Source: Myxococcota bacterium (lineage in GTDB: Bacteria; Myxococcota_A; UBA796; UBA2385). From it: DNA of 64,000 nt. Shown piece by piece: positions 1 to 64,000 of the stretch. Numbering within the stretch: position 1 is the first letter of the stretch; the number at the start of each line of letters is the position of its first letter. Location: assembly GCA_044344255.1 (NCBI GenBank), contig JBIJDH010000002.1, positions 288,001-352,000 of the forward strand. Direction: 5' to 3'. The notes beneath the pieces are model-generated. The model was not told the origin of the DNA and ran no database searches. It worked only from the letters and a program-made list of their open reading frames with translations. The translations under genes were made by a program, and so were the position numbers.

Positions 1-1
1 C

Positions 2-94
2 GGCGAGGCCTATTACCTCTACGTCACCGGATATTCTGGGGCCACCGGGGATGTCGCCACCTACACCGTAGAGCTCGAGTACCTCACGCCCTGA
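2..94 (+). CDS. 3' end of a gene entering from the left, PPC (pre-peptidase C-terminal)-like beta-domain tail
   Basis: Open frame GEAYYLYVTGYSGATGDVATYTVELEYLTP* ending at TGA 92-94. The YYL.V.GY....Y.L pattern is typical of PPC domains. Confidence 0.45.
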   Translation, partial: GEAYYLYVTGYSGATGDVATYTVELEYLTP

Positions 95-134
95 GGGGCA
101 TCAGCCGAGGGGCATCAGCCGAGGGACATCAGCC
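93..134. repeat. 14-bp tandem repeat, 3 copies (GAGGGGCATCAGCC x2, GAGGGACATCAGCC)
   Basis: Read directly at 93-106, 107-120 and 121-134. It overlaps the ttcA stop. Confidence 0.9.
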
Positions 135-912
135 CCTCGTCTGTCCCCTTGGCGCCGCCTTCGCCGAGACGGGCGAGGAGCTCGGCGTCGAGGAGGTGGC
201 TCGGCACCACCTTGCCGAGGGCGGCGAAGAGGTTTCCGGGGACGTTGTCGTTCTCGGCGGTGAGCTCGGCGACGAGCCGCTTGACCCGCTTCCGCTGGAG
301 GTGCTCCTGGCTGCCGCAGAGGTCACAGGGGATGATGGGGAAGGCCTGCTCGGCGGCGTAGGTGATGAGGTCCTCCTCCCGCACATAAGCGAGCGGGCGG
401 ATGACCACGTTGCGCCCGTCGTCGGAGACGAGGCGCGGCGGCATCGAGGAGATGCGCCCGGAGTAGAAGAGGTTGAGGAGGAGGGTCTCCACCATGTCGT
501 CGCGGTGGTGGCCGAGGGCGATCTTGGTGCAGCCGAGCTCCACGGCGGCATTGTAGAGGATCCCGCGGCGGAGGCGGGAGCAGAGCGAGCAGAAGGTCTT
601 TCCGACCGGGATCTTCTCCTGCACGATCGAGTAGGTGTCCTGCTTGAGCATCCGCACCTCGACCGCCTGCGCGCGGAGCCAGGCCTCGAGGCGGTCGGCC
701 GGGAAGCCGGGGTGGCCCTGGTCGAGGTTCACGGCGACGAGCGAGAAGGGAAAGGGCGCCCGCGCCTGGATTTTTTGCAGCAGGCGCAGCATGGCGAAGG
801 AGTCTTTGCCGCCGGAGACGCAGACCATCACGCGGTCATCGGGCTCGATGAGCCGGAAGTCGGCGCTGGCCCGCGCGACCTCGGCGGTGAGCTTGTGTTC
901 CAGGCGATTCAC
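115..912 (-). CDS. ttcA: tRNA 2-thiocytidine(32) synthetase TtcA
   Basis: PP-loop SGGKDS, CSLCSRLRRG, GHHRDD and PCDLCGSQ. GTG start at 912 with a GGAG RBS. Confidence 0.93.
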   Translation of the reverse strand: MNRLEHKLTAEVARASADFRLIEPDDRVMVCVSGGKDSFAMLRLLQKIQARAPFPFSLVAVNLDQGHPGFPADRLEAWLRAQAVEVRMLKQDTYSIVQEKIPVGKTFCSLCSRLRRGILYNAAVELGCTKIALGHHRDDMVETLLLNLFYSGRISSMPPRLVSDDGRNVVIRPLAYVREEDLITYAAEQAFPIIPCDLCGSQEHLQRKRVKRLVAELTAENDNVPGNLFAALGKVVPSHLLDAELLARLGEGGAKGTDEGLMSLG

Positions 913-1072
913 GTGTGCTCCAGGCGGTTCATGGGGGCCCCCGGCGGGCGTCCAGCACCTACCCGCGGCGCGGGGCTGGCGCCAAGCCGGGCGTCGCGCC
1001 GTGTCGAAGGCCGGCGGCCGCGCTACGGGGCCCGGAGACGTCTCGTGTTCTCTGTCGAAGGAGGAGAGGCCC

Positions 1073-2020
1073 ATGTCGGCCATCCAGGTCCGGGAGCTCC
1101 ACAAGTCCTACGGCAATCATGTCGCCTTGCGCGGCATCAGCTTCGAGGTGAACGAGGGCGAGGTGGTCGGCTTCCTTGGGCCCAACGGGGCGGGCAAGAG
1201 CACGGCGATGAAGATCATCACCGGATTCCTCGCGCCCTCGGGGGGCTCGGCGGCCATCCAGGGCCACGACGTGCTGCTCTCACCCATCGAGGCCCGAGGA
1301 AAGATCGGCTACCTCCCGGAGAACGCTCCGATCTATCCGGACATGGTGGTGCGCGACTTCCTCGAGTATGTCGGGCGGGTGCGCGGGCTGGGGCGCGCCG
1401 AGCGCGCGACCGCCATCGAGCGGGTGGCCGATCAGTGCGGCATCCCCGATCGCCTCGGCCAGCGGGTGGGGGAGCTCTCCAAGGGCTACCGCCAGCGGGT
1501 CGGGCTCGCGCAGGCCCTCATCCACAGCCCGCCCATCCTCATCCTCGATGAGCCCACCACCGGCCTCGACCCCAACCAGATCGTCGAGATCCGCAACCTC
1601 ATCCGAGAGATCGGCCGCCACAAGACCGTGGTGCTGTCCACCCACATCCTCTCCGAGGTCCAGGCCACCTGTGACCGCGTGGTGATCATCAACCGGGGCA
1701 CGCTGGTGGCGGACGGCGCCACCGATGAGGTCACCACCCGCACCCGCGGCGGTCAGCTCCTCCAGCTCACCCTCGCGCCGGGCAAGGTGGCGCCCTCGGC
1801 CGAGGCCGTCGCCGTGGCGCTGGCCCACGTGAGCGGCGTGGAGCGGGTCAAGGCCATCGAGGCCGCCACATCGGAGCAGTACGCCTTCGAGGTGCTGGCC
1901 AGCGTGGATGTGCGCGCCGAGCTCTTCCGCCTCGCGGTGGATCAAGGGCTCGTGCTGCTGGAGATGTCGCGCGAGAAGTCCAACCTCGAGGAGGTCTTCC
2001 GACGGCTCACCCAGCGCTGA
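1073..2020 (+). CDS. ABC transporter ATP-binding protein (GldA/ABC-2 type)
   Basis: Walker A GPNGAGKST, signature LSKGYRQR and Walker B ILILDEPT. AAGGAGG RBS before ATG 1073. Confidence 0.9.
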   Translation: MSAIQVRELHKSYGNHVALRGISFEVNEGEVVGFLGPNGAGKSTAMKIITGFLAPSGGSAAIQGHDVLLSPIEARGKIGYLPENAPIYPDMVVRDFLEYVGRVRGLGRAERATAIERVADQCGIPDRLGQRVGELSKGYRQRVGLAQALIHSPPILILDEPTTGLDPNQIVEIRNLIREIGRHKTVVLSTHILSEVQATCDRVVIINRGTLVADGATDEVTTRTRGGQLLQLTLAPGKVAPSAEAVAVALAHVSGVERVKAIEAATSEQYAFEVLASVDVRAELFRLAVDQGLVLLEMSREKSNLEEVFRRLTQR

Positions 2021-2963
2021 CGGCGATCAACATCTTGATCGCCACCCCGGCCAGGCCGAGCAGCAAGATCAGGCCGATGATCAAGCCGTAGGGCGGCTTT
2101 CGACGCATATCGACCACCGGCGCCGGGCGAGAGACCTGCGGAGGCGGAGCGGCGGGTGTCGGTGCGGGCAGGCTCGGCTGCTCGGGCGGCGTCGTCGGCT
2201 CCCCAACCTCCGCGGCGGCGTCCGCGGCGCTGAGACCGGCGTCGGTGCGCTTCCAGCCTCCGCGGGCGGCGCGGGAGGCCACGGGGGCCTGAACGCGGTC
2301 CGAGACGGTGAGCACGACGGCGAACTCGGGGTGATCGGCGAGTCGAGTGAAGGCCGCCGTGCCCGGGACGCGCACGCGCTCGTCCCCCGTCAGGCGCCCG
2401 AGGTACAGCATCTCCCGCAGCGTGACCCGGTCATAGGGGCCTTGGATGCTGTCTCCTTGCGCGAGCTGGAGCTCGAAGGCGGCGGGGAGCGCGGGCTCGT
2501 GGATCGGGCCCAGCGGCGCCTCGGCGGCGACGACCGGCGCAGCACCCTCGGTGGCGCCCATCGGCGGAGGGTTGGGTGGGGGGCTGGGCGGGAGGGACAG
2601 GGCCGGCGCCGGGGAGGGGTCTCTCTGCGGGGGGAGGGAGGCGGGGAGGCCCCCTACCGGCTTGGACAGGTTGATGCTCCGCACCCGCGGCGGCGGCGCG
2701 GCGGGATCGGCGGCGCGAGGCGCCGTGGAGAGGGAGCGGGGCGAGGGCGGCGGCGGGAGCACCGCTGGGCGGGCCACGATGGTGGCGGCCTCATCGGCCA
2801 GCTCGTCGGGGTACGCCGGGGCGGGGGTGGGCGAGAGGCCATCGGCGTCGGGGTCATCGATGTCGCCCACCGACCGCGAGAGACCACAGCGGCCGCAGGA
2901 GGCCGGCAGGACGCCCCGCACGGGGACCAAGGGTTCCCCACACTTCGGACATGGGTTCATCAT
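2007..2963 (-). CDS. Zn-ribbon / Pro-rich / GYF_2-like membrane-anchored protein
   Basis: N-terminal CPKC...CGRC, Pro-rich linker, QGPYDRVTLREMLYLGRLTGDERV (GYF_2-like) and a C-terminal TM helix. Confidence 0.6.
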   Translation of the reverse strand: MMNPCPKCGEPLVPVRGVLPASCGRCGLSRSVGDIDDPDADGLSPTPAPAYPDELADEAATIVARPAVLPPPPSPRSLSTAPRAADPAAPPPRVRSINLSKPVGGLPASLPPQRDPSPAPALSLPPSPPPNPPPMGATEGAAPVVAAEAPLGPIHEPALPAAFELQLAQGDSIQGPYDRVTLREMLYLGRLTGDERVRVPGTAAFTRLADHPEFAVVLTVSDRVQAPVASRAARGGWKRTDAGLSAADAAAEVGEPTTPPEQPSLPAPTPAAPPPQVSRPAPVVDMRRKPPYGLIIGLILLLGLAGVAIKMLIAVSAG

Positions 2964-3006
2964 CGGCGGAATGTAGCACCCCGACGGATGGGATACCCGC
3001 ACCGTC

Positions 3007-4980
3007 ATGTCCGCCGATCCCCCGAAGAGCCCTCGCAGTCCAGACCTCCGGGCCGCGTCCGGGCGCGCCCCGAACGCCAAGGGGGCGGCGGCGCCCGCGC
3101 TGCGGGAGGGCGCTCCGGACGCACGAGAGCACCGGATCATCGGCACCGCCGGGCACATCGATCATGGCAAGACCAGCCTCATCCGGGCCCTCACCGGGGT
3201 GGACCTCGACGCGTCTCCCGAGGAGAAGGCACGGGGCATCACGATCAGCCTCGGCTTCACCCACAAGCGCCTGCCGTCGGGGCGCCAGGCCTCCTTCATC
3301 GACGTGCCGGGTCATGAGCGGCTCGTCCGCACGATGATCGCCGGCGCGACGGGGCTCGACGCCGTGATGCTCTGTGTGTCGGCGGTGGAGGGCGTCATGC
3401 CCCAGACCCGCGAACACCTGGCGATCCTCGGCCTGTTGGGCATTGAGCGTGGCCTTGTCGCCCTGACCATGACCGATCTCGCTGATCCCGACACCCTCGC
3501 CCTCGCTCGGATGGACGTCGAAGAGGCGGTGGCGGGCACCTTCCTCGAGGGGGCGCCCATCCTCGAGACCTCCGCCGGCCCCGAGCCCACGGGGCTGGAC
3601 GCCCTCCTCCTCGCCCTCGACGACCTCCCTCCCCGGGCCGCCGCGCAGGAGGGCCCCTTCCGCCTCCCGGTTGACCGCGCCTTCGTGCGCAGGGGCTTTG
3701 GCACGGTGGTCACCGGGACCGCGCGCAGCGGCGCGCTGAGCGACGGTGAGGAGGTGGAGGTCCTGCCTGCGGGGATCCGCTGCCGCGTGCGCGGGATCCA
3801 GGTGCACGGCGAGCGCTGGTCGGGCACCCGGGCCGGCCTCCGCACCGCCCTCAACCTGAGCGGGGTCGAGCGGGATGACCTCGAGCGCGGCATGGTCGTC
3901 GTGCGCCCCGGCAGCCTGGTCGCCGGCAGCGTGGTCGACGCCCGCTATCAGCACCTCCCTGGGGCGCCCCTCCTCGAAGACGGCGACCGAGTGCGGATCC
4001 TCGTCGGGACCGCCGAGGAGATGGCCGTCGTGACCGTGATCGGCCTCGAGGGAGATCGGGCCGAGGAGGCGGCAGATCCGGGAGCGCTGGCCGTGTTCGG
4101 CGGAGAGGTCGCGTGGCTGCAGCTCCGCCTCGACGGCCCGATCGTCACCCTGCCCGGGGATCGGTTCGTCCTCCGCCGAGAGTCCCCCGTCGAGACGCTG
4201 GGCGGCGGCCTGATCCTCGATCCCTGGGCCCCCCGCGCGCGCCGTCGAGACCGATTGGCCACTCGGGAGGCCCTGCGCGCGCTCCACGGCGGTGATCGGA
4301 TGGTCTTGCTCGAGCGGGCAGGGGACGCCGGGCTCGACGCCGCCGGGCTCGTGGCCCGACAGGTCCGAGGTGGCGTGGAGCTCGGCGACCGTCACCTCCA
4401 CCCCGCTCGGGTGCGCCTCCTTGAAGCCACGCTGCTGGCCGCGCTCTCGGCCTGGCATCGCGCGCGGCCCCTCCTCCCGGGCGCGCCTCGGCGCGAGCTC
4501 CACGGCGCCGAGCTGCCGCAGCTCAGCGAGCGCGCCTTTGACGCCCTCGTGGCGGGGCTCGCCGCGTCGGGGCAGGTGGCCCTGGAGGGCCCACGCCTGC
4601 GCTTGCCCGACTTTCAGGTCACGCTCGACGCGGGCCAGCGCGCCCGCACGGCGGCGATCGAGGCGGAGCTCCAGGCCGCGGGCCTCGAGGGCCCGAAGGC
4701 CGGTGAGCTCCTGGGGCGAGAGCCCGATCTGGTCTTCCTCCTCCTCGAGGCGGGCACGGCGGTCCGGGTGGGGGAGCACATCCTCCACGCCGCCGCCCTG
4801 ACCGGGCTCGAGGCCGCCGTGCTCGCCTTCTTCGCCGGTCACGAGGAGCTCAGCCCCATCGACTTCAAGGAGCTGACCGGCCTCAGCCGCAAGCACGCCA
4901 TCCCCCTCCTCGAGTGGCTGGACGCGCGGCGGATCACCCTGCGTCGGGGCGACGGGCGGGTCCGTTTCGTCTTGTCTTGA
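3007..4980 (+). CDS. selB: Selenocysteine-specific translation elongation factor
   Basis: [20 protein letters not shown] and DVPGHE, plus the C-terminal winged helix [15 protein letters not shown]. Confidence 0.93.
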
Positions 4981-5057
4981 GCCTTCCGCCGCTTCGGGGC
5001 CCCGCGGGGGACCGCGGCTCGTCGGTTGGGTTAGGCCTCCCGCCTCGGAGGTCTTCC

Positions 5058-6308
5058 GTGTCTGAACTGAGCGCGCCGCCCCTCGCCCCTGTCGCCGTAG
5101 ACGATCTTGGCACCGCCAACAGCGAGCTCCTCATCGGCCTCGCAGACCAGTACGGCGCCCACAACTACCACCCGCTGCCGATCGTGGTGACGCGGGCCCT
5201 CGGCTGCTGGGTGCAGGACCCCTCCGGGCGCCGCTACCTCGACATGCTGTCGAGCTACTCGGCCCTGAACCAGGGGCACCGTCACCCGAAGATCATCGGC
5301 GCCCTCAAAGACCAGGCCGACCGGGTGACCCTGACGAGCCGGGCCTTCCACAATGATCAGCTCGGCCCCTTCCTCCAGAAGCTCTGCGAGGTCACCGGCT
5401 TCCCCCGCGTGCTGCCGATGAACTCGGGGGCCGAGGCGGTGGAGACGGGCATCAAGGCCTGCCGAAAGTGGGGCTACAAGGTCAAGGGGATCCCTCACGA
5501 CCAGGCCGAGATCATCGTCTGTGCCGACAACTTCCACGGCCGCACCACCACGATCGTGAGCTTCTCCACCGAGGCACAGTACCGGGACGGCTTCGGCCCC
5601 TTCACGCCGGGCTTCAAGGTCATCCCCTTCGGGGACGCCGACGCGTTGGAGGCCGCGATCACGCCGAACACGGCCGCCTTCCTGGTCGAGCCCATCCAGG
5701 CCGAGGCGGGCATCTTGATGCCGGCCCCGGGCTACCTCTCGCGGGTCCGGGAGATCTGCACCCGTCACAACGTGCTGTTCTTCGCCGACGAGATCCAGAC
5801 CGGCCTCGGGCGCACGGGCCAGATGTTCGCCTGCGACGCCGAGGGCGTGAAGCCCGACTGCATGTCCCTCGGCAAGGCCCTGGGCGGCGGCGTCTTGCCG
5901 GTGAGCGCCTTCGTGGCGACCGACGAGGTGATGGCGGTCTTCCACCCGGGAGATCACGGCTCCACCTTCGGCGGGAACCCCTTGGCGGCCGCGGTCGCTC
6001 GCGCCTCGCTCGAGGTGCTGACCGACGAGCACCTCGCCGCTCGCGCGGCGGAGCTCGGGGGCTACCTGATGGGCCAGCTCCGAGAGATCAACTCCCCCCA
6101 CGTCCGCGAGATCCGCGGCGCGGGCTTGCTGGTCGGCATCGACATCCGCGCCGAGAGCGGCAAGGCGCGCCCCTTCTGCGAGCGGCTGATGGAGCGCGGG
6201 GTGCTCTGTAAGGAGACCCACGATCAGGTCATCCGCCTCGCGCCGCCCCTCGTCATCGAGCGTGACGAGATCGACTGGGCGGTCGAGCAGCTCCGAGCCG
6301 TGCTCTGA
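5058..6308 (+). CDS. rocD: Ornithine--oxo-acid transaminase
   Basis: [46 protein letters not shown] and [14 protein letters not shown] start after GGAGG. Confidence 0.93.
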
Positions 6309-6309
6309 C

Positions 6310-7083
6310 GTGACCACACCTTACAAAGCACCCTTCGTCTGGGACCTCCGGCTCACCCACGAGGGGGGCCGCTCGCTTCGCATCGAGCGGCGGGGGCGCG
6401 GCTTCCGCTTTGATCCCCACAGCGCGCCGATCCCGACCGAGGTCTCGGTGTTGACCGGTCCGTGGGCCACCAGCCTCGACGCGATGTCGTCGGCGGTGCG
6501 ATCGGCCTCGCAGCCCACCCTCGTGGCGGAGGGAGAGCTGAGGGCCTTTCTGGAGGGGCAGGGGCCGGTAATGGCGGTCAAGGCGCCCTGCTCGCTCGAC
6601 GGCGTACAGGTGTCGCTGCGGGAGGCCCCGGTGCCGCCCGATGAGCCCTTGGCGTCGCGGGCTCAGCAGGCGCTCCGGCCCGTCCGCGCGGTCGCTCACC
6701 TGCTCGCGCGGTCCCGACGGCCCCGCTCGGCCCCCCAAGCGGTGGAGCTCCGCTTCCCCTCCGGTCGTCGGCTGGTTCACCTCGGCCTCGCGCTCCACGA
6801 AGGCACGCCGGCGGACTGGATCGAGGGCGTGGTCCGCGAGTGGGGGGCACCGGACTGGCTGGTGCTCGGCGCGGCTTATGGTCAGGAGTCGGCCGCGGCC
6901 GCGCTCCTCCCTCGCCTCGGCGCCGGCAAGGTGCTCGTGACCGACCTCGTCGGCGATGAGCGCCGGGAGCGCGGTCTCCCGGCTCGCCTGCTCACGCCGA
7001 TGGTGGATGAGCTTCGACGGGGCGGCATCGACGCCTATGTCTTCGTGCACGGCGCCTCGATGCGCTTCGAGGACGGCGCGTGA
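6310..7083 (+). CDS. Hypothetical protein, possibly a degenerate metallo-beta-lactamase fold
   Basis: Starts 1 nt after the rocD stop. FRFDP and GRRLVHLG resemble MBL strands, but there is no HxHxDH. Confidence 0.5.
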   Translation: MTTPYKAPFVWDLRLTHEGGRSLRIERRGRGFRFDPHSAPIPTEVSVLTGPWATSLDAMSSAVRSASQPTLVAEGELRAFLEGQGPVMAVKAPCSLDGVQVSLREAPVPPDEPLASRAQQALRPVRAVAHLLARSRRPRSAPQAVELRFPSGRRLVHLGLALHEGTPADWIEGVVREWGAPDWLVLGAAYGQESAAAALLPRLGAGKVLVTDLVGDERRERGLPARLLTPMVDELRRGGIDAYVFVHGASMRFEDGA

Positions 7084-7216
7084 CCGCGTCGGGCCCGCGC
7101 CCGCTCTTCGGCCCGATTCCGCGGACGCGATCGTGTCGACGCGGGTTGTCTGCAATCTCCCTCGTCCCCGGACGTAGTCTCCGCTCCACCACCGCCCACC
7201 CCCTCAGGAGGGAACC

Positions 7217-8569
7217 GTGAGCATCTGGAACACGCTCAAGACACACGCCAAGGCGCAGCTCCTCGACGTCATCCAGTGGATGGAAGACGATCGGAGCACG
7301 ATCGTCTACCGCTTCCCCGTCTTCAACCAGGCGATCCAGGATGGAGGCAAGCTGGTGGTCCGCGAAGGGCAAGCGGCGGTCTTCGTCAGCGAAGGCAAGA
7401 TGTCGGAGGTCTTCGGCCCGGGGACGTACGAGATCTCCTCGCGCACGAAGTCGATCGTCGGCTTCTTCGAGAGCATCAAGTACGGGCTCAACTACCCCTA
7501 CAAGGGTGACATCTTCTTCGTCAGCACGCGCCGCTTCACCGACCAGAAGTGGGGCACGGCCAACCCGATCATGCTGTCGGACCCTCAGATTGGCCCCGTC
7601 CGCATCCGCGCCTTCGGCGTCTACGCCTACCGGGTCTCCGATCCGGCCGCTTTGCTGCGCGAGCTCGTGGGGAACCAGGGGCTCTTCACCACCGAAGAGA
7701 TCAGCGGCCAATTCAAGCGCAAGCTCGTGAGCATGTTCGCCGACGCCGTCGGCGAGTCGAAGATGCCCGTGCTGCAGCTCGCGAGCCAGTACTCCGAGAT
7801 CGGCGACGCGATCCGCGAGAAGATCTCCCCCAAGTTCGAGGCGGACTACGGGTTTCAGCTCGTGGACTTCGTCGTCGAGAACATCTCCCTCCCCCCGGAG
7901 GTGGAGAAGATGCTCGACAAGCGGACGAGCATGGGCCTGATCGGCGACATGGGTGCCTTCACCCAGTTCCAGGCGGCGAACGCCATCGAGGCCGCGGCGG
8001 CCCGCCCGGGCGCCGCCAACCCGATGATGGACGCCGGCATGGGCCTCGCGATGGGCGGCATGATGGGCCAGCAGATGATGAATTCCCAGGCTCGCCCTGG
8101 GCAGTTCAACGCCGCCCCCGCGTACCCCGCCGCGCCGCCGCCGCCCCCGGGCCCCGCGCTGCTCCACTACAACGGGCCGGCCGGGCAGGGGCAGTTCAGC
8201 CCGGCTGACGTCGCCCAGAAGGTGGCCGCGAACCGCGGCGCCCCGCACCACCTCTGGGCGCCGGGCTGGCCGGCTTGGAAGGGCTGGGCCGAGGTGCCGG
8301 AGGTGGTGGCGCTCGTGCCCCCCGCCGCGCCCCCCGCGCCGCCGCCGCCGGGCGCCGCCGCGCTGTGGCACTACCACGGGGCCGAAGGGCAGCTGGAGCT
8401 GCCGGCCGCCGCCATCGCCCAGCGCGTGCTGGCCAACCCCAGCGGCCGCCACCTCGTCTGGAAGGCGGGGCTCCCGGGCTGGCAAGAGGCCAGCCAGGTG
8501 GGCGAGATCATGAGCGCGGGCGTGCCGATGCCGCCGCCGCCGCCGCCGTTCCCGCCGCCCCTCGGCTGA
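7217..8569 (+). CDS. SPFH/Band-7 (YdjI-like) protein with two C-terminal GYF_2-like repeats
   Basis: LVVREGQAAVFV..G, KWGTANPI, VRIRAFG and VENISLP, then two repeats of (W)HY.G..GQ...W..G..GW. AGGAGG RBS. Confidence 0.82.
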   Translation: MSIWNTLKTHAKAQLLDVIQWMEDDRSTIVYRFPVFNQAIQDGGKLVVREGQAAVFVSEGKMSEVFGPGTYEISSRTKSIVGFFESIKYGLNYPYKGDIFFVSTRRFTDQKWGTANPIMLSDPQIGPVRIRAFGVYAYRVSDPAALLRELVGNQGLFTTEEISGQFKRKLVSMFADAVGESKMPVLQLASQYSEIGDAIREKISPKFEADYGFQLVDFVVENISLPPEVEKMLDKRTSMGLIGDMGAFTQFQAANAIEAAAARPGAANPMMDAGMGLAMGGMMGQQMMNSQARPGQFNAAPAYPAAPPPPPGPALLHYNGPAGQGQFSPADVAQKVAANRGAPHHLWAPGWPAWKGWAEVPEVVALVPPAAPPAPPPPGAAALWHYHGAEGQLELPAAAIAQRVLANPSGRHLVWKAGLPGWQEASQVGEIMSAGVPMPPPPPPFPPPLG

Positions 8570-8576
8570 AGCGGGC

Positions 8577-9866
8577 GTGTCCCGCCAACCCTGGGACCGC
8601 GGCACGGCGCAGGCCCTCCCGTCGAGCGAGGTGACCCACCTGCACCTGCTGCGGCACGGGCGGGTGGACACCGGAGGTCGGCGCCTCGCTTACGGGCACG
8701 CCGACTACCCGCTCTCGCCGGAGGGGCGGGCGCAAGGGGAGGCCCTGGTCGGGCTGGTGGAGCGGGAGATCCAGGGGGCGGACGGGGTGATCTCGTCGGA
8801 CCTCTCCCGTTGTACGGAGGTGGCCCGCCCGCTCGCCGAGCGGCTGGGCTTGCCGCTGCTCGTCACCCCAGCGCTGCGAGAGCAGGCGATGGGGAGCTGG
8901 GAGGGCCGGAGCTGGGAGGACCTCACCGCCGAAGATGTGAGCGGAGTGCGCGCCTTCTGGAGTGACTACGCGCGCGCGCGGCCGCCGGGCGGCGAGAACC
9001 TCGAAGACCTCGAGCGCCGGGTCGATGCCTTCTTTGAAGAGCGCTGGGCCGACCTGCGGGGCCGCCGCTGGCTCGTGGTGGCGCATGTGGGCGTCATCCG
9101 CGTGATCCTCACGCGCCAGCTCGGGCTGCCCGTGGGGGAGGCGCTGCGCTTCACGCCGCTCCCTGGCACCCACACCTGGCTCCTGCTCGCAGAGGCAGGG
9201 GCGGTGCTCCAAGTGCTCGGGGAGCGGCCGCGCCCGATGGACGCTGGGGCGGCGGGGGAGCCGCGCCGCGCCTCGGTGATCGCGCCGCGAGGGGCTCGCC
9301 CTCGGGTCGCCCTCTCCGGGAGCGCCGGCACGGGCAAGACCACCCTCGCGATGGCCCTCGCGCAGCACCTCGACCTGCCCTACATCCCCGAGGGGATGCG
9401 GCGCCGCATCGAGGGGGGGCTCGACCTGCACGCCCTCGATCACGGCGGGCTCCGTCGGCTGGTCCTGGCGCTCTGGGAGGAGCAGGTGGAAGCCGAGGAG
9501 GCCTGCCTCCGCGACCACGGCGGCTTCGTCTCAGACCGCTCCCCCCTTGACTATGCGGCGTTCTGGCTGCTCTACCGCTTCACGGATGACACGACCGCGA
9601 CGGAGCGGCTGTTCGAGGCGGTGGCCGAGCGGCTCGACCGGCTCGACCGCGTCGTGCTCCTCCCCTGGGGGGTGCTGCCGCTCCAAGCCGACGGGGTTCG
9701 GTCCACGAACCCTTGGGTGCAGCGGCACTTTCAAGCCTTGGTGGAGGGCCTGCTCCAGCGGCAGCTCGATCCCCGCCGCCTCGCGTCGCTGCCCGACTTG
9801 CAGAGCCTCGACCACCGCCTCGCCTGGGTGATCGACCACCTCGAGGAGGCCGGCACCCGGGGATGA
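8577..9866 (+). CDS. Histidine phosphatase fused to an AAA_28/NadR-like P-loop kinase
   Basis: LLRHG, SSDLSRC, LRE..MGSWEG and VAHVGVI, followed by GSAGTGKTT, SDRSPLD and ADGVR. Confidence 0.85.
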   Translation: MSRQPWDRGTAQALPSSEVTHLHLLRHGRVDTGGRRLAYGHADYPLSPEGRAQGEALVGLVEREIQGADGVISSDLSRCTEVARPLAERLGLPLLVTPALREQAMGSWEGRSWEDLTAEDVSGVRAFWSDYARARPPGGENLEDLERRVDAFFEERWADLRGRRWLVVAHVGVIRVILTRQLGLPVGEALRFTPLPGTHTWLLLAEAGAVLQVLGERPRPMDAGAAGEPRRASVIAPRGARPRVALSGSAGTGKTTLAMALAQHLDLPYIPEGMRRRIEGGLDLHALDHGGLRRLVLALWEEQVEAEEACLRDHGGFVSDRSPLDYAAFWLLYRFTDDTTATERLFEAVAERLDRLDRVVLLPWGVLPLQADGVRSTNPWVQRHFQALVEGLLQRQLDPRRLASLPDLQSLDHRLAWVIDHLEEAGTRG

Positions 9867-9883
9867 GGACGGCCGCCACAGGC

Positions 9884-11158
9884 TCAGCGCGCGTGCGCCC
9901 CGCGGGGGCGGAGGGGGAAGCGCAGCCAGGTGATCATCGCGGCGATGATCGCGGCCACAGCGACGCCGATGAAGACCTGGCGGAGCCCGGCCTCGAGGTT
10001 CGGGACGCCGGAGAAGTCGGCGGCGCCGGGGCGGATGCCCGCGAGCCAGCCGAAGGCCGGGCCGGCGATCGAGGCCCCGACGGTGCGGAAGAAGAGGCCG
10101 AGCGACGTGGCGAGGCCCCGCAGATCGGGGGGCGCGTACTCTTGGGCGGAGACCGTGAAGGACGCGATGGTCGCCCCCATGCCCAGGCCGAAGAGGATGA
10201 GGCCGAGCCGGCTCGCGGTGTCGAAGGCGGCGAGGGAGGCGCCGAGGGCAACGATCAAGGTGCCGGCCCACACGATGGGCCCGAAGCCGGTGCGGCGGAC
10301 CAGCCGGCCGGCGACGTTGGAGGCGAGGGTCCAGGCGACCGACAGGGGGATGACCGCCAGGCCGGCGTCCATCGGGCTGCCGCCGTGGACGGCTTGGATC
10401 CAGAGCGGGAGGTACCCGATGACGCCGAAGAGGCCGGCGCCGAGCGCGATCCCGGCCAGGGCGATCGTCTGCTGGACCGGGCTCTGGTAGAGGCGGCGGA
10501 GCGCGCCGGGCCCGCCCGACTCGCCCGACTCAACCGAGGCGGCGACGCTCGGCCCGCGACGGGGCAGGTAGAGGGCGACCAGGGCGCCGGTAAGGAGACA
10601 GAACGGTAGATTCAACCAGAAGATCCACCGCCAACCGAGGCTCGCCGTCACCCATCCGCCCGTGGCCGGCCCGACCAGGGAGGAGAGCCCCCAGACGAGG
10701 GAGAAGAGCCCTTGCATCCGGGTCCGCTGCTCAATTGGGTAGAGGTCGCCGAAGATCGTGATCGGCAGCGGGACGAGGGCCCCCGCGCCGAGGCCCTGGG
10801 CGGCCCGGCCGAGGAGCAGCGCCTCCATCGAGCCCGCGGCGCCGCAGAGCAGCGTGCCGAAGGCGAAGAGGCCGAGGCCGACGAGGTAGGTGTCGCGGCG
10901 GCCCCAGCGGTCGGAGAGGCGACCGTAGGCCGGCATCGTCACGGTCTCGACGGCCATGTAGGCGGTGAAGACCCATGGGTAGAGGCCCGCTCCGCCGAGG
11001 TCGCCCACCACCGAGGGCATGGCGGGGCTCACCACCATCACCTCGAGGCTGGCGATGAAGGTGCCGAGCAGCACCGCGCCGGTCACGAGCCGGCGGTGGG
11101 CGGCGGGTAGGGAGGTGAGGGGAGCGGAGGCGGGCGCGGGCACCGGCGCGGAGGACAT
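9884..11158 (-). CDS. MFS transporter (DHA2/MDR-like)
   Basis: Motif A GRLSDRWGRR, GRAAQGLGAG, GWRWIFWLNLPF and multiple TM helices. Confidence 0.9.
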   Translation of the reverse strand: MSSAPVPAPASAPLTSLPAAHRRLVTGAVLLGTFIASLEVMVVSPAMPSVVGDLGGAGLYPWVFTAYMAVETVTMPAYGRLSDRWGRRDTYLVGLGLFAFGTLLCGAAGSMEALLLGRAAQGLGAGALVPLPITIFGDLYPIEQRTRMQGLFSLVWGLSSLVGPATGGWVTASLGWRWIFWLNLPFCLLTGALVALYLPRRGPSVAASVESGESGGPGALRRLYQSPVQQTIALAGIALGAGLFGVIGYLPLWIQAVHGGSPMDAGLAVIPLSVAWTLASNVAGRLVRRTGFGPIVWAGTLIVALGASLAAFDTASRLGLILFGLGMGATIASFTVSAQEYAPPDLRGLATSLGLFFRTVGASIAGPAFGWLAGIRPGAADFSGVPNLEAGLRQVFIGVAVAAIIAAMITWLRFPLRPRGAHAR

Positions 11159-11214
11159 GCGGGCCCGGCTACCTCGCTGCGCTCACGCTGTCGGCCTGGG
11201 ACCCAGGCGGCCGC

Positions 11215-11685
11215 TCACTTGGCGGCGAGCAGCTCGGCGGAGGAGAGCGAGACCTCGAGGGCCTGCTGGCGACAGCGGGGCAGGCGGGCGCAGCGGAGGC
11301 ACTGCCGGTCGCGCTTCTCGGGGAGGTCTGCGAGAGAGCGACGCTCGAAGCCCACGCCCTCGTAGAGGGCCGGGTCGTCGGTGAGCACGAAGGCGCGGTC
11401 GACGCCCATCGCGCGGGCCTCGTCCAGAACATTGAGCAGCAGCGTCTGCTCGACGTCGGTGCGGTGCGCGGCGAGGGCGCCCACCTCCGCCAGGTAGGTG
11501 TCGACCAGCGAGACCGACGCCACGCCCACGACCACACCATCCTCGATGGCCAGCGTGTAGTCGCGCAGACGCTCGACGATCTGCCGGGCCGTGCGGGGGA
11601 GCAGGCGGAGCGACAGGACGTGGGGCTCGAGCAACGCCACGATGGACGGGACGTCGGCGACGGTGGGCTTGCGGAGATAGTGCAT
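11215..11685 (-). CDS. GNAT N-acetyltransferase, short ArgA-like (amino-acid acetyltransferase)
   Basis: LRKPTVADV..I..L, LLPRT, LAEV, FVLT, LPEK...QCLRC...PRC. This matches the short ArgA-like GNAT pattern. Confidence 0.7.
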   Translation of the reverse strand: MHYLRKPTVADVPSIVALLEPHVLSLRLLPRTARQIVERLRDYTLAIEDGVVVGVASVSLVDTYLAEVGALAAHRTDVEQTLLLNVLDEARAMGVDRAFVLTDDPALYEGVGFERRSLADLPEKRDRQCLRCARLPRCRQQALEVSLSSAELLAAK

Positions 11686-11700
11686 GGGCGTCCCTCAGAC

Positions 11701-11734
11701 CCCATCTTTATGCACCGAAATGAATGAATTTGCA
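11701..11734. promoter_or_regulatory. Putative tandem ARG boxes (ArgR operator)
   Basis: CCCATCTTTATGCA (11701-11714) and TGAATGAATTTGCA (11721-11734), 20-bp period, compared with consensus TGMATwwwwATKCA. Lies just upstream of the ArgA-like gene. Confidence 0.55.
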
Positions 11735-11793
11735 AGGTCTGGGGGTATTTCGGGCCAACAAAGCTGATTAGATACGCTTCATTGGTCGCAATT

Positions 11794-13149
11794 TCATATA
11801 CCGTCGCCCTCGTCGCCAGCGGGCGATCGGCCGCTGACCCTCCGCTCGAGCCGGCGGGCCCCGCGGTGCGCGAGGGAGAGCAGGCGCCAGGTGGGGCTCG
11901 CGCGCCAGCGGGAGCGCTCGTCTCGAAGGCGTGCGATCTCGATGAGCAGTGGATCTTCATCGAGGATCGCCGCACGGTGTGGGGCCTCGATCCAGGCCCG
12001 CAGCGGCGCCAGCAGCGGCTGAGGCGCGTAGCGGCGCTCGAAGTGGGCGGCGGCCGCGGCGGCTGAGCCGGGCCCCGCGGCGTCGGCGCGCTGGAGCAGG
12101 GCGTCGCGGAGGGCCAATGGATCGCGGGGGGGCACGACGATCAAGTGCGGCGCTGCGTCATCGACGAGCTCGGTCAGGCCGGTGGTGAGCCCGTCGAGGC
12201 CGAGCCAAGCGAAGAGCAGCAAGCGGGTCCGGCTGCCGAGGCGCGGCTCGGGGCCCGGCCGGTCGAGCGAGAGGCCGACGTGGGCGCGGCCGAGCAGGCC
12301 CGGCAGGGCGGCGTTGCTCACCCATGGCTGGAGCTCGACCCTCCCTGGCCAGCGGGCGGCCCAGCGGCTGAAGCGCGCCCAGCGGTCGCCGCTGAGGCCG
12401 GGCACCGGCCCGCCGAGGGCGAGCAGGGAGATGCGGCGGTCCGCTGCGAGCGCGTGATCGAGGCCCTCGATGAGGGTCTCGTCGTCGAACCAGGGGTTCA
12501 TGGCCCCGGCGAGCGCGAGGCAGAGCGGGTCTCCGGGGTGGCGCGGGCGGGGAGGGAGCCGAGGGTGAGGGAAGTCGAAGGCGATGGGGACGCTGTGGAC
12601 GCCCACCTGCGGCCCTGCGAGCCCGCGCCGCCCGACCGCCCCCAGCGCCCCCAGCGCCGCGTCGGCCTGGCGGGTCGACACGGTGGAGATCGCATCGGCG
12701 CGCCGATACACGAGGAGGGCGGCGGAGGCGGCGGCCGCCCTGCGCTCGGTCGAGAGGGGGCCGTGGTCGGCCAGGGCCTGCAGCTCGGCGAAAGGATCAC
12801 CCGGGAGGTCGGCCCAGACAGGCCGGCCGTCGGCGACGAGGCAGGCGAGGCGGCCGGGGTTGTACGGCCCGGCTGACACGATGACGTCGGCCCCCTCGGC
12901 GGCGGCGCGGCCCTGCTCGATCCAGCCCGGCCCCTCCTCCACGATCTCGAGGGTGCCCTCCCACCCACGGAGGGGGGGGCCTTGGCGCTCGCCGAGCAGG
13001 AGGGTGCGGAGCGCGCACACCCCTACGCCGTGGCCCACCGTCCGGAGCCCAGCCTCGAAGTGCGCAGTTCGAAGCTGGGCGAAGCCCGTGTGGCGCTCGT
13101 CTTGTCCTGGGCGCGGGCCGCGGCCGATCAGCAACACCCGCCGCGTCAC
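11794..13149 (-). CDS. Glycosyltransferase (GT-B/GT4-like), divergent
   Basis: ADAISTVSTRQ, LAGAMNPWFD, AHVGLSL....E....SRTRLL and a C-terminal SPTWRL coiled tail. Lies downstream of a Wzt-like gene. Confidence 0.6.
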   Translation of the reverse strand: MTRRVLLIGRGPRPGQDERHTGFAQLRTAHFEAGLRTVGHGVGVCALRTLLLGERQGPPLRGWEGTLEIVEEGPGWIEQGRAAAEGADVIVSAGPYNPGRLACLVADGRPVWADLPGDPFAELQALADHGPLSTERRAAAASAALLVYRRADAISTVSTRQADAALGALGAVGRRGLAGPQVGVHSVPIAFDFPHPRLPPRPRHPGDPLCLALAGAMNPWFDDETLIEGLDHALAADRRISLLALGGPVPGLSGDRWARFSRWAARWPGRVELQPWVSNAALPGLLGRAHVGLSLDRPGPEPRLGSRTRLLLFAWLGLDGLTTGLTELVDDAAPHLIVVPPRDPLALRDALLQRADAAGPGSAAAAAAHFERRYAPQPLLAPLRAWIEAPHRAAILDEDPLLIEIARLRDERSRWRASPTWRLLSLAHRGARRLERRVSGRSPAGDEGDGI

Positions 13150-13168
13150 GGGAGCCCCGCGCGCCTGC

Positions 13169-14602
13169 TCATGCGTCGCCCTTGACGTGGGCGATCAGGC
13201 CCCAGGCGTGGTCGAGCAGGACGGTGCCGTGGTCCTCCACCTCGGCCACGACCTCGAAGTCGTAGAGCTGGTTGTGCCAGACATGGGGCTTGAGGTGCCC
13301 CTTGTCGAAGACCGCGACGCTCAGGCGATAGCGCCCGCTGAGCAGCGGGAGGCGGCGCCAGCGGATGAAGAAGGTGTAGATCCCGTGGTAGGTGCCGCCC
13401 AGCACTCGGTCGTAGCGGGAGTTGGGCCCGTGGATGTACACCCCGTCCGAGCGGAAGAGGGCCACGCCGAAGATGGGGTCCGGCACGGGCTCCGTGGTGC
13501 GGAAGGTGACGGCCACCACGAGATCGTCGCCGGTGCGGAAGCGCTGGCGGGGCCGGGCATCGCCGTCCAGCACCTGCACCCGGTGGATGCGGACCTCGCC
13601 GGAGCCCTGGACGACGGGCACGTCGCCGTCGGTGACGTCGTAGGGGGTGGTCTCGACGGACTCCGCCCACATCGCCTCCGCGTCGGGGAGCGCCGTGGCC
13701 TCGAGGATCGCGGCCTTGAGGACGGGGTCGTCCACGGTGGCGGTGAAGGCGACGGGCGCGATCGAACGCGGCGCCGCGGCGGGCATCGGGTGGAGGCGGC
13801 GGAGGCTTGGGCCGGCGGCGCGCTCCCGCTCGATGTCCATGTACCGATCGACCACCTCGCGGGCCGGGCCGAGGGCCCGCACCTTCCCGCCGTCGAGCCA
13901 GAGGGCCTCGTCGCAGAGGTTTCGCACCGAGTGGAGGTCGTGGCTGACGAGGATGATGGTGCGGCCCGCGGTGAGGAACTCCTCGATCTTGCGGATGCAG
14001 CGGCGCTGGAAGTACTGGTCGCCGACCGCGAGCACCTCGTCGACCAGGAAGACGTCGCTGTCGCTGTGGGCGGCGATGGCGAAGCCGAGGCGGAGGTTCA
14101 TGCCTGCGGAGTAGGTGCGCACCGGGTAGTCGATGAAGTCACCGAGCTCGGCGAATTGGATGATGGCGGGGATGCGGTCATCGATCGCGTCCTCGGGCAT
14201 GCCGAGCAGCGAGCAGTTGAGCCGGATGTTCTCCCGCCCCGTGAAGTCCTGGTGGAAGCCGAGGCCGAGGTCGAGGAGGGTCGAGAGGGTGGCGCGGATC
14301 TCCAGCCAGCCCTCGGACGGCCTTGTGATGCCGCCGATCAGCTTGAGGAGCGTCGACTTCCCGGCGCCGTTGGGCCCGATGACGCCGAAGCTCCGCCCTC
14401 GTCGGACATCGAAGTTGACATCTCGCAACGCCCAATGTTCGGAGTGGTGGCTGCGGTTGCCGAGGAATTCGTAGAGCCTGCCTCGGTCGTTCCGGTAGAT
14501 GTCGAAGCGCTTGCCGAGGTCTCGGGCGGCGACCACCACCTCGGTGTCGTGCTCGTCGCCGGGCTCTTCGATGCTGGAGGGGGGCGCGGGGGAGCTGCTC
14601 AT
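13169..14602 (-). CDS. Polysaccharide ABC exporter ATP-binding subunit (Wzt-type) with C-terminal carbohydrate-binding domain
   Basis: GPNGAGKST, TGRENI, YSAGM..RLGFA and DEVLAVGD, plus a Wzt_C-like region (F.TGD, P.FG, LLSGRY). Confidence 0.88.
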   Translation of the reverse strand: MSSSPAPPSSIEEPGDEHDTEVVVAARDLGKRFDIYRNDRGRLYEFLGNRSHHSEHWALRDVNFDVRRGRSFGVIGPNGAGKSTLLKLIGGITRPSEGWLEIRATLSTLLDLGLGFHQDFTGRENIRLNCSLLGMPEDAIDDRIPAIIQFAELGDFIDYPVRTYSAGMNLRLGFAIAAHSDSDVFLVDEVLAVGDQYFQRRCIRKIEEFLTAGRTIILVSHDLHSVRNLCDEALWLDGGKVRALGPAREVVDRYMDIERERAAGPSLRRLHPMPAAAPRSIAPVAFTATVDDPVLKAAILEATALPDAEAMWAESVETTPYDVTDGDVPVVQGSGEVRIHRVQVLDGDARPRQRFRTGDDLVVAVTFRTTEPVPDPIFGVALFRSDGVYIHGPNSRYDRVLGGTYHGIYTFFIRWRRLPLLSGRYRLSVAVFDKGHLKPHVWHNQLYDFEVVAEVEDHGTVLLDHAWGLIAHVKGDA

Positions 14603-14651
14603 CGCCCGCGCATCGTACCATCCCAGCGACGGCGGTGCTAAGCTGCGCCGC

Positions 14652-15311
14652 ATGTTGCCCACCCGTCGTGCTCCCGTCGCCGCCGCGGCCCTCCGCTTGG
14701 GGGGCGCGCTCATCGGGGTTGCTCACGTGGGGGTCGCTCTCGTGGGGGTCGGCTGCGTCGATCCGATAGACGAGGTGCCCATTGTCGCCCAGTCCTGGTG
14801 CGCCGAACAGCGGGTCGAGCGGGTCGCCTGCGTCCTCGACGGCGACACCTTTGACTTCGGCACCTGCACGGGCAACGAAGACGACAAGGTGCGGATGCTC
14901 GGGGTGGACGCCCCAGAGATCTCGCACAATTCCACTGAGGTGGCCGACTGTTACGGCGACGAGTCGGCCGAATTCATGACCGAGATTGTAAATGGTCGCG
15001 ATGTCGAGCTGCAGTTCGACGTTGAGTGCACCGATATCTATGGTCGCAACCTCGCTTGGGTCATGCTCAAGGGGGATCAGGGCGACCCCCTGTACGAGAC
15101 GTTGGTGAGCCTCAACGGCCTCGGCATCCAGACAGACGGCACCTTCGAGGTGCTGGCCAACGAGCTGTCGGTCCGCCTCGGCTACTCCACCGTCTTCGAG
15201 GGGGACATCGCCGAGAACGTCCGCTATGCGACCCGAATGGACGAAGCGATGGCCCTGGCTGAGGCGGAGCTCCGTGGGCTGTGGTCCCCCGAGACCTGTG
15301 ACGGCCCTTGA
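14652..15311 (+). CDS. Thermonuclease (SNase) family lipoprotein
   Basis: Lipobox LVGVGC, VLDGDT, VRMLGVDAPE, DIYGRNLA, NEL.VRLG and RGLWS. Confidence 0.85.
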   Translation: MLPTRRAPVAAAALRLGGALIGVAHVGVALVGVGCVDPIDEVPIVAQSWCAEQRVERVACVLDGDTFDFGTCTGNEDDKVRMLGVDAPEISHNSTEVADCYGDESAEFMTEIVNGRDVELQFDVECTDIYGRNLAWVMLKGDQGDPLYETLVSLNGLGIQTDGTFEVLANELSVRLGYSTVFEGDIAENVRYATRMDEAMALAEAELRGLWSPETCDGP

Positions 15312-16147
15312 TGAGCTCAAACTTCCAGGCCAGCGGCCTCTTGGATGCTCTCGAGGCCGTCTTTCGGTGGCGTCAAGAGCAGGAGTCGGAGCTCCGTAAC
15401 GGCAGCGTCCGCTTGCTGGACGAGGAGCGCCAGCTCCACCGTCAGCTGGAGGAGGTCGCTCGCCAGATCGAGGAGATCCGCGGGCGCAGCCAGGCCCTCG
15501 AGGACCGCCTCACCGCCCTCGACGAAGAGGAGGCCGAGCGGGCCCGCGTCGCGGTGGGGGAGGGCCTTCTCGCCGACCGGCAGCTGATCATCGACCGCGC
15601 CGGCCGCCTGCAGCGGGCTCGCGCCGCGAACGCCACCCGAAACCGAACGTCGCTGGCCGGCAGCGCCCAGGTCGCGCTGATTGACGTCGACCTCTCGCCG
15701 ATCACCGTCGTCGCGGGCATCGAGCGCTCCCTGGAGGGCACGATGGCGCTGGAGATCGTGGTGCCGGTCCCGTTTACGGTCTACTCGCATTGGAAACAGC
15801 ACAGCGATGACCTCTGCGCGCGCTTCGCGTGGCGGATGGTCGGTGCGATGACACACACCCTCGCGGCGACGGGCCTCTCGGACGCTCCGGTGCGCTTCGC
15901 CGATCGATCGGGCTGCCTCTCGGTCCAAGTCTGGGTTGGCGGACGAGTCGAAGAGCAGCCGCTGCGAGATGCTCTCTCGTCGATCTTCGATCATGTCTAT
16001 GACGCCGCGGCCGAGCTCCGCGAGGCTGGGCTTGAGCTCCACGCGGCCTGGCTCGACCCCGACATCCTCGCCCCGCGGGAGGTGAGAGCGCAGGACCTGA
16101 GAGAGAAGGCCTTGAGCACGAGGGAGGCCCGCCGTGGTGGCGACTGA
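15308..16147 (+). CDS. Hypothetical protein with N-terminal coiled coil
   Basis: 279-aa ORF overlapping the SNase stop, with an E/R/Q-rich heptad segment. Confidence 0.6.
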   Translation: MMSSNFQASGLLDALEAVFRWRQEQESELRNGSVRLLDEERQLHRQLEEVARQIEEIRGRSQALEDRLTALDEEEAERARVAVGEGLLADRQLIIDRAGRLQRARAANATRNRTSLAGSAQVALIDVDLSPITVVAGIERSLEGTMALEIVVPVPFTVYSHWKQHSDDLCARFAWRMVGAMTHTLAATGLSDAPVRFADRSGCLSVQVWVGGRVEEQPLRDALSSIFDHVYDAAAELREAGLELHAAWLDPDILAPREVRAQDLREKALSTREARRGGD

Positions 16148-16637
16148 AGATACAGAGCGTCGCCTCGTCTGCGACGTCGCGGCCGAATTGGAGCTGCACC
16201 CCTTTGATCTCGTCCGGGCGGCGACCAACATCGGCGTCATGGGCCCCTCGTTCACCTTCGGGGAGGAGGAGCTCCGGAGCCTCATCGCCGAGCTTGGGAT
16301 CGAGCCGTGGTGGGCTGCGGACGAGGCCGCGGCGTGGCCGACCACCGAGCCCGAGCGTGGCGTCGCGCTCGGGCGCGCCCTGGCGTGGAAGCTGGTCGCG
16401 CTGAAGCCCACAGAGTCGCAGCCCACTCGTGCCGACAACCTGTACCGAGGGGTCGGATCAGACGACAGGCGCCGCCTCCGCAAGCTGATCAACGACCTGA
16501 TCCGCCACGGGGTGCTGTCCAGCATGGCCACCCCGCGCGGGATAGAGGTTTTCCTGCGCTCGGAGGGGCTGGATTTGCTGGAGCAGCTGGCCGATGAGGC
16601 GTCCCCTCCGGAACTCTTCGCGGAGCTCGGCCGATGA
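16134..16637 (+). CDS. Hypothetical protein, possible HTH/winged-helix
   Basis: Overlaps both neighbours. DVAAELELHPFDLVR and RKLINDLIRHGVL are helix patterns. Confidence 0.55.
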   Translation: MVATEDTERRLVCDVAAELELHPFDLVRAATNIGVMGPSFTFGEEELRSLIAELGIEPWWAADEAAAWPTTEPERGVALGRALAWKLVALKPTESQPTRADNLYRGVGSDDRRRLRKLINDLIRHGVLSSMATPRGIEVFLRSEGLDLLEQLADEASPPELFAELGR

Positions 16638-18214
16638 ACGATCCACAGCCTCCAAGGGGCTCCCGCCTCTTTCACGCAGATCCGGGCCTCCTCCTGCTCG
16701 ACGAAGACGTCACGATGGGGTCGATGGGCGCCGCGGACGATCCGTTCGCGGCCGAGCCGATCCTGAACGGGAGCTGGTCGGCCGCTGGGGAGCGGCTTCG
16801 CGTGCACCGCGAGCCGCTGCGCGTGGTGGTGGGCGCCAACGCGGAGGGTGGGCGGCCCGCGGCACAGGCGGGAGAGCCGCTGCGCGTGGGCCCAGCCGCG
16901 CACGGCTCCCTCGATCCGATCGCCGTTCGCCTGGAGAGCGCGCCCACGAACCCCTCGTTCGGGGAGGCCGGCACGGCTCGACGCGCCGCTGACTGGGCTC
17001 GCTCGACGTCTCCATCCTCGGCTGCGCCGCACGCCCTGGCGCGGAGCCCTGTCTGGGACGCCTCCGCTCTGGGCGATGAGGAGGAGAGCGAGAACGAGCC
17101 GGTGGAGGGCCCCCATGTCATTGACGACGTCTCGGGCGAGATCGTCTCCCCGCTCCGCTTCGGCATTCGGCCCGACCTCCGCGCCGCGCCGCGGCCGCCC
17201 ACCTCCGTTCGGGTCCCCTGGCGGAGCTCGTCGGGAGATCAGGAGATCGAGGGGGAAGAAGAGGCGTCGGGGGAGGTCCTTCCCGTCCGACGCTCGCCCC
17301 ACGACGCCGGAGCGTCGGGCGAGGCGGGCGCTGAGGACGCTGAGGACGCTGAGGACGCTGAGGGCGCTGAGGGCGCTGGCGCCGAGTCTTTGCAGGTCCC
17401 CGCCTTTGGTTCCCACGAAAATGATTCGCTTGATCCTGGCGCTCCGCCGGCTTGGGGGGCCCAGCTGGAGCCCCTGCCTTGGGAGTCGGGCGAGGCTGGG
17501 GCCGACGCTTGGGGCGAGAAGCTCCCTTTGGAGCAGGACCTCGAGGGTGAGGATCCCACGGGTCAGATCGCCGGTGGCTCGCCAGCCGGGGAGCGAGGGG
17601 CCGCCGCTCAGCCGGCCGCTCGCAGCGCCGGGGGGCTGCCTCCGCTCGCCCAGGTTGGGATGGGGGCGCTCCTTGTCCTCCTCGTCGCGGTCGTGGTGGT
17701 CCAGCTGATCGAGCCCCCCGAAGGGCGCGCCGGTCGCGGGGGCGCGGCCCGGCATCGTACGGCGTTGACCGGGGATGAGGCATCCGGCGCTTATGCCGTG
17801 GATGGCTCGGCCCCGGTCGCGGGTGCCGACGGAGGGGTGGCCAAGGCCGATGTCGATGCTGACGCCAATGGCGAGGTCGATGCCGAAGCCAAGGTCGATG
17901 TGAACGCAGGCGGCGCGCCCGAGCCGCAGGGATCGGTCTCGGAGTGGCTGCCCTCCGACGACGCCAGTCGTCGCCAACGCCTCTCAAACCTCGATCACCA
18001 AGGCCTGCTCGAAATTGTCACCGATCGTCCGGCGCGTGTCTGGGTGGGAGACCGCGAGATCGGCACCACGCCCCTCTCTCCGGTGGCCCTCCCGCAGGGC
18101 ACCTACGACGTGAAGGTGATGCCGGTTGGCGGCGGGCGCGCCGTCTTCGAGGGCCGGGTTCGGGTGGATGCGAGTCGTGTGCGGCAGATCAATTTTGAGA
18201 TCGCTGAACGCTGA
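16634..18214 (+). CDS. Membrane-anchored PEGA-domain protein
   Basis: Acidic low-complexity N-region, one TM, and C-terminal ARVWVGDREIGTTPL..V.LPQGTYDV (PEGA). Confidence 0.7.
   Translation: MNDPQPPRGSRLFHADPGLLLLDEDVTMGSMGAADDPFAAEPILNGSWSAAGERLRVHREPLRVVVGANAEGGRPAAQAGEPLRVGPAAHGSLDPIAVRLESAPTNPSFGEAGTARRAADWARSTSPSSAAPHALARSPVWDASALGDEEESENEPVEGPHVIDDVSGEIVSPLRFGIRPDLRAAPRPPTSVRVPWRSSSGDQEIEGEEEASGEVLPVRRSPHDAGASGEAGAEDAEDAEDAEGAEGAGAESLQVPAFGSHENDSLDPGAPPAWGAQLEPLPWESGEAGADAWGEKLPLEQDLEGEDPTGQIAGGSPAGERGAAAQPAARSAGGLPPLAQVGMGALLVLLVAVVVVQLIEPPEGRAGRGGAARHRTALTGDEASGAYAVDGSAPVAGADGGVAKADVDADANGEVDAEAKVDVNAGGAPEPQGSVSEWLPSDDASRRQRLSNLDHQGLLEIVTDRPARVWVGDREIGTTPLSPVALPQGTYDVKVMPVGGGRAVFEGRVRVDASRVRQINFEIAER
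17330..17374. repeat. In-frame 9-bp tandem repeat (GCTGAGGAC x3, GCTGAGGGC x2) encoding AED/AEG
   Basis: Read directly. Confidence 0.9.
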
Positions 18215-18297
18215 GGCTTGTTCGGCGCTCGGCCACTGCGTCCCCGTCGCGGTAATATGGCCCTCCGACTCCTCTTCGACTCCTGCCCGGATCGCCG

Positions 18298-19284
18298 ATG
18301 GCCCCGCAGCGAACTGCCTCCCTCCTCGGCCGCGCTACCTCGTTGCGCGACACCGCGTGGAGGTGGCTCCCCGCCGTGGTCGGAGTGCTGGTCTCCCCGT
18401 TCGGACTGGTCTCCAGCGTGTGGGCCGGGTGGTATCCAGCGCCGGCGGAGCTCCGCCCGCCTTCGCCCCGGTTGGTCGCCGAGGACGTAGCGGACGCGCT
18501 CTCCTTTGGCCCCTGCGTGGACGACCCTGTCGCGTTCGGCCGAAGAGATGGCCCCTGTGCGGATCAGCGCACCATCTTTGTCGATTTCGAGGCGCTGTCC
18601 CTCGACGCGCGTCGCGGCGGCGAGTGGATCTCGTACGACTTCGCCTCCGTCATCCGTCCGCTCCGCGCCGCGGAGCTGGCTGATGAGGGTGAGCTGTCCC
18701 TCGCGGTTCGGCTCGTCGTGAGCGAGGTCGGCGCCGACCGCCTGCTGAAGAACCAGTACGGGCTCGCTGAGGCCGTGGGCATCCTCTACACCGTCGAGAA
18801 CCGGATGACGGACCCGGTGCAGAACCCGGAGAACGTCGATCGTGCCCCTGACTTTCCGGGCTGCGGCCCAAGAGGGGGCTTCTGGGCCTGCGCGAACGCT
18901 GAGCAGTACCTTGGCATGGCCACTTGGCGGGCCCTCGATCCGGGCTCCCGATATCGTCCCGAGCTGCTGGAGCGGGCTGTGGACGTGGCCGTGCTCGCCT
19001 GGTACCTGCAGCGGCGGGGCTTCGTCCCCGACATCACCGAGGGCGCCACCAACTATGTCCATCGGTGCGGTGGCGCTGCATACGGTGAGCCCACCTGGCG
19101 CTGCGACGGCCACGTCGGTCGGCCTCGCTGGGACGACATCCGGGGGGCCGATCCGCACACCGGGCCCCTCGTCTTCAAGGCGCCGACGGTCTATCAGGAC
19201 CGGCACGGCTTCTACGGCCTCCGGGAGTCCATGGTGGTGGACTATGAGCCCGTCCCCGTGGCGGTCTCCGACGCCAGCGAGTGA
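18298..19284 (+). CDS. Putative cell wall hydrolase (Hydrolase_2/SleB-like)
   Basis: LAVRLVVSEVG...EAVGILYTVENR, EQY and DITEGATNY. These match the SleB/CwlJ catalytic Glu helix, the NR motif and the DxTxGA motif. Confidence 0.55.
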   Translation: MAPQRTASLLGRATSLRDTAWRWLPAVVGVLVSPFGLVSSVWAGWYPAPAELRPPSPRLVAEDVADALSFGPCVDDPVAFGRRDGPCADQRTIFVDFEALSLDARRGGEWISYDFASVIRPLRAAELADEGELSLAVRLVVSEVGADRLLKNQYGLAEAVGILYTVENRMTDPVQNPENVDRAPDFPGCGPRGGFWACANAEQYLGMATWRALDPGSRYRPELLERAVDVAVLAWYLQRRGFVPDITEGATNYVHRCGGAAYGEPTWRCDGHVGRPRWDDIRGADPHTGPLVFKAPTVYQDRHGFYGLRESMVVDYEPVPVAVSDASE

Positions 19285-19324
19285 GCGCCGCGGGGCCCTG
19301 AAGTAGCCGGCAGTGGCTGGCCGC

Positions 19325-20740
19325 TCAAGGTCCGGACTTCTTGGCCTTGGTCGCCGCGAGGTTGGAGCGCGCCCGCGCGGTGGTCTCGGCCAGGGTGCTC
19401 CCCAATCGCCGGAGGTCGGCCTCGGGCACGTCGCGGGGATCGATCGCGTAGAGGTTTGGCATGCCAGCCTTGCCCTTGACGGGGATCGGCGGCAACCGAC
19501 GGGCGGGGATGGCGTCGCCCAGGGCGTTGAAGGTCGGCTCGCTCACGATGATGCTGGTGCCCACGGAGCGGTTGAGCGACTCCAGGCGGGCGGCGAAGTT
19601 GACGGTGTCACCGATGCAGGTGAACTCCATCCGCTCGAGCGAGCCGATGTTGCCGGCCACCACGGGCCCAGTGGCGATGCCGACGCCGATGTTCAGCGGG
19701 GGGCGGCCGCTCTCCTCGGTGCCCATGCGGGCGTTCAGGGCCTCGACCGCGCGGATCATCTCCAGCGCGACGACGACCGCGCGGAGCTCCTGCTGCTCCA
19801 GGTCGAAGGGGACCCCGAAGACCGCCATGAGCCCGTCGCCCAGGAATTTGTCCAAGGTCCCCCCGTAGCGGAAGACGATGGCCACCATCTCGGTGAAGTA
19901 ATCGTTCAGCAGCTTCACGATCTCTTCGGGCTCGGTGGACTCGGCCAGCGGCGTGAAATTCCGGATGTCGGAGAAGAGGATGGTGGCGTGCCGCCGTGAG
20001 CCGCCGAGGCGGAAGCCGGCCTCGTCGGCGGTGACGAGCTCGGCGAGGTCAGGGGAGAGGTACTTGGCCAGCCGCTCTCGCTGACGCTCGACCTCGGCGC
20101 GCTGCATGGACTCCTGCTCGGCCCGGACGAGGAGCCCCTTGGAAACGAAGGCGATGACGCCGGCGAGGAGCGCGGGCAGGGTCAGGAAGGCGATTCGCAT
20201 CAGCTCGTCGCCAATGTTGATCTCGTTCTTTCCGTAGACAGAGACGGGGCTCACGGGGATGAGATGGCCGACCACCACGTAGGCAAGCACGCCCGATCCG
20301 AGGATCACCGTCACCAACGCGGAGTACATACAGGCGGGTACGCTGTACCGGAGACCCGACATCACGTTGAACAGAACGAGGGCCAAGGGGAAGAACGACT
20401 GATAGTACTCGATGGCGCCGGCGTGATTGGCCTCTGCAGCGAAGATCGCGGCGTGAAAGGTGGCCAAATCGACGAAGATGCTCACGTACTTCAGCCAGCC
20501 CATGTACTCGTCGCGGTGAGCGCGAAAATAGGCAAGCAACGCGACGCTGTACAAGACGAGGACAGAGGACTGCCCAATGAAGACCAAGTTGGCGAAGAGG
20601 GTGTTGATGCCCCACATCGTCGCAACCATTCCACCGGTGAGAATGCCGAGCACGAGGCGAATCCAGGCGACCTGGCGTTCGCCTCGCATCTCCGCGCTCC
20701 GGAGAATTTCCTGAATCTGATCGAGATTGTTCACACGCAT
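19325..20740 (-). CDS. Membrane-bound class III adenylate cyclase
   Basis: About 6 N-terminal TM helices, ILFSDIRNFT, DKFLGDG, GIATG and FTCIGDTVNFAARLES. The K/T residues indicate ATP specificity. Confidence 0.9.
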   Translation of the reverse strand: MRVNNLDQIQEILRSAEMRGERQVAWIRLVLGILTGGMVATMWGINTLFANLVFIGQSSVLVLYSVALLAYFRAHRDEYMGWLKYVSIFVDLATFHAAIFAAEANHAGAIEYYQSFFPLALVLFNVMSGLRYSVPACMYSALVTVILGSGVLAYVVVGHLIPVSPVSVYGKNEINIGDELMRIAFLTLPALLAGVIAFVSKGLLVRAEQESMQRAEVERQRERLAKYLSPDLAELVTADEAGFRLGGSRRHATILFSDIRNFTPLAESTEPEEIVKLLNDYFTEMVAIVFRYGGTLDKFLGDGLMAVFGVPFDLEQQELRAVVVALEMIRAVEALNARMGTEESGRPPLNIGVGIATGPVVAGNIGSLERMEFTCIGDTVNFAARLESLNRSVGTSIIVSEPTFNALGDAIPARRLPPIPVKGKAGMPNLYAIDPRDVPEADLRRLGSTLAETTARARSNLAATKAKKSGP

Positions 20741-22407
20741 GGGGGGAGTGGCTTCTCCGGTGCTGGCAGCGGTCGGAGGCTCATGGCTCGGACGCAGAGG
20801 GCGGTGGTGACCTCAACGCTCCGATAGTACACGATATTATCCAAGGACTTCCCTGGCATCCGGTAGAAGTCTTCGGCCGCCCAGGAGCCGTCTGGGTGCT
20901 GTGCGCCAGAGAGGTATCTCCGCGCGGCTCCCGCCACCAGGGCTGCCGTGGGGTCCGAAGCCAGCGACTCCAGGGCGAAGGCCGTCTTCATCGGTGATCC
21001 GAAGCTGCCGTCGGCGCGCTGCTCCTTCGCCCACGCCTCCCGGTCGAGCTGACGCCGGGCGGTGACCGCGGCCTCGAGCTCGGGGGTGACCAGCCCGGCG
21101 GGGAGCCGATCGACCACACGATGGAAGATCAGTCGGGCGTACGGCGCCGAGTAGAAGAGGTCTCCGTGCTCCGGCTCGTCATCGAATTGCCGAAGCAGGA
21201 GGGCGAGGTTGGCCTCGATGAGCCGCGCGTGTCCGGGCGGGTCCCAGGCCAGCAGGCCGAGGAGGAGGTGCCCCCGGACCGTCGCGCAGCGATCGAAGGG
21301 CCAGCTTCGAATTGGCTCGTCGAGCGTCGGCCGACCGTCCGGCCAGCGGGTGAACCAGACGGGCGTGGCCCCTGCGGGATCGACGTTCGGCGCCAGCAGC
21401 CGCAGCCAACCCTCGACGCGCGCCGTCGGCCGATCGGGCAGCAGGGCCGCGACGGACAGCATCATCCCGAGAGAGTCGGCGTCGGGTGGAATGCCCTGCC
21501 AGGAGCCGTACCAGCGCAGGTTGTCGGGCTCAGCGGCCTCGAAGGCGCGGAGGAGGCTGGCGGGGCGACGGGCGCCTGCCTCCCAAAGGGCGAGGAGCAC
21601 GAGCGAGGCGGGGAAGATCTGCTCCACAAGCGGCTCGTCGTGGAGGCCGAGACCCCAACGCTGCACCTCCCAGGCGCCGGTGAGCATGGGGTCGCGGTCG
21701 AGGAAGGCGATGGCCTCCTCGATGTCGCGCCGAAGGTCGCCCGATGTGGGCTCTCGACGAGGCGGCCGCCAGAGGCAGGCGAGGGCGTGGAGAGCTGCGA
21801 TGGTTTCGACGCGGTCGAGGGCCGCGCGCACCTCTTCCGCCCAGCGGCGGAGGGGGGGGGCCCAAGCTGCATCAAAGGGGAGGTTGAGCAGCCCCAAGAT
21901 CGAAGGCTCGAGCGCAGCTCGCAGCTCAGCGCGACCGGCGGCGAGGAGGCCTCGGAGAGCGTACACGGCCGTGGCGGAGGTCCGCTCGTCGGAGAGGCGA
22001 CCCCGCAGCGCAGGCCAGATCGAAGTGCCCTTAAGGAGGAGCAGAAGTGAACGAGCGGCAGGGGACAGGAGGTCGGGCGGAGTTGGGCTCCACCACTGAT
22101 CCCACCAGGCACGGCCAATATCGTCGAGGCGCGCGGCCACCTCCAGCCAAGACAGCGCCGCGTCCAGGTCGTCGTCGTCGCGGCCCTCACCGTCCGTCGG
22201 CAGGAGCTGGAGGCCAAAGTTGATCAGGGCCCGCCGTTCACCAGCGGCCCCCATGGCCGACGCGGCTCGGAGCAGGCCCCGGAGAGCAGGCCTCCGTGCG
22301 AGCAGCTCGACCCAGGCATCCGCGGCGCGGAGGGGATCGGCGTCCACGAGACCGGACGTGGGATCCGCGGGAACGTAGGGCGTTCTGAGCGGTGGGCTCC
22401 CCACCAC
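20731..22407 (-). CDS. Class II terpene cyclase / prenyltransferase (alpha/alpha barrel, QW-repeat) fold protein
   Basis: PPDADS (DxD-type), EQRADGSFGS..KTAFAL, YLSGAQHPDGSW and terminal S.EVTTALCVRAM. Start uncertain. Confidence 0.7.
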   Translation of the reverse strand: MVGSPPLRTPYVPADPTSGLVDADPLRAADAWVELLARRPALRGLLRAASAMGAAGERRALINFGLQLLPTDGEGRDDDDLDAALSWLEVAARLDDIGRAWWDQWWSPTPPDLLSPAARSLLLLLKGTSIWPALRGRLSDERTSATAVYALRGLLAAGRAELRAALEPSILGLLNLPFDAAWAPPLRRWAEEVRAALDRVETIAALHALACLWRPPRREPTSGDLRRDIEEAIAFLDRDPMLTGAWEVQRWGLGLHDEPLVEQIFPASLVLLALWEAGARRPASLLRAFEAAEPDNLRWYGSWQGIPPDADSLGMMLSVAALLPDRPTARVEGWLRLLAPNVDPAGATPVWFTRWPDGRPTLDEPIRSWPFDRCATVRGHLLLGLLAWDPPGHARLIEANLALLLRQFDDEPEHGDLFYSAPYARLIFHRVVDRLPAGLVTPELEAAVTARRQLDREAWAKEQRADGSFGSPMKTAFALESLASDPTAALVAGAARRYLSGAQHPDGSWAAEDFYRMPGKSLDNIVYYRSVEVTTALCVRAMSLRPLPAPEKPLPPCV

Positions 22408-22457
22408 GACCAGCTTTGGCCAGTCGGGCGGGGAGCCGTCTCGCTCCGGGGATCGGC

Positions 22458-22688
22458 TCAGCTCGCGGCTCGCCGGTCAGCGAAGGCAGCGTCGAGGTTC
22501 GCGGCGGCGGCTTCGGCAGCAGCGGGATCCATGCCCTTGAGCTGCCCCATGATCTCGGGGCTCACCTCGTAGCCCTCGGCGGCGATCGTCGCCTCGGGGT
22601 CCGTCAAGAGGCGGCGTCGGAAGTCGGGATCGATCACCGCGCGACCGATCAGCGAATCAGTACCCTTCTCAGAGGAATTCTTACCCAT
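22458..22688 (-). CDS. NHLP-clan (Franean1_4349/Os1348-like) RiPP leader/precursor peptide
   Basis: 76 aa containing LIGRAVIDPDFRRRLLTDPEATIAAEGYEVSPE, the RA..DxxFRxxLxxDP leader motif. Confidence 0.8.
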   Translation of the reverse strand: MGKNSSEKGTDSLIGRAVIDPDFRRRLLTDPEATIAAEGYEVSPEIMGQLKGMDPAAAEAAAANLDAAFADRRAAS

Positions 22689-23001
22689 GTCTCAAGTCCA
22701 TTGGTGTTTTGGGTTTGGGTTGGCTGCTGTCGGGAGCTGGGAGCGGGGCGCGATCCGTGCAGGGTGATGAGCCGGATCCCTCAAAGGGTGCCGGGCGGCT
22801 TGCAAGGGACCACGATTCTGGTAAGGTCGCGCAATTAGGCGGCTTATCGAGACAGACCGGCTCGGGTGCCTCGGCCAAGCGACTGCGATTTGTGGGTCAC
22901 CCGAGGGGGGGGGCGGTTGACCGCCGCCCACGGTTGAGGAGGGTCACTTTTCCTGCTAACGTGAAGTTTTAGCAACGCCCAATGCAAGGTTCGAGGATCT
23001 C

Positions 23002-24234
23002 GTGCAACCCAATGAGCGCCCCGCGCGCGCCGGGCTCCAGCTGTTGATCCGCAAGTCGGACGACGCGGGGGCGGGCTACGAGATCCGAACCGTACACAGT
23101 AGTCAGGCGTTTCTGCGAATGCGCCCAGTAAGGGCAGCGATCCGTGCGGTAGAAGAGAACGTCGTCGACGAGGCGGCGGGGAAGGTGCACGTCCTCCGGC
23201 TGGAGGGTGCAGGCTTGGTCACGGCGCAATACTTGAGGTTGAACGAGCGGGAGCGCTTTATCTGGCAGCACGTGGATGGTGACCACACCATCCAGGACAT
23301 CGCCGCTGCGCTCTTCTTTCGGTTTGGTTCACTGGACGTGCGGGACATACGTAGCTTCCTCCATCGTGCCCGACAGGCTGGGCTGATCGCGATGCAGGCG
23401 GAGACCCCTCTTCGGCAGCGTGCGGTGGCTCGGGGGGGAGCGTTGGGCCGGCTCTTGGACCGCCTCCCTCGGCTGGAGCGGCGCTGGCGCGATGTGGACG
23501 CCGGTTTCGCCCGCGCTCACGTCCTCTTCGGGTGGCTGCTGTCTCGACCCGCGAACGTGCTCTTGGCGGTGCTCGCCGGTGCGGGAGCGGCCGTCTATGC
23601 CCGTTATCGATTCTCTGGACAGCTGGGTGAGGCGGCCTGGCCATTCTTTGTCGATATCGCCCTTTGGATTGTGATCCTCCTGACCTCCATGGCCCTCCAC
23701 GAGCTGGCCCACGGTCTGCTCACCAAAGCACATGGACGGAAGGTGAAGGCCGTTGGTATGGAGCTCCTTGACTCGATCGTTCCGAGTTTCTACGTAGACA
23801 TCACCGACATGTGGATGTCCACTCAGCTTGGACGAATCGAGGTCACGCTCGCGGGTCCCTGTACCAACCTCCTCCTCGGTGGGCTGGCGGCCCTGACCGC
23901 GGGCGCCGCCCAGGCCTTGGGGGCCCCGGCCGCGCTCGGTGAGGTGCTCTCGCTGTGTGCGGACGCAAATTATGCACTTGCTATCTACACACTTTGGCCG
24001 TTCTTCGGTCTTCGAGAAGACGGCTACGAGCTGCTGACCGACGTCCTCCGCGTGCCGGCGCTGCGGCCGCGGGCGGTGCACGTCCTCCGTGAGTGGGCCG
24101 ATCGCAGCCTCCCGCGTGAGCCTGACCTCCATCTTCGAGGGGCGGCGGTGATCTACCTCGCGGGGGTGCTGGCCACCTGGATCGGGCTCCTGGTGGCGTT
24201 CCTCACCGTCGTCTCTCGGTTCGTCGGGGGCTGA
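23002..24234 (+). CDS. PqqD/RRE-domain M50 (site-2) intramembrane metallopeptidase
   Basis: YLRLNERERFIWQHVDGDHTIQDIAAAL (RRE), HELAHG, FYVDITD, AGP..N and P.....EDGY. Confidence 0.82.
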   Translation: MQPNERPARAGLQLLIRKSDDAGAGYEIRTVHSSQAFLRMRPVRAAIRAVEENVVDEAAGKVHVLRLEGAGLVTAQYLRLNERERFIWQHVDGDHTIQDIAAALFFRFGSLDVRDIRSFLHRARQAGLIAMQAETPLRQRAVARGGALGRLLDRLPRLERRWRDVDAGFARAHVLFGWLLSRPANVLLAVLAGAGAAVYARYRFSGQLGEAAWPFFVDIALWIVILLTSMALHELAHGLLTKAHGRKVKAVGMELLDSIVPSFYVDITDMWMSTQLGRIEVTLAGPCTNLLLGGLAALTAGAAQALGAPAALGEVLSLCADANYALAIYTLWPFFGLREDGYELLTDVLRVPALRPRAVHVLREWADRSLPREPDLHLRGAAVIYLAGVLATWIGLLVAFLTVVSRFVGG

Positions 24235-27200
24235 GGTCACCCTCGGAGGCCGGCGATCTTGCTTGGAGCGGGAGGTTGTCGGTGGTGTCCTCCTCTTCGG
24301 CCGCATGGGTGCGGGCGGCGGATGGGACCTCGGGGGTCCAACGACCGCGCAGGCGCGCGTGCCCCCAAGCGTCGCCGTCCTGGTCGGCCTCTTTGCAGCG
24401 CCGCTCGAGGTCGGGGATTGGGCGGTTCGACTTCAGGGCCAGACCGTACAAGAGCCGCTGAAGGTGGACCAGGTTGTATCGGTGCGCCACGACGAGCTCT
24501 GCGCTGATGTCGCCCGGGAGGGCCACTTCGAGGCGGAGGCGAGCTTCGGCGAGCCGGATGCGGAGGAGCAAGGCGTCGTGCGGATCCTCGAGGTCGGCAG
24601 TGTCGAGGCTGCCGATCACGGCCGCCGCGCCCTCCCGATCTCCGATCAAGGTGAGCGCAAGCCCGATCTCTCCGTGGAGCATCGGCGAGGCCACGGGATC
24701 GAGCCACTCTGCGGGCACTGACCCGCGGCGATCGAGCCAGACCGAGAGGGCCTCCCGATCCCCGTAGGTCGCGGCGGAGAAGAGCCCCGCCCGCAACACC
24801 TGCACTGCGACCGCCCGGCCCGGGCGCCGGCGAAGCAGGGCCCAGGCGGCCTGGAGCGAGGCACGGGACCCCTCCGGGTGGCCCACGATCGCCTGAACCA
24901 CGCTCAGATCGGCGAGGACGCCGCAATGGAGCTCGGGGTCGTCCAGGCGATCGGACAGGGCCGCGGCGGCCTCAAGGCGACTCAGCGCCAGCCGGATCTG
25001 CCCTTGACGGAGGTGGATGAGGCCCATCAAGTGCTGAGCGCCCACCTTGCCGCGGCTGTCCCGCTTCCCCGCGCTATGGGTGAGCAGGTCGCGGATCGGG
25101 CGCTCGGCCTCGGCCCACCGACAGAGCGCGACGGTGATCGTCGCCTCCATCCACGCGAGGTCAAACCTTCGCGGGGTCGGCGCGGCGGCTGAGGTGGTGA
25201 AGCGCTGCGCCTCCCTGAGGTCGCGGTCGGCGTCGTTCCATCGGCCGAGGCCGGCCTGTGCGCGGGCCAGGAGTACGGCCCATCGCAGGGCCCCCTCCGC
25301 CCGGCCCTCGAGCTCGTCGGCGGTGATGGCGTCTGTGAAGCCGGCGCGCGCTTCGTCGGCGCAGGCCGCGTAGCGGCCCTGGCGCAGGGCGCAGCGAGCG
25401 GACTCCATGCGCGCGCTGTGGCGCTCGGCGAGCGTGGCGGCCACCTCAGCGGCGCGGGCGGCGTGCGCGAGACAATCGGCGTCGCGACCGAGCTGAAAGG
25501 CAATTCGGGCCCGGGTGATCTCGATTCGATGGCGCAATGGGCCCGAGCCGGGAGCGGCTCCGCTGGGTCGGGCCAGCCAGGCCGAGGCGTCCGCGGGGCC
25601 GTGCTCGAGCAGCGCTTGCTCCGCCTCGGTCACGGCGGTCTCCCACGCGACGTCCCCGCGGTGCTCTCGCGGCGCCGCCGGGGTCCTGGGCGCCTGCCGC
25701 TCGGCCCAGGCGCGGGCGAGGCGCACCAGCGCCGCCGGGTTGCCGGCGAGCTCTCCCGAGTGGGACCAAGCGAGCTCCGGTCCTGCGTCGTCGATCATCG
25801 AGCGGGCCATCTCGGCGAGCTGGCCGGGGGTGAGCGATCTCAGCGCGATCCGCTCAGCGGGCAATCGGATGCGATCGGGCTGGTGGCTGGCCAGCACGAG
25901 CATGGCGTTGCCGTGGAGCGCGGCGAGATCGGCGGGGTCGACGCGCTCCGCGTCGTCGATGGCGATGAGCAAGGGGCGCTGCGCGACCGCCCGCCGCACC
26001 ACCCGGCCCGTGGCTGCTTGGAGGCGGCTGATGGCCGAGCGCACCTGGTGAGTGGGCCCCTCTTCCTCGTCGTCGTCCTCGGGCTCTCCCTGGTTGAGCG
26101 AGGGGACGGCCTCGAACAAGAAGCCGCGATCGTCGCCGAGCAGGTGGCGACGGGTGGCGATGGGGATGAGGGGCCCCACGAGGGCCTCCAGCACCGCGGA
26201 GAGGATGTCGGGGCGGCCGGAGAGCAGGACCTGTCGGCCTCCGCGCAGCAACACCTCGCCCCGCAGCTCGGAGAGGGCGCGGCTCAGCCCGATCCCGGGC
26301 GGTCCGTGGACGATGACCGTGGCTCGCTCTGCGTTGAGGGTGCGATCTCGCAGCAGGCGGAGCGGCCCCCGATCGCCCACCCACCGCGAGGTCAGCGCCC
26401 GCGGGCGCCAGGGCAGGGGCTGGGCAGGCTCTCCGGCGGCGCGGCAGAGGACCCACGCGACCTCGCGGGCGGAGCGCGGTCGGTCCGCGGGCGCCTTCTC
26501 CAAGAGCCGCTCCACCAAGGCGACGACCTCTGGCGGTGCGCTGGGAGCGAGGTCGGCCAGCGGGGGCGGCGTGGCGGTGCAGACCGCCAAGACGAGGTGT
26601 GCGAGGTCCGGCCCTGCGAAGGGGGGCTGCCCCGTGAGCAGCTCGTAGATGACGACCCCGAGCGCGAAGAGGTCAGCGCGAGAGTCCACCTCCATCCCGG
26701 TGAGCTGCTCGGGGGCCATGTACCGTGGGGTGCCGGTGATGGGGCCGGAGATGGGGTCACCGGGGCGCAGGTCGATCCGGCGGGAGAAGCCGAAGTCGAT
26801 CAGGCACAGGCGACCGACCGCATCCACGAGGATGTTGTCGGGCTTGACGTCCTGGTGCACGAAGCCAGCCTCGTGCACGGCGGCGAGGCCGAGCGCGAGC
26901 TCACCAGAGAGGTGGAGGATGGCCTTGAGGCGGGCCCCTGCGGGCTGGTCTTCGAGCCATCGGGTGAGCGTGCGCCCCTCGACCAGCTCCATCGCGAGCC
27001 AGGCCCAGTCTCCCTCCTCGCCGCCGCCGAGCAGCGTCACGACCCGAGGATCTGAGACCGCGCTGAGGGCGGTGACCTCGCTCGTGAGGCGATGGAAGAA
27101 GCGCGACTGGCTGCGGTGAACCAGCTTCACGGCCGCGAGCACGCCGGCCCGCTCCGCGCGGACCACCTCGCCCGCCGCGCCCTGGCCGAGGCGCTCAAGC

Positions 27201-27265
27201 AGCGTGAAGCCCCCGATCTGGGTGAGCGGCAGGGCGTCGAGGCGGTGGTTCGTCGGCTCAGACAT
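24203..27265 (-). CDS. Ser/Thr protein kinase with degenerate P-loop (STAND-like) and TPR-like helical region
   Basis: LGQGAAGEV, AAVK, HQDVKPDN, DFG and GTPRYMAPE, then GPPGIGLS and IAIDDAE. Confidence 0.85.
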   Translation of the reverse strand: MSEPTNHRLDALPLTQIGGFTLLERLGQGAAGEVVRAERAGVLAAVKLVHRSQSRFFHRLTSEVTALSAVSDPRVVTLLGGGEEGDWAWLAMELVEGRTLTRWLEDQPAGARLKAILHLSGELALGLAAVHEAGFVHQDVKPDNILVDAVGRLCLIDFGFSRRIDLRPGDPISGPITGTPRYMAPEQLTGMEVDSRADLFALGVVIYELLTGQPPFAGPDLAHLVLAVCTATPPPLADLAPSAPPEVVALVERLLEKAPADRPRSAREVAWVLCRAAGEPAQPLPWRPRALTSRWVGDRGPLRLLRDRTLNAERATVIVHGPPGIGLSRALSELRGEVLLRGGRQVLLSGRPDILSAVLEALVGPLIPIATRRHLLGDDRGFLFEAVPSLNQGEPEDDDEEEGPTHQVRSAISRLQAATGRVVRRAVAQRPLLIAIDDAERVDPADLAALHGNAMLVLASHQPDRIRLPAERIALRSLTPGQLAEMARSMIDDAGPELAWSHSGELAGNPAALVRLARAWAERQAPRTPAAPREHRGDVAWETAVTEAEQALLEHGPADASAWLARPSGAAPGSGPLRHRIEITRARIAFQLGRDADCLAHAARAAEVAATLAERHSARMESARCALRQGRYAACADEARAGFTDAITADELEGRAEGALRWAVLLARAQAGLGRWNDADRDLREAQRFTTSAAAPTPRRFDLAWMEATITVALCRWAEAERPIRDLLTHSAGKRDSRGKVGAQHLMGLIHLRQGQIRLALSRLEAAAALSDRLDDPELHCGVLADLSVVQAIVGHPEGSRASLQAAWALLRRRPGRAVAVQVLRAGLFSAATYGDREALSVWLDRRGSVPAEWLDPVASPMLHGEIGLALTLIGDREGAAAVIGSLDTADLEDPHDALLLRIRLAEARLRLEVALPGDISAELVVAHRYNLVHLQRLLYGLALKSNRPIPDLERRCKEADQDGDAWGHARLRGRWTPEVPSAARTHAAEEEDTTDNLPLQARSPASEGDLSPRRTERRR

Positions 27266-27317
27266 CCACGACCAGATAACGGGGAGCATGACCGGCGCCC
27301 TCTCTTCGCGACTACAC

Positions 27318-28181
27318 ATGCTCTCACCGCTCCGGTCGGTCAGGGCTTCGCGGGTGAAGCCCGGTGGGGGCTGTGCAGCCCTCTGGCCGCTCCTGCTCGC
27401 CACGGCCTGCTCCGCGCCGCCGGTTGCCCGTGATCGGGACCGCTACCTCGCCGTCCTCGCTGATCCTGAGCTTGAGCCGAGCGTAGGCCTCGGCGCTTGC
27501 GCGGAGATCTCGGATGATGACCTGCGCGGCGACTGCGGGCTGGCCGTGGTCAGCGCCGAGGCGCGTCGGAGGGGAGGAGCGCCCGAGCGCTGGTGTGGAG
27601 AGGTGGAGGCCGGACCGTGGCGGGACGAGTGCTACTTCGTCGCCGCCGAGGCGCATCGTAAGCGGGGGCGCGAGCAGAGCGCGGCCTGGCTCTGCGGGCA
27701 AGCGGGTCGCTTTGTGGACGACTGCGGGCAGCACCTCTGGCAGACCGCGGTGTACTCTCTCGTCCACAACAACGGCCCCGACGGGATCTCCGCCGCGCTC
27801 CCCCGCGCTCGACAGCTGTACGCACGATGGCTGCCCTTGCTCGGGGAGACCACCGACTTCAAGGTCCGCTTTTGGGAGCGCTACTATCAAAACGGCTTCG
27901 AGGGACTCGGGACGCTCGATCTGCGGTGGTGTGACCGGCTCGACCTCGAGGAAGACCGACGGCGCTGCGTCGCCGCGGCGGTGAAGCTCTACGACCGAGA
28001 GCTGGGCCCAGGGATTCAGCGGGGAAGAGTCAATCTGTGCGCCGAGCGCTTGACCTCCGGGGAGCTCCAGGACTGGGTCCACGCCGTCCCGGACCCCCGC
28101 TTCGACGCCGCCGTCGACCGTCGCCGCGTGGAGCTCTGCGGCGGCGACACGACCCCTCCTCCGCCGGCCCCGCCGCCTTGA
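27318..28181 (+). CDS. Cys-rich hypothetical lipoprotein
   Basis: Lipobox LATAC and repeated C..I......RGDC / C.......RDEC motifs. Start uncertain. Confidence 0.6.
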   Translation: MLSPLRSVRASRVKPGGGCAALWPLLLATACSAPPVARDRDRYLAVLADPELEPSVGLGACAEISDDDLRGDCGLAVVSAEARRRGGAPERWCGEVEAGPWRDECYFVAAEAHRKRGREQSAAWLCGQAGRFVDDCGQHLWQTAVYSLVHNNGPDGISAALPRARQLYARWLPLLGETTDFKVRFWERYYQNGFEGLGTLDLRWCDRLDLEEDRRRCVAAAVKLYDRELGPGIQRGRVNLCAERLTSGELQDWVHAVPDPRFDAAVDRRRVELCGGDTTPPPPAPPP

Positions 28182-28910
28182 TCAGCGGAGGTGGGCCCCG
28201 AGCTCGACGCCGGCCTGTACGAGCCACCACTCCTCGAGCGCCGTGGGGTCGAGCCCGCTCCGCTGGGTCGCCCAGCTGGCGCGGAGGAGCAGGTCCGCGA
28301 AGCTGCGATCGGTCACCCGGCGACGAAGCCCGGCCTCAAAGCTGAGGGTGGGGAGCGCCAGCGGCCCACCGTGGTAGGCGTCGAGGTCGAGGCGGCCGAA
28401 GCCGAGCCCGAAGTCGGGGCTGAAGGGGGCGGAGGGGTCACCGCGCAGCACGCCCAACACGCCGTAGTGGATGTAGTCGATGGCGATCTCTTCGGTGGCC
28501 TCCGCCTCGGCGCCAGAGGTGGGGTTGGTCGCCTCCCCGCTTGGCTCCAGCGCCACCTGTCCGGGCCAGACCGAGGTGGCCCCCCAGAGGCTGAGCCCGA
28601 GGCGGGGGCCGCTCGCTGCGCGGCTGACCGCGAAGGCGTCGTAGCGGAACATCAGCGCGCCGTGGACCCCGGACTCCGGCCAGGGGCCTGCGAGGGTGCC
28701 CGCGAGGTAGCCGAGGGCGAGGTCGGCCCCGAAGGGGGGCGGATCGTCGGGAGTGGGCGCCTGGTCGCGCCGATCCGGGGTGGAGGGCGGCGGCGCTGGG
28801 GGCGGCGGGAAGGTGATCGGCCCCTCGGCCCAGCCCTCCGAGGCGGCGCCGATCATGGCTCCGCAGAGGAGGGCGAGGCGCGAGGCGAGCGGGCCGAGGC
28901 GGGAGTTCAT
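28182..28910 (-). CDS. Hypothetical exported protein, probable small outer-membrane beta-barrel
   Basis: Signal peptide, Pro-rich linker, alternating beta-strands and terminal LVQAGVELGAHLR. Overlaps the upstream kinase stop. Confidence 0.55.
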   Translation of the reverse strand: MNSRLGPLASRLALLCGAMIGAASEGWAEGPITFPPPPAPPPSTPDRRDQAPTPDDPPPFGADLALGYLAGTLAGPWPESGVHGALMFRYDAFAVSRAASGPRLGLSLWGATSVWPGQVALEPSGEATNPTSGAEAEATEEIAIDYIHYGVLGVLRGDPSAPFSPDFGLGFGRLDLDAYHGGPLALPTLSFEAGLRRRVTDRSFADLLLRASWATQRSGLDPTALEEWWLVQAGVELGAHLR

Positions 28911-29911
28911 GAGGGCCCCGTGAGGGCCGACCAGGCCGAGAGGCCCGCCAGCCCGAGGTGATGGATGGCGGCGCGGGCGCTCTCCTCGTCGGGGAAGAGC
29001 GCGATCACGGAGCCGTCTCCGCCAGCGCCGGAGAACTTGGCCCCCAGAGAGCCCGACTCTCGGAGGGCGCGACAGGTCCGGATGAGCTCGGGGGCGCGGA
29101 GCTCCGGGACGACGGCGGCCATGTCTTCGTAGGCCTCTTGGGCGGTGTTCATCGCCACACCGAGGCGCTCGGGCTCCCCCTGCTCGAGGGCGCCGGCGGC
29201 AGCCTCGGCGAGGCTGGCGAAGAGGGCGAGGCCCTCCCGCACCGCGCGCACCGCCTCGGGGTGGAGGGGGGCGCGGAGGTCGTCCTCGTGGTGCCGATGC
29301 AGCGCGCTGAGGATGGCGCCAGTGTTCCTCGGCGCCTTGAAGGCCGCGAGCACAAAGTGGAAGTCGTGAGCGGGCCGGACGCGCCGGAGCGGCGCCGTGC
29401 CTTCGCGCCACTGCAAGAAGACCGGGGAGCCGGCGACGCAGGCGAGGGGGTCGAGGCGCCCGCACTCCACGCCGAGCAGGTCGTGCTCCAGGCGAAAGGC
29501 GAGCTCGGCCAGCTCCTCGGCGTCGAGCACGCAGCCCGCGTGTCGGGAGAGGGCGTCGAGCACGGCGAGGCTGAAGGCCGCGGACGAGGAGAAGCCTCGG
29601 CCAGGCGGCAGGGTGGAGTACACCCACAGCAAGGCGGGAGGGAGGACCAGCCCCCGCTGGTGGAGGAGCGCGGCGGCGGCGGGCACGAAGCGGAGCGCGC
29701 CGCCCGCGCGGTCGATCCGCCCGCGGATAGGCCAGCGGCCCTCTTGCAGCTCCCCGTCGAGCGCGGTGCGGACGCGCAGGTCTCGCTCCGCCTCCTCCAC
29801 GGTCACCTGGACGCTCAGGGGCAGGGGGATGGCGAGGCTGGCGCCGCCCGCCCAGTCACAATGCTCTCCGATCAAGCAGGCTCGACCTGGATATCGAACC
29901 GTCAGCGACAT
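28907..29911 (-). CDS. GHMP kinase, galactokinase-like
   Basis: PGRACLIGEHCD, PPGRGFSSSAA, CGRLD and GAKFSGAGGDG. Confidence 0.85.
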   Translation of the reverse strand: MSLTVRYPGRACLIGEHCDWAGGASLAIPLPLSVQVTVEEAERDLRVRTALDGELQEGRWPIRGRIDRAGGALRFVPAAAALLHQRGLVLPPALLWVYSTLPPGRGFSSSAAFSLAVLDALSRHAGCVLDAEELAELAFRLEHDLLGVECGRLDPLACVAGSPVFLQWREGTAPLRRVRPAHDFHFVLAAFKAPRNTGAILSALHRHHEDDLRAPLHPEAVRAVREGLALFASLAEAAAGALEQGEPERLGVAMNTAQEAYEDMAAVVPELRAPELIRTCRALRESGSLGAKFSGAGGDGSVIALFPDEESARAAIHHLGLAGLSAWSALTGPS

Positions 29912-29950
29912 CTGTGGGTCCGCATGGCAGGGATCAAGCGCTCCGGGGCC

Positions 29951-30196
29951 CTAATAGCACTCTCGCGCGCCGTACTCGTGCCGCAGCTCGCGACACTCCC
30001 GGAGCTCGGCGCGGCTGGGATCATCGAGCTCCTTTACGCACTGCTCGACGTTGGCCCAACCCTCTTCGGCGAACTCGGTCTCCCAGGTGGTGCCACACTC
30101 CTTCACCCAGCGGTCGAGCGACTGGCACATGTCGACACAAGGGCGCTCACAGCCGGAGGTGCCGAGGGCCGCGAGGAGGGAGAGGGTAGGTCGCAT
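29951..30196 (-). CDS. Small Cys-rich lipoprotein
   Basis: Lipobox TSGC, C..MC, and several further cysteines in 81 aa. Confidence 0.6.
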   Translation of the reverse strand: MRPTLSLLAALGTSGCERPCVDMCQSLDRWVKECGTTWETEFAEEGWANVEQCVKELDDPSRAELRECRELRHEYGARECY

Positions 30197-30225
30197 CTCG
30201 GCAGTCTACCCCGGTTGGTGCCAGC

Positions 30226-32007
30226 TCAGGCGCCGGCTTCCTCGGTCGGAGGTGAGAGGGCGCTCGGCATCGAGGCGAGCTGCATGGACAGCCAGAGGCG
30301 GTTGAGGGACTCCGCCTCGCGCACGGTCAACGAATTGAAGGCGCAGCCCGCCCGACGAAGCTCGGGGAGGTCGGGGAGGGCCTTCGTGTACCGAACCACC
30401 GCCGCGACGCGGACTTGATGGTTACGGAAGCGGATGTCGAAGACGAGGGGTGTCCCCACCTCCACGCTGGCGGGCAACAGCAGGCTGCAGCCGCCGAGCG
30501 AGAGGTTGGAGAGGTGGACCTTCTCGCTCCCGTCGCCGTTCGGCCAGGGGAGACGGGGAGAGATCGTGGACCAGAGCTCCAAAGAGCCCACAGCGCGAAA
30601 GCTGGCGCGGCGATCGGAGCGGCCAAGGTAGACGATGTCCTCGACGCGGGCCTCGCGCTCCGCCGTCACGAGGCCGGGGAGCGTCACCGGCAGCCGGGCG
30701 CCGATGATGCGGCGAAGGTTCTCGGCGTAGATGCTACGGATGCGCATCGGCGGCCGGATCAGGTGGCAGACGTCGGTGGGGTCGGTCTCGTGGGAGATCC
30801 GCTCGCGGACCTCGTCCACCTCGATCGCCGGCTCGTCGGCCTCCACGTGTCCCGTGCCGTCCAGGCGCAACACCCGGAGCTCGTCCCCGTGCATCACGAG
30901 CTGGGCCCGCTCGAAGCAGGAGCGCCCAACATGCTTCCAGACGCTGGCGACGAAGTCTGGGCGCTGCTGGCGGCGGGCGAGGCGCCCCAAGGTGAGGGGG
31001 TCGGTGCAGACGCCCCCCGGCTCGCTGGGGGGATCGTCCACGAGGGTCATGGGCAGGAGGCGCTCGGCGATCTGGTCGAATTCGCCGAGCGCGTCGTCCA
31101 TCAGGAAGGAGTGTCGCTCACTTCGGGTCTCCAAGGTGAGGTGATCGCGCTCGGCCCCTTCGACGGCCACCCTCCGTACGGTGGACCAAGGGACCTCCCT
31201 CGCCTCACCTTCATGGACGAGCCCAGTGAGCCCGTGGACGGCGAAGTGAAAGCCATGATCGGTCATCAGCATCTTGCCGGTCTGCTGAACGGGCCCTCGG
31301 GTCACGCCGATGTCGATCAGCCGCAGGCCGCTCGAGCGGAGCGGCCGCTGGGCGCCGACGCCCATGGCGACGAGGGCTCCGAACACCGGCCACACCAGGG
31401 CGCCCTCCAGCCGCACCTCGCCCGCGGGGGTGGAGATGACGAGGAGGCGACCGGCGTGCAGGAGGGTCGTGTGGGAGATGTCCCGGTGCGCGACGGACCA
31501 CTCCGCGCGGTTCAGCAGCAGGCGCTCAAGGCCGCTCGGTCGGAAGCGGAGGCCGTCGGTGGTGAGCCTCAGCTCGCCGGCGGTCGACATGAGGCCGTCG
31601 GTGGAGCGGGTGGCGGAGCCGCAGATGAGCAGGCGCCCCGGGGCTTCGGAGGCTGGCTGCGAGAGCAGCACCTGGAGGAGCGAGACGGCGATTGCGTCGT
31701 TGTACTTGCTGACCAGCTTTCGGCGCTCCGAGCCCGCGTGGACGACCAGGTTTCGGTCGACTCCGACCATCTGGAGGTGGTCCAGGGATTGGAGAGGGAG
31801 CGCCCAGCCGCCCCGCGTGGCCGGCTCGAATTTGACCTCGCCACTTTCGACCGAGATAAAGCCGCGGCGAGACAACAGGCCGGTGTTGTCGAGCACCGCG
31901 AAGCGCAGGGGCGGGGCCCCCGCTCCGCCACCGAGCGTCTGCTCGGGAGCGCCGGCGTGGGCGGCCGTCGAGGGCAGAGCGGATGGCGCTGAAGCGACGG
32001 CGGGCAC
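30226..32007 (-). CDS. PilZ-domain protein with N-terminal PH/GRAM-like repeats
   Basis: C-terminal RRASFR and NLSLGG (RxxxR and D/NxSxxG). Repeated G.L.LT..GL.F strands upstream. Confidence 0.7.
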   Translation of the reverse strand: MPAVASAPSALPSTAAHAGAPEQTLGGGAGAPPLRFAVLDNTGLLSRRGFISVESGEVKFEPATRGGWALPLQSLDHLQMVGVDRNLVVHAGSERRKLVSKYNDAIAVSLLQVLLSQPASEAPGRLLICGSATRSTDGLMSTAGELRLTTDGLRFRPSGLERLLLNRAEWSVAHRDISHTTLLHAGRLLVISTPAGEVRLEGALVWPVFGALVAMGVGAQRPLRSSGLRLIDIGVTRGPVQQTGKMLMTDHGFHFAVHGLTGLVHEGEAREVPWSTVRRVAVEGAERDHLTLETRSERHSFLMDDALGEFDQIAERLLPMTLVDDPPSEPGGVCTDPLTLGRLARRQQRPDFVASVWKHVGRSCFERAQLVMHGDELRVLRLDGTGHVEADEPAIEVDEVRERISHETDPTDVCHLIRPPMRIRSIYAENLRRIIGARLPVTLPGLVTAEREARVEDIVYLGRSDRRASFRAVGSLELWSTISPRLPWPNGDGSEKVHLSNLSLGGCSLLLPASVEVGTPLVFDIRFRNHQVRVAAVVRYTKALPDLPELRRAGCAFNSLTVREAESLNRLWLSMQLASMPSALSPPTEEAGA

Positions 32008-32242
32008 GGTGATCCTCGGGGGCAGCGGGGAGCGGTCAGCGGGAGGGACGAGGTTTAGTCTCCAATACCCCGGCGTGTGGCCGTCGTCTTTGCCAGTCGT
32101 TCGTCCACTTGTAACGAAGTGTAACGCTGGTCGGAGGCGTGACGCAGGCTCGTTCGGTCGCGCCGGTGCGCGGGGGCTGGCCCGAGGGATCGAGCGGCCG
32201 GGCGGCGGACCTGGGGCTACACTTGGGACCTCGGAGGACGGA

Positions 32243-33136
32243 ATGGGGTCGAGACACGCAGCCGGTCAGCAGTCGCTCTTGCTGTGGGGGCTCCTCGGGC
32301 TCCTCGGGCTCCCCGGCTGCTCGGGCAAGGGCGAGGGAGAGGACACGGGCGACAGCGCGCCCGCGCTCGGCCAATGGACCGACGTGGGGCTCGGCTCCGA
32401 ACATAGCTGCGCGCTCAGCCGGGTGGGCGACGTCATCTGCTGGGGGAGCGCAGACCAGGAGCAGACCAAGGTCCCGCGGGGGCGGGAGTTCTCGGGGCTT
32501 GGCGTCACGAGCACCTGGAATTGCGGCGTTGAACTCGACGGGGAGGCGGAGTGTTGGGGTGCGGTGCCCGACGAGGTCAACCGCAACGGCACCCCGGCGG
32601 GCCCCCTCTCGGGGATCATCGGCGGCGCGGCTTCTCTCTGCGCGCTTGACGCCTCGGGGGCGGCGGTCTGTTGGGGCGGGCTCAGCGAGGGCTCCGCCGG
32701 GCCCTACGAGCAGCTCGGGGCGGCCTCCGACGTCGCCTGCGGCCGCTCCTCGGCGGGCTCGCTCACCTGCTGGGGCAACCCCTCCTCGCCGTTGATGGAC
32801 TTCCCGACGGGCACCTTCCAGGACTTCTCGATCTGGTCGACCCACGGCTGCGGGCTCCACGAAAACGGGAAGGTCGAGTGTTGGGGCTACGACGCGGATG
32901 GCCGCCTCGACGCCCCGGACGCCGAGTTCACGCGGGTCGTGGTGGGGAGCAGCCAGAGCTGCGCCCTCGCGGCGAGCGGTGAGATGACCTGTTGGGGCAA
33001 GGCTGCCGCGCCCGTCGCCGGCGCCTGGTCGGAGATCGCCCTCGGCGTGTCTCATGGCTGCGGGGTCACCGCCGACAACGCGCTCTCCTGTTGGGGTACA
33101 AATTCCCACGGCGACACCGTCCCGCCGACCGAGTGA
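32243..33136 (+). CDS. RCC1/BLIP-II repeat lipoprotein
   Basis: Lipobox LPGC and about seven repeats of G..HSCAL...G.V.CWG. Confidence 0.85.
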   Translation: MGSRHAAGQQSLLLWGLLGLLGLPGCSGKGEGEDTGDSAPALGQWTDVGLGSEHSCALSRVGDVICWGSADQEQTKVPRGREFSGLGVTSTWNCGVELDGEAECWGAVPDEVNRNGTPAGPLSGIIGGAASLCALDASGAAVCWGGLSEGSAGPYEQLGAASDVACGRSSAGSLTCWGNPSSPLMDFPTGTFQDFSIWSTHGCGLHENGKVECWGYDADGRLDAPDAEFTRVVVGSSQSCALAASGEMTCWGKAAAPVAGAWSEIALGVSHGCGVTADNALSCWGTNSHGDTVPPTE

Positions 33137-33183
33137 TCGGCTATCTACGCCCGCGACGTCCACCTGGGTTCGGAGCCCCCTGC

Positions 33184-33924
33184 ATGCGCCCCACCGTTGA
33201 ATTTCCGCCCCCCGCCGCGGCCTCCTCCGCGGGGCGCCCTTCGGCCCCCGTCTACGGGGCGCTCCTGGCCGTGATCCTCGGCGGGGGGTTGATCAACTCC
33301 CCTGCGGCCGTCGCCGCCAAGAAGGCGGCCGCCGCCAAGAAGAGCGAGGTCCCCACCGAGATCCTGCCCGGTGGGGCGCCCTCGCTCACCGACACTGTTG
33401 GCTACCTCACCCGCTCCGTCTCCCAATTTCCGAGCAAGGTCCGCCCGTGTAAAGCCGCTTCGACCTTGGAGATCAGCCCGGAGGGAGCGGTCAAGCTCAC
33501 CACCCTGCGGCAGACCTACTGTGAAGACAGCCTCGTGGTGGTCCACCTTCAGGACCTTGACGCCAGCACGGTGCGGACGGTGTGGACCCCCGCCCCGGCG
33601 CTGATCGTCGGCTGCAAGGCGGGGGCCACCTGTGCCACGGTCAGCGTCCGGCGGAAGTCGCTCACCCCCGCGGGGTGGATCCTGCGCGACACCGACTGGG
33701 TGCCCGGGGTGCTGGAGACGATGCCGGCGCGGCAGGCGCAGCTCGAGATCGCGCTCGACGCCGACGCCCACACCCAGGAGCGCCTCGCCAACGGCCTCCG
33801 CTACTTGATCACGACGGCCGCGGCGGCCCCGGAGTTCCAGCTCCCGGCGGATCCCTTTGTGACCGCACCGGTCGCCGCGAGTGAAGAGGTTGCGCCGGCC
33901 GAGCCGGGCGTCGCCGCTCCCTGA
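33184..33924 (+). CDS. Hypothetical exported protein
   Basis: Signal-like hydrophobic segment, four cysteines and coding-like codon pattern. Confidence 0.55.
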   Translation: MRPTVEFPPPAAASSAGRPSAPVYGALLAVILGGGLINSPAAVAAKKAAAAKKSEVPTEILPGGAPSLTDTVGYLTRSVSQFPSKVRPCKAASTLEISPEGAVKLTTLRQTYCEDSLVVVHLQDLDASTVRTVWTPAPALIVGCKAGATCATVSVRRKSLTPAGWILRDTDWVPGVLETMPARQAQLEIALDADAHTQERLANGLRYLITTAAAAPEFQLPADPFVTAPVAASEEVAPAEPGVAAP

Positions 33925-33969
33925 GGGCCCTCGAAACACGAAGCTCCCGGGTGCGGCAGATCGGTGGGG

Positions 33970-34476
33970 TCAATCGCCGCGGCGGTCGCCCGTGCCCGGC
34001 GCCGGCTTCGGAGCTGCGGGGGGGTGGTTCTTTCGTCCGCCGCGACCGGTGACGCCGGCGATACGATCGAGGATGCCATTGACGAAGGACTTGCTCTCCT
34101 TGTCGCCGAAGCGCTTGGCGAGCTCGACGGCCTCGTTGATGCTGACGCTGGCTGGCACTTCGGGGCAGGTGAGCAGCTCGTAAGCGGCGAGTCGCAGGAT
34201 GTTTCGATCGACCACCGGCATGCGGACGAGGCGCCAGTTTTGGCTGGCACCCTCGATGAGGGGATCGACCTCGGCCCGCCGCTTCTCGACGCCGAGCACC
34301 AGCGACTCGGCGAATTCAATCTCATCGGGCTCGGCCGGGCGCGGCGCCTCGACCACCCCCTCCAGATCGAGCTGGCCGGCCCAGAGGGCGCGCAGGGCCT
34401 CCCGACCGGTGGTGCCGGCGAGGTCTACCTGAAAGAGGGCTTGGAGGGCGAATTCGCGAGCGCGGCGACGGGCCAT
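33970..34476 (-). CDS. nusB: Transcription antitermination factor NusB
   Basis: RRRAREFALQALFQ, DRNILR, INEAVELAKRF and FVNGILD. Confidence 0.96.
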   Translation of the reverse strand: MARRRAREFALQALFQVDLAGTTGREALRALWAGQLDLEGVVEAPRPAEPDEIEFAESLVLGVEKRRAEVDPLIEGASQNWRLVRMPVVDRNILRLAAYELLTCPEVPASVSINEAVELAKRFGDKESKSFVNGILDRIAGVTGRGGRKNHPPAAPKPAPGTGDRRGD

Positions 34477-34477
34477 T

Positions 34478-34954
34478 TCAGCGGCCGCCCAGGTTCTGGA
34501 GGAGGCCGACCATCTCGAGGGCGGCGAGCGCGGCCTCTACGCCCTTGTTTCCCATCTTGGTGCCGGCCCGCTCGATGGCCTGCTCGATGCTCTCGGTGGT
34601 GAGCACGCCGAAGGTGACGGGGACGCCGGTGTCGAGCATCACGGAGGCGAGGCCCTTCGTGACCTCCCCGGCCACATAGTCGAAGTGGGGGGTGCCTCCG
34701 CGGATCACACAGCCGAGGCCGATGATGGCGTCGAACTGGCCCGACTTGGCGAGGCGGCTGACGATGAGGGGCATCTCGTAGGCGCCCGGCACCCAGACCA
34801 CCGTGGCGCGAGCCTCGATGTCGACGCCGTGGCGGCGCAGGCAGTCGAGGGCGCCGTCCAAGAGGCGGCTGGTGATCAGATCGTTGAAGCGGGAGACGAC
34901 GAGGGCAAAGCGGCCGCCGGTATCGGTCAGGCCAGCTTCGATGACACGAGGCAT
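34478..34954 (-). CDS. ribH: 6,7-dimethyl-8-ribityllumazine synthase
   Basis: [22 protein letters not shown] and [13 protein letters not shown]. Confidence 0.97.
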
Positions 34955-34992
34955 GAGGGCTCGCTGGGCTCAGAAGGGGAGGGGGCCCCGCG

Positions 34993-36240
34993 CTAAGAGG
35001 CGGAGGGCTCGGAGGGGACGGAGACCGCGGTCTCCGGGAGGATGTGGCCGAGGGAGACGCGCCGCTCGCGGAGGAAGGCCGCGTTCTGGGCGGAGGCCGG
35101 GACCGTGAGCGGCACCCGCTCGGAGACCTCGAGGCCGTAGCCCTCGAGCCCGACGATCTTCCGGGGGTTGTTGGTCATCAGACGCAGCCTGCGGACGCCG
35201 AGGTCGACCAGCATCTGCGCGCCCATACCCATCTCGCGGAGCTCTCCGCCGCCGGCGTCTCCGGCCTTGGCGTCGGTCACCCCGAGGTGCGAGCGGACGC
35301 GGGCGATGAGGGCCTCGCCCTGAGCCACCGCGCCGACGTGCATGTAGAGGAGGACGCCCCCCTCGTCTCGGATGCGCTCGAGCGCGACGTCGAGCTGCGC
35401 CCCGCAGTCACAGGTGAGCGAGCCGAAGACATCACCCGTCGGACAGAAGGCCTGGACACGCGTGAGCACGGGCTCGTCGGCCTGGAGCGGGCCCCGCCAG
35501 AGCGCGAGATGGAGGCTCCCGTCGGTGGCGGTGCGGTACAGCCGCGCCTCGAGGCCGTCGAGGCTGCGGGTGCGGAGAGGGGCGTCAACTACCCGCTCGA
35601 CGAGCACCTCGTGGCGCATCCGATAGCGGATGATGTCGGCGACCGTGACGACCCGGATCTGGTGCTTCTCGCCGAAGCGGAGCAGATCGGGGAGGCGGGA
35701 CATGGTCCCGTCGTCGTTCATGACCTCGCAGATCACGCCGGAGGGGTTGAGCCCGGCGAGGCGGGCGAGATCCACCGAGCCTTCGGTCTGCCCCGTGCGT
35801 ACGAGCACGCCGCCATCCCGCGCCCGCAGGGGGAAGACGTGGCCCGGGGTGACGAGGTCTTGCGGGCCCTTGGCGGGGTCGATCGCCACGCGGATGGTGT
35901 GGGCGCGATCCGCGGCGCTGATGCCGGTGCTCACGCCCTCTCGCGCCTCGATGGAGACGGTGAAGGCGGTGCCGTAGGGGCTCTGGTTGTTGGTGGCCAT
36001 CATCGGGAGCTGAAGGTGGCGCACCCGGTCGCCGAGCATCGAGAGGCAGATCAGGCCGCGGCCGTGAGTGGCCATGAAGTTGATGGCCTCTGGCGTGACC
36101 GCCTCGGCGGCCATCGTGAGATCGCCCTCATTCTCGCGGTCTTCGTCATCAACGAGGATGACCATTCGGCCGGCGCGGATGTCTTCGATCGCGTACTCGA
36201 CCCGCTTGATGGGGTCCGTGTCCAACACCACGAAGCTCAT
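34993..36240 (-). CDS. ribB: 3,4-dihydroxy-2-butanone-4-phosphate synthase fused to a degenerate GTP cyclohydrolase II domain (RibBA/RibBX)
   Basis: [26 protein letters not shown] and GQTEGSVDL. The C-terminal domain has CPTGD..S.TCDC and TNNPRK but no EGRG. Confidence 0.9.
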
Positions 36241-36278
36241 GATCTTGTCTCTCCTGTGCTGGATCCAGCTGCACCCGA

Positions 36279-37010
36279 TCAACCGCCGCCCGACCTGGAT
36301 GGCGCGCGGCCGTATCCGAGGTCACGCAGGCGCGCCTCCGTCAGCGAGGCGCTCGGGTGCGCGCTGGGGCTGCTGTCGTCGCCGCCCCCCATCAGGCGCT
36401 CCACGTAACGAGCGAGGGTGTCGACCTCCAGGTTCACCGAATCCCCAGCGCGGCGCTCGCCCAGGGTGGTGTGGCCGGCTGTGAAGGGGATGATGTTGAT
36501 CCGGAAGCTCGTGCCGCGGACCTCGTTGACCGTCAGGCTCACCCCGTCCACGGTGATCGAGCCCTTGCGGGCGATGTACCGGCACAGCGCCGCGCCCGCG
36601 TCGATCTCGATGATCACGCTCTCGCTCGCAGGGGTGATCCGCTCCACGCGGCCGAGACCATCGACGTGACCGCTGACGAGGTGCCCGTCGAGGCGGTCTC
36701 CCATGCGGAGCGCCCGCTCGAGGTGCACCTTCGCGCCGATCGACAGCGTACCGAGGGTGGTCAAGGAGAGGGTCTCGGCGCCGGCGACCACGGTGAAGGT
36801 GGAGGGCGGAGAGAGGGCCTCGACGGTGAGGCAGGCCCCCATCACCGCGATGGAGTCGCCGAGGCCGATCCGCTCGCGATCGGCGGTGCCGATGCCCGCC
36901 GCCCCGGCCGGCGCGACCGAGAGCCGGGTGCGAATGTCGATGGCTCGCCCCGATCCGCGGGGTCTTACGCCGACGATGTGGCCGATGTCCTCGATGATCC
37001 CGCTGAACAT
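36279..37010 (-). CDS. ribE: Riboflavin synthase (alpha chain)
   Basis: [44 protein letters not shown] and NLEVD. Confidence 0.96.
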
Positions 37011-38114
37011 TCAGGGCTCCAGGACGAGCTCGAGGTCATCGCCCCGCCGATGCAGGTCGATGAAGCGGAGGCGCGGCGCCTCGGCGAGGGCGAAGGGCGG
37101 GCCGCCGAGCCAGCCGGGGCCGCCCACGAGCAGCTTCGGAGAGAGGAAGAGGTGCACCCGATCGACGAGGCCGGCGGAGAGGAAGCTGCGGTGCACCGCG
37201 CCGCCGCCCTCGACGAGGAGGTTGTGGACGCCGCGCGCGAGCAGGCCGCGCATCAGCTCGTCGAGGTCGAGGCCGCCGGGACCGGCGCGCACGCGCAGCA
37301 GATCGGCGGGCAGCGCGGGGTCGATGGCGCCTTCCCCACAGACGATGAGGGGGCGGCGGCCCGCGCCGAACACCCGAGCGGAGGGGGGCACGCGGAGGTC
37401 GCGGTCGAGCAGGACGGGCAACGCGTCTCGGCCGCCGGAGATGCGGGTGTTGAGCGAAGGATCATCGGCGAGCAGGGTGCCCGTGCCCACAAGGACGGCG
37501 TCGTTCTGGTCGCGGAGGCGATGGCCCGCCTCGCGCGCCTCGGGGCCGGTGATCCAGCGGCTCTCGCCGGCGGCGGAGGCGATACGACCATCGAGGGTGG
37601 CGGCGGCCTTGAGGGTCACGAAGGGGCGGTGCAGCTCCTTGGCTCGGAGGTAGGCCACGTTGAGGGCCCGGCAGTCCGCGCCGCCCAGGCCCACCTCGAC
37701 CTCTATGCCGGCCTCGCGCAGGATCTCGATGCCCCGGCCGCGCATCCGCTCATCGGGATCGACCATGCCCACCACCACCCGCTGGACGCCGCTGCGCAGG
37801 AGCGCGTCCGTACAAGGGGGGGTGCGTCCGTGGTGGCAGCAGGGCTCGAGGTTCACGTACATCGTGGCCCCGGGCGCCCGCCCGCCGACGGCGCGGAGCG
37901 CGTCGACCTCGGCGTGGGCAGCGCCGGGCGCGCGGTGCCAGCCTTCGGCGATCACCCGCCCAGACTGGACGATCACCGCGCCCACCATCGGATTCGGGGC
38001 GGTCCGGCCGCGCGCCCGGGCGGCCAGCGCCAGGGCCTGAGCCATGTAGCGGGCCGTATCGGGCTCGCGCGGAGCGGCCTGGGGCGCCGGATCAGAGGTG
38101 AGGGGGCCGCTCAT
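37011..38114 (-). CDS. ribD: Diaminohydroxyphosphoribosylaminopyrimidine deaminase/reductase
   Basis: PNPMVG, HAE, LEPCCHHGRTPPC, LDGRIA, SRWIT and VEGG. Confidence 0.96.
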   Translation of the reverse strand: MSGPLTSDPAPQAAPREPDTARYMAQALALAARARGRTAPNPMVGAVIVQSGRVIAEGWHRAPGAAHAEVDALRAVGGRAPGATMYVNLEPCCHHGRTPPCTDALLRSGVQRVVVGMVDPDERMRGRGIEILREAGIEVEVGLGGADCRALNVAYLRAKELHRPFVTLKAAATLDGRIASAAGESRWITGPEAREAGHRLRDQNDAVLVGTGTLLADDPSLNTRISGGRDALPVLLDRDLRVPPSARVFGAGRRPLIVCGEGAIDPALPADLLRVRAGPGGLDLDELMRGLLARGVHNLLVEGGGAVHRSFLSAGLVDRVHLFLSPKLLVGGPGWLGGPPFALAEAPRLRFIDLHRRGDDLELVLEP

Positions 38115-38581
38115 CCGCGCTGCGGCCCAGGAGCCGCCTCCGCGAGCCAAGGCTGGAGCAAGGTCAGGAACTCGTCGGGTGAGCCCACCTCCTGATAGAC
38201 GCTGGCGAAGCGCAGCCAGGCGACACGGTCCAGGAGCTGCAGCTCGCGGAGCACGAGGCGGCCAATCTCTGCAGCGTGGACCTCGGGCTGGGTGCCGGCC
38301 AGCAGCGCCTGCTCGACCCGATCGGCCGCGACCTCAATCTGGTCGGCCGAGACAGGGCGCTTCCGGCAGGCGAGCTGGAGGCCGCCGAGGACCTTGTCCC
38401 GGTTGAAGGGCTCGCGCGAGCTGTCCTTCTTGACGATCAGCAGGGGCCGCTGCTCGACGCGCTCATGGGTGGTGAAGCGGAAGGAGCAGACGAGGCACTG
38501 GCGCCGCCGCCGGATGCCATCTCCCGACTGTCGGGTGTCGAGCACCCGCGTCTCCGGGTGATGGCATTGGGGACAATTCAC
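38111..38581 (-). CDS. nrdR: Transcriptional repressor NrdR
   Basis: CPQC, IRRRRQC..C..RFTTHE, ATP cone and RFASVY. Confidence 0.96.
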
Positions 38582-39894
38582 GCCGAGGGCCCTGCGAGCT
38601 CGGCGCCGTGGCTGGGGAGGCTGGCCTCGCCGAGCTCGGGATAGAGCGGGAAGCGGCGGCAGAGCTCGGTCACCGACACCCGAACCCGAGCCTGGATCGC
38701 CTTGTCCGCCGGGGCGCGGAGGATGTCGGCCATCCAGTCGGCGATCTGAGCGGCCTCGGCCGTGCCCATCCCGCGCGTGGTCATCGCCGGGGTGCCGACC
38801 CGCACGCCGGAGGTGACCATCGGCGGCCGCTTCTCTCCGGGGACAGTGTTCTTGTTGACGGTGATGCCCACCGCGCCGAGGGCCTGCTCGCCCTCCTTGC
38901 CGCTCACCGGCTCGTTGGAGAGATCGATGAGCATGAGGTGGTTGTCGGTGCCGCCGCTCACGAGCGACAGGCCGCGCGCCATCAGCCGGTCGGCCATCGC
39001 GCGGGCGTTGTCGATCACCGCCTGCTGGTAGACCCGGAAGGACGGCTGCAGCGCCTCCTTGAACGCGACCGCCTTGGCGGCGATCACGTGCATCAGCGGG
39101 CCACCCTGGGTCCCGGGGAAGACCGCGGAGTTGATGCTCTTCATCCGGTCGCGCTCGGCGAGGATCATGCCGCCGCGAGGGCCGCGCAGCGTCTTGTGCG
39201 TCGTCGTGGTGACGATGTGGCAGTGCGGGAAGGGGTTCGGGTGCAGGCCGGCGACCACGAGGCCGGCGATGTGAGCGATGTCGGCCATCAGCACGGCGCC
39301 GACCTCGTCGGCGATCGCGCGGAAGGCTGCGAAGTCGATCAGGCGGGGGTAGGCGCTGGCGCCACAGACGATGAGCTTCGGTCGCTCGCGCAGGGTGAGC
39401 GCGCGCACCTCGTCCATGTCGATGCGGCCGTCGGCCTTCACGTGGTAGTGAACCGGCCGGTAGAGCAGGCCTGAGCTGTTGACCGGAGAGCCGTGGGTGA
39501 GGTGGCCGCCGTTGGAGAGGTCCAAGCCGAGGAAGGTGTCGCCCGGCTTCAGAACCGAGAGAAAAGCGGCGGAATTCGCCTGGGCACCCGCGTGCGGCTG
39601 GACGTTGACCCCGATGTCGAAGCCCGGGACGTCGAAGAGCTGGCGGGCGCGGTCCCGGGCGAGCCGCTCGACGACGTCCACGTGCTCGCAGCCGCCGTAG
39701 TAGCGGGCGCCGGGGAGCCCCTCGGCGTACTTGTTGGTGAGCGGAGATCCGAGGGCCTCGATCACGGCCAATGAGGCGTGGTTCTCGGAGGCGATGAGCT
39801 CGAGGTCGAGCTGTTGGCGCCCGATCTCGGCCATCATCGCGGCGAGGACTTCGGGATCGGCGGCGGAGAGGTGGGGGTAGAGGTGAGGGGACAG
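38578..39894 (-). CDS. glyA: Serine hydroxymethyltransferase (probable CTG start)
   Basis: ELIASEN, NKYAEG, GGHLTHG and [14 protein letters not shown]. The conserved L...DPEV segment extends upstream of the first ATG (39837). Confidence 0.95.
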
Positions 39895-39911
39895 GGGCTC
39901 TCCCGGCGCCT

Positions 39912-40355
39912 TCAGCGCGGACGATCGAGGTTGGTGAGGAGGTCTACCCTGCGTTGGTGGCGGCCACCCTCGAAGGTGGAGTCGAGCCAGGCCGAGACGA
40001 TGTCCTGGGCGAGGCCGGCCCCGACGACCCGTTGTCCGAGGCAGAGCACGTTGGCGGCGTTGTGCAGCCGGGCCATTCGGGCGGAGAAGGTGTCCGAGAC
40101 CACCGCGGCGCGGATGCCCGCCATCTTGTTCGCCGCGATGCTCATCCCCACGCCGGTGCCGCAGCAGAGCAGCCCCCAGTCGGCCTGCCCTTCGGTGATG
40201 GCGCTCGCTACGTCCGCCGCGAAGGCGGGATAGTCGCAGCTCTCGGCCGTGTGGGTGCCCACGTCCTGCACGACGTGGCCCAGCACCCGCAGGTGCTCGA
40301 CGAGGATCCCCTTCAGCTCGAGGCCGGCGTGATCACTTCCCGCGACGATGCGCAT
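39912..40355 (-). CDS. rpiB: Ribose 5-phosphate isomerase B
   Basis: GSDHAG, CGTGVG, ANK..GIRAA, HNAANVL and FEGGRH.RRV. Confidence 0.96.
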
Positions 40356-40377
40356 CGAGGCCTCCAGGGCGTGCAGC

Positions 40378-41619
<1,242 letters not shown>

Positions 41620-41638
41620 GCGGTACCCCCGCCCAGCC

Positions 41639-41884
41639 TCAGCGGCGGACGTGCTCCTTGATGTAGTCCACGGCGTCTGCGACGGTCGTGATCTTCTCGG
41701 CGTCTTCGTCCGGGATCTCGATGTCGAAGGCCTTCTCGATGGTCATGACCAGCTCGACGATGTCGAGGCTGTCCGCCCCGAGGTCGTCGATGAAGGAAGA
41801 GCTGAGCTCAATCTCACTTCGGTTGGCGCTGAGGCTCTCCGAGATGATGTCGAAGACCTTGCTCTGGATGTCCTGATCGGTCAT
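41639..41884 (-). CDS. acpP: Acyl carrier protein
   Basis: [14 protein letters not shown] and [10 protein letters not shown]. Confidence 0.97.
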
Positions 41885-42007
41885 GGCGGCTCCAAACAAC
41901 GGGGCAGGTGCGCACCGGGGATGCGTAACGAGGGGCGAGGTCCCGCGCAGGCGGATCCCACCATCCCAAGGTACGAACACCCGGGGATGGGGCGGCGCGG
42001 CGGCCGA

Positions 42008-42223
42008 CTACGGGACCTGTTCGATCTCGCCAGAGGGCTCGGCGGCAGGGGCCGCGGCGGGGGCGCTGTTGCGGTACACGCCGCAGGCCGGGCAGGCGCG
42101 GTGCATCAGCTTCAGCTCGCCGCAGGCGGGGCAGAGCATCGTGGCCGCAGTGGCCTTGATCGCGTCGTGCGAACGGCGCATGCCCTTGACGCTCTTCGAG
42201 GTTCGTTTCTTGGGAACTGGCAT
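42008..42223 (-). CDS. rpmF: 50S ribosomal protein L32 (Zn-binding form)
   Basis: MPVPKKRTS, RRSH, CPAC...HRACPACG.Y. Confidence 0.93.
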   Translation of the reverse strand: MPVPKKRTSKSVKGMRRSHDAIKATAATMLCPACGELKLMHRACPACGVYRNSAPAAAPAAEPSGEIEQVP

Positions 42224-42267
42224 GACACATCCATCGGGGGAGGGTGGAGGGTTTGGATCGGCCGGGT

Positions 42268-42807
42268 CTATTTCGGCAGACGGATTCCGGCGAAGGGAGA
42301 GAAGGGATGGCTGTCCACCGCCTCGGCGGGGAGCACACAGGGGCCGGGCTCGGCCGTGGCCCCTGGGGAGTCGCAGGTGACCCGAGCGGGGGCCATCAGG
42401 GCGTATTGTTCGGAGACGACCTGCTCGACGTCGATGGCCTGACCATCGAACCAACCCATGTCGAGGTCAGCAGGGGTGAGCTCAATCGCGTCTTCGTCTT
42501 CCGGATCGGGCGAGCGGCGGCGCTCGGTGGCGCCCTCGACCTCGTTCGGGAAATATCGGAGCTCGACGTCGCCATCGACCGCCACCTGCACGGAGCGTTG
42601 ACAGCGGTCACAAGGGCGATGGAAGGAGGCCGAGGCCTCCCCGGTCACCTTGACGGACTGGCCGATCCGCTCGATCAGCAGCTGCATGGCCAGCGTATCG
42701 GGAGCGGCGTCGAAGGCCGAATTCGCGGCTTCACGGGCCCAGCGGTCGGAGAGTCCGACCTTGAGCTCGAAGCCGTCGCGGGGGATTTGGTCGAGGGTGA
42801 TGCGCAT
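42268..42807 (-). CDS. yceD: YceD/DUF177 family protein
   Basis: CDRC and terminal HPFSPFAGI. Canonical position upstream of rpmF. Confidence 0.8.
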   Translation of the reverse strand: MRITLDQIPRDGFELKVGLSDRWAREAANSAFDAAPDTLAMQLLIERIGQSVKVTGEASASFHRPCDRCQRSVQVAVDGDVELRYFPNEVEGATERRRSPDPEDEDAIELTPADLDMGWFDGQAIDVEQVVSEQYALMAPARVTCDSPGATAEPGPCVLPAEAVDSHPFSPFAGIRLPK

Positions 42808-42829
42808 GCGAACCTGGAGGCCGGCGCCG

Positions 42830-43822
42830 CTATCCGAGCAGCGGCGCCGGCGCCAACTCCACGTGCGCGCAGGCGCGGTCACAGGCGCGGATGGCCGCGA
42901 GGTGGGGGGAGGCCGCTTCACGCCATCGGGCCGAAGCGTCGCGGCCGACCGGGCCGAAATCGGGCTTGAAGGGACAGCTCCGAATCGCCCCGTTCGCTGT
43001 GATCTCCAGGCGTTGCCCGCCGACCGGGCAAGGCTGAAGGCGGCGGCGAGCGGGGGCGGCGGCGCGGGGCATGCCGGGCAGGCCGTCGGCGTGGGCGCGC
43101 ATCACCTTGAGCTCGGAGAAGGTGGCGGCGGGGGTCCGCTGAAAGGGGCCCGACTCAAGCGCAAGGGTGCCCAGGACGGCGTCATCGTCGGGGATGGCCC
43201 CGGCCTTCCAGGGCGCCACCACACGGAAGCCATCGGCCCCCACCTGCCGGGCCCAGCCGACCACCGCCCGGGCCTCGCGGTTGGCCTGGCCCTGCCAGGG
43301 GAGGTCGATCTCCACGTCGAGGGGCGCGCCGCGGTCCTTGCGGGCGAAGATGAAGGAGAGCACCGCGGTGGTGGCGTCGACCGCCGAATTGCCGACGACG
43401 TCGCGCTGCACTTCGTCAGAGACCCCGCCGACGAGCACGCGCACCCGCGCGAGGCCGCGATCGATGAGCTGCTCGGCCCGTGGTGTGTCGATCCCGGTGC
43501 CGTCGGTCACGAGGGTCACCTCACACTCCAGGCGGTGCGCGAAGCGGATCAGCTCCTCGAGCTCGTCGGTGGCGCCGGAGCGGAGGGCGTAGATCGTCAC
43601 CGGGAGGGGGCCGAGCCAGTCCACCATGCTGACGAGCGCCCGGCGCCAGTCCGAAGGAGAGTGCGCGCCGTGCGCGCCGAGGGAGCCTGGGAGGTCTCCG
43701 TCGTCCAGGCGGAGGACGAGGCGGGCGGGGCGGACGGTGTTGGCAGCCCGCCCTCCGCAGCGGGCGGACAGGCGCCGCCAAGCAGCGCGGAGCTTCGCGA
43801 TCCCCTGTTCCAGCTCTCTCAT
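42830..43822 (-). CDS. Radical-SAM-fold protein lacking CxxxCxxC, with SPASM/Twitch-like C-terminus
   Basis: VTLVTDG (TNG position), GL.RVRVLVGG..DEV...V.G, CPVG...LEITANG.I.SCPF and CDRAC. Confidence 0.65.
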   Translation of the reverse strand: MRELEQGIAKLRAAWRRLSARCGGRAANTVRPARLVLRLDDGDLPGSLGAHGAHSPSDWRRALVSMVDWLGPLPVTIYALRSGATDELEELIRFAHRLECEVTLVTDGTGIDTPRAEQLIDRGLARVRVLVGGVSDEVQRDVVGNSAVDATTAVLSFIFARKDRGAPLDVEIDLPWQGQANREARAVVGWARQVGADGFRVVAPWKAGAIPDDDAVLGTLALESGPFQRTPAATFSELKVMRAHADGLPGMPRAAAPARRRLQPCPVGGQRLEITANGAIRSCPFKPDFGPVGRDASARWREAASPHLAAIRACDRACAHVELAPAPLLG

Positions 43823-44022
43823 CGCCTCAAATCCTTGTCTTTTCGTACACGGGGTCGCCGGTGACCGCGCGCCGCTCCCGGGAGGCTCGGCCTCGCGCGC
43901 GGGCCGAAGAGGGCCCGGTGCGCGCGGACGGGCTACGCATGGGCGAAGCCTCGCTCTGCTACCTCGCCGGAGCCCGTATGTCTCTCCTCGGCCTGCCTCT
44001 CCTCCGCATGTCTCCGCCCTGC

Positions 44023-44589
44023 ATGTCTCTCCGCCGCCCCTCGGCGCAGCCCTCGGCCTCGACGCTCCCTCTGCTGGCGGGGGCGCTCCTGTCGCTGTCC
44101 GCCGCTTGCCAGAAGCCCGATCCGGGGCCGGCGCAGGCGCAGGCCTACGTCGCGGCGCTGAGCCCCATCCTGGTCGACAACGCGCGCCTCGCCCGCGAGA
44201 TGACCACGCTCGCGGGGGAGGTCAAGCAGAACCGCACGGACGCGCCGCAGATCGCAGGTCGCCTCGAGAAGGCCCTCGTGCCCGCCGCCAAGCAGGTGGC
44301 CGAGCACGCGGGCGCCCTCGATACCCCTCACCCGGCCCTCAAGGCGGCCCACGCCGAGCTTGTGGAGTCGTGGCAGGACCGGGCGGCCACCTACGAAGAC
44401 CTCGCCCAAGCTTGGAAGGATCAAGACCTCGACGGCATCGAGCGAGCGATGGACGAGATCGACGCTTGGCGCAGTCGGCAAGATCGCAGCATCGAGGCGC
44501 TTAACACCGCCGTCTCCGCATATGGGATGCCTGCGGTGGAGGCCTACCCGCCGATCGCCGCCGCGGCTCCCGCCGCAGCCGGGGGCTGA
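44023..44589 (+). CDS. Hypothetical helical lipoprotein
   Basis: Lipobox LSAAC. Start uncertain, with alternative ATGs upstream. Confidence 0.6.
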   Translation: MSLRRPSAQPSASTLPLLAGALLSLSAACQKPDPGPAQAQAYVAALSPILVDNARLAREMTTLAGEVKQNRTDAPQIAGRLEKALVPAAKQVAEHAGALDTPHPALKAAHAELVESWQDRAATYEDLAQAWKDQDLDGIERAMDEIDAWRSRQDRSIEALNTAVSAYGMPAVEAYPPIAAAAPAAAGG

Positions 44590-44643
44590 TCCTGGGGTTG
44601 CCCCTCGGTCGGCTCGGGGCAGACGATCTTTGGGGCCCTCGCC

Positions 44644-44672
44644 TTGACGCACCGAGAGGGCCCGTATATATG
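44644..44672 (+). promoter_or_regulatory. Sigma70-like promoter for the tRNA pair
   Basis: TTGACG (44644-44649), then TATATATG (44665-44672), followed by a GC-rich discriminator. Confidence 0.55.
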
Positions 44673-44799
44673 GCCAGCGCTTCGGGAGACCGGGGCGCCG
44701 CTCTTCGAAAGCCGCTCTTCGAGAGATTTTTCCCTGAGTGTCCGAGTATAGCTTAAGATGGGAGTTTCCCTCTTTAGCATACTTGAAGTTGGAATTTAT

Positions 44800-44875
44800 T
44801 GAGGCGTGGTGTAATTGGCAACACGTCGGGTTCTGGCCCCGAAGACTCTAGGTTCGATTCCTAGCGCCTCAACCA
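44800..44875 (+). tRNA. tRNA-Gln (anticodon CTG)
   Basis: Acceptor TGAGGCG/CGCCTCA, anticodon arm TCGGG-TTCTGGC-CCCGA, T arm CTAGG-TTCGATT-CCTAG, encoded CCA. Confidence 0.96.
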
Positions 44876-44877
44876 CC

Positions 44878-44906
44878 TTGACAGAGTTTGTTGGATTAGC
44901 TATACG
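44878..44906 (+). promoter_or_regulatory. Possible internal sigma70 promoter for tRNA-Glu
   Basis: TTGACA-17 nt-TATACG. Confidence 0.4.
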
Positions 44907-44936
44907 AGCTTCTCAAGTGTACTTGAAAATCTGAAT

Positions 44937-45012
44937 GGTCCTATCGTCTAGAGGCCAAGGACAGTGCCCTCTCACGGCACAGACACGGGTTCGAATCCCG
45001 TTAGGACTACCA
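44937..45012 (+). tRNA. tRNA-Glu (anticodon CTC)
   Basis: Acceptor GGTCCTA/TAGGACT, anticodon arm GTGCC-CTCTCAC-GGCAC, T arm ACGGG-TTCGAAT-CCCGT, encoded CCA. Confidence 0.96.
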
Positions 45013-45015
45013 TTT

Positions 45016-45049
45016 ACCCCCGCGCGGACATTGTCCCCGCGGGGGTTTT
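45016..45049 (+). terminator. Rho-independent terminator after tRNA-Glu
   Basis: ACCCCCGCG-CGGAC-ATT-GTCCC-CGCGGGGGT hairpin followed by a T run. Confidence 0.8.
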
Positions 45050-45135
45050 CCGTTGTGCGCGTCTTTCGTGTGCGCAGTGTGTGGTCGCACGTGACCTCAA
45101 TACGGACGGCCTGCGCGCCGGGATGGCGGAGACCC

Positions 45136-48100
45136 TCAGCGGTCGAGCAGGCCCTCTAGGCCGCCGGCCGCTGAGTACCATTCGAGGAGGGCCAGGTTGT
45201 AGATGGCGAGGCTGTCCACCTTGAACTGCTCGGCGAGGGCGAGGCTGGTCTGGGCGTTGATGACGGCGAGGTTGTCACCGGCCCCGTCTCGGTAGCGGCC
45301 CTCAGCGCGGCTGAGCTCCTCCCGGGAGAGGGCCAGGGCGGCCTCGGCGATCGGCAGCGCGGCGGCGGCGTCGTGGGCGCGGCGCAGGCTCAGGCGCAGC
45401 GCCGCGTCGAGGGCCTGTCGGGCGTCCCGCTCGCGAAGGTGGGCGATGGAGACCTGAGCGCCGGCGGCGCCCCGCGCGGCGGAGCGGGCGCCCCCCACCC
45501 AGAGGGGGAGGCTCGCGCCGAGGCCGACCTCCTCGACAGGGAAGGCGCCGCCGCCCGAGAGATCGGCGGCGATCCCGGCCGATCCCCAGGCGGAGAGGCT
45601 GGGCAGGAGCGCGCGATCGGCGGCCTTCGCCCCCGCCTCTGCCGCGCGCGCGGTGGCGGCGGCGCCCGCGATCAGGGGGTGGCTCGCGCTCACGGGGCCG
45701 AGGAGCTCGGCGACGGTGTCCTCGGCGGGGAGGCTGTCGGGATCGGCGAAGGCGGCGGGGGCGACCGCGGAGAGCGCGCCGCCGGGCGGGAGGCCAAGGA
45801 GGCGAGAGAGGCGGAGGGAGGCCTCGGAGCGGGCCGTGCGGGCCGCGAGCAGCCGCTGCTCCTCGACGCGCAGGGCGAGCTCGGCGCGGGTGGCGTCGAG
45901 CGCGGGCGCGAGGCCGAGCTCGGCGCGGTGGCGGGCCAGGGTGAGCAGGGCCTCGGCGCGGCCGCGGCGGGTCTCTGCGGCGCGGGCGCTCTCCTCGGTC
46001 TGCTGCAGGGAGATAAACGCGGCCCCGGCGGCCACCCGTACCCGGCGCTGATCGAGGGAGACCTTGGCCTCTTCGAGGTCGAGCCGGGCCGCCGCCGCCT
46101 CCAGGCCGGCGAGGCCGCCCGGGGCGAGGAGCGGGACCTCGGCGCGCAGGCCGAGGCTGCTCCGCCCGGTCGGCGCGGAGAGGGTGCCCCAGAGCAGGCC
46201 GCCCGTCGCGCTCAGGCTCGGCAGGAGCTCGGCCCGCGCGGCGGTGACGGCGGCCTCGGAGGGGACGAGGGCGAGCGCGCCGGCCTGCAGGTCGACGTTG
46301 CCCGCGTCGGCCGCGCTCAACACCTCCCCGAGGGTGAGGGGCGCCGCCTCGGCCGCGGCGGGGGCGAGGAGCGGGAGACTCAGGCCGAGCAGCCCGACGA
46401 GGACCGCCGGCGCGCGGGGGCGTCGGCGGGAGAGCGCCGCGTAGACGACCGGCGTGATGTAGAGGGTCATCACCGTCGCGCTCACCATGCCTCCCACCAC
46501 CGCCACGCCCAGCGAGGCGCGGCTCGTGCCCGAGAGGCCGAGGGCGATGGGGATGGCCCCGCCGATGGTGGCGACCGAGGTCATCAGGATCGGCCGAAAG
46601 CGGAGCCGGGCGGCCTCGCGCGCGGCGGTCCAGGGGTCCTGGCCATGCTCGGCCTCGAGCTGGCGTGCGTACTCGACGATCAGGATGCCGTTCTTCGTGA
46701 CGAGCCCCACGAGGAGGATGAGGCCCACTTGTCCGAAGAAGGACAGGGTCATCCCGAAGACAGTGAGCCCCAAGAAGGCGCCCGCCAGCGCCAAAGGCAC
46801 GGCCAGCATGATTGAGATCGGCGCCGCGAAGGAGTCGAACTGCGCGGCCAGCAGCAGGTAGACCAGGGCGAGGGCGAGCAAGAACATCTGGGCGAGCGAG
46901 CTCGCGCTCTCGGCGAAGTCGCGCGACTCGCCGGCCAAAGCCGTGCGGAAGCCGGGGGGCAGCTCCGCCTCGGCCATCGCCTGCACCCGCGCGATCGCCT
47001 CACCGAGCGGGATCCCGTCCGGGTTCGCGCTGACCGTGGCCGAGGGCACACGATTGTAGTGGTAACGAGAGGCCGGCCCGGCGCGGGTCTCCCGCTCGAT
47101 CAGGTTGCTCATCGCGTACAGACGGCCATCTCGCCCGCGGAGGTGGATGCGATCGAGATCCGCGGGGCTGGACCGCAGCTCGAGCGGCAGGCCCACGATG
47201 ACCTTGTGTTGCCGTACGCCGCGCTTGAAGGTGGACAGATCGAGGCCGCTGGTCAGGATCTGGAGGGTGCGGGCCACCTCCCGGATGGGCAGGCCGAGGC
47301 GCGCCGCCGCCTCGCGGTCGATCCGGAGGTTGAGCTCCGGTCGATCGAGCTTGAGATCTTCGTTGACCGCAGACAAGCCGGGGATCGCGCGCATGGCGGC
47401 CACGAAGCGGGGGAGCTCGGCCGTGAGGGCGTCGAAGTCTGGGTGCTGGAGCACGAATTGGAGGGGCGACGAGAAGCCACGGCCCACCGTTGGAAATTGG
47501 ATGGGGATGGTGCGGAAGGCGGTGATGGTGGAGAGCGGGCCCTTCAGCGCGGCCACGATCTCCTGCTGGCTCCGGCCCCGCTCGTCACGCGGGAGGAGGG
47601 GGAACATGATCATCCCCGTGTTCGTGCCCGCCGAGACCCCTCCCGGGCCGGTGGCCACGCGGGAGAGCATCATGCGGCGCTCCGGCACCAGCGGCATCAA
47701 GCTCTGCTCGACCTCACGCATCCGGGCGTCCATCCAGGGGAAGCTCGTCCCCTCCTGGGCGACGGTCCGGATGATGAACATGTTGCGGTCCTCCGTGGGG
47801 AAGAACTCGCGCGGGGTCCACCGAAAGCCGGCGTAGACACCGGCCATCACCACCATCAACACCGGTACGACGAGCCAGGGCCTCCGCATCAGGGCGCCCA
47901 GGGAGCGATCGAAGGCGCGGGCCAGCCGATCGGGCTCGGCGTGGGCTGCGTGCTGCGGGCGCGCGACGAGCAGGCGCGAGCAGAGCAGGGGGGTCAACGT
48001 GAGCGCGACGATCATGCTGATCGCCACGCTGGCGGCGACCGTGGCGCCGAATTCGAGGAAGAGCCGCCCGGTGGTCCCGCCGGTGAAGATGACGGGGAGG

Positions 48101-49524
48101 AACACGAGGACCAAGGAGAGGGTGGTCGCGATGACCGCCATCGCGATCTGGCGGGTGCCGAGCAGGGCGGCGATCCGCACGGGCTCGCCGGTCTCGACGC
48201 GCCGCACCACGTTCTCGAGCACGACGATGGCGTCGTCGACCACGAGGCCGATCGCCAGCACGAGGCCGAAGAGCGTGAAGACATTGACGGTGAAGCCGAT
48301 CGCCCACATCACGAAGAAGGTTCCGACGATCGAGACGGGGATGGCCACCGCCGGCACCAGCGTGGACCGCAGGTCGCGCAGGAAGGCGAAGATCACCACC
48401 ACGACGAGCAAGAAGGCGACGACAAGCGTGAGCTCGACGTCGTGGATCGAGGTGCGAACGGCGTCGGCGCGATCGTAGACGTTGTCGAGCGTGACCCCGG
48501 CCGGGAGGTCCTCCTGAATGCCGGGCAGGCGCCGTTTCACCTCGTCGGAGACGGCGACGATGTTGGCCTTCGCCTGGGGTGTGATGGCCAGCGAGATCGA
48601 CGGGAGGGCGTCGGCGCGGGCCGCCGATCGCTCGTTCTCGGCGCCGATCCGGATGTTGGCGACGTCTCGCAGGTAGACTCGCGTCTCTCCGGCCCCGGCT
48701 CCTCCACCTCCACCTTCGCCGCCTCCGGCCCGCAGGACGAGGCCGCCGAAGGCCTCCGGGGTGGAGAGGCCACCCTCGACATGGAGGGTGAGCTGGGTGG
48801 CCGCCCCCTCGATGCGCCCGGCGGGGAGGTCGATGTTGCCCTGGCGGAGCGCCGCCTCGACGTCTCCCACCGTCACCTTGCGCGCCGCGAGGCGGACGGG
48901 GTCGAGCTCGACGCGCATCGCGTAGACCTGGGCGCCGAAGAGGTCGACCCCGCTCACCCCCTCCACGTTCTCGAGGCGGTCGCGGACGACGGTGTCGGCG
49001 ATCTCGGTGATGTCGAGCAGGCTCTGACCCTCTCCCGCGAGGCGGAGGAACATCACGGGCTGCGCGCTGGCGTCGGCCTTCTCGACGGTGGGCTCGTCGA
49101 TGTCGTCCGGCAGCTTCTTCCGGACCCGGCTCACCCGGCTCCGCACGTCGTTGGCGGCGGCCTCGAGGTCGCGGTCGAGGTTGAATTCGACCGTGATGGT
49201 CGAGCTGCCCTCCTGGCTCGAGCTCGTGAGCGTGCGGACCCCCTCGATGCCGTTGAGCTCTCGCTCCAGCACCTCGGTGAGGTCGGACTCGACGATGGCC
49301 GGATCGGCCCCGGGCCAGGCGGTGGAGACCGTCACCACGGGGTTCTGGACGTCGGGCGTCTCCCGCACGGCGAGCTCGGAGAAGCCCATGGCGCCGAGGA
49401 GCAGGATGAGCAGCGACAAGACGAGGGCGAGGACGGGCCGCTCGATGAAGAGGTCGGTGGGGTACACGCGGCCCGGAGCGTCGGCCGACGGCGGGGCTCC
49501 GCCCGGCAGGGGAGCCTCGCTCAT
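45136..49524 (-). CDS. RND (HAE1/AcrB-family) efflux permease fused to a C-terminal TolC-like outer-membrane factor
   Basis: FIERPV, GLVVDDAIVVLEN, TKNGIL and RFRPILMTS, then about 400 aa of OEP pattern (PLTL.E.L, LLPSLS, RYRDG). Confidence 0.9.
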   Translation of the reverse strand: MSEAPLPGGAPPSADAPGRVYPTDLFIERPVLALVLSLLILLLGAMGFSELAVRETPDVQNPVVTVSTAWPGADPAIVESDLTEVLERELNGIEGVRTLTSSSQEGSSTITVEFNLDRDLEAAANDVRSRVSRVRKKLPDDIDEPTVEKADASAQPVMFLRLAGEGQSLLDITEIADTVVRDRLENVEGVSGVDLFGAQVYAMRVELDPVRLAARKVTVGDVEAALRQGNIDLPAGRIEGAATQLTLHVEGGLSTPEAFGGLVLRAGGGEGGGGGAGAGETRVYLRDVANIRIGAENERSAARADALPSISLAITPQAKANIVAVSDEVKRRLPGIQEDLPAGVTLDNVYDRADAVRTSIHDVELTLVVAFLLVVVVIFAFLRDLRSTLVPAVAIPVSIVGTFFVMWAIGFTVNVFTLFGLVLAIGLVVDDAIVVLENVVRRVETGEPVRIAALLGTRQIAMAVIATTLSLVLVFLPVIFTGGTTGRLFLEFGATVAASVAISMIVALTLTPLLCSRLLVARPQHAAHAEPDRLARAFDRSLGALMRRPWLVVPVLMVVMAGVYAGFRWTPREFFPTEDRNMFIIRTVAQEGTSFPWMDARMREVEQSLMPLVPERRMMLSRVATGPGGVSAGTNTGMIMFPLLPRDERGRSQQEIVAALKGPLSTITAFRTIPIQFPTVGRGFSSPLQFVLQHPDFDALTAELPRFVAAMRAIPGLSAVNEDLKLDRPELNLRIDREAAARLGLPIREVARTLQILTSGLDLSTFKRGVRQHKVIVGLPLELRSSPADLDRIHLRGRDGRLYAMSNLIERETRAGPASRYHYNRVPSATVSANPDGIPLGEAIARVQAMAEAELPPGFRTALAGESRDFAESASSLAQMFLLALALVYLLLAAQFDSFAAPISIMLAVPLALAGAFLGLTVFGMTLSFFGQVGLILLVGLVTKNGILIVEYARQLEAEHGQDPWTAAREAARLRFRPILMTSVATIGGAIPIALGLSGTSRASLGVAVVGGMVSATVMTLYITPVVYAALSRRRPRAPAVLVGLLGLSLPLLAPAAAEAAPLTLGEVLSAADAGNVDLQAGALALVPSEAAVTAARAELLPSLSATGGLLWGTLSAPTGRSSLGLRAEVPLLAPGGLAGLEAAAARLDLEEAKVSLDQRRVRVAAGAAFISLQQTEESARAAETRRGRAEALLTLARHRAELGLAPALDATRAELALRVEEQRLLAARTARSEASLRLSRLLGLPPGGALSAVAPAAFADPDSLPAEDTVAELLGPVSASHPLIAGAAATARAAEAGAKAADRALLPSLSAWGSAGIAADLSGGGAFPVEEVGLGASLPLWVGGARSAARGAAGAQVSIAHLRERDARQALDAALRLSLRRAHDAAAALPIAEAALALSREELSRAEGRYRDGAGDNLAVINAQTSLALAEQFKVDSLAIYNLALLEWYSAAGGLEGLLDR

Positions 49525-50675
49525 GGGCTGGCCTGCGGAGGGGTGCCGGCCGCCGGGGCTTCGGCGCCGGCCGCTGGGGCCTCGGCGGGGGCGGCGACGA
49601 CGGCCTTCACCCCCGGCTTCATGCGGGCGAGCCCCTCGATGATCACCTGCTCTCCTGCCTCCAGCCCCGCGCGCACCTGCACCGACGCGCGGCTCCGCTG
49701 GCCGGCCTCGATGGGGCGGAGCGCGACGGCCCCGTCGACACCCAGCACCCAGACCGAGGCGCGGGCCCCGGACATCACGACCGCCTCGGTGGGCACGAGC
49801 AGGCCGGCGGGCTGTTCGGCGGTCACGACCCGGACGCTCGCGCTCATGCCGGGGCGGAGGCGGGGGTCTGCGGCCTCGAGGCGCAGGCGGAGGTCCACCG
49901 TGCGGCTGTCCTCGCGCACCCGCGGGGAGAGGAAGGTGACGGCGCCGAGGAAGGTCTCCCCGTTCGCCGCATCGACGGTGATCTTCGCCTTCTGGCCGAC
50001 GGCGAGGCGGGACAGCGCCGCCTCGGGGAGACTGAGGTCGACCGCGAGGGCCTCCAGGCTCTCGATACGCCCGAGCACGCGGCTCGGATCGACGAGCTGG
50101 CCGGGCGTGACCTCTCGACGCCCCATGATGCCGCTGAAGGGGGCCACGATGGTGGTGCGGCGCAGATCCTCGGTGGCCTTGATCACCATCGCGCGGGCGA
50201 GCCCGTCCTCGGCGGCCGCGCGATCGAGCTCGGCTTGGGAGACGTCCGCCCGGTCGAGCAGGGCGCGCGTGCGGTCCAGGTTCAGGCGGGCGAGGGTGGC
50301 CCGGGAGTGGGCGTCGAGGAGGGCCGCTTGGGCGTTGGCGTCTTGGAGGCGGACGAGCAGCGCGCCCTTGCGGACCGTCTCGCCGTCCTCAAAGTGGACA
50401 GATCGGACGAGGCCGGTCTGCTCCGGGCGGAGCTCCACCGAGTCCGGCGCCACGAGGACGCCGAGCGCGACCTCCTCCTCCTCGAAGGGAGCCGCCTCGA
50501 CGGTGAGCACGCGGACCGGCACGGGGGGCGCCGCGACGGGGGCGGCGACCGGCGCCGACCCACAGCCCGCGCCGCTGCCGCCGAGCACAAGGGAGCCGAG
50601 GCCGAGGGCGGCGCCGAGGCGGAGCCCCCGAGCGGCGCGGCGCAGGCGGGCCAGCTTCCAAGGGACTGCGCGCAC
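49521..50675 (-). CDS. RND periplasmic adaptor subunit (lipoprotein)
   Basis: Lipobox GAGC, V.KG.LL, I.APFSG, LRPGM and GLEAGEQVI.EG. Confidence 0.92.
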   Translation of the reverse strand: MRAVPWKLARLRRAARGLRLGAALGLGSLVLGGSGAGCGSAPVAAPVAAPPVPVRVLTVEAAPFEEEEVALGVLVAPDSVELRPEQTGLVRSVHFEDGETVRKGALLVRLQDANAQAALLDAHSRATLARLNLDRTRALLDRADVSQAELDRAAAEDGLARAMVIKATEDLRRTTIVAPFSGIMGRREVTPGQLVDPSRVLGRIESLEALAVDLSLPEAALSRLAVGQKAKITVDAANGETFLGAVTFLSPRVREDSRTVDLRLRLEAADPRLRPGMSASVRVVTAEQPAGLLVPTEAVVMSGARASVWVLGVDGAVALRPIEAGQRSRASVQVRAGLEAGEQVIIEGLARMKPGVKAVVAAPAEAPAAGAEAPAAGTPPQASP

Positions 50676-50747
50676 AGCGGCCTCCGTTCGGGGGGGCCTC
50701 CCGTATCGCTGTCACCCCGGCGAGCAAGGGAGCGCGAGCCGTTGTGC

Positions 50748-51302
50748 TCAGATCGCGCGAAACACGAGCGAGGCCGAGTTGATGCAGTGGCGACGCCCGG
50801 TGGGGGGCGGTCCGTCGTCAAAGACGTGCCCGAGGTGGCCGTCGCAGCGCGCACACTCCAGGGCCGTGCGCACCATCCCGTAGGCGGAGTCGCGCTTCTC
50901 GGTGACGTGGGCCGCCTTCGCCGGCCGGGTGTAGCTCGGCCAGCCGGTGCCGGAGTCGAATTTGTCCTCGCTCTTGTAGAGCGCCAATCCGCACCCCGCA
51001 CAGACATAGACGCCCTTCTCGTGATGATCCCAGTAGCGTCCGGAGAAGGCCCGCTCGGTGCCCTCTTCACGGAGGACGTTGAAGGGCAGGGGCTGGAGCA
51101 GGGCCTTCCACTCGGCGGGCGACTTCGTGAGCTTCTCGATGCGCTCGGGGTCTGCGGGGAGACCCGGGATCGCAGGCGCCGCGGGGGCCGACGCGTCGGA
51201 CGCCGACGCGGAGGGCCGGAGGCAGGCCACGAGGGCGAGCGCGCTGCCGATGAAGAGACGACGGTTGAGGTGGTTCCGGTTGGTTTCGGTTCGCTCGGTC
51301 AT
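50748..51302 (-). CDS. msrB: Peptide-methionine (R)-S-oxide reductase with Tat-type signal
   Basis: GTERAF, CAGC, KFDSGTGWPS, HLGHVFDDGP and RHCINS. N-terminal NRRLFI. Confidence 0.94.
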   Translation of the reverse strand: MTERTETNRNHLNRRLFIGSALALVACLRPSASASDASAPAAPAIPGLPADPERIEKLTKSPAEWKALLQPLPFNVLREEGTERAFSGRYWDHHEKGVYVCAGCGLALYKSEDKFDSGTGWPSYTRPAKAAHVTEKRDSAYGMVRTALECARCDGHLGHVFDDGPPPTGRRHCINSASLVFRAI

Positions 51303-51374
51303 CGGGGGCTCCAGGGTTCCTGAGCTGTACGTCGCCGCCCTTGAAACGGTCACCGCGCCGGACGCGCGGCACGA

Positions 51375-52601
51375 TCAGGGGCGGAGCTCGCCCGTCGCGA
51401 TCCCGCCGAACTGGGTGATGCCCTCGAGGGTGCTGCCGTCGAGGGGGGACTCTGTGGCCGTGTAGTCCCACCGATAGAAGTAGATCGCCAACAGCGCCCC
51501 GACCGGGAGGCCGGAGAAGGCCGACGAGGGCACGGTGGCGGCGCCGGTGTCGTCGGCCGCGCAGATGATCTCGGCGAGCTGGGAGCCGCCGTCGGCGCTG
51601 TAGACGACGATGTCGATCACCACGGAGTCCGAGACACCGGTCGGCGTCCAGCCGAAGCTGGCGGCGGAGGCCTTGAAGGCGGGGAAGGCGCTCGAACCGT
51701 CGCCCCAGATCGCCGTCGGGCTGAGCGAGTCGAAGCCCGAGGTCGAGATCAGGGCGTCCTCGGCGGTGAAGGCCTCGAGGTCGCCGCCGGCGGGCACCAC
51801 GAGATCGTAGGCGGCCGAGCGGACATAGTCCGAGGAGCTGAGGGCATCGGAGAGGTAGGTGGCGCTGCTGCCCGAGCCCGAGCGGGCGAGGTCAATCGAG
51901 CGGGAGCCCGACTCCAAGTAGAGGTGGCCGCCCGCGTCGAGGTAGCTCTCGGTCGGCCCGCCGCGCTCTGGATCGAGGGCACAGCCGCCGTTGGGGGGCA
52001 TCCAGTCGGCCCACGAGCCGTCCACCGGCTCATGGAGGGCCGCCGAGGCCGAGATGAGGAGGTTGGAGGTCAGGCCGAAGCAGGAGGGGCAGCCGACCAC
52101 GAGGTAGTCGAGCTGGATGAGCCCGCTCGTCCGCCCCGCTTCGGAGCCGCCGTCGGTGCCACCGTCCCCTCCACCGTCTCCGCCGTCGTCTCCGCCGCTG
52201 TCCCCGCCTCCGCCGGAGTCCCCCGGCGGAGGCTCGTCGCTGAAGGTGAAGGCGTCCTCCACGGTGAGCTCGCCGAGGTCGCTCGAGACGACCACGTCGA
52301 CGGTGGTCTCGGTGAAGACCTCGGGGGAGGTGACGATGAGCGTCTCGTCGTCGAGGTGGGTGAGCTCGACCTCGGAGCCGCCGAACCAGAAGCGGACATC
52401 GCCCTCGAAGCCCTGGCCGGTGACGGTCACCGTGGTGCCGCCGGAGAGCGGCGCCCAGGCAGGCTCAAGGCCGTCGATCTGCAGGCCCGCTGGCTCCTCG
52501 CCGAAGCCTCCGCCCCCACCGGCGCCCTTGTAGACGTCGAGCCCGACGGTGCCGCAGCCGAAGGGGACGCCGAGCAGGAGCAGGAGGGGGGCGAGCGACA
52601 T
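51375..52601 (-). CDS. IPT/TIG-domain lipoprotein
   Basis: Lipobox FGC, I....P....SGGT.VTVTG.GF and a Gly/Asp linker. Confidence 0.75.
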   Translation of the reverse strand: MSLAPLLLLLGVPFGCGTVGLDVYKGAGGGGGFGEEPAGLQIDGLEPAWAPLSGGTTVTVTGQGFEGDVRFWFGGSEVELTHLDDETLIVTSPEVFTETTVDVVVSSDLGELTVEDAFTFSDEPPPGDSGGGGDSGGDDGGDGGGDGGTDGGSEAGRTSGLIQLDYLVVGCPSCFGLTSNLLISASAALHEPVDGSWADWMPPNGGCALDPERGGPTESYLDAGGHLYLESGSRSIDLARSGSGSSATYLSDALSSSDYVRSAAYDLVVPAGGDLEAFTAEDALISTSGFDSLSPTAIWGDGSSAFPAFKASAASFGWTPTGVSDSVVIDIVVYSADGGSQLAEIICAADDTGAATVPSSAFSGLPVGALLAIYFYRWDYTATESPLDGSTLEGITQFGGIATGELRP

Positions 52602-52621
52602 GTCCGACCCCCCGACCGCGC

Positions 52622-53752
52622 TCAGAGCGAGAGGATGATCTCGTTGAGCAGGAGCTCCATGTCGTCGGTAGACTGAGCCTCGTTGTGGAAGCTCGTGTAG
52701 ATGGCGCTGCCCTCCTTGTCGAGGCGGACGGCGAGCGGCACGTTGTTGAGCTTCTCGGTGGTGATGTACCAGTCGTCGGCGAAGACGGTGGGGTCACCCT
52801 GGACGAGGATGTTGACGTCGGACTTCGTCGAGGTGGGCACGGCCCAGACGTCGAGGTTGTACTTGAGCTCGGCGGTGCTGCCGCCGAGGATGGCCTTCAT
52901 CGACTCGTCGATGACGTCGACCTTGAGGTCCCCGCTCACGCCCTTACGGGCGGAGTTGACGTCGGAGTCATTGCCGTAGAAGTCGACGGAGTCGGAGAAG
53001 GCGGCCTCGTAGAAGTAGAAGGCCCAGTCCGAGGCGTAGATGCTGCCCCCGCCGACGACGTACTCCTTGATGTTCGTGCCGATCTCGGACTTGTCGGAGC
53101 TGATCCAGCCGTCGGAGATGCCGCAGTTGAAGAAGATGATGTCGTACTCGGCCATGGCAGCGGGATCGGTGAGGAAGTCCACGTAGGCCGTGCCCGTCTT
53201 GCCGTTGATGGTGTCGTACTCGACGCCCATGTCGTTCAGGAAGGCTTGAATGCTGTCGTACTGACCCGTGATGACCGCGATCTTCACGTCTTCGGGCGAG
53301 AGGCACTCCTCCTCGGCCAGCTCGAGCACGCCCGGCTCGGTGAGGGTGACCTCGATGGTGGTGGAGAAGCTGCCCTTCTCGATGTGGATCGTCTGATCGC
53401 CGAGGGGGACGCCCTCGAGCAGGAAGTAGCCGTCGGCGTCGGTGACGGCCTCGATGCGACCGTCCATCTCGCCGTCACCGTCGGTGTCGACGCCCACCCA
53501 CGCCACCGCGCCCACCACCCAGGTGTCGCCGGTGAGGTCGCAGACGCGGCCCTTCACGCTGCCGGTCTCGGTGGTGCCCTCTCCGGTGTTCTCGCCGGTG
53601 CCTTCACCGTTCTCGTCGTCCTGCTCGTTCGCCGGGTTGCCGTCGGTGTTCTTCTTGATGTCGTAGTCTTGCGCGCAGCCCGCGGCGAAGGCGCCGAGGA
53701 GGCCGAGGGCCACGAGCGGGGAAGAGACGAGGCGGGAACCGGAAGATCGCAT
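52622..53752 (-). CDS. Lipoprotein with carboxypeptidase-regulatory-like domain and a class I glutamine amidotransferase-like C-domain
   Basis: Lipobox AAGC, TDADGYF.L.GVP, YDIIFFNCG, YV..GGSIYASDW and YTSFHNE. Confidence 0.7.
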   Translation of the reverse strand: MRSSGSRLVSSPLVALGLLGAFAAGCAQDYDIKKNTDGNPANEQDDENGEGTGENTGEGTTETGSVKGRVCDLTGDTWVVGAVAWVGVDTDGDGEMDGRIEAVTDADGYFLLEGVPLGDQTIHIEKGSFSTTIEVTLTEPGVLELAEEECLSPEDVKIAVITGQYDSIQAFLNDMGVEYDTINGKTGTAYVDFLTDPAAMAEYDIIFFNCGISDGWISSDKSEIGTNIKEYVVGGGSIYASDWAFYFYEAAFSDSVDFYGNDSDVNSARKGVSGDLKVDVIDESMKAILGGSTAELKYNLDVWAVPTSTKSDVNILVQGDPTVFADDWYITTEKLNNVPLAVRLDKEGSAIYTSFHNEAQSTDDMELLLNEIILSL

Positions 53753-53782
53753 GAGGACTCCTAGACCGCAGGCAAAGCTGGG

Positions 53783-53799
53783 TGCATGGCGCGGGCCAG
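53783..53799 (-). promoter_or_regulatory. Putative sigma54 (-24/-12) promoter
   Basis: Minus strand CTGGCCCG-CGCC-ATGCA (GG-N10-GC), about 30 nt upstream of the lipoprotein ATG. Confidence 0.45.
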
Positions 53800-53851
53800 C
53801 ATATCCCAAGCCGTGGCGTTCCACAAGCTGAAAGGGCCCGTCGTGGGCCGC

Positions 53852-55725
<1,874 letters not shown>

Positions 55726-55795
55726 GGCGGGGAGAGGAGCCTCCTAAGCGGGGTCCGGTGGCTTGCCGATTCGCGGCCCAAGGGCAGGGCCTGGC

Positions 55796-57958
55796 TCAGA
55801 ACTCGGCCCTCGCGCCGAGCAGCGGCACGAAGGCAGGGCCGACCACCCGCGCGCTCTCGCTGTAGTCGTAGCTGTAGACTTGGTAGAGCGTGTTGTTCGG
55901 CTTCGGCACGTACCAGGCCTCGGCGTAGAGGTTGAGGGTGGCTCGACGGAAGAGGAGGTCGCGGTCGAGGTGGAGGTCTATCTTCTGGTAATCGGGGAGG
56001 CGCTCCGAAAACGGGGCCCCCGCGATGGCGGTGTAGGTGTCCGAGTCGCCATTGTAACGGCCGCCCTCGATGGGCGTGATCGGTAGCCCGGCAGAGTATC
56101 GGTAGCGGAGGCCGACGTTCCATCGCTTCGCGAAATCGTAGGAGGCGACGAAGCTGGCGGCGTAGGGCTGATCGTAGGCGAAGGGGTGGTCGCCGCGGAC
56201 CGAGCGCCCGAGCGCGAGGGAGGCCCAAGAGAAGAAGCGCTCGCGCAGGCGATACCGGCTCGTGAGCTCGGCCCCCCAGGCGTGGCCGTCGACGGCGAAG
56301 GGGGCGCCGTCGGTGGGGGTCTCGACGGCGTCGGTGAGGAGGCGACCGTAGCCGTCCAGCGAGAGCTCCCAGCGACCGGCGACCGCGAGGTCGAGGCCGA
56401 GCGCGGCCTGCTCGGAGCGGCTGCGCCCGAGCTCGGGATCGCCGGTGACCGGCGAGAGGGCGTCGAGGGTGGGCGCCTGGCTGTAGTGGCCGATCGCGGC
56501 GCGCAGCGTGGTGTCCTCGCGGGCGGCCCAGCGGGCGCCCAGGCGGGGCTGCGGCGAGACCGTGGCGGTGGCGCTGTCGAGGTCGAGGCGGAGGCCAGGC
56601 TGGAGGCGGAGGGCGCCGAGGTCCCAGCGCGGCTCGGCCCAGAGGCCCCCTCGATAGCGGTCGAGCTGCTCGTCGACCGCGAGGCCGCGCACCAGCAGCG
56701 GCGCCTCGCGGTCGAGCTCTGGCCAGGCGCGGTCACGCGGATCGGCGAAGCGGGAGACCCAGCTCGCCTGGAGCTCGGCGCCCGCCCCGAGGGCGAAGTC
56801 GGCCCGGCGCAGGAGCACGAGCTCTTCGCGCAGGGTGGCCTCGATCGCCTGCCGCTCCTGGCGCGCCTCGCCCACCTTGCCCTGCCAGCGGTCGAGCACC
56901 AGGCCCACGGAGCTGTCGCGGGTGGAGCGGGCCCCCTGGGCCACATCGTGGAGCACGATGGCGTGGAAGCTTCGGGTGAAGGCGAACTCGGGGTTGTTCT
57001 CTTGCTCGACGGGGTCGAGCTTGGCGGTGTCGCCGGCGTAGCGGGTGTACTGATCACCTGCGCCGACCACCATCGCCGAGCGATGGTGGTCGAGGTCCGG
57101 CCGCTGGTCGAGGCGGGCGGTGTAGTCCCAGAAGGCGGGCCAGACGGTGTACTGGTCGTCGCTGTCGTTGACGAGGTCGAGGTAGGAGCGGCGGCCGGAG
57201 CCCGACACCACCCACTGGTCTGCGACCGGCACCTGAACGTAGCCGCCCCCCATGATGAAGTTGAGGTTGGCGCCGCCGTGCACCTTCACGGGCTCGGGGG
57301 CGCGGCTCTTCACCGTGACCACCCCGCCGATCGTGTCGCCGAAGGCGGCGCCGAAGGTGGACGGGTAGACCGCCAGCTCGTCGAGCATCCGCGTGTGGAT
57401 GACGCTCGCGTACTGCTGGAAGTGGTACAGGTAGGGGATCTCGATGCCATCGAGGTAGACGCGGCTCTCGCCCGGCGCCGCGCCGCGCATCGCGAGGTCG
57501 CCGGCGGTGGGGGAGTACTCCGGCGTCATCGTCACGCCCGGCAGGGCCTGGATGAGGCGGATGGGGTCGTCGTGGGTGCCGGGGGTCTTCTCGACCCGCT
57601 CGCGATCGAGCACCTGCGCCACGACGTGCGGCGTGTCTCGGCGGGCCTCGACCACGATCTCCGTCCCCGGCGGCGCGGGGAGCAGGAAGATCACGAGGCC
57701 CTCGGCGGAGGGGGTGGGGAGGGGAAGGGAGCCCGGCTCGCAGCAGGCGGCGAAGACCTCGAGGGTGACGGGCCCCCCGCTGAGCTCGATGCGGAAGCGG
57801 CCGTCCGGCGTCGTGACCACCTCGCGGCCCTCAGCCTGGACCACCGCGCCGGCGATCGGATCGCCGTTGCCGCGGAGGCGGACCACGCCCTCCTGGGTGG
57901 CGGCGGCGGCCTCGCTGACAAGGAGCTCGACGACCAGCGGGAGGAGCAGCGGGCTCAC
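55796..57958 (-). CDS. TonB-dependent receptor
   Basis: Signal peptide, plug (PG..DDP.R.IQALPGV, RG, YLYHF), barrel (PRL, RLPDY..IDL) and terminal Phe. Confidence 0.88.
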   Translation of the reverse strand: MSPLLLPLVVELLVSEAAAATQEGVVRLRGNGDPIAGAVVQAEGREVVTTPDGRFRIELSGGPVTLEVFAACCEPGSLPLPTPSAEGLVIFLLPAPPGTEIVVEARRDTPHVVAQVLDRERVEKTPGTHDDPIRLIQALPGVTMTPEYSPTAGDLAMRGAAPGESRVYLDGIEIPYLYHFQQYASVIHTRMLDELAVYPSTFGAAFGDTIGGVVTVKSRAPEPVKVHGGANLNFIMGGGYVQVPVADQWVVSGSGRRSYLDLVNDSDDQYTVWPAFWDYTARLDQRPDLDHHRSAMVVGAGDQYTRYAGDTAKLDPVEQENNPEFAFTRSFHAIVLHDVAQGARSTRDSSVGLVLDRWQGKVGEARQERQAIEATLREELVLLRRADFALGAGAELQASWVSRFADPRDRAWPELDREAPLLVRGLAVDEQLDRYRGGLWAEPRWDLGALRLQPGLRLDLDSATATVSPQPRLGARWAAREDTTLRAAIGHYSQAPTLDALSPVTGDPELGRSRSEQAALGLDLAVAGRWELSLDGYGRLLTDAVETPTDGAPFAVDGHAWGAELTSRYRLRERFFSWASLALGRSVRGDHPFAYDQPYAASFVASYDFAKRWNVGLRYRYSAGLPITPIEGGRYNGDSDTYTAIAGAPFSERLPDYQKIDLHLDRDLLFRRATLNLYAEAWYVPKPNNTLYQVYSYDYSESARVVGPAFVPLLGARAEF

Positions 57959-58899
57959 CGGATCACCACGCGCCGACCGAGCACCTCGTCGCGGGTGCAG
58001 CGGCCCTCGATGATCCAGTCGAGCTGAAAGTCTGCGCCGGGGAGCCCGCAGGCGAGGGGCTCGCCTTGATCTTGGGGGTCGGACACCGCTTCGGGATCGG
58101 CGAAGCCCAGGCCGTAGATGTCGTCGGCCAGGACGAGCGTGACCCGCAGGGCCTCACAGCAGCCAGCCTCCGCGCCGTCCGGGGCGGGGAGGAGCCGCTC
58201 TTGCAGGCGCACGAGGCCGGGGTCCTCTCCGAAGGCGACGTCGAACCACCGCCAGGCGTTGCCGCCCTCCCCATCGACCTGCAGGCTGAGGAGGAGGAAG
58301 CGGCCGAGGCCGGCGTCCTCTCGCTCCACGACCGCCGCTCCGTCGAAGGTGAGCTCCTCATCGAGCAGATCGACGGTCTGCTCGTCGAGCTCGAGCAGGG
58401 TGCCGAGGCCGCCGGCGCTCATCCAGCGCAGCGTGCCGTCTGGCGCGGCGCCGTCGGAGGGCTGGGCGCGGAGGCGGGCGTCGAGGCCGGCGGGGACCAC
58501 CGCCTCCACGTCGACCGCCTCAAGCGCGGCGCGGGTGGCGACGGAGACGTCGGCGCCGATGTCGACGGCCGAGCGGGAGACCACGAGCGAGCTTGGGGCC
58601 GCGGCGGCGGGCAGGTGGACCGACCCCTCCAGGGTCTCGCCGCCCACGGTCGCGCGCAGCTCGAGCAGGGCGCCGGGCTCGTCGGGCACGGCGACGTCGT
58701 AGCCCTCGCCGATCGGCGCGCCGTCGAGGCTCCAGGCGAGGGAGGGGCGCTCGTCGTGCCAGCCGCCGAGCCCGCTCCAGAGGGCGGCCCGCGCCGCGCC
58801 GTCCCGGACGCCCATCGCGGCGATCCGCGGCGGGCCGAGATCGTGGCGGTTCACGTCAAAGGGGGCCTGGCAGGCCATGAGCGTGAGGAGGAGGAGCAT
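57955..58899 (-). CDS. Hypothetical lipoprotein coupled to the TonB-dependent receptor
   Basis: MLLLLTLMAC lipobox. Overlaps the cobB stop and the receptor start. Confidence 0.7.
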   Translation of the reverse strand: MLLLLTLMACQAPFDVNRHDLGPPRIAAMGVRDGAARAALWSGLGGWHDERPSLAWSLDGAPIGEGYDVAVPDEPGALLELRATVGGETLEGSVHLPAAAAPSSLVVSRSAVDIGADVSVATRAALEAVDVEAVVPAGLDARLRAQPSDGAAPDGTLRWMSAGGLGTLLELDEQTVDLLDEELTFDGAAVVEREDAGLGRFLLLSLQVDGEGGNAWRWFDVAFGEDPGLVRLQERLLPAPDGAEAGCCEALRVTLVLADDIYGLGFADPEAVSDPQDQGEPLACGLPGADFQLDWIIEGRCTRDEVLGRRVVIR

Positions 58900-59633
58900 C
58901 AATCGCCCAACCAGCTCGCCACCAGGGCGGGCAGCGCGACCTCGGCGCCTTGGGCGATGAGATCGTCGAAGGTGGGGGAGCCTGAGGGCACCGGGTTGAT
59001 CTCGACGCAGCGGGCCCCGCGGCGGCGGGCCTCCCGGGCGAAGCCGGCGGCGGGGTAGACGACCCCGGAGGTGCCCACCGAGACGAAGACGGAGCAGCGG
59101 CTGAGCCCCACCGCGATGTCGCCCATGCGCAGCGGCACCTCCCCGAACCAGACGATGGCGGGCCGGGCGCGGGCGCCGCAGTCCGGGCACTGGCACTGGG
59201 CGGTGGAGCCCTCGGGGGCGGGGAGCCAGGCGTGGTCTGCGTCGCGCTCGCAGCGCAGCCACTCGAGGCTGCCGTGCATCTCGATCACCTCGACGGGCAG
59301 GCCCTCCTCGGCCGCCGCTCGCTGCAAGAGCCCATCGACGTTCTGCGTGACGAGCCGCACCCGCGCTGGCCCCCAGGCGGCCTGCAGGCGCACGAGGGCG
59401 CGGTGGCCGGGGTTGGGCAGGGCGGCGCGGGCCCTCTCCCGACGCCAATCGTAGAAGCGCTGCACGCGGTCGGGGTCCTCCCTCCAGGCCTCGGGCGTGG
59501 CCAACTCCTGGGGCTCGAAGCCCTCCCAGAGGCCGCCTGGATCGCGGAAGGTGGGGATCCCCGAGGCCGCGGACAGGCCCGCCCCGCTGAGCAGGACGAC
59601 GGTGGAGTCAGGTGCGGGGGGGGCGGGGAGCAT
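58899..59633 (-). CDS. cobB: NAD-dependent protein deacylase (sirtuin)
   Basis: GAGLSAASGIPTFR, FY.WRR, TQNVDGL, MHGSL, RP.IVWFGE and GTSGVVYPAA. Confidence 0.93.
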   Translation of the reverse strand: MLPAPPAPDSTVVLLSGAGLSAASGIPTFRDPGGLWEGFEPQELATPEAWREDPDRVQRFYDWRRERARAALPNPGHRALVRLQAAWGPARVRLVTQNVDGLLQRAAAEEGLPVEVIEMHGSLEWLRCERDADHAWLPAPEGSTAQCQCPDCGARARPAIVWFGEVPLRMGDIAVGLSRCSVFVSVGTSGVVYPAAGFAREARRRGARCVEINPVPSGSPTFDDLIAQGAEVALPALVASWLGD

Positions 59634-59763
59634 CGGTCTCCGAGGGCGCGGCTAACCCGAAGGGGCGCGCGGGACAGTCCGCGGGCCCCGGCGGGCGGCT
59701 TGGCCCCGCCGAACCAGACGACGACCCGCCGGGCGCAGGCGCCGCGCCTGGATAGTCGAGCCC

Positions 59764-61398
59764 ATGGACCCCGCTCCGCCGATCCCGCCGCCTCCGCCCG
59801 ACCGAGGGCCCGGCGCGGCGGCGCCCGGCGGGCTGCCGGCGCTGCTCGGCCTCGCGCTGGGCGCGCTGGTGGTGGCCCTCTCCTGGCCGATGGCGGCGGA
59901 CCCCGGGCGCATGGTGGTGGGCTCCACGTGGAATGACGCCTGCGGCATCATCTGGGGGCTCGACCACGTCGCGCGTCAGGCGACCGAGGGCGCGCTCTCG
60001 TTACACACCGACCGCATGCTCGCCCCCGCGGGGGCCACGGTGCTGGTGGCCGACCTCCCCGAGAGCCTCGCGCTCGCGCCGATCACCCGGCGCTTCGGGC
60101 CGGTGGTCAGCTTCAACCTGCTCCAGGTGCTCCACGTCGGGCTCGCCGGCTGGGCGGCGGCCTGGGCCGCGCGGCGGCTGGGCGAGGGGGCCGCCGGGCA
60201 GGCCCTCGCTGCCGCCGCCTTCGCCCTGTCCCCTGCGCTGCTGTCCTCGGTGGCCAACCAGAACCCGGACGTGACCGCCTGGTGGCCGGTGCCGCTGGTG
60301 CTGGCGCTGGCGCGGGACGCTCGCCTCCCGGGGGAGGCCCTGCGCGTCGGGCTCCTCGCCGGCTTCGCGGCGCTGCTCAACCCCTATGGCGGGGTGATGG
60401 CGGCCCTCTGCCTGCTGCTCCTGCCCCTCTCCCGGCCCGGCCTCGCGGCCCGGCTCTCCGCGGCGGGGCTCGGCCTCGGGCTCCTCGGCGGGGGCGCGGC
60501 GGGGCTGATGGCCTGGGCCACCGCCGCTCCAGACTCCGCGACGGGCAAGATCGGCCGCACCAGCGCCCACGGGGTGGCCACCCTCCTCGACCTCGTCCGG
60601 CCCTGGCCGCGGATCATGACCACCTCCACCGACGCAGCAGGAGACGCCACCTCGGTGGTGGTGCACGGCGCCTGGCTCGGCGGCGTGCTGCTGCTGGCCG
60701 GCCTCTGGGGGCTCCGCCGCGATCGCCGGTCCCTCCTCGTCGGCGCGCTCGGGCTGCTCTTCGCCCTCGGGCCCGTGGTGCACGTGTCTCCGGAGCGGGG
60801 CCTGTTCATGAGCCCCTTCCAGCTCGTCGAGGCCCACAGCGGCCTTGACCGGCTCCACCTCAACCACCGCTACACCGCGCTGGCGGCGCTCCTGCTCGGC
60901 CTCGGGGCCGCGAGGGGCGCCACCCGGCTCGGGCGGGGCGGCTGGCTCCTCTGCGCCGCAGTGGTCGCCGAGCTGCTGGTCGGCGGGCGCGCCGGGGCCC
61001 TGCTCCGCCCGGTCGCCCTGGAGGACGACGGCGCCGTCAACCTCCTCGCCGATTCACCGCCGGGCGCGGTCTTCGATCTCCCCGCGAGCCTCGACGAGGC
61101 CTGGCTCTGCGCCGCGGCGGCGCATGGCCGGCCGGTCGCCCAGGGCCTCAACCGCCCGGCCCCTGACAACGTGGTCGCCGCCCTGGAGGACGCCGATCCG
61201 GTCGAGCGGGCGGGGATCCTCGCTCGGGCCGGGTACCGGCTGCTGGTGCTCCACCCCCACGCCCGGCGGCGCGACGGGCTCGACCTCGTCGTCGACACGG
61301 CCGGCTGCTCCACCCGCAGCGGCGCCCGGGGCGCGCGCGTGGTCGACCTCTCGACCTGCCCGAGTGGCCCCAGCTCCGGAGGCGGCTCGTCGCCGTGA
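59764..61398 (+). CDS. Polytopic membrane protein (GT-C-like architecture)
   Basis: Many TM helices, early ND...IWG, AFALSP, NPY and LGP motifs, and a soluble C-terminal domain. Confidence 0.55.
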   Translation: MDPAPPIPPPPPDRGPGAAAPGGLPALLGLALGALVVALSWPMAADPGRMVVGSTWNDACGIIWGLDHVARQATEGALSLHTDRMLAPAGATVLVADLPESLALAPITRRFGPVVSFNLLQVLHVGLAGWAAAWAARRLGEGAAGQALAAAAFALSPALLSSVANQNPDVTAWWPVPLVLALARDARLPGEALRVGLLAGFAALLNPYGGVMAALCLLLLPLSRPGLAARLSAAGLGLGLLGGGAAGLMAWATAAPDSATGKIGRTSAHGVATLLDLVRPWPRIMTTSTDAAGDATSVVVHGAWLGGVLLLAGLWGLRRDRRSLLVGALGLLFALGPVVHVSPERGLFMSPFQLVEAHSGLDRLHLNHRYTALAALLLGLGAARGATRLGRGGWLLCAAVVAELLVGGRAGALLRPVALEDDGAVNLLADSPPGAVFDLPASLDEAWLCAAAAHGRPVAQGLNRPAPDNVVAALEDADPVERAGILARAGYRLLVLHPHARRRDGLDLVVDTAGCSTRSGARGARVVDLSTCPSGPSSGGGSSP

Positions 61399-61469
61399 TC
61401 GCGCCGCCGCCGTGCGATCGGGCGGATGGCGCCTTGCCCGCGTCCCGTCGGCGGAGGTAGCTTCGCGCC

Positions 61470-64000
61470 ATGGGTCCCAGCCGAGCGCGCTCGTCCTTCC
61501 TGTTCTCCGACTTCATCCGCCGCCACGCCCTCGGCCCCGACGCCGAGGCCGAGCTGGAGCGGCTGTTCGACGAGGCGCCGGTCACCCCTGTCCGGACCTC
61601 CGAGACCCTCGACTTCGACGCCGAGCCCACTGCGTCTCGAAAGGAGGAGTCTCGAAAGGAGGAGTCTCGAAAGGAGGAGTCGCGGAGGGAGGAGCCCCGA
61701 AGGGGGGAGGGCGGCCTGCGATACGTCGATCTCGAGGCCATCGCCGTCGGCGGGACGGCTGAGGTCCGCAGGGTCCACGACCGCAGCATGGACCGCGCGG
61801 TGGCGATGAAGGTGCTGCTGCCCTCGTTGGCGGAGCGGCCGGGCATCGTGCAGCGCTTCCTCTCGGAGGCCCGTGTCGCCGGGCGCCTCGACCACCCCGG
61901 CATCGTGCCGGTCCACGACGTCGGCGAGACCGCGGAGGGGCGGCCCTTCTTCACGATGCGGGAGGTGAAGGGGCGCACCCTCGGTGATCTGATCGTCCAG
62001 CTCCATGAGGCCTCGCCGCCCGAGCGCTGGGGCGAGACCGCGGATGGGTGGACCCTCCCTCGCCTCGTAGACGCCTGGCGGCGTGTCTGCGAGGCCCTCG
62101 CTTACGCCCACGCCCAGGGCGTCGTCCACCGCGACCTCAAGCCCGAGAACATCATGGTGGGGCCCTATGGTGAGGCCCTGGTGATGGACTGGGGGCTCGC
62201 GCGGGTGGGCTCCGGAGGGGGGCGGCGGGCCGAGCAGGTCATCGCCGGCACCCCGATGTTCATGGCCCCGGAGCAGGCGCGCGGGGGCTTCAACACGCTC
62301 GACGCCCGCTCGGATGTGTACGCGCTCGGCATCCTCCTGTACGCGATCCTCTATGGCCGCCCTCCCTTCCCCTCCGAGCTCTCCGTCCCGGAGCTGCTCC
62401 TTCGAGCGGGGGAGGGGATCGGCCCGCCGCCGCGCTCTCTCCGTCCCCTCCCCGACGAGCTGGTGGAGCTCTGGCGGGAGGCCACCGCCCTCGAGCCCGC
62501 CGATCGTCCCGCCGACGCCGGCGCCTTGGCCTCGCGGGTGCGGGCCTGGCAGGAGGGGGCGCGGCGCCGGGACCGGGCCGCTGGGCTGGTGGAGCGCGCC
62601 GCGGGCGCCCTCGACAGCGCCGACCGGTGTCGTGCCGAAGCCCAGGCGGCGCGCTCTGCGGCCCTCCAACGGGCGCGCGCGGTGCAGCCCTGGTCACCCC
62701 TCTCGGAGAAGCGCGCGGTCTGGGAGGCCGAAGACGCCGCCACCGCGGCCGAGGTGCGGGCGGAGATTGAGGAGGTGACCGGCGTCGAGCTCCTCCGGGC
62801 CGCTCTGACCGAAGACCCCACCCTCCCCGAGGCCCGCGCCGCCCTGGCCGACCGCTACCAGGCTCGCCACGCCGACGCCGAGCGCCGCCGGGACTCCACC
62901 GGAGCCGCCCGCTGGGAGGCCCTGCTGCGCGCTGTGGATGACGGGCGCCACGCCGCCTGGCTGAAGGGGGAGGGGCGACTGAGCCTCGTCAGCCAGCCGC
63001 GGGCGCGGGTGCGGGCCCTGCTCTACCGGCTGGTCGTTGAAGATCGGCGCCTCGTCGAGCGCTTCGAGGCTGACCTGGGGCGAGGCCCCTTGCGGGCCAT
63101 GACCATCCCTCACGGCTCGTGGCTGATCGAGCTGCACGCGCCGGGCTACGCGCCGACGCGGTACCCGGTCTTCATCGAGCGCGGGGGCGAGTGGTCCGGG
63201 GTGCCGCCGGGCGGGGGCGAGGTCGCCCCGGTCCCCTTGGTGCCGGAGGCCGAGCTCGGTCGGGACGGCGTCTATGTGCCGGCCGGCTGGGCGGTGGTGG
63301 GGGGAGACTCGAGCTGGTCCGCCTCGGGGAGCCGGCAGCTGGTCTGGATCGAGGGCTTCATCTGCGAGCGGCACCCGGTCACCAACGCGCGCTTCATGGC
63401 CTTCCTCGATGCGCTGGTCGCGAGCGGCGCGGGGGAGCAGGCCGACCGCTTCGCCCCCCGTTGGCAGACGACGGCCGGGGAGACGCCCGCCTCGGTCTAT
63501 GGCCTCGGCTCAGACGGGCGGCACTGCCTCCGCCCCGACGCCGACGGTGACACCTGGGAGCCAGACTGGCCCGTCTTCCTCATCGAGCGCGCGGCGGCCG
63601 AGGCCTTCGCCGCCTGGGAGGCCGCCCGCACGGGCCGCCCTTGGCGCCTGCCCTTCGAGCTCGAGTGGGAGAAGGCGGCCCGCGGAGTAGACGGCCGCAC
63701 CTTCCCCTGGGGGGACACCCTCGACCCGGCTTGGGCGTGTGTGCGTGGCGGTTCGCGTGGGCGGGTGCTGCCGGCCGCGATCACCGCCCACCCGGAGGAC
63801 GAGAGCGTCTACGGCGTGCGCGGCATGGGCGGCAACGTGCAGGACTGGTGCCAGGACGCCTGGTCCCCCGGGGGCCCTGCGGTGGAGGAGGGTCGCCCCG
63901 TGTATCGCCGCGCCGCCTCGGGCGAGGTGACCGTGCGGGGCGGTGCTTGGAACTTCCCAGGGGACGTCGCCTCGACCGCGTTCCGCACCGGCCGGATGGT
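61470..64000 (+). CDS. Ser/Thr protein kinase fused to an FGE-sulfatase (SUMF1) domain; runs off the right edge and is absent from the ORF track
   Basis: Translated by hand from ATG 61470: VAMK, HRDLKPEN, DWG, GTPMFMAPE, then HPVTN, RLP.E.EWEKAARG.DGR.FPWG, GGNVQDW and RGGAW. Confidence 0.9.
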   Translation, partial: MGPSRARSSFLFSDFIRRHALGPDAEAELERLFDEAPVTPVRTSETLDFDAEPTASRKEESRKEESRKEESRREEPRRGEGGLRYVDLEAIAVGGTAEVRRVHDRSMDRAVAMKVLLPSLAERPGIVQRFLSEARVAGRLDHPGIVPVHDVGETAEGRPFFTMREVKGRTLGDLIVQLHEASPPERWGETADGWTLPRLVDAWRRVCEALAYAHAQGVVHRDLKPENIMVGPYGEALVMDWGLARVGSGGGRRAEQVIAGTPMFMAPEQARGGFNTLDARSDVYALGILLYAILYGRPPFPSELSVPELLLRAGEGIGPPPRSLRPLPDELVELWREATALEPADRPADAGALASRVRAWQEGARRRDRAAGLVERAAGALDSADRCRAEAQAARSAALQRARAVQPWSPLSEKRAVWEAEDAATAAEVRAEIEEVTGVELLRAALTEDPTLPEARAALADRYQARHADAERRRDSTGAARWEALLRAVDDGRHAAWLKGEGRLSLVSQPRARVRALLYRLVVEDRRLVERFEADLGRGPLRAMTIPHGSWLIELHAPGYAPTRYPVFIERGGEWSGVPPGGGEVAPVPLVPEAELGRDGVYVPAGWAVVGGDSSWSASGSRQLVWIEGFICERHPVTNARFMAFLDALVASGAGEQADRFAPRWQTTAGETPASVYGLGSDGRHCLRPDADGDTWEPDWPVFLIERAAAEAFAAWEAARTGRPWRLPFELEWEKAARGVDGRTFPWGDTLDPAWACVRGGSRGRVLPAAITAHPEDESVYGVRGMGGNVQDWCQDAWSPGGPAVEEGRPVYRRAASGEVTVRGGAWNFPGDVASTAFRTGRM
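61635..61709. repeat. In-frame 15-bp tandem repeat TCTCGAAAGGAGGAG x3 plus 2 degenerate copies (SRKEE)
   Basis: Read directly. Confidence 0.9.

Follow-up and report, generated by a model that had tools for sequence, protein, structure and literature searches.

The window, by which we mean the whole stretch of 64,000 nucleotides analysed from a Myxococcota bacterium, carries four parts of a conserved, uncharacterised six-gene myxobacterial cassette. These encode a precursor-like small protein (PEP), a cyclase-fold enzyme (CYC), an adenylate cyclase (AC) and an RRE-bearing M50 protease. The cassette adds an IDS-fold prenyltransferase encoded in related loci, here named X, and a cNMP-domain protein; neither gene was found in the window, and look-alikes of both lie elsewhere in the genome. 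In our estimate the chances are about even that the six parts form a lipopeptide signalling cassette in which X prenylates the PEP tail, CYC cyclises, the RRE-M50 protein releases and the 6TM AC senses.

Gene content of the window

All four window genes are real and intact. The layout given by the initial annotation holds: three minus-strand genes run together, with the CYC ORF beginning 50 nt past PEP and AC overlapping CYC by 10 nt, and 313 nt separate the PEP start from the M50 ORF on the opposite strand. In databases the CYC start is placed at Met52, giving 507 aa.

Features of the locus and their positions in the window:
22458..22688, minus strand: PEP, precursor-like small protein, 76 aa, Os1348/Frankia-peptide NHLP clan
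22461..22478, minus strand: PEP C-terminal tail D-R-R-A-A-S, putative core; Arg72, Ala74 and Ala75 conserved
20731..22407, minus strand: CYC, predicted eroded IDS-like N-domain plus monodomain-type class II terpene cyclase, 558 aa from GTG
21763..22407, minus strand: predicted pseudo-prenyltransferase domain of CYC, about residues 1-215; FARM and SARM lost
20764-21750, minus strand: predicted class II cyclase domain of CYC, residues 220-548
21475..21483, minus strand: DxD catalytic-acid motif of CYC, D309-A-D311
19325..20740, minus strand: AC, membrane class III adenylate cyclase, 471 aa, PF00211
about 20141-20671, minus strand: approximately six TM helices of AC
19460-19990, minus strand: catalytic domain of AC
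22689..23001: divergent intergenic region, 313 nt, between the PEP and M50 starts
23002..24234, plus strand: RRE-M50 intramembrane metalloprotease, 410 aa, PF05402 and PF02163
23224-23388, plus strand: PqqD-like RRE of the M50 protein

No sigma-70-like site was found in the intergenic region. The preference for A/T-ending codons noted earlier was borne out by the low GC3 of M50 (0.77), PEP (0.79) and CYC (0.82), and not by AC, whose value of 0.885 is ordinary for a contig with a median of 0.90 (425 roughly called genes; ribH, glyA and fabF 0.91-0.94). Among the 8 + 44 called window ORFs scanned with Pfam there was no YcaO, LanM/LanB, radical SAM or C39 exporter, as had been reported from the letters. 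RNA-library contigs span the PEP ORF in 3 of 4 runs from 2 studies, together with short pieces of CYC and AC.

Conservation of the cassette

PEP, CYC, AC and M50 occur together in 12 of 35 related loci, including cultured Polyangium, in which the set is kept and the gene order differs. Thus the grouping is not a chance one, and the synteny that the initial annotation had named as a check exists. Presence across 41 genomes is nested: PEP was found in 12 and the AC sensor domain in 14 (all 12 PEP genomes and two that are 78% complete), M50 in nine, all with PEP, and the cNMP gene in eight, all with M50. In G010 (90% complete) the X-PEP-CYC-AC set is intact and neither M50 nor the cNMP gene was found, so release by M50 is not obligatory. 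Another genome holds an AC-X-PEP-M50 operon in which CYC has no match, consistent with CYC acting as a tailoring enzyme in a second step. Independently of the cassette, in a sister family 7 of 9 fetched loci combine an intact IDS-cyclase fusion, which retains FARM and SARM, with other peptides lacking Trp and with a membrane His kinase.

CYC and the prenyltransferase X

CYC had been described as a QW-repeat/DxD enzyme. No more than two QW-like repeats can be recognised in it, and for the 558-aa protein Pfam gave no match and TIGR01787 a weak one (E 0.022), but the DxD motif and the class II cyclase fold found good support: D309 and D311 are at least 90% conserved among 105 homologous sequences, and the AlphaFold model (pLDDT 88.8) aligns best with 8PAJ (Z 28.0, rmsd 3.1 over 303 residues) and MstE 6SBB (Z 26.7, rmsd 3.0 over 296 residues), with non-cyclase barrels at Z 20.8 or below. 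The CYC family profile matches IDS structures at positions ~40-277 and MstE/8PAK at ~300-600, and it also matches the X family (hhalign 96.5%, E 9.2e-10). In the window copy the first Asp of SARM and the upstream Gln are replaced, and the Asp-rich FARM and SARM are lost, likewise in the near subfamily. An acidic patch at residues 76-82 shows no conservation. On the evidence of sequence and model, CYC combines an IDS-like domain whose catalytic motifs have eroded with an MstE-like class II cyclase whose DxD is intact. Alone it probably cannot attach a terpene, so the earlier account, in which the cyclase-fold protein was the sole modifier, is incomplete. X, a separate gene that 16 of the 19 related PEP+CYC loci carry, is the likely prenyltransferase of the cassette. 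CYC looks split in G015, and both CYC and X are in pieces in G019.

X has a fold like that of trans-IDS enzymes and keeps FARM and a Q-preceded SARM. The RRG after FARM, used for IPP by chain-elongating synthases, is missing, which agrees with the switch of acceptor that has been described for peptide prenyltransferases of the trans-IDS-like kind. The gene (~0.9-1 kb) occupies the place of the divergent intergenic region in most relatives, sitting between M50 and PEP in L022-L025, L029, L054 and L055. Stand-alone X-like genes occur in 11 of the 12 PEP genomes and in none of the 29 others, among which there are two X-radical SAM fusions. From the cluster itself X is missing in the window, G003, G005, G009 and G015, and in G009 (88% complete) no X-like gene was found anywhere in the genome. 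One X-like gene of the window genome, on contig C5, has intact motifs and belongs to a clade apart from module X that was found only in three genomes with an X-less cluster; another, on contig C36 and ~200 kb from the cassette, groups with module X genes and is altered in FARM and SARM.

The precursor and the membrane proteins

PEP scored over the cut-offs of PF14407 (60 bits, cut-off 48) and NF038399 (Os1348-family NHLP clan; 70.1, cut-off 40), in agreement with its first assignment to the NHLP clan, and fails TIGR03793 for proteusin-type NHLP leaders (23.2 bits, cut-off 50.9). The window PEP has no Gly-Gly cleavage site, Trp or Cys, and its gene is single-copy in the genome. None of 25 distinct peptides contains Trp; most end in R-x-A-A-S/T, and the last residue is S, T, G, C, N, A or F. 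R72, A74 and A75 are at least 90% conserved in 15 aligned peptides, where mean pair identity is 0.65 over residues 72-76 versus 0.38 over residues 46-69. The tail is conserved and not strain-variable, unlike the ComX pherotypes, which differ by strain.

The M50 protein passes the PF02163 and PF05402 (PqqD) cut-offs, confirming an RRE-bearing M50 peptidase, and HExxH and the distal DG motif are intact in all 11 full-length aligned copies. The adenylate cyclase was equally well called: AC passes PF00211 (E 7e-27) and has both metal Asp, the Lys/Thr residues of purine specificity and the Asn/Arg pair. It has four strong hydropathy peaks, look-alikes among 6TM sensor clusters, and conserved polar residues in the membrane domain (D91, N105, H106, E111 and N175). 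As judged from its sequence, AC is an intact 6TM class III adenylate cyclase; the 6TM anchor has been proposed as an AC receptor from a chimera with a quorum sensor.

The cNMP gene adjoins 11 of 12 M50 genes. In the window genome its orthologue lies on another contig, C58, and was therefore missed by the initial annotation. In canonical cAMP-binding CNB domains the phosphate-binding cassette carries an Arg. Each of the 12 module-type cNMP proteins lacks it (of the 13 rows aligned, 12 have Ala, and the one that has Arg is a non-module gene), so these proteins may not bind cAMP.

Comparison with known systems

That no characterised system has this make-up, as was first stated, stands for the wiring and not for all of its parts, as terpene-cyclised RiPPs and the PalPXQ cluster have been published. 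In the accounts of Hubrich et al. 2024 within PMC13290415 and PMC13647313, ChrPC and NctPC stand for terpene-cyclised RiPPs, in which a ribosomal peptide is the substrate of a prenyltransferase and of an MstE-like class II cyclase. Set against these accounts, the CYC family shares with ChrPC the fusion of IDS fold and cyclase, judged by architecture and not against the ChrPC sequence, but the fused IDS domain is eroded, without FARM and SARM, and the active-looking transferase X is a separate gene; unlike both systems, the cassette has a Trp-less precursor and co-encodes RRE-M50, AC and the cNMP protein. PalP-PalX-PalQ of Paenibacillus alvei (PMC10853753) is a cluster of NHLP peptide, prenyltransferase and membrane sensor. 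Like it and ComQ-ComX-ComP of Bacillus, the cassette groups a small precursor (NHLP-type in PalX), a trans-IDS-like prenyltransferase and a membrane sensor, with modification, predicted in the case of PEP, at or near the C-terminus. It differs in that the sensor is a 6TM adenylate cyclase and not a His kinase, the His kinase version being that of the sister family, in lacking a C-terminal Trp, in adding a class II cyclase and a dedicated RRE protease and, in the window genome, in a prenyltransferase outside the cluster.

MstE uses DxD rather than DxDD (PMC12414744). CYC resembles MstE and the myxobacterial monodomain class II cyclases (6SBB, 8PAJ, 8PAK) in its beta-only (alpha/alpha)6 barrel (Z 26.7-28.0) and DxD acid, and departs from them in ~20% identity, an extra 215-residue pseudo-IDS domain and a peptide-linked context. 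Daptide MpaP (10.1101/2023.03.08.531785) likewise joins an N-terminal RRE to an intramembrane site-2 protease beside a RiPP precursor; unlike it, the M50 protein stays under the cut-off of the daptide protease profile NF041824 (87.7 bits, cut-off 300), and the cassette has no invariant C-terminal Thr and no MpaB/C/D/M-type (Dmp-forming) enzymes beside its genes. Os1348 of Pseudomonas sp. Os17 (PMC7726476) belongs to the family of PEP (NF038399, PF14407) without typical NHLP leader motifs, and adjoins GNAT, HExxH and SagB-type genes, whereas PEP has isoprenoid enzymes and a cyclase as neighbours.

Proposed mechanism and alternatives

In the proposed cassette, X would prenylate the C-terminal tail of PEP with farnesyl or geranylgeranyl. 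Since no Trp is available, the acceptor would most likely be the conserved Arg (or a neighbouring Lys/Arg) or the free C-terminal carboxylate. The dead IDS-like domain of CYC would hold the peptide or X while DxD protonation cyclises the prenyl chain; CYC has the fold and the motif for this, and the reaction would be that of the ChrPC and NctPC C domains. By analogy with daptide MpaP, whose architecture it has, RRE-M50 would bind the leader and cut at the membrane, giving a short terpenyl peptide with no dedicated ABC exporter. The product would bind the 6TM domain of AC, whose catalytic residues are in place, and change cAMP. The cNMP-domain protein, which tracks the protease rather than the cyclase, probably regulates processing. 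In the window genome the first step would be supplied in trans, from the X-like gene on C5 with its intact motifs or the eroded one on C36.

For the proposal count the confinement of X to PEP genomes, the synteny, the nested profiles, the sister family, the PalPXQ, MpaP and 6TM-receptor precedents and the RNA coverage. Against it count the absence of X from the cluster in the five genomes named above, the altered FARM/SARM of the C36 copy, the position of the intact C5 copy outside the module X clade, the missing M50 and cNMP genes of G010, the Arg-less cNMP proteins, the broken CYC and X of G019 and the seemingly split CYC of G015, and a tail that shows conservation and no strain variability. 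Furthermore, the characterised trans-IDS-like peptide prenyltransferases are all Trp-specific, Trp replacement in PalQ substrates having abolished activity, so with Trp-less peptides the key chemistry would be without precedent among them. A complex of X, CYC and PEP from a relative (G004) was weakly predicted, with a score of 0.47 versus 0.26 for the best control, partner pLDDT of at least 65 and agreement between runs in at least 0% of contacts. Among solved pairs 116 of 157 reach the mark applied, and among mismatched pairs 2 of 215; at 0.60 or below it is reached by only 18 of the 157 solved pairs, but by both mismatches.

PEP, X and AC form an invariant core with M50 and cNMP as a dispensable pair, and PEP is single-copy, is conserved over its whole length, has almost no core and lacks an exporter; Os1348, the sole studied family member found, is reported to have crystallised as a folded dimer. 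These traits would suit a CaaX-like intracellular switch, in which full-length PEP carries a prenyl group near its x-A-A-S end, is anchored on the inner side of the membrane and regulates AC directly, with RRE-M50 trimming or removing it as an off switch under cNMP control and no diffusible signal. We consider such a switch unlikely, as daptide RRE-M50 fusions release cores, PalX is trimmed to a core of 8 residues, AC carries its conserved polar residues in the membrane domain, and the tandem short peptides encoded beside the membrane His kinase in the sister family look like a secreted signal.

It is rather improbable that PEP stays unmodified as a scaffold or regulator cleaved by M50, while the AC ligand is a small MstE-like cyclic terpenoid or meroterpenoid produced by X and CYC. 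Stand-alone X occurs only in PEP genomes, X is without the IPP-binding RRG, and related fused enzymes repeatedly adjoin unrelated short peptides; this is to be weighed against the missing Trp acceptor, nearest solved relatives that act on small molecules (MstE, drimenyl diphosphate synthases), a WelO5-type halogenase inside the G005 cluster and, in L046, a CYC homologue beside an ordinary polyprenyl synthase with the peptide not found. A DpgA/DpgB-like aromatic polyketide locus also flanks the module in G003, G005, G010 and G015, but this adjacency probably marks an insertion site, since 37 of the 41 genomes have the GNAT-like gene of this polyketide locus.

Least probable of all, the window copy has lost its prenyltransferase, makes no terpenylated peptide now and persists as a listener (AC) or a peptide-protease-AC circuit while the relatives' cassette works as proposed: X and the cNMP gene do lie outside the window cluster and the module-clade X on C36 has eroded motifs, but the four ORFs are intact with catalytic motifs present, the terminal branches of the window (AC 0.62, CYC 0.79, M50 0.84) are proportionate to those of L022 (0.43, 0.48, 0.74) and other X-containing loci, the cNMP orthologue is retained, the clade of the intact X-like paralogue on C5 is confined to genomes with an X-less cluster, and RNA-library contigs cover PEP and, in short pieces, CYC and AC.

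A terpenylated-peptide signal read out as cAMP, as first suggested, remains the best reading, which we would back and doubt in equal measure. That a trans-IDS-fold enzyme prenylates a residue other than Trp (Arg/Lys or the carboxylate of the R-x-A-A-S tail), that a pseudo-transferase-cyclase forms the rings, and that a bacterial 6TM AC has as its natural ligand the resulting cyclic-terpenyl peptide, which an RRE-guided site-2 protease would release or recycle, is a tentative and on the whole doubtful combination.

The window holds a reduced copy and is less suited to tests than the six-gene loci; cultured Polyangium strains carry complete cassettes, and the four to six genes are expressible in E. 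coli. Trp-less precursors in a conserved cassette predict another acceptor chemistry, with cyclisation added. An AC co-inherited with a peptide and lipidating enzymes offers a candidate natural ligand, which makes the 6TM-receptor idea directly testable. If true, the combination with a non-Trp acceptor would be a novel modification of peptides and would genetically pair the AC membrane anchor with a ligand, with a parallel His-kinase version in the sister family; the proposal, if true, would add a peptide-based route of cell signalling in Myxococcota.

Gene layout of the module

The four open reading frames of the initial annotation were borne out, with their coordinates unchanged.

Genes of the module in the window
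22458-22688, minus strand: PEP, NHLP-clan small peptide gene, passing PF14407 and NF038399
20731-22407, minus strand: CYC, 558-aa ORF starting 50 nt after PEP, an eroded domain resembling isoprenyl diphosphate synthases (IDS) plus a class II terpene cyclase
19325-20740, minus strand: AC, 6TM adenylate cyclase, overlapping CYC by 10 nt and passing PF00211
from 23002, plus strand: M50, PqqD-like RRE fused to a site-2 metalloprotease, starting 313 nt from the PEP start and passing PF02163 and PF05402

PEP fell below the proteusin leader model TIGR03793. As in the annotation, Pfam scans of the 52 called window ORFs detected no YcaO, Lan synthetase, radical SAM protein or C39 exporter. The preference for A/T-ending codons noted by eye was recovered for M50, PEP and CYC (GC3 of 0.77, 0.79 and 0.82, contig median 0.90) and not for AC (0.885). 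A search for a sigma-70-like promoter found none. Near-identical contigs of freshwater RNA libraries cover the PEP ORF in three of four runs from two studies; CYC and AC have short stretches of coverage, M50 and the flanks none. The runs were found by the window stretch, and the contigs give neither level nor strand and have no bearing on expression level.

Two neighbours were rejected as parts of the module: a Ser/Thr kinase (24203-27403), matched among 16 neighbourhood loci only in L029, and a 328-aa gene converging on AC (18298-19284), matched in none of the 16 and having neither a Pfam or NCBIfam match nor a paralogue. A GHMP-family kinase with a galactokinase-like signature (28907-29911) lies 4.7 kb from the module.

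The cyclase-fold enzyme

Homologues of CYC comprised 228 cluster representatives at E <= 0.001 (phmmer), and an AlphaFold model was built from 105 sequences (pLDDT 88.8). Its residues 220-548 match monodomain class II terpene cyclases (8PAJ, Z 28.0, rmsd 3.1; MstE, Z 26.7, rmsd 3.0), and protein farnesyltransferase-beta was rejected as the main reading, since those structures reach Z of only about 15. D309 and D311 are nearly invariant, and a DxD motif is also used by MstE (PMC12414744). As the N-terminal half of the family profile matches isoprenyl diphosphate synthases and the C-terminal part class II cyclases, the family has the IDS plus cyclase architecture described for ChrPC (PMC13290415).

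Neither the window protein nor the subfamily closest to it retains the Asp-rich motifs of the N-domain; an acidic run at 76-82 was considered as the first of these motifs (FARM) and rejected, as it is not conserved. A class II domain cyclises a prenyl chain and does not attach one. The proposal that the cyclase-fold protein is the sole candidate modifier of the peptide was thus not supported, and CYC by itself is an improbable peptide modifier.

The full cassette in related genomes

A single-protein scan of the genome contigs found no relatives; the 105-row alignment was too diverse as a scan seed, and a 21-row alignment gave relatives. Among 35 loci chosen by CYC homology, with five duplicates dropped, CYC was matched in 31, PEP in 19 (a profile added three more) and PEP, CYC, AC and M50 together in 12. 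In 16 of the 19 loci with PEP and CYC there is a further gene of about 300 aa, X, a probable stand-alone prenyltransferase homologous to the CYC N-domain (hhalign 96.5%), with a trans-IDS-like fold in the predicted model (pLDDT 93.4). X keeps FARM and a Gln-preceded second Asp-rich motif (SARM), and lacks the RRG motif that chain-elongating synthases carry. A stand-alone gene for a cNMP-domain protein adjoins 11 of the 12 M50 genes. Most of the named records are from Myxococcota, and the titles of some MAGs give other groups; two cultured strains, Polyangium jinanense and Polyangium sp. 15x6, carry the same six genes in rearranged order.

Presence was nested over 41 related genomes (AC sensor domain 14, PEP 12, M50 9, cNMP 8), PEP occurring in all M50 genomes and M50 in all cNMP genomes; the cNMP gene tracks M50. 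Because the genomes are related to one another and some are incomplete, these counts cannot serve as independent tests. Of the 12 PEP genomes, 11 yielded a stand-alone X-like gene, vs none of the 29 others. A close CYC match turned up in 15 of 401 genomes sampled across the phylum. G010 has X-PEP-CYC-AC and no match to M50 or cNMP, G027 has AC-X-PEP-M50 and no match to CYC, and the invariant core of the cassette is thus PEP, X and AC.

Several loci depart from this layout. The minimal operon of G027 (L103:6340-9933) encodes a peptide ending R-G-E-Y-L-A, with two cNMP-domain genes about 6 kb upstream. In G005 a WelO5-type 2OG halogenase (L030:7777-8640; PF22814, E 1e-48) is inserted between peptide and cyclase, which suggests that the terpene moiety is halogenated. 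G019 (L029) has fragmented CYC and X genes and G015 (L034) an apparently split CYC, which may reflect decay or assembly error. X-like domains are fused to radical SAM in two genomes without the peptide (L101:130-2127, L102:1330-3375). A trio of DpgA (over cut-off), DpgB-like and GNAT-like genes (L034:2710-5264) was downgraded as a functional partner because its GNAT-like gene is carried by 37 of the 41 genomes from the order; it is apparently a near-core aromatic polyketide locus.

Putative sensor, protease and cNMP protein

AC has every catalytic residue of an ATP-specific class III cyclase. Its N-terminal domain, which carries conserved polar residues, resembles six-helix membrane sensors of no assignable family. 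Regulation of an adenylate cyclase by a 6TM quorum sensor has a precedent (PMC4821796). M50 shares its RRE-site-2 protease architecture with the daptide protease MpaP (bioRxiv 2023.03.08.531785) but scores far below the cut-off of that family. All 12 module-type copies of the cNMP protein have Ala where the phosphate-binding Arg would be expected, which makes simple cAMP sensing doubtful.

Peptide tail and proposed mechanism

None of 25 distinct family peptides contains Trp. Arg occurs within the last seven residues in 24 of them, most ending R-[K/R]-A-A-[S/T], and the tail is conserved more than the preceding helix (0.65 vs 0.38). As the last residue varies, with Gly, Ala and Phe among those seen, a side-chain hydroxyl is no universal acceptor; the acceptor would rather be Arg/Lys or the terminal carboxylate. 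Arg prenylation is described, in the part of PMC12715784 available, only for unrelated cyanobactin enzymes. Os1348 is the sole studied member that we found for the peptide family (excerpts of PMC7726476), and PMC8939145 mentions PF14407 briefly.

What the analysis shows is gene linkage, folds and catalytic motifs; all chemical and binding steps are inferred. X would put a prenyl chain on the peptide tail, CYC would close the ring, RRE-M50 would set a short terpenyl peptide free and the 6TM AC would sense it, a scheme to which we give an even chance. A first alternative, unlikely in our view, is that the full-length peptide acts as a membrane-anchored, CaaX-like regulator of AC. That a small terpenoid is the ligand and the peptide stays unmodified appears rather improbable.

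Complex prediction lends weak support to the cassette reading and moved our estimate little: X, CYC and PEP of G004, a relative's proteins and not those of the window, scored 0.47 vs 0.26 for the best control (CYC replaced), at partner pLDDT of at least 65 and run agreement of at least 0% of contacts, where 116 of 157 solved pairs and 2 of 215 mismatched pairs reach the mark, although only 18 of the 157, and both mismatches, do so at scores <= 0.60.

The reduced cluster of the window genome

The window cluster has neither X nor the cNMP gene. A cNMP orthologue lies on contig C58, with 53-64% identity to family-level copies, and there are two X-like genes. One (C36:515,130-516,096) groups with the module X genes (98/96) and has altered FARM and SARM. 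The other (C5:46,466-47,566) keeps the Asp-rich motifs and was rejected as a displaced orthologue, falling in a separate clade (100/99) with the lone copies of G005 and G015, whose clusters likewise lack X; four long or partial rows (two from L053, one each from L062 and L047) were left out of this tree. The C36 copy (L038:9131-10096) and its counterpart in G003 (L099, placement judged from ORFs) lie behind a DUF58-type gene, with motifs eroded in the window genome and intact in G003. In G009, no X-like gene was found in the cluster or elsewhere in the genome.

From these copies, X could plausibly be supplied in trans, and the two canonical IDS genes of the genome could provide the prenyl donors. 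That the window copy is instead reduced and non-prenylating is distinctly improbable; the missing X is set against four window genes without signs of decay, their motifs intact and branch lengths proportionate.

Sister systems and comparison with known pathways

Seven of nine distant CYC loci fetched have an IDS-cyclase fusion next to short peptides without Trp, from one to nine in number, and then a gene for a membrane His kinase, a ComQXP-like arrangement.

Loci of the sister cassette
L082:6724-11247
L087:6288-11202
L080
L081
L083
L084
L086

These peptides, of about 40 aa and in tandem, end in R-T-V-T-L-[F/Y] followed by one or two small residues, and the Asp-rich motifs are intact in the three fusions inspected among the seven. 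The AC sensor domain showed no homology to the sister-family His kinase sensor (hhalign 0.5%). In Ktedonosporobacter rubrisoli, two IDS-cyclase fusions adjoin a number of Cys-rich peptides, the majority with a C-terminal Trp (L053:6274-16786), probably a ChrPC-like cluster. The sister and Ktedonosporobacter loci together indicate that the enzyme family recurs alongside small peptides and a membrane sensor.

In the proposed mechanism the cassette would work like PalP-PalX-PalQ (PMC10853753) and ComQXP, with a cyclisation step in common with ChrPC/NctPC, and terpene-RiPP hybrids form an established class (PMC13647313). It belongs to none of PalPXQ, ComQXP and ChrPC, having no Trp acceptor and no His kinase sensor, and the window also has no clustered transferase. 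The literature searched, with most subscription journals outside its scope, held no description of a cluster of NHLP peptide, prenyltransferase/cyclase and adenylate cyclase; Hubrich 2024 (ChrPC) may already list such clusters in its supplementary genome-mining tables. According to the accessible sections of PMC13290415, all characterised trans-IDS-like transferases are Trp-specific. The pairing of a Trp-less peptide with this enzyme class is thus the main weakness of our reading and also its main novelty, and the cassette itself is real, conserved and uncharacterised.
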